Below, in pieces: positions 1 through 7,161 of a stretch of 7,161 nucleotides of DNA. The notes below the pieces were generated by a model. That model did not search any database, was not told where the DNA came from, and worked only from the letters and a program-made list of their open reading frames with translations. A program made the position numbers and the translations under genes. Within the stretch, counting starts at the first letter, position 1; each line of letters begins with the position of its first letter. The DNA is from a virus. Lineage: Duplodnaviria > Heunggongvirae > Uroviricota > Caudoviricetes. The stretch is from the IMG/VR virus record IMGVR_UViG_2534681979_000007; one strand, written 5' to 3'.

Positions 1-174
1 AAAAAAAAGGGATCTAGCTATCTCTATCCCTGTGTGCTTGCAGTCTCAGTTTGAACATAATAAAACGTTGATCAGCGGAACTTTGATTACAGAGCCAAAG
101 TTGACGACCGTAATTATGCACTGAAGGAAAGGGAGTTTAACGCTAACCAGAATTACCGGAATGCGTCACTGGGT

Positions 175-1167
175 ATGGAGCAGCAGCGACTCCAGTTGCA
201 GAAATACAACCAGCGACGGCTTGAGTATAACGATATGATTGCCCATAGCCAGCCACTAATGGAAGCGCTTGGAAAAGCAATTGAGGCTGGCGATCAGGAG
301 GCTGCAACGCGTCTGTTCGGGCAGCTGCCAAAGGGACATCCATTAATTCTTATGTCAAACGAAGGCTATGCAGCGAAAGCGGGTCAGGCCGTGATCAACC
401 TGCAAAAAATCTTTGGTGATAAGCCGGACATGGCGATCGATTCGCTGAATACCCCGGAAAATCTCGATGTGCTTTCCGGCGTGTTTGCCCCGGAACTACA
501 ACAGCGTATTGGCATGCCTGATTCAACCGGGGAAAAAACGATAAAAGAGGCCAGGATTGGCAGTATCGTACCAGCGCAGCAGGAAGGGTACGTACTTATT
601 GGCCTTGATCTCACATACAGCGATGGCTCCACCGCGCATAAACCTGTAACAGAATACGGCAGTGCGCACCCTGATGATCAAACCGTGCTGGCGATACCCG
701 TTGATAAGGCTATCGCTCAGGTCAGGGATCGCAGCAAATTTGCAGAGATATCGAAAAATTATGGTTATTTTATGCCGAAGCAGCAGGGACTTTCTCTGAA
801 AGAGCTTCAGAAGGGGGCCAGCAACGTAGCGGCGGACGCGATCAAGAATGGCGGTAATGCTCAGGCTGCGGTGGATGAATATTATGCTGCGACTGGTTCA
901 CAACCGCATCAACAGAAAATTCAGCAACAAAAACTTCAGCAACAGGTTATCAACTGGGCGGGAGATGATCCTGATAAGCTGTCATTTGCCAGAAATGTAG
1001 CGGCCCGTCAGCCTGAAATGCTGGAACCTCAGAATCAGAAATTGCTGGAGAACGGGTATGCGAATTTTCTCCGTATTCAAAAGGCCAGGGGGGAACAGGC
1101 CAGAGATGAAAGTGCTTCATCTGCATCTCAGTTTATCCGTGGACTGAAACAGAATTACGCCCAGTAA
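175..1167 (+). CDS. Hypothetical protein, 330 aa, hydrophilic with a Gln-rich segment; first gene of a three-gene co-directional cluster
   Basis: Complete ORF in frame 1 from the six-frame track. Frame 1 has tandem stops at 58..63 and no ATG/GTG/TTG between 64 and 174, so ATG 175 is the first available start. The Shine-Dalgarno upstream of 175 is weak (ctgggt). The ORF ends at TAA 1165..1167 and is followed 34 nt later by a hairpin plus T-tract. No recognisable catalytic motif seen by eye. Confidence 0.7.
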   Translation: MEQQRLQLQKYNQRRLEYNDMIAHSQPLMEALGKAIEAGDQEAATRLFGQLPKGHPLILMSNEGYAAKAGQAVINLQKIFGDKPDMAIDSLNTPENLDVLSGVFAPELQQRIGMPDSTGEKTIKEARIGSIVPAQQEGYVLIGLDLTYSDGSTAHKPVTEYGSAHPDDQTVLAIPVDKAIAQVRDRSKFAEISKNYGYFMPKQQGLSLKELQKGASNVAADAIKNGGNAQAAVDEYYAATGSQPHQQKIQQQKLQQQVINWAGDDPDKLSFARNVAARQPEMLEPQNQKLLENGYANFLRIQKARGEQARDESASSASQFIRGLKQNYAQ

Positions 1168-1200
1168 TTCACGATATTCCATTAATACCATTTCCTGATG

Positions 1201-1225
1201 CCCGGCCATTGTGCCGGGTTTTTTT
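1201..1225 (+). terminator. Rho-independent terminator-like hairpin: 6-bp all-GC stem (CCCGGC / GCCGGG), 6-nt loop (CATTGT), followed by T7
   Basis: Read directly: 1201..1206 cccggc pairs with 1213..1218 gccggg, loop 1207..1212, then ttttttt at 1219..1225. It lies in the gap between the stop of gene 1 (1167) and the probable start of gene 2 (1237). Confidence 0.5.
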
Positions 1226-1236
1226 ATGGAGTCTGT

Positions 1237-1998
1237 ATGGCCTATTCAGAGGAACAGCGTCCTGAGGCGCAACTCGGTAACCAGAATCGTAACAGCCTGA
1301 ACATTCAGCAACCCGGCGAAACTGACAGCTATGAAGCATTTTTCTCTGATCCGAATCGCTGGAAGGATAACAGTACGTCGTTCAGCCTGGGCGATGTATT
1401 GCCAACAATGGGTAAAGGTTTCGCCCAGTCCGTCCGGGGAACAGGGGAAATGGCCCGTGGACTCGGTGATGCGATGATTCAGAGCCCGGTAAAAACAGGG
1501 GCGCGTATTTTAAATGAGTTTAGCCGTATGGGGCTGCCGGGTGTCGCAACTGTGCAGGATATTTTTGCCGGTGGCAGCAGGGGGGCTGATGAGGTCATCG
1601 ATACCCTGCCTGATGGCAAAAACGCGGTTACTGATACTGTCGGTAAAGGTCTGAAGGCAACCGGTAAGGCTGTCAGTGATGGTGCCAAAGCCACTGATGA
1701 ATGGCTGACCGGTAAGATGTCGCCGGGTGCAGTTCGTGCGCTGAATACGCCGATGACCGAAGGCTATAATGATTCTGCGGTCTGGGTGGCGAAGGGTGTA
1801 AACCTGATTGGTGCGCTTGTACCTGATATGGTTGCTGGCGGTGTGGCTAGAAAGGTGGGTGATGTCACACTGCGAAAAATGCTGACCGCCGGGCTGGAGA
1901 AAAAATACATCGCGGCAGGGATGCAGCCGGAAAGAGCCACGGCACTGGCAGCAGAAGCTGTCGATAAAAAATGCCGGATTTATTCCAGGCGGGCCTGA
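1237..1998 (+). CDS. Hypothetical Gly/Ala-rich protein, about 253 aa, with a hydrophobic segment near the C-terminal third (VWVAKGVNLIGALVPDMVAGGVA)
   Basis: Frame 1 ORF listed in the track as 1198..1998. The ATG at 1198 lies immediately before the terminator hairpin so that the hairpin and T-tract would be coding. The in-frame ATG at 1237 is preceded by GGAG (1228..1231) with a 5-nt spacer, so 1237 is the preferred start. Stop is TGA 1996..1998. Confidence 0.7.
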   Translation: MAYSEEQRPEAQLGNQNRNSLNIQQPGETDSYEAFFSDPNRWKDNSTSFSLGDVLPTMGKGFAQSVRGTGEMARGLGDAMIQSPVKTGARILNEFSRMGLPGVATVQDIFAGGSRGADEVIDTLPDGKNAVTDTVGKGLKATGKAVSDGAKATDEWLTGKMSPGAVRALNTPMTEGYNDSAVWVAKGVNLIGALVPDMVAGGVARKVGDVTLRKMLTAGLEKKYIAAGMQPERATALAAEAVDKKCRIYSRRA

Positions 1999-2036
1999 TC
2001 ACCCATTCCACTGTAAGTGCACAGGGGCAGAGTGCA

Positions 2037-5000
2037 ATGGCGGCAGCAGATGCTGTTCTTAATGCTGATTACTCTGAGCTGGCGCAGTCACCGAAATTTC
2101 AGCAGACGTTTTTGTCCATTGACGCCGACCCGCAGCACGCACAGCTTACTGATCGCCAGAAAATGGATCTGGCAAAAGAGCGTGTTGCCGATGAGGTGCG
2201 CGCGCAGCTGGCAACCGATCCTGAATTGCTGGCTGTGAATGCCATGGCGGCAAAACTGGGTGACGCACAACTGTTTAATCTGGTGACACGAGGCACAGCG
2301 AAGACCGTTAAAAGCGGCATTGTCAGAAATGCCACTGCACAGGGGGCGATTAATGCGGCGCAGGGCGGCTATTCACGCTATCAGGAAAACACGGCATTGC
2401 GTGAGACCGCCGGAATGGATGTATCGCCATGGGAGGGCGTGGCTGACGCAACGATCGAAGGTGCTGCCCTTGGTGCTGCGATGGGGGCTCCATTCGGTGC
2501 GGTTGCCGGATATCGTGGCAGACGTCAGGCCGCAGAAGAAACCGCCATGCGTGATGCTGAAACCGTGCAGCAGGACGACGCAGCCCCGCAACCAGAATCT
2601 GTTGATCCGGTGGCGCAGCAGCGTGAATCCATGCAGGGCATGAATCGCGAGCAGCTTCTGGAGCAGTATGCTGATGCGGATATGGCAACAGAGGGTGACG
2701 CATCCGCAGCTCATCGCCGGGAAGCTGCCAGCCAGTTGTTGAATGAACTGGACGAACAGACGAAGCGACAGGCTGTGATGAATGAGCTGAAGGCGAAGCC
2801 GCGTTCTGAACTGCTTGAGGAATACCGCAGACTCAGCCAGAAAGAGGGGCGCACCGAGACTGAAGAACAACAGTTTCAGGCAATACGAGAAGTCATTCGC
2901 CCACAACAGGAAGTGACGCCGGAAGCACAGTCACAGCCTGAAAATGCGGAGGATGGTAACGGGAGCATTTACCCGACGGTGCGGTTCCGGGACCCGAATG
3001 AAGTCCGCATTGAAATTAACGGGAATGGTGCGTCCAGACCAGCGGAACGCATTGAGAAGGTGCGCCCGGACAACCGTTATTTCACGGATGAGAAAAGCGC
3101 CATGGGGAGTGATGTTTTCCGTAATGCCGCCGCCACCGGCCTGAAACCGTCCGTAGTGAAGAAAGGCGAGAATCAGTATGCCGTTGAAATGGATAATCCT
3201 GCGTTCTCTGAAGATGTGGCAACGGAGACCATTAACACTCTGGCTGACGGAGAGCGTATTACTGATGCTGATCCGATGGAACAGCCCGCGTTCATGCGTG
3301 ACCCGCGATTCCGTGGTTTTACGGGGGATGATACAGAAGTGCAGGCCCGTCTTGCCCGTGGCAACGCGCCGACGGCGGAAGAACTGGTGCGTTCCCAGAT
3401 GGCTGAAGGTGATGCCGGTCCGACAGCACAGGAGTTAACTGAGCGTCCACGCCTTCCCGCTCCCGGCGATATTCATCCCGGACAGGGATATCCGTTACCA
3501 GGAGAAGTGGCGCGTACGCCGGATGAAAATCAGGCCGGACGTGGTGGTCGTTTTACCACAACCGGTGAGGTGAAGGGCCAGAGTTTCCAGAAAGGACGTG
3601 AGCAGGCACCGGAAAATGCCGCTGGTCGCCAGGGGGAAATACTGGAGGGCGAAACAGTTCGTCGTGGTCTGCCGTCACCGGATGAGCAGAACGCCACAGC
3701 ACCAGTGCGTGAAGGACTTCCTGCACCTGAAAGTCAGCGTGGGGTTGATATGCCACAGCCTGAATCACTCCCTCGTATGGTTCGTGACTCCCTTCCGGAA
3801 CTGGCACAGCAGGCAGAAGCACGCAGACAGACCGGGGATAATCGCCAGACCATAACCGATGTTCCGGATACTGAGGTGCCGGTGCCGGTAGATAAACCGA
3901 GCACTCACCAGCAGGTGCGTGGTGCGAAAATTGAAGACTTTGGCGAGGAGATTAAGGGCGCGGCAAAACACCGTTATGCGCAGCTTGCTGAAGCTATGGG
4001 TAAAACGCTGGAGGATGGGGAGTACGCGACACAACCACTGAGCAAACTGTTTCCAAAGCCGGATTATGCCCGTCTGGAAAAAGAAGGTGTGGATAGTGAC
4101 ACGCTGGCAATGATGGCGTTGTATCGCAGTGAAATTCCCACCAGAACAAGCCGTAACATGCAGAAATGGATCAGCATTGTTAAAAGCGGTCGCGAAGCTA
4201 CTGCCGGTATGCTGGAGGGGAAAATTCCGGCAGCGAAACTGGCTGATATGATGGACAGTAAGCCGGGGTTACGGAGCATGTCGGATACCTGGAAACTGCT
4301 CCGTACGCTTTCTGCATTGCAGATTGATAAAGCATCCGGCTATCGTGTCAGGTCCGGTGTTTATTCGTTTGTCGGGGGAAAACGTTACGATCCGCCGCAA
4401 ATGATGTATTCGCTTCGTGATAGCAAGGGGCGCGACCTCTTTTTCTCGGAAAGCCGGGATGAGTTACTGAAAAAGGCGAAAGCATATTTCGATGAACAAG
4501 GCTCCAGAGAAAGGGAAACGCCAGCAACCTCTGCTGATGACAGAATAACCTTTGACGTGTACCGGCATAAGGCCAGTGGCGACATTTTTATCGGTTATGG
4601 CAAAAACAGGCAGAAACTGAAGGGCGGTTTTGAGTCTGCCCGTGATGCACATGATTATGTGCGCACACATCGTGATGAGCTGGTTAATCAGGTGAAGGCG
4701 CTGCGTGAAGTCTCGCGTGAGGAGCAGCGTAACGCCACCAACCGCGATCGTACCGGACCAGAACGCCGCAAGGGGGATGTTTCGCCGGAGCAGTTCAGTG
4801 ATGCGTTTGGTTTTCGTGGTGTGCAGTTTGGTAATTATGTGGAAAGTCCGCGTCGTCAGGCTGATTTGAACCGGGCTTATGACTCGCTGCATGACCTGGC
4901 TGACGTGCTGAACGTGCCGACAAAAGCGCTTTCTCTGAACGGTCGTCTTGGGCTTGCTTTTGGTGCCCGTGGTAAGGGTAAGGCGGCGGCACACTATGAG

Positions 5001-7161: not shown

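Follow-up and report, generated by a model that had tools for sequence, protein, structure and literature searches.

RNA polymerase modified by a Q protein, such as that of lambda or of phage 82, is highly resistant to terminators over more than 20 kb. In phage T7, the terminator T-phi, which acts on T7 RNA polymerase and whose partial efficiency has been measured, lies co-directionally inside a late structural cluster, and the essential genes beyond it are expressed via read-through. Intrinsic terminators also occur inside the late operons of lambdoid phages (P22-like and lambda-like): as described for Salmonella phage L, they are co-directional, lie between essential virion genes in an operon transcribed from a single promoter and antiterminated by Q/gp23, and are followed by no promoter, their role having only been guessed at (PMC8022706). 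According to these guesses, they would either terminate partially and lower the amount of distal mRNA, or stop spurious transcription by polymerase that is not antiterminated (PMC8022706). Terminators made of a strong hairpin and a T-run have also been described in late operons downstream of the morons lom and bor (Juhala et al. 2000, cited in PMC4104026), morons having their own promoter and a non-essential cargo. In Stx phages, pR′ is the promoter of the late genes, and their expression requires antitermination by Q at tR′; this intrinsic terminator belongs to the same operon, gives rise to StxS and is overridden by Q on induction (PMC7547250).

By its matches, the DNA analysed here (the window, i.e. 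the whole stretch of 7,161 nt) belongs to a short-tailed lambdoid phage of the Stx-converting kind, of which it covers the distal part of the late region. Positions 40–7161 are matched in 186 phage records at 80–97% identity (megablast), all of them from Stx-converting or related short-tailed lambdoid phages (Sepvirinae, Traversvirus), as well as in 425 of 5,426 complete E. coli genomes, and the first 2.1 kb share 99.9% identity with the Stx2a prophage of O104:H4 outbreak strains. The layout is constant among annotated relatives: a 1,266-nt gene is followed by a 69-nt gap and by a gene of 8.35–8.38 kb, annotated as 'LPD5/LPD38 domain-containing protein', which is the final gene of the late region. 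In prophage Sp5 of E. coli O157:H7 Sakai, the counterparts are ECs_1241 (for gene 1 of the window) and ECs_1242 (for the giant gene), and 82 nt across the gap between them are identical to the window, whose positions 1219–1226 correspond to about 1,296,005-1,296,012 of NC_002695.2. Further upstream, on the same strand, Sp5 carries Q, tRNA genes, stx2AB, lysis genes, terminase, portal, capsid and tail genes; since the Q gene, pR′ and tR′ are located outside the window, the operon context is drawn from these near-identical relatives. Both ORF79 (ECs1241) and ORF80 (ECs1242) are essential for the production of infectious Sp5 particles, as in-frame deletions yield particles in which DNA is packaged but tails are absent, a defect that can be complemented (PMC5155283).

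The features on which the following paragraphs rely are listed in order along the window.

40..1167, + strand: gene 1, a homologue of Sp5 ECs_1241/ORF79 (421 aa) represented by its 3′ 1.1 kb, delimited by comparison with relatives
1165-1167, + strand: stop codon TAA of gene 1, read from the sequence
1168..1236, + strand: non-coding spacer of 69 nt between gene 1 and the giant gene, identical in Sakai Sp5
1198..1200, + strand: spurious ATG (the start in the gene track), at the foot of the hairpin, without a Shine-Dalgarno sequence and reading ATA in hairpin type B
1201..1218, + strand: terminator hairpin, from pattern scan and folding, paired in all distinct variants
1201-1206 and 1213-1218, + strand: stem arms CCCGGC and GCCGGG, forming six G-C/C-G pairs
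1207-1212, + strand: loop CATTGT, 6 nt
1200 and 1219, + strand: optional seventh pair, G.U, at the foot of the stem
1219..1225, + strand: T7 tract (U-tract of the terminator), with transcript 3′ ends predicted at about 1222-1226
1228..1231, + strand: Shine-Dalgarno GGAG, 5 nt before ATG 1237 and invariant in 76 of 76 loci
1237..7161, + strand: giant gene, running off the window, homologue of Sp5 ECs_1242/ORF80, 933W L0134 and Phi24B CM7

By every sequence-level criterion applied, positions 1201–1225 are a genuine Rho-independent terminator, and termination in vivo would be expected within 1222–1226. A consensus scan recovers the hairpin at 1200–1219 (7 pairs, of which 6 are GC, and a loop of 6), with a folding energy of −11.1 kcal/mol for the 6-bp stem and of −13.1 when the closing G.U pair is included (7 bp), and a d'Aubenton-Carafa-type score of +33. 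A strict pattern, defined as a perfect 6-bp G/C-only stem, a loop of 3–8 nt and at least six T in the next eight positions, is found once in the window versus 0.0045 times per dinucleotide-preserving shuffle (both strands, 2000 shuffles), and this single site coincides with the one intergenic gap of the window; loose terminator patterns show no excess over chance (3 in the window vs 7.2 in shuffles). The hairpin begins 33 nt past the TAA of gene 1, in non-coding DNA and co-directional with the genes. On the − strand it is followed by CATCAGG without a T-run, so that the predicted terminator is unidirectional. The sequence bears out what the initial annotation had described in this gap, namely a strong intrinsic terminator with a GC-only 6-bp stem, a 6-nt loop and a T7 tract (1201..1225), and GGAG and ATG 1237 placed straight after the T-tract. 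It had also claimed that no convincing sigma70 promoter can be placed between the terminator and the downstream gene, and a strict consensus scan, which weak promoters could escape, finds no promoter-like site on the + strand anywhere in the window; on reading the T-run/ATGGAG region, a poor −10 is seen with no −35. As no promoter was found between the terminator and the start of the giant gene, expression of the latter needs read-through. An Rfam scan of both strands of the whole window (E up to 1) gave no match.

The hairpin is preserved among relatives, and its covariation strengthens the case for a terminator. In total, 76 related loci were compared (47 from IMG/VR and 26 from metagenomes, plus annotated records), all matching the query protein from residue 1, and over the 100 nt around the start they present 11 distinct sequences, with three types of hairpin: type A, which is that of the window and of Sp5; type B, carrying CCTGATACCCGGT, in which the ATG at 1198 reads ATA; and type C, devoid of the upstream ATG and with a T-run of 7, 8 or 9. 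The hairpin is paired in all 76 loci, with 7–9 T following it across relatives, and the folding energies of its three versions are −11 to −13 kcal/mol. In an alignment of 10 variants, the 7-pair helix is 100% paired (70/70 cells) and two pairs are changed on both sides: at alignment pair 40/49, the G-C of types A and B is replaced by A-U in type C, a compensatory, two-sided change, and the basal pair is G.U, A-U or G-C depending on the variant, while pair 41/48 is C-G or U.G. When the 3′ arm was slid by 1–3 columns as a control, only 29–43% of cells paired, with no two-sided changes. From the stop codon to the hairpin, by contrast, lineages differ freely over 33 nt, indels included. The support for selection maintaining the hairpin is real, although the covariation comes from three lineages and so from few independent events.

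The wider search covered IMG/VR (47 loci), metagenomes (26), contigs from a one-genome-per-species collection (1 truncated locus) and, by tblastn, 50,697 phage genomes. No more distant relatives were found in these collections, which hold only the three hairpin versions, and within them the N-terminal domain of the giant protein is limited to Stx-type phages, with at least 68% identity. The truncated locus, the single match among one-genome-per-species contigs, comes from Xanthomonas pisi DSM 18956 (a contig of 801 nt) and shares 96% identity with the E. coli phage protein, probably a contamination of that assembly.

An outer helix that would mask the Shine-Dalgarno sequence and the AUG of the giant gene was suggested both by RNAalifold and by single-sequence folding. 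All of its 9 pairs are kept in all variants, but without two-sided changes and in a structure derived from the same alignment, and it was rejected as a specific feature, shuffles of the upstream segment occluding the Shine-Dalgarno sequence equally (25–56% do as well).

Taken with its setting, the terminator is a further well-supported case, at sequence level, of a known class, that of intrinsic terminators inside Q-antiterminated late operons. It differs from those of phage L by its lineage (Sepvirinae/Traversvirus), by belonging to a much denser set of about 12 in 38 kb, and by its place in front of an 8.4-kb polyvalent-protein gene, which it guards at the extreme end of the operon. A terminator of the moron kind lies nearby, directly after lom in the same phage. 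The site itself is not of that kind, since it has no detected promoter and follows an essential gene, ORF79 (PMC5155283). In sampled relatives whose sequence reads that far, a gene, compared by position, ends directly upstream of the hairpin at the same place, and the C-terminal sequence of this upstream gene differs in type C. The resemblance to T-phi is superficial, and the polymerase would here be that of the host, with or without Q. Finally, tR′ directly follows pR′ and works as a regulatory switch, whereas the present site lies 30 kb further along the operon and is not known as the source of an sRNA.

Comparison with relatives also settles where the giant gene begins, which is at 1237 and not at 1198. 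The ATG at 1198 is in frame with that at 1237, 13 codons upstream of it, but has no purine-rich Shine-Dalgarno sequence. The motif GGAG-N5-ATG (GGAGTCTGTATGGC) is invariant among the 76 loci, and past ATG 1237 changes are mostly synonymous and at third positions (GCC/GCT, TCA/TCC, GAA/GAG, CGT/CGC). Since the length of the T-run varies between 7, 8 and 9 in type C, which would break the frame, the region 1198–1236 cannot be coding; this variation, together with the ATA of type B, argues against 1198 as a start. Coordinates mapped from relatives place the start of the giant gene at window position 1237 and the stop of gene 1 at 1165–1167, and a protein starting with MAYSEEQ is found in independent annotations (933W L0134, Stx2-86 gp35, VT2phi_272, and RefSeq records of O104:H4 and Sakai). 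The suspicion, expressed in the initial annotation, that the gene-track start at 1198 is wrong was well placed, and the correction is a gain for annotation, the giant gene of a medically important phage group beginning at MAYSEEQ (window 1237).

The same annotation had treated a 'gene 2' (1198–1998) and a 'giant gene' as separate units, a division that does not hold: by comparison with relatives, they are one gene, split by the loss of 1 nt in a homopolymer (A6 instead of A7) that is unique to the window, 'gene 2' amounting to no more than the first 243 codons of the giant gene. As a consequence of this deletion, the frame opened at 1237 ends at a stop at 1996–1998, and the rest is open without a stop over 1968–7121. 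Homologues of the giant gene (~8.4 kb) encode proteins of 2,783–2,793 aa. Four domains of ECs_1242 score above Pfam cut-offs (LPD5, LPD1, MuF_C and LPD38); window positions 1968–7121 encode the first three, LPD38 lying beyond the window, and by these domains the product is a polyvalent protein of the Iyer/Aravind LPD class. No Pfam family was found for gene 1, whose frame is itself broken by a 1-nt loss at 61/62, leaving 175–1167 as the longest called ORF.

Up to about position 3200, the alignment to the O104:H4 prophage shows only two differences, both of them single-base homopolymer deletions. Relative to that prophage, the losses are A4 for A5 (58–61), A6 for A7 (1960–1965) and C2 for C3 (~7122). 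Among the loci fetched, these contractions are unique to the window, A7 being found in 67 others, A5 in 28 and C3 in 6, and a reading frame is broken by each of them. Three homopolymer contractions without nearby substitutions look like sequencing errors. If they were genuine instead, which is less likely, the window would come from a decaying prophage with both of its essential tail genes inactivated.

Two other peculiarities of the window concern its composition. Stx-phage homology begins abruptly at base 40, within gene 1, and positions 1–39 (AAAAAAAAGGGATCTAGCTATCTCTATCCCTGTGTGCTT) have no match in the 5,426 E. coli genomes and phage matches at chance level only. An artefact (a contig end or a chimera) may account for this, or else a junction absent from the sampled genomes. 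Within the giant gene, about 3200–4620 is mosaic, being strongly divergent from the O104:H4 prophage with many indels before the two become similar again, a pattern that indicates recombination inside the polyvalent-protein gene.

In Sp5, the 38-kb late unit that starts at pR′ and closes with ECs_1242 (NC_002695.2 1,266,203-1,304,404) was scanned for hairpins followed by a T-run, with a score above 10 and a dG of −8 or lower. This returned 12 co-directional terminator-like sites versus 4 antisense ones, and versus about 0.15 per shuffle (4 hits in 26 shuffles). The scan is validated by its antisense set, which includes the published terminator of AsxR (PMC4104026). Eight co-directional sites are located in or after the morphogenesis block and four upstream of it.

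Morphogenesis-block sites: after portal, after the major capsid gene, after ECs_1224, after ECs_1229, after lom, after ECs_1237 and after ECs_1241, with one more in the gap between lom and ECs_1237
Upstream sites: two near tR′, one after the tRNA genes and one after stx2B

Several of these terminators directly abut the next Shine-Dalgarno sequence; the site of the major capsid gene, for example, is followed at once by CAGGAG. The site after ECs_1241 is the last of the series, and none follows the giant gene. Stx phages thus carry unusually many intrinsic terminators in a Q-antiterminated late operon, and since ORF79 and ORF80 are both essential, polymerase must pass all of them. Given about 12 co-directional terminators in an operon that is antiterminated by Q, read-through is most likely achieved by processive antitermination and not by leakiness. 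The initial annotation was right that 'gene 2' and the giant gene need read-through, no promoter being found to serve them, but the mechanism is most likely antitermination by Q, and the two form a single gene.

On balance, it is probable that the terminator stops non-antiterminated transcription in lysogens and is overridden by Q-modified polymerase, and we infer that insulation is the role for which it has been selected. Polymerase unmodified by Q would halt at the hairpin and its T7 tract, whether it came from the constitutive promoter of lom, located a few kb upstream, or from spurious promoters of the prophage, and the 8.4-kb giant gene would thereby be kept silent in lysogens. On induction, Q-modified polymerase coming from pR′ would pass this terminator and the approximately 11 other co-directional ones, and express the giant gene. 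The main argument comes from Phi24B, in which expression of lom (CM18) is equal in lysogens and after induction, whereas that of the giant gene (CM7, 49148-57571), located downstream of lom on the same strand, rises only on induction (PMC3342100). The CM7 protein shares 91–99% identity with the Stx2-86 and Sakai proteins. As CM18 is constitutive and CM7 induction-only, something must insulate the giant gene from lom transcription, and the three terminators between lom and the giant gene are the obvious candidates. This contrast in expression is the reason why insulation is preferred over attenuation. Against such a role for the present site in particular, the terminators after lom and ECs_1237 already separate the lom promoter from gene 1, and a consensus scan of the related prophage locus L003 found no promoter-like site between the terminator of ECs_1237 and this one. 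A literature search on the transcription of ECs1241/ECs1242 found nothing further.

Attenuation, by which Q-modified polymerase would override the terminator only in part, is possible although not what we expect; each terminator of the late operon would then remove a fraction of the transcripts, leaving the least mRNA for the last gene, whose giant product would be needed in few copies per virion. The position of the site suits this role, since a strong terminator directly precedes the largest late gene, which is also the final one, and is followed by no promoter, and the terminators after portal, capsid and tail-associated genes could likewise grade output. T-phi of T7 (genes 10/11) is a precedent for an internal terminator that attenuates. 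However, the distal essential genes would be shut off by a series of twelve terminators if termination at each of them were not very slight under Q, and the resistance conferred by lambda or phage 82 Q over more than 20 kb speaks against partial override. The low stoichiometry that the initial annotation proposed for downstream genes is one of the two roles guessed at for P22-like late-operon terminators (PMC8022706), and nothing in the present analysis shows it. Attenuation and insulation are not mutually exclusive. Both could be combined in a two-state device formed by the dozen terminators: in lysogens, the prophage would be compartmentalised, so that constitutive accessory promoters such as that of lom do not leak into a costly or toxic giant gene, while on induction a graded ladder of attenuation, acting on Q-modified polymerase, would set virion stoichiometry. 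We regard this as unlikely, but if true, the final terminator would adjust how many copies of the giant protein are made.

A post-transcriptional role, the hairpin acting as a 3′ stabiliser that shields the ECs_1238–1241 segment of a processed late transcript against 3′ exonucleases, or as the 3′ end of an Hfq-binding 3′UTR sRNA, is more doubtful still. The usual module for 3′ protection and Hfq binding consists of a G+C-rich hairpin followed by a U-tail, a description that the site fits. Terminator-bearing sRNAs are moreover plentiful in Stx prophages, for example StxS, AsxR and EcOnc27 (PMC7547250, PMC4104026), but ECs1241 and the coordinate prefixes 12959/12960 are absent from two Sakai Hfq-CRAC supplementary files (including the EcOnc table), Rfam gave no match, and the 33 nt before the hairpin are free to vary and to gain or lose bases. 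A 3′UTR-derived or orphan Hfq sRNA ending at this site was likewise discarded as a candidate, having no entry in the Hfq-CRAC supplementary files, and HnrS being encoded in other prophages.

It is very improbable that the site is a chance palindrome, the leftover of a recombination junction, or coding sequence read from 1198, since, although loose patterns are common by chance and ATG 1198 is in frame with 1237, the strict pattern is hardly expected once in a window and its stem is kept by compensatory change, and the ATA of type B, the T-run variation of type C and the lack of a Shine-Dalgarno sequence before 1198 all argue against coding.

Several observations were made on RNAs and genes in the vicinity. 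In published Sakai Hfq-CRAC data, ECs1242 is ranked 17th among all CDS, with antisense reads in vast excess over sense ones (for example, 26,613 versus 1,456), so an abundant Hfq-bound antisense RNA would be encoded somewhere within the giant gene. Weak terminator-like sites are present on the − strand of the giant gene at window positions 1988-1974 and 4537-4521. The published 20-nt RNA 24B_1 of Phi24B, from the lom-vb_24B_43 region, maps downstream of lom, about 3.5 kb upstream of the terminator, and does not overlap it. Hok/Gef toxin genes are found on either side of the region, an intact one after lom and a remnant after the giant gene (6795-6935 and 18670-18743 of locus L003), neither of them overlapping the terminator. 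In E. coli O111:H8 strain 8B (4140-5455 of its locus), an IS1203/IS629 element is inserted in antisense orientation with a 3-bp ATT duplication, at a site corresponding to window positions ~1177–1179, between the stop of gene 1 and the hairpin, so that the giant gene is cut off from the late operon while the hairpin and the Shine-Dalgarno sequence are left intact.

Follow-up and report, generated by a model that had tools for sequence, protein, structure and literature searches.

The giant late gene of the short-tailed Stx phages is already known: it is annotated in hundreds of Stx phage and prophage records, a knockout exists for Sp5, and its product has been detected in phi24B virions. Sp5 ORF80 (ECs1242 of O157:H7 Sakai) is essential, and its deletion mutant makes DNA-filled heads to which tail-fibre antibody does not bind; the Sp5 authors also reported a COG1483 AAA+ match in ORF80. 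In phi24B, gp47 is found in virions by mass spectrometry and is absent from cryo-EM maps, and its authors propose an encapsidated ejection protein. ORF80, gp47 and phage 86 gp35 (YP_794082) are orthologous to the giant gene described here and occupy the equivalent position, next to a homologue of Sp5 ORF79, which is itself essential for tail formation. A second set of relatives is defined by domain content: the phage-type polyvalent proteins described by Iyer, Burroughs, Anand, de Souza and Aravind in 2017, which are giant multidomain proteins encoded among virion genes, carry LPD5, LPD1, MuF-C/PBECR, the phage-only LPD38 and zincin-like modules, and have the zincin metallopeptidase as their main hub domain (PMC5512222).

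The window, by which we mean the whole 7,161-nt stretch of DNA analysed, is the entire contig AFOB02000356.1 (GCA_000215685.3) from the 2011 draft of the E. coli O104:H4 outbreak isolate LB226692; a 330-aa ORF at 175–1167 of that contig lies at the same coordinates in the window. The draft was built with MIRA and CAP3 from Ion Torrent PGM reads, and its authors had to correct homopolymer errors. The contig comes from a short-tailed Stx-type prophage and covers parts of two late genes of the 933W/Sp5/phi24B phage type, the ORF79-like gene with its end and the giant gene with its first ~70%; its DNA is 95–97% identical to genes for ~2,790-aa proteins. In phage 86, in ES5 and in both C227-11 prophages the giant gene is the last of the late operon and directly follows the ORF79 homologue. 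The neighbours are tail and late genes. PHROG 616 matches the phage 86 orthologue end to end (residues 1–2783). The features of the window are collected in the table.

Features of the 7,161-nt window, with coordinates from its first base
Feature	Position	Strand	Basis or remark
Non-phage junk at contig end	1..39		0 matches among 5,426 E. coli genomes; every match begins at base 40
3' three-quarters of upstream gene, homologue of Sp5 ORF79/ECs1241 and phage 86 gp34	40..1167	+	Alignment to gp34 and copy A; PHROG 601, E 2.9e-207
Predicted terminator-like hairpin GCCCGGC cattgt GCCGGG, then T7	1200..1226	+	Consensus scan; between ORF79 homologue and giant gene
True start of giant gene and N-terminal 244 codons, then 9 out-of-frame codons and stop	1237..1998	+	Frame 1; annotated starts in phage 86, ES5 and C227-11
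A6 tract (A7 in relatives)	1966..1971	+	1-base deletion; frame 1 to frame 3
Frame-3 open frame	1971..7161	+	Residues ~245–1960 of giant protein; ORF of the earlier note begins at 2037
Switch from copy A to copy B	3131..3226		Allele walk
LPD5	4374..4805	+	Pfam PF18799, E 2.5e-43; residues 802–945 of the translation starting at 1971
Zincin-like module 1 (AHYEP ... HEWFHSLD)	4794..5285	+	With LPD1, a CLCA_X-like unit
LPD1	5286..5525	+	Pfam PF18796, E 4.1e-23
Second HExxH motif, HEIIHH	5856..5873	+	Motif position
A/B alternation, mixed consensus of two paralogues	6170..7153		Allele walk; runs of 1–14 informative sites
MuF_C (PBECR)	6453..6722	+	Pfam PF18819, E 8e-18
CC (CCC in all relatives)	7121..7123	+	1-base deletion; homologous frame 3 to 2

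The earlier note on this sequence had described an unlisted giant ORF starting at ATG 2037 and open to the window edge. Frame 3 is indeed free of stops from that ATG through the final base (1,708 codons, against a chance expectation from base composition of ~3e-36), the ORF list omits it solely for want of a stop inside the window, and both peptide blocks quoted from it are present, KIEDFGEEIKG beginning at nt 3927. Its boundaries are another matter. The frame opens at 1968 and has its first ATG at 1971, and 2037 is an internal methionine codon of a gene that in every intact relative starts at the equivalent of window position 1237 (MAYSEEQ...) and encodes 2,783–2,793 aa; the edge at which it appeared open is simply the end of the contig, and the gene itself is annotated in hundreds of records. 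Its N-terminus lies within a frame-1 ORF of the window (1198..1998), where it is cut off by the A-tract deletion. A stand-alone gene beginning at ATG 2037 or 1971 was considered and rejected, as the 244 frame-1 codons upstream are homologous to the intact N-terminus and are under purifying selection. Between the paralogues, dN/dS is 0.16 overall and no higher than 0.21 in each 200-codon bin.

Extending the contig in the 3' direction, as the earlier note proposed, gave two different answers. The reader's frame, continued with finished-genome sequence, stops 33 nt past the contig end, and the last 13 codons of the ORF as it was read are out of register through the CCC to CC deletion. Once both in-gene deletions are restored and the copy B extension is added, the result is an ORF of exactly 2,783 aa. 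A frame-3 stop on resequencing, which the earlier note had named as grounds for refutation, does not appear in the form envisaged: finished genomes of the same clone show the gene unbroken, longer and read in a single frame throughout. Compared with the Sp5 ORF80 group, the window copy stops short at the contig end, combines two paralogues and carries two frame-breaking 1-base deletions, and it has no single intact reading frame (breaks at 1966–1971 and 7121–7123). Since the gene is intact in finished genomes of the same clone, we ascribe the broken frame to sequencing error, and the split, open-ended ORF to deletions in homopolymers of an Ion Torrent draft.

The hybrid nature of the contig became apparent in an allele walk against the two copies of the gene region in finished outbreak genomes, which have two separate loci each: copy A, in the Stx2a prophage beside ymdF/rutG, and copy B, in a prophage beside ynfF. 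All 391 informative sites in window 40–3130 agree with copy A and all 546 in 3227–6167 agree with copy B, after which the two alternate almost to the contig end. Private differences between the window and both copies amount to only three 1-nt deletions (64/65, A7 to A6 at 1966–1971, and CCC to CC at 7121–7123). The first of these breaks the ORF79 homologue, which is 421 aa when intact. C227-11, a finished outbreak genome, has the giant gene intact and non-hybrid at each of its two loci (copy A at 2564827–2573208 and copy B at 1881629–1889980; 2,793 and 2,783 aa). We conclude with high confidence that the contig is chimeric, the assembler having merged reads of two paralogous genes, from two prophages of the same genome, and that the three deletions are almost certainly read errors. 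Two of the three frame-breaking deletions sit within homopolymers. At 64/65 a G is lost after AAA relative to copy B, and a homopolymer error is less clear there.

Stx-type prophages are mosaic and recombine, and the single clean switch at 3131–3226 could be a crossover, which would make the contig a genuine A/B recombinant gene of LB226692. We regard this as extremely improbable: the rapid alternation in 6170–7153 is better explained by a consensus drawn from mixed reads than by recombination, the outbreak genomes keep the two loci apart with non-hybrid genes in C227-11, and the contig is a short 7.2-kb fragment with an adapter-like end. Bases 1–39 resemble the Ion Torrent/454 'A' adapter; their local alignment to the adapter sequence scores 15.5, compared with a maximum of 13 in 2,000 shuffles.

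That the frameshifts are real, and the giant gene of LB226692 is a decaying pseudogene in at least three pieces, appears highly improbable as well. A6 does occur at the same tract elsewhere: one of 400 finished genomes has it (AR-0429, whose annotation marks the gene as frameshifted), and an identical 253-aa frameshifted N-terminal fragment was called on two unrelated Logan assemblies, suggesting that the A6 allele can exist, or recur as an error, elsewhere. The gene in L003 is further broken into four ORFs, and natural pseudogenised copies may exist. Against decay in LB226692 itself, both C227-11 copies are intact, and the 12 of 12 O104:H4-named finished genomes among the matches listed are equal to window 200–3200 save for one gap, carrying the extra base (3,002 versus 3,001 bases). 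An outbreak-metagenome scaffold, for which an outbreak faecal origin is suggested by the record name only, is identical over 2,689 nt apart from having A7, and the CC allele at 7121–7123 is found in 0 of 424 finished genomes. Moreover, all three lesions are one-base deletions, and the platform is known for such errors, as the draft's authors themselves reported.

The recurrence of A6, which is seen in four independent sources, also bears on whether the tract at 1966–1971 might be a programmed slippage site or a contingency switch regulating expression of the giant protein. Homopolymers are prone to slippage, and the repeated appearance of A6 in independent assemblies could reflect a genuine on/off slippage switch at the A7 tract (codon ~244). 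We consider such regulation very unlikely, however: 399 of the 400 finished genomes have an in-frame A7 for which recoding is unneeded, an A6 would require a +1 or −2 shift, and A7 to A6 is also the commonest type of sequencing error. Programmed frameshifting at the tract was rejected on the in-frame A7 of those genomes.

Turning from the contig to the protein that it partly encodes, LPD5, LPD1 and MuF_C lie within the window and LPD38 beyond it (Pfam, full-length protein), all four above Pfam gathering thresholds; Iyer et al. 2017 predict MuF_C/PBECR to be an RNase (PMC5512222). Residues 1172–1427 match CLCA_X (NCBIfam NF041907, E 5.5e-45), and H103, E104, H107 and D110 of the HExxH..D motif in module 1 are invariant across 83 homologues, D110 being the candidate third metal ligand. 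The predicted fold of the module appears to be nearest to zincin-type metallohydrolases (MtfA, anthrax lethal factor-like, Wss1/SprT, YbeY), with nothing at E <=0.001 in a Foldseek search of the AF2 model against the PDB. At the second HExxH motif, the H, E and H are kept in 28–32 of the 32–34 homologues having that region, and a Peptidase_M76 match to the region is weak and non-significant (E 0.08). What this analysis adds to the known gene, judging from sequence conservation and the fold model, is one predicted zincin-like module with an invariant HExxH..D and a second, putative HExxH module conserved where the region is present. The metal-site modules lie outside the annotated domains, not within MuF-C.

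A PDB sequence search with the full-length protein gave no match, and in Pfam at E <=10 the unassigned segments (N-terminus, linker and MuF_C–LPD38 interval) gave chance-level matches only. The hydrophobic segments are only weakly so and Gly/Ala-rich; no 19-residue Kyte-Doolittle window reaches 1.5 (best 1.38), and a membrane-channel role is thus without direct sequence support. No tape-measure family was found among the Pfam and PHROG matches. The earlier note had guessed at multidomain effectors, injection proteins or tape-measure proteins, and the first two of these, an effector of the polyvalent class or an injection protein, are reasonable in the light of Pfam LPD5, LPD1, MuF_C and LPD38 and of gp47 as a virion protein with a proposed ejection role; the tape-measure option has no support, since these phages are podoviruses and no tape-measure domain was found.

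Like the polyvalent proteins, the giant protein joins several unrelated domains in one polypeptide, and the gene lies among virion genes and its product is packaged, virion presence being taken from the phi24B proteomics. Unlike in that class, neither a methylase nor a helicase, ART or ParB module could be recognised in it, and Sp5 ORF80 is essential for morphogenesis, whereas polyvalent proteins are mainly viewed as accessory counter-defence factors. A partial likeness is seen with the DarB-like antirestriction protein of phage P1 (phrog_10089), also giant and virion-associated: the C-terminal ~330 residues of the giant protein (2341–2671, including LPD38) match the C-terminal end of that profile (E 3.8e-28), but only this C-terminal module, which lies outside the window, is common to the two, and searches of the giant protein gave no methyltransferase or helicase domain. 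The podovirus ejection proteins (T7 gp14/15/16, P22 gp7/16/20) and the giant virion RNA polymerase of N4, to which it is comparable in size, resemble it in what is proposed for the giant protein, namely encapsidation, invisibility in symmetric reconstructions and release with the DNA; there is no sequence or domain relationship to any of them, and no polymerase or transglycosylase domain was found.

The giant protein could instead serve in tail assembly or tail structure, perhaps powered by ATP as has been proposed for Sp5 ORF80, rather than act as an internal ejection or effector protein. The DNA-filled mutant heads that tail-fibre antibody fails to bind and the COG1483 AAA+ match are what this alternative has in its favour. 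Loss of tail-fibre binding is unusual for P22 or T7 ejection proteins. We nevertheless think a tail factor unlikely, given that Pfam and NCBIfam scans (E up to 0.01–10) of the whole protein and the unassigned segments showed no ATPase family, that gp47 is in phi24B virions yet missing from the resolved tail and capsid shell, and that the domain set is that of injected polyvalent proteins.

On the reading of an internal ejection or effector protein, which we consider the most likely, the giant protein would be made late and packaged inside the capsid, would be required to complete an infectious tail vertex, and would be expelled with the DNA at infection, then helping the DNA to cross the envelope and/or bringing enzymatic modules into the cell. 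The modules so delivered would be two zincin-like metallohydrolases, a PBECR-type predicted RNase and the C-terminal LPD38, and the zincin modules may process the polyprotein into functional pieces. The fullest form of this idea is an encapsidated self-cleaving polyprotein whose invariant zincin-like modules, after ejection, would set free in the host both the PBECR-type RNase and LPD38; it is offered as a tentative and rather unlikely reading, with the slippage switch at the A tract a lesser possibility still.

Our results also carry a caution for work on this gene, which is routinely fragmented, frameshifted or collapsed in draft assemblies, early Ion Torrent drafts above all. Many EHEC strains hold several near-identical prophage copies, and ORF boundaries taken from such contigs are therefore unreliable. 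No other protein of the Stx phages of greatest medical importance is as large as the giant protein, and the metal-site motifs give concrete residues to mutate (H1274 and E1275 in the first, H1541 and E1542 in the second, in phage 86 numbering). If the polyprotein proposal is true, an essential 'tail' gene of Stx phages would be a delivered effector pack.

The open frame claimed in the earlier note is correct as a reading of the text. A frame scan confirmed that frame 3 runs free of stops over 2037-7161 (1,708 codons), a run with a chance probability of about 3e-36 from base composition, and both peptide blocks quoted from it were found in the translation. Its absence from the ORF list was also borne out, and arises because only ORFs closed within the window are listed, those running off an end being left out. 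At the same time, the start proposed at ATG 2037 has to be moved, as frame 3 is open from 1968 and has 1971 as its first ATG. What was called the window edge is a contig end, since the window is taken to be the complete 7,161-base contig AFOB02000356.1 (GCA_000215685.3); an exact-protein match places an ORF at 175-1167 of that contig, at identical coordinates in the window.

Window positions 1-39 matched nothing in E. coli genomes and resemble the Ion Torrent/454 A adapter, suggesting untrimmed adapter at the contig end. The AFOB entry is the draft genome of LB226692, an isolate from the E. coli O104:H4 outbreak. It was built with MIRA and CAP3 from Ion Torrent PGM reads produced in 2011, and its authors hand-corrected homopolymer errors in 51 of 1,144 core genes (PMC3140518). 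Matches to the window came from 186 phage records and from 426 of the 5,426 finished E. coli genomes, and all matching phages and prophages were of the short-tailed Stx type (933W, Sp5 and phage 86 kind).

In phage 86, ES5 and strain C227-11 the homologous gene is a single CDS of 2,783 or 2,793 codons, starting at the equivalent of window 1237 (MAYSEEQRPEAQ...). Finished O104:H4 genomes each contain two places matching the window. C227-11 has them as copy A (2,793 aa; prophage adjoining ymdF/rutG) and copy B (2,783 aa; prophage adjoining ynfF). A three-way alignment of the window with both copies, in which informative sites were counted in total and per 200 nt, showed that the contig is a chimera of copy A and copy B, and the only positions unlike both were three one-base deletions (see table). 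The last 13 codons of the frame-3 ORF are out of register because the CCC to CC deletion shifts the homologous frame. With finished-genome sequence added at its 3' end, the supposedly open frame closes 33 nt beyond the last base of the contig. Once the deletions at 1966-1971 and 7121-7123 are repaired and copy B supplies the missing 3' part, an ORF of 2,783 codons is restored. The ORF as described owes its start, its extent, its open end and its apparent split from the ORF upstream to a draft contig that is chimeric and contains errors. Among the nearest database entries (P0001-P0042), a large share are 'partial' fragments lying on 1-2 kb contigs from draft E. coli assemblies; the giant gene often breaks assemblies, probably through its multiple prophage copies.

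Features of the window and of the giant gene (residues in phage 86 numbering)
Feature	Position	Strand	Basis or effect
Giant-gene N-terminus	frame-1 ORF 1198..1998	+	homology to intact CDS
A7 to A6, 1-base deletion	1966-1971	+	cuts N-terminus off from frame-3 ORF
CCC to CC, 1-base deletion	7121-7123	+	homologous frame moves to frame 2
1-base deletion	64/65	+	disrupts upstream gene (ORF79 homologue)
Copy A allele	40-3130		391/391 informative sites
Copy B allele	3227-6167		546/546 informative sites
A and B alleles alternating	6170-7153		runs of 1 to 14 sites
LPD5	residues 1047-1190		Pfam
CLCA_X	residues 1172-1427		NCBIfam, E 5.5e-45
HEWFH	residue 1274 (window 5055-5069)		HExxH motif
LPD1	residues 1351-1430		Pfam
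HEIIHH	residue 1541 (window 5856-5873)		HExxH motif
MuF_C	residues 1740-1831		Pfam
LPD38	residues 2466-2671, past window end		Pfam
PHROG 616, 'unknown function'	end to end		PHROG
phrog_10089 (DarB-like)	C-terminal ~330 residues		E 3.8e-28

A true A6 in LB226692 is unlikely. The A6 allele occurred in one of 400 finished genomes (AR-0429, whose annotation marks the gene as frameshifted) and the CC allele at 7121-7123 in none of 424, while window 200-3200 was matched with one extra base in 12 of the 12 listed O104:H4-named finished genomes. Scaffold L010, from an outbreak faecal metagenome to judge by its record name, equals the window over 2,689 nt with A7 as the sole difference. Because an identical 253-aa frameshifted N-terminal fragment was called on two unrelated Logan assemblies, the A7 tract must be either recurrently mutated (slippage) or recurrently misread. 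Sites of the A6 allele are window 1966-1971, L003:9720-10481 and L004:8643-9404 (Logan assemblies), and L013:8323-16700 (finished genome AR-0429). In Logan contig ERR499299_321 (L003:9720-18097) the giant gene appears as four consecutive ORFs of 253, 1,191, 902 and 404 aa, either a more strongly disrupted gene or a poorer assembly. The upstream essential gene, broken in the window (40-1167) by the one-base deletion at 64/65, is split otherwise in another Logan contig (L005:1960-3224), into 73 aa and 330 aa.

Copies A and B differ at 27% of synonymous and 5% of non-synonymous sites, and dN/dS is 0.16 over the whole gene, with no 200-codon bin above 0.21; judged by its sequence, the real giant gene is functional. 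A much more divergent cassette with small indels, spanning the linker end and LPD5, lies at residues ~800-1200 (pN 0.21; L012:13038-21419 versus L011:6157-14508, the two paralogues), and because pS reaches 0.60-0.67 there versus 0.1-0.38 elsewhere, mosaic exchange inside the gene is suggested.

The LPD domains were defined in the 'polyvalent proteins' paper, in which MuF-C is a PBECR-type predicted RNase, LPD5 is potentially enzymatic and LPD38 is phage-specific (PMC5512222). Both HExxH motifs lie outside the Pfam-called domains. Across 83 diverse homologues retrieved with a pure copy-B stretch of the window, H82, E84, H103, E104, H107 and D110 (query-stretch numbering) were invariant, and the second HExxH was kept in 28-32 of the 32-34 homologues having that region. 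An AlphaFold2 model had a mean pLDDT of 78.9, and most of its first module scored above 90; Foldseek with this model against the PDB (E up to 0.001) gave nothing significant. The predicted metal-site modules are well supported by conservation and at most moderately by predicted fold and, as placed by their motifs, are distinct from MuF-C, against the wording of the phi24B preprint, which calls MuF-C a metallopeptidase. Pfam and NCBIfam scans did not reproduce the AAA+ ATPase hint for Sp5 ORF80, a PDB sequence search returned no relative of the giant protein, and a hydrophobicity scan found no classical transmembrane segment in it.

Between the ORF79-homologue stop and the giant-gene start, at window 1200-1226, lies a strong hairpin resembling a terminator, with a GC-rich stem of 7 bp and then T7. 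Transcripts would presumably reach the giant gene only through antitermination of the late operon. The late region directly upstream in related genomes (L001:8830-11853, L002:9798-9938) carries small accessory-looking genes for Lom/Ail, Hok/Gef and an 83-aa 'bacteriocin'-annotated protein; phi24B proteomics detected Lom and a homologue of the bacteriocin, both of which were put down to contamination.

The giant gene is already known. Its orthologue Sp5 ORF80 (ECs1242, 2,793 aa) is among nine essential morphogenesis genes; its deletion left heads DNA-filled and the tail-fibre antibody not bound, and deletion of ORF79 gave an equal phenotype (PMC5155283). The main rival to a role in ejection is the one put forward for Sp5, in tail assembly or tail structure. 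The phi24B orthologue gp47 was detected in virions by mass spectrometry, is absent from the cryo-EM maps and was proposed as an encapsidated ejection protein (2026 phi24B preprint). The class guessed in the earlier note, that of multidomain proteins packaged in the virion or injection proteins encoded by mobile DNA, fits the evidence now available. On the ejection reading, the giant protein would be produced late, packed in the head and needed for a completed tail vertex, perhaps as a polyprotein cleaved by its zincin modules; expelled with the DNA, it may aid transfer and/or bring in enzymatic modules.

Follow-up and report, generated by a model that had tools for sequence, protein, structure and literature searches.

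Judged by sequence comparison, the glycine zipper encoded in the window (7,161 nucleotides of viral DNA, IMG/VR record IMGVR_UViG_2534681979_000007) stands out as the most strongly conserved element of a delivery module found in giant virion-packaged phage proteins, and it probably helps the injected protein to engage the host inner membrane. [quoted passage not shown] The source of the window is a 933W-like Stx-converting podophage.

The zipper and the giant gene that encodes it

Translation of positions 2460-2540 on the + strand yields GAALGAAMGAPFGAVAGYRGRRQAAEE, which bears out the sequence-only reading in its description of glycine at every fourth position over 17 residues, followed by YRGRR. 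The motif comprises five Gly residues in the form GxxxGxxxGxxxGxxxG, with YRGRR directly behind it, and is non-random: a run of five Gly residues at i+4 appeared in only 0.44% of 20,000 composition-preserving shuffles. The giant open reading frame (ORF) of the window, with 1,708 codons, contains no other run of at least three Gly residues at this spacing. Moreover, small residues at i+4 extend over 33 residues (126-158 in the numbering of the window ORF), an extended form of the (G/A/S)xxxGxxxG pattern of transmembrane glycine zippers sensu Kim et al. 2005. At the DNA level, no 12-nt tandem repeat underlies positions 2460-2510, and such a repeat was accordingly rejected as the origin of the zipper. 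The antisense ORFs 2350-2703 and 2373-2906 were set aside, since the protein of the + frame is conserved in homologues down to 24% identity.

The location first assigned to the zipper, about 150 residues from the N-terminus of the giant protein, proved to be a frameshift artefact. A homopolymer that has lost one nucleotide splits the gene into two ORFs, one at 1198-1998 and another opening after the TAA at 1965-1967 (ATG 1971 or ATG 2037). Thus, the start at 2037 (or at ATG 1971) exists only because the window has A6 where its relatives have A7. An exact-match comparison with IMG/VR returned 30 hits for the A7 allele and 0 for the A6 allele, and the PHROG 616 profile runs across both ORFs, its positions 1-246 matching the upstream and 268-1974 the downstream one. 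The gene start in intact homologues corresponds to window position ~1237, where gp35 of phage 86 begins. In intact relatives of ~2,783 residues, the zipper therefore occupies residues 409-425, within the N-terminal 15% of the protein (Table 1).

Table 1. Coordinates of the features in the window
Feature	Position	Strand	Remark
3' part of upstream gene	1..1167	+	phage 86 gp34 / Sp5 ORF79 homologue, 421 aa intact; PHROG 601
Detached N-terminal part of giant gene, native start MAYSEEQ...	1237..1998	+	intact residues 1-246 plus 9 out-of-frame codons
A6 homopolymer (A7 in relatives), 1-nt deletion	1966..1971	+	giant gene split in two
Conserved all-helical N-terminal module ending in zipper, ~180 aa	1986..2522	+	homologous by profile comparison to N4 gp50 (vRNAP) 288-448
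Body of giant polyvalent protein, open at window end	2037..7161	+	
Conserved acidic residue E141	2457..2459	+	immediately precedes uncharged zipper stretch
Glycine zipper GAALGAAMGAPFGAVAG	2460..2510	+	ORF residues 142-158 from ATG 2037; 409-425 in intact 2,783-aa homologue
Basic cluster	2511..2525	+	
LPD5	4374-4805	+	Pfam E 2.5e-43
LPD1 (zincin-like HExxH)	5286-5525	+	Pfam E 4e-23
MuF_C	6453-6722	+	Pfam E 8e-18

In its overall organization, the giant protein is of the phage-type polyvalent kind, being very large and combining several LPD/enzymatic domains, including a zincin-like metallopeptidase module; its relatives are annotated as LPD5/LPD38 domain-containing proteins. A Pfam search with the giant protein of the window returned no RNA polymerase family. 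Hence, it is not an N4-like vRNAP as defined by the single-subunit RNA polymerase (~1008-2104 in N4 gp50), and the N-terminal module alone is common to both. In phage 86, the giant gene follows tail-fibre and structural genes, in a late-gene neighbourhood. Just upstream of it, Stx phages and Vibrio phage D171 conserve a cassette composed of a gene for a small protein with a C-terminal glycine zipper followed by one for a ~420-aa protein, the latter being retained as the neighbour of the giant gene in D171 (gp34 vs g20, E 1e-11). In a comparison with solved ejection proteins, gp34 showed no sequence similarity.

Published work on close relatives places this protein in the virion. The phi24B homologue gp47 is abundant in virions by proteomics and invisible in cryo-EM, and a role in ejection has been proposed for it (bioRxiv 10.64898/2026.04.10.717836); the giant mobile-element protein envisaged from the sequence is, thus, a phage protein that is packaged in the virion and proposed to be ejected. 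In phage Sp5, particles lacking ORF80 package DNA and yet form neither plaques nor lysogens, and ORF79 is needed for infectivity, not for packaging (PMC5155283).

Conservation of the module and its kinship with N4 vRNAP

An exhaustive representative search with the module matched 116 representative clusters, nearly all of them giant proteins of 2,000-5,500 residues. The same head precedes a varied cargo of ddrB-ParB, methylase, ResIII, InPase, GGDEF, ART, and LPD domains; in the Schitoviridae, it precedes an RNA polymerase. Conservation of the zipper was assessed in 89 giant homologues sharing at most 50% identity against a background of 1,876 windows from the same proteins. At the zipper position, at least four Gly residues at i+4 occur in 82% of these homologues and in 0.27% of the background windows; overall, across homologues with identities of 24-40%, the register is kept in 82-98%, as against 0.3-3% of the background. 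In an alignment of 90 sequences, glycine frequencies amount to 48% at G142, 97% at G146, 100% at G150, 88% at G154, and 67% at G158, and the invariant G150 is one of four invariant columns in the module. Close Stx-phage variants (GGTLGAAMGAPFGAVAG, GAAFGAAMGAPSGAVAG, and GAALGAAMGAPFGAAAG) differ at non-Gly positions only. From these alignments, it is the glycine register, rather than the sequence, that is under selection, and this selection is strong throughout a large family. The surroundings of the zipper are also conserved, with an acidic residue, usually Glu, directly before the uncharged run in most of the homologues listed, Arg or Lys at the family positions equivalent to 160 and 162, and a median net charge of +1 in the next 10 residues. 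Alignment columns past residue ~174 are mostly gaps and, accordingly, the zipper marks the point where the conserved module gives way to a long linker of poor conservation.

A profile of the module searched against the PDB matched N4 vRNAP at residues 305-446 (E 6e-4), and hhalign comparisons with the NTD of N4-like vRNAPs reached probabilities of 98.4% (E 5e-15) and 99.0% (E 2e-18), the latter pairing N4 residues 288-448 with residues 251-429 of the intact Stx-phage protein. All 12 Schitoviridae NTDs tested, as well as Pantoea phage G19, matched at the same place. The AF2 model of the module consists of seven helices (mean pLDDT 78) and has fold matches in BFVD to fragments of podovirus RNA polymerases. 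Foldseek comparison of this model with the PDB gave nothing significant, and the best hits (E 2.3), membrane helices of the ExbB/TolQ/TIM23 type, were not counted as evidence.

This relationship emerges only with profiles. A PDB sequence search with the whole intact protein and with gp34 found no match, N4 being recovered by the module profile only. A phmmer search with N4 gp50 against 133 collected homologues gave one weak match and none to the polymerase region; therefore, single sequences do not reveal the link to N4, which requires profile-profile comparison. Single-sequence and profile searches for homologues yielded nothing beyond short fragments from close relatives in E. coli, without domain architectures. 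Upstream of the module, homology to N4 was not significant, a block pairing residues 49-77 with N4 113-141 reaching E 0.08. The zipper-equivalent segment of N4 (420-446, GLGALYGFGSAG) shows a degenerate register, with only about three small residues in phase, and thus not every branch of the wider superfamily has the strict zipper.

Proposed membrane engagement and rival readings of the zipper

Across the family, the zipper follows the pattern G-[GA]-h-h every four residues in an uncharged stretch with a median length of 19 residues and 42% Gly, preceded by Glu and followed by Arg/Lys. Its non-Gly positions are occupied by A, V, I, L, M, or F, with less than 2% D, E, K, R, N, or Q and, therefore, the predicted helix has no polar face. 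No classical transmembrane helix is predicted from the mean Kyte-Doolittle hydropathy, which amounts to 1.19 against a family median of 1.07, or from the Hessa apparent free energy of +7.5 kcal/mol; the transmembrane check proposed along with the motif hence went against a helix of the translocon type on classical hydrophobicity scales. The uncharged run is only 17-19 residues long, a length that counts against reading it as a membrane helix; in the zipper examined here, it spans 18 residues between E and R. In the AF2 model, the zipper lies in a long helix, and pLDDT drops from about 74 to 56 there. As for Pfam, the best matches to the segment are Gly-zipper_YMGG (PF13441), Gly-zipper_OmpA (PF13436), and Gly-zipper_Omp (PF13488), each covering about half of the model and scoring 19.0, 17.6, and 14.6 bits, below the respective gathering thresholds of 28.9, 27, and 25. 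Membership in these families was, thus, rejected.

In the best reading, whose chances we consider about even, the zipper constitutes the functional core of a "delivery head" near the N-terminus of an ejection protein packaged in the virion, acting as a membrane-embedding and self-associating helix. Under this proposal, the giant protein (the Sp5 ORF80/phi24B gp47 family) would reside in the capsid and leave it by way of the short tail upon infection. Upon contact with the host inner membrane, the zipper helix would leave the helical module and embed in the bilayer, where its glycine face could mediate self-association or pairing with the small glycine-zipper protein whose gene lies two positions upstream. 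The giant protein would thereby be anchored at the inner-membrane end of a DNA/protein conduit, or contribute to it, with its variable cargo domains behind. That the giant protein joins a trans-envelope conduit and inserts in host membranes is suggested by its homology to the N4 NTD and by its composition. The N4 NTD enters nanodiscs, is implicated in injection, and has been proposed to form an inner-membrane complex (PMC13434306, PMC13492108). The zipper itself may be the membrane-embedded, oligomerizing element.

GxxxG motifs mediate packing in soluble helical proteins too. Accordingly, the zipper might be a soluble helix-helix packing or partner-docking motif that never enters the bilayer, its partner belonging either to the module or to a further ejection protein, e.g., the upstream ~420-aa protein. 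This is a possible explanation, although a rather unlikely one. It agrees with the hydrophobicity below transmembrane thresholds and with the AF2 placement of the segment in an all-helical domain. The N4 system offers a parallel, since a direct association of the gp50 NTD with gp51 has been proposed and the membrane helices predicted for gp50 lie elsewhere, at residues 224-278, upstream of the zipper-equivalent segment (PMC13434306). However, a small soluble domain would not usually end in a helix without any polar face, Glu and Arg/Lys set sharp limits to the uncharged run in the manner of membrane segments, and the best sub-threshold family matches are all membrane-embedded glycine zippers.

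The location of the zipper exactly at the boundary between module and linker, together with the low pLDDT over its second half, would also suit a flexible glycine-rich hinge, which could let the giant protein unfold and thread a tail channel of ~30 A, or an autoprocessing site, at which its own zincin-like peptidase domain would cut and free the head from the cargo. Autoprocessing of polyvalent proteins by their metallopeptidase domains has indeed been proposed (PMC5512222). Nevertheless, we regard both variants as improbable: a hinge needs only glycine content, whereas here the strict i+4 register and the hydrophobic residues at i+2 and i+3 are both conserved in a segment predicted to be helical, and full-length N4 vRNAP is reported to be unprocessed (PMC13492108). 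Finally, a chance pattern without specific function in an Ala/Gly-rich stretch, for which the protein's high content of Ala (10.5%) and Gly (7.5%) would speak, has a negligible probability and is effectively refuted by the rarity of the run among shuffles, the conservation of the register in divergent homologues, and the invariance of G150.

Returning to the membrane-embedding delivery head, a broader and distinctly more tentative extension may be formulated. N4-type vRNAPs and polyvalent giants might share one ancestral head, with the zipper as its most constrained element, that together with the small glycine-zipper protein would form a general self-translocation device, opening or anchoring at the inner membrane and carrying cargo such as polymerase, nucleases, methylases, ART, and peptidases into the cytoplasm. 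Should the head turn out to be a translocation module that can be moved between proteins, the delivery of very different enzymes into cells by podophages would be explained. Shiga toxin genes are spread by Stx-converting phages, and their essential protein of 2,800 residues has so far had no assigned mechanism; a 2026 preprint explicitly asks how it is organized and ejected (bioRxiv 10.64898/2026.04.10.717836). The homology to the N4 NTD, the occurrence of a cargo-variable family under one module, and the conserved zipper make this question testable, and assays for the same question are already in place for N4.

Comparison with known systems

The closest system is N4 vRNAP gp50. Both gp50 and the Stx-phage protein are giant, virion-packaged proteins from T=9 podophages that carry a homologous helical module of ~160 residues at a similar distance from the N-terminus, and in each of them the module closes with an uncharged Gly-rich stretch, after which come a long linker and the cargo. 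Unlike N4 gp50, the Stx-phage protein and the other sequence matches contain no RNA polymerase domain, their cargo consisting of LPD5, LPD1, MuF_C, LPD38, and similar domains. In addition, the predicted membrane helices of N4 are located upstream of the module, in a region where homology to the Stx-phage protein is not significant.

At the level of the whole protein, phage-type polyvalent proteins (PMC5512222), phi24B gp47, and Sp5 ORF80 belong to the same family, sharing LPD5, LPD1, and MuF_C, with LPD38 in relatives. The papers on these proteins define the cargo domains and propose ejection (PMC5512222, bioRxiv 10.64898/2026.04.10.717836, PMC5155283), and their searchable text mentions neither the N-terminal module, nor the glycine zipper, nor the link to the N4 NTD. 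The ejectosome proteins of podoviruses (T7 gp14/gp15/gp16, P22 gp7/gp20/gp16, and N4 gp52/gp51/gp50) are likewise internal virion proteins that are essential for infectivity and dispensable for packaging, and their gene order of a small membrane-type, a mid-size, and a very large protein is paralleled by gp33-gp34-gp35 of phage 86. However, the Sp5 mutants are reported to lack tail-fibre antibody binding, which differs from the classical ejection-protein phenotype (PMC5155283).

At the level of the motif, the Pfam glycine-zipper families (SlyB/Pcp-type lipoproteins) resemble the segment in motif type and composition only, the phage protein having no lipoprotein context. Membrane glycine zippers were reportedly described in VacA and other proteins by Kim et al. 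(2005, PNAS). Zippers of the VacA and Tde1 type likewise consist of consecutive GxxxG motifs, placed in an apolar segment towards the front of the protein that is delivered. In the type VI secretion system (T6SS) effector Tde1, the GxxxG zipper is required for membrane permeabilization and entry into prey cells (PMC10240207). These proteins have no sequence homology to the phage protein, and Tde1 is delivered by the T6SS instead of a phage tail; by analogy, its zipper may serve as a functional precedent for the membrane reading of the phage zipper.

The glycine zipper and its conservation

Translation of window 2460-2540 (+) yields GAALGAAMGAPFGAVAGYRGRRQAAEE, in which five Gly residues at i+4 across 17 residues are followed by YRGRR, as the sequence-only reading had described. 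The 1,708 codons of the large ORF in the window hold no second run of at least three Gly at i+4, shuffling the large-ORF protein 20,000 times gave a run of five in 0.44% of cases, and no tandem DNA repeat was found under the zipper in the window sequence. Moreover, small residues (Gly, Ala or Ser) extend the register upstream to nine positions (residues 126-158). A chance origin of the zipper was excluded. The two antisense ORFs overlapping this region most likely exist only because the coding strand is Ala/Gly-rich.

When residues 1-210 of the window ORF were searched exhaustively with HMMER against 1.84 billion cluster representatives (E ≤ 1e-3), 116 proteins matched, and nearly all full-length matches are giants of 2,000-5,500 aa in which the match lies 150-290 residues from the N-terminus. 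Gly conservation was read from a 90-sequence alignment with 24-40% identity to the query (see table), in which only four columns are invariant within the module, G150 among them; the module is the ~180-aa helical N-terminal part that ends in the zipper. In an alignment-independent count within the expected 110-residue window, at least four Gly at i+4 were found in 82% of 89 long homologues versus 0.27% of 1,876 background windows drawn from the same proteins, and at least three in 98% versus 2.9%. Close Stx-phage variants differ at non-Gly positions only, which, together with the conservation of the register across homologues, argues that the glycine register itself is under selection. Elsewhere in the module, the family consensus KGxxxEGxTEAxQGG includes nearly invariant Glu residues at 102 and 106 (79-84 of 90 sequences); both are replaced in the Stx-phage lineage, by Gln and Asn (RNATAQGAINAAQGG), a loss of two conserved acidic residues.

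Features of the window and of related genomes (L001, phage 86; L003, Pantoea phage G19; L045, Vibrio phage D171), with Gly frequencies from the 90-sequence alignment in window ORF numbering
Feature	Location	ORF residues	Observation
Sp5 ORF79 (gp34) homologue	window 1-1167		
Part of this gene divergent from phage 86	window 1-39 and 175-480		N-terminal third of visible part
First ORF of giant gene	window 1198-1998		stop 1996-1998
TAA in frame 0	window 1965-1967		
A6 run	window 1966-1971		A7 in relatives such as phage 86
ATG codons in frame 0	window 1971 and 2037		1971 is native Met246
Module	window 1986-2522		
KGxxxEGxTEAxQGG	window 2328-2354	98-106	
Antisense ORF, 117 aa	window 2350-2703 (-)		
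Antisense ORF, 177 aa	window 2373-2906 (-)		
Zipper	window 2460-2510 (+)	142-158	
G134		134	Gly 87%
G142		142	Gly 48%
G146		146	Gly 97%
G150		150	Gly 100%
G154		154	Gly 88%
G158		158	Gly 67%
gp30-gp35 cassette	L001:9994-21550		
gp33	L001:11602-11853		83 aa
gp35 (giant)	L001:13199-21550		LPD38 region at residues 2390-2543
g15-g21 cassette	L045:2238-14411		
'Metallopeptidase'	L003:8551-18861		>3,400 aa

The split giant gene and its product

The window is matched over nearly its whole length, at 80-97% identity, by 186 phage records, all of them Stx-converting or related short-tailed E. coli/Shigella phages (Sepvirinae), including 933W, VT2-Sakai/Sp5, phage 86 and phi191. The giant gene gp35 of phage 86 spans 8,352 nt (2,783 aa) and starts at window ~1237. 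In the window, an A run one base shorter than that of phage 86 shifts the frame, the first ORF stops early and the remainder continues in frame 0 past a TAA, a split confirmed by the PHROG 616 profile, whose positions 1-246 fall on the first ORF and 268-1974 on the second. Exact matches in IMG/VR number 0 for the A6 allele and 30 for the A7 allele, so this copy carries either a sequencing error in the homopolymer or a mutation that recently inactivated it, as in a defective prophage. The gene split in this way has an Sp5 homologue essential for infectivity. The ATG at 1971, the native Met in the reopened frame, comes before the upstream ORF has ended, and reinitiation or slippage on the A run might in principle still yield some product. 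The placement of the zipper near the N-terminus was overstated, the apparent start being a consequence of the frameshift; in the native protein it occupies residues 409-425, still inside the first 15%. At the window start, the megablast match to relatives begins only at position 40, and the divergent patch in the upstream gene suggests a mosaic junction within it.

Pfam assigns LPD5, LPD1 and MuF_C to the window part of the giant protein and its relatives are annotated with LPD38, and it is a phage-type polyvalent protein sensu Iyer et al. 2017 (PMC5512222). Two Sp5 genes, ORF80 (2,793 aa) and, upstream of it, ORF79, which has its homologue in the window, are essential for plaques and lysogenisation, but DNA packaging and head morphology are normal (PMC5155283). 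In phi24B, proteomics of purified virions showed gp47 (2,811 aa) to be abundant, but the cryo-EM model lacks it, and the authors' proposal is an encapsidated ejection protein (bioRxiv 10.64898/2026.04.10.717836). The searchable text of these three sources makes no mention of an N-terminal module or glycine motif. The only other long uncharged stretches of the intact protein lie in the C-terminal LPD38 region, beyond the window end, and include a second Gly-rich one (AAGNVVGGVLGAFSPIGS); judging from these, the giant protein may carry membrane-active segments at both ends.

The module and the phage N4 virion RNA polymerase

Among solved proteins, the sole kind matched by the module profile was full-length N4 virion RNA polymerase (vRNAP) gp50 (residues 305-446, E 6e-4), and the same place was matched in the N-terminal regions of 12/12 Schitoviridae vRNAPs tested and in the Pantoea phage G19 'metallopeptidase'. 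In profile-profile comparison with N4, the probability was 98.4% (E 5e-15) when only the module was used and 99.0% (E 2e-18) with an 82-sequence alignment of the whole N-terminal region, in which intact residues 251-429 aligned with N4 288-448. Independently, Foldseek comparison of the AlphaFold2 model with predicted viral structures retrieved a Roseobacter phage vRNAP and podovirus entries named 'RNA polymerase (fragment)' (E 4e-4 and 1.7e-3). The module is homologous to part of the gp50 N-terminal domain (NTD). A polymerase domain was found in 0/116 sequence matches of the module, and N4 gp50 and the polyvalent giants have only the N-terminal module in common. The N-terminal region of the G19 protein matches the gp50 NTD at 31% identity (E 2e-7) and gives a weak match to the module profile; this protein may stand between vRNAPs and polyvalent giants.

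In other family members, the cargo behind this head includes ddrB-ParB, methyltransferase, ResIII helicase, inorganic pyrophosphatase, GGDEF, ART-PolyVal, LPD39, LPD38 and MuF_C, while in Schitoviridae an RNA polymerase follows the same head. A constant head with changing cargo is as expected of a delivery module.

Proposed membrane role and known ejection systems

Throughout the family, the zipper forms an uncharged run (median 19 residues, 42% Gly) of pattern G-[GA]-h-h with a period of four, typically preceded by an acidic residue (usually Glu) and followed by Arg/Lys. Non-Gly positions hold A/V/I/L/M/F/T, with D, E, K, R, N and Q together below 2%, a composition that, with the flanking charges, predicts a helix without a polar face and with membrane-segment-like boundaries. 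Its best Pfam matches (Gly-zipper_YMGG, Gly-zipper_OmpA and Gly-zipper_Omp) are all under gathering thresholds. AlphaFold2, with a 39-sequence alignment, models the module as all-helical (mean pLDDT 78) and places the zipper within the long final helix 135-175, where confidence drops from ~74 to 56.

We consider it about an even call that the zipper is a membrane-engaging, self-associating helix of the ejection head. After expulsion via the tail, the zipper would embed at the inner membrane, its glycine face would pack against other zipper copies or a small zipper protein, and it would anchor or line the inner end of the conduit, with the cargo following behind. The main rival, a purely proteinaceous packing or docking helix, is possible though rather unlikely. 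It draws on the low hydrophobicity of the zipper (Kyte-Doolittle mean 1.19, Wimley-White octanol sum +7.8 kcal/mol, Hessa sum +7.5 kcal/mol), too weak for a transmembrane segment to be predicted on classical scales, and on the published N4 membrane-helix prediction, which falls at residues 224-278, away from the zipper equivalent (PMC13434306); however, the complete absence of a polar face stands against it. A hinge or processing site would suit the position at a domain boundary, but is improbable, as it leaves the conserved register with hydrophobic i+2 and i+3 unexplained.

Neither 2026 cryo-EM study resolved the N4 NTD, which is reported to enter nanodiscs, is implicated in injection and is proposed to form with gp51 the inner-membrane complex of the ejectosome (PMC13434306, PMC13492108). 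However, the N4 zipper equivalent has a degenerate register (GLGALYGFGSAG), and this, with the membrane helices predicted elsewhere, makes it less secure to extend the membrane role directly to the zipper. A functional precedent is the T6SS effector Tde1, which requires its N-terminal GxxxG zipper to permeabilise membranes and enter prey cells (PMC10240207).

The protein family, its virion location and glycine-zipper membrane motifs in general are already known; what appears new within the searchable literature is a defined ~180-residue N-terminal module common to many polyvalent giants, its homology to a portion of the N4 vRNAP NTD, and the glycine zipper as its most constrained feature. We class the giant as a putative podovirus ejection protein with a probably membrane-interacting N-terminal domain.

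The neighbouring genes belong to this comparison as well. In phage 86, gp33, annotated 'bacteriocin' and located in related genomes a short way 5' of where the window begins, precedes gp34 (421 aa) and the giant gp35, and its C-terminal ~35 residues form a second, uncharged glycine zipper (Gly-zipper_YMGG, E 9e-6, sub-threshold). Vibrio phage D171 has a gp33 homologue, g18, two genes upstream of its giant (42% identity, E 4e-9), and its g20 matches gp34 (E 1e-11); the six-gene cassette gp30-gp35 is collinear with D171 g15-g21 despite 22-42% identity, which points to a functional unit conserved around the giant. A sequence search of gp34 against solved ejection proteins found no similarity. In phi24B proteomics, 'a homolog of a bacteriocin' was detected in virions and set aside as a contaminant; it may be a genuine small ejection or membrane partner. 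The gp33-gp34-gp35 order, from small membrane-type to mid-size to giant, parallels gp52-gp51-gp50 of N4 and gp14-gp15-gp16 of T7.
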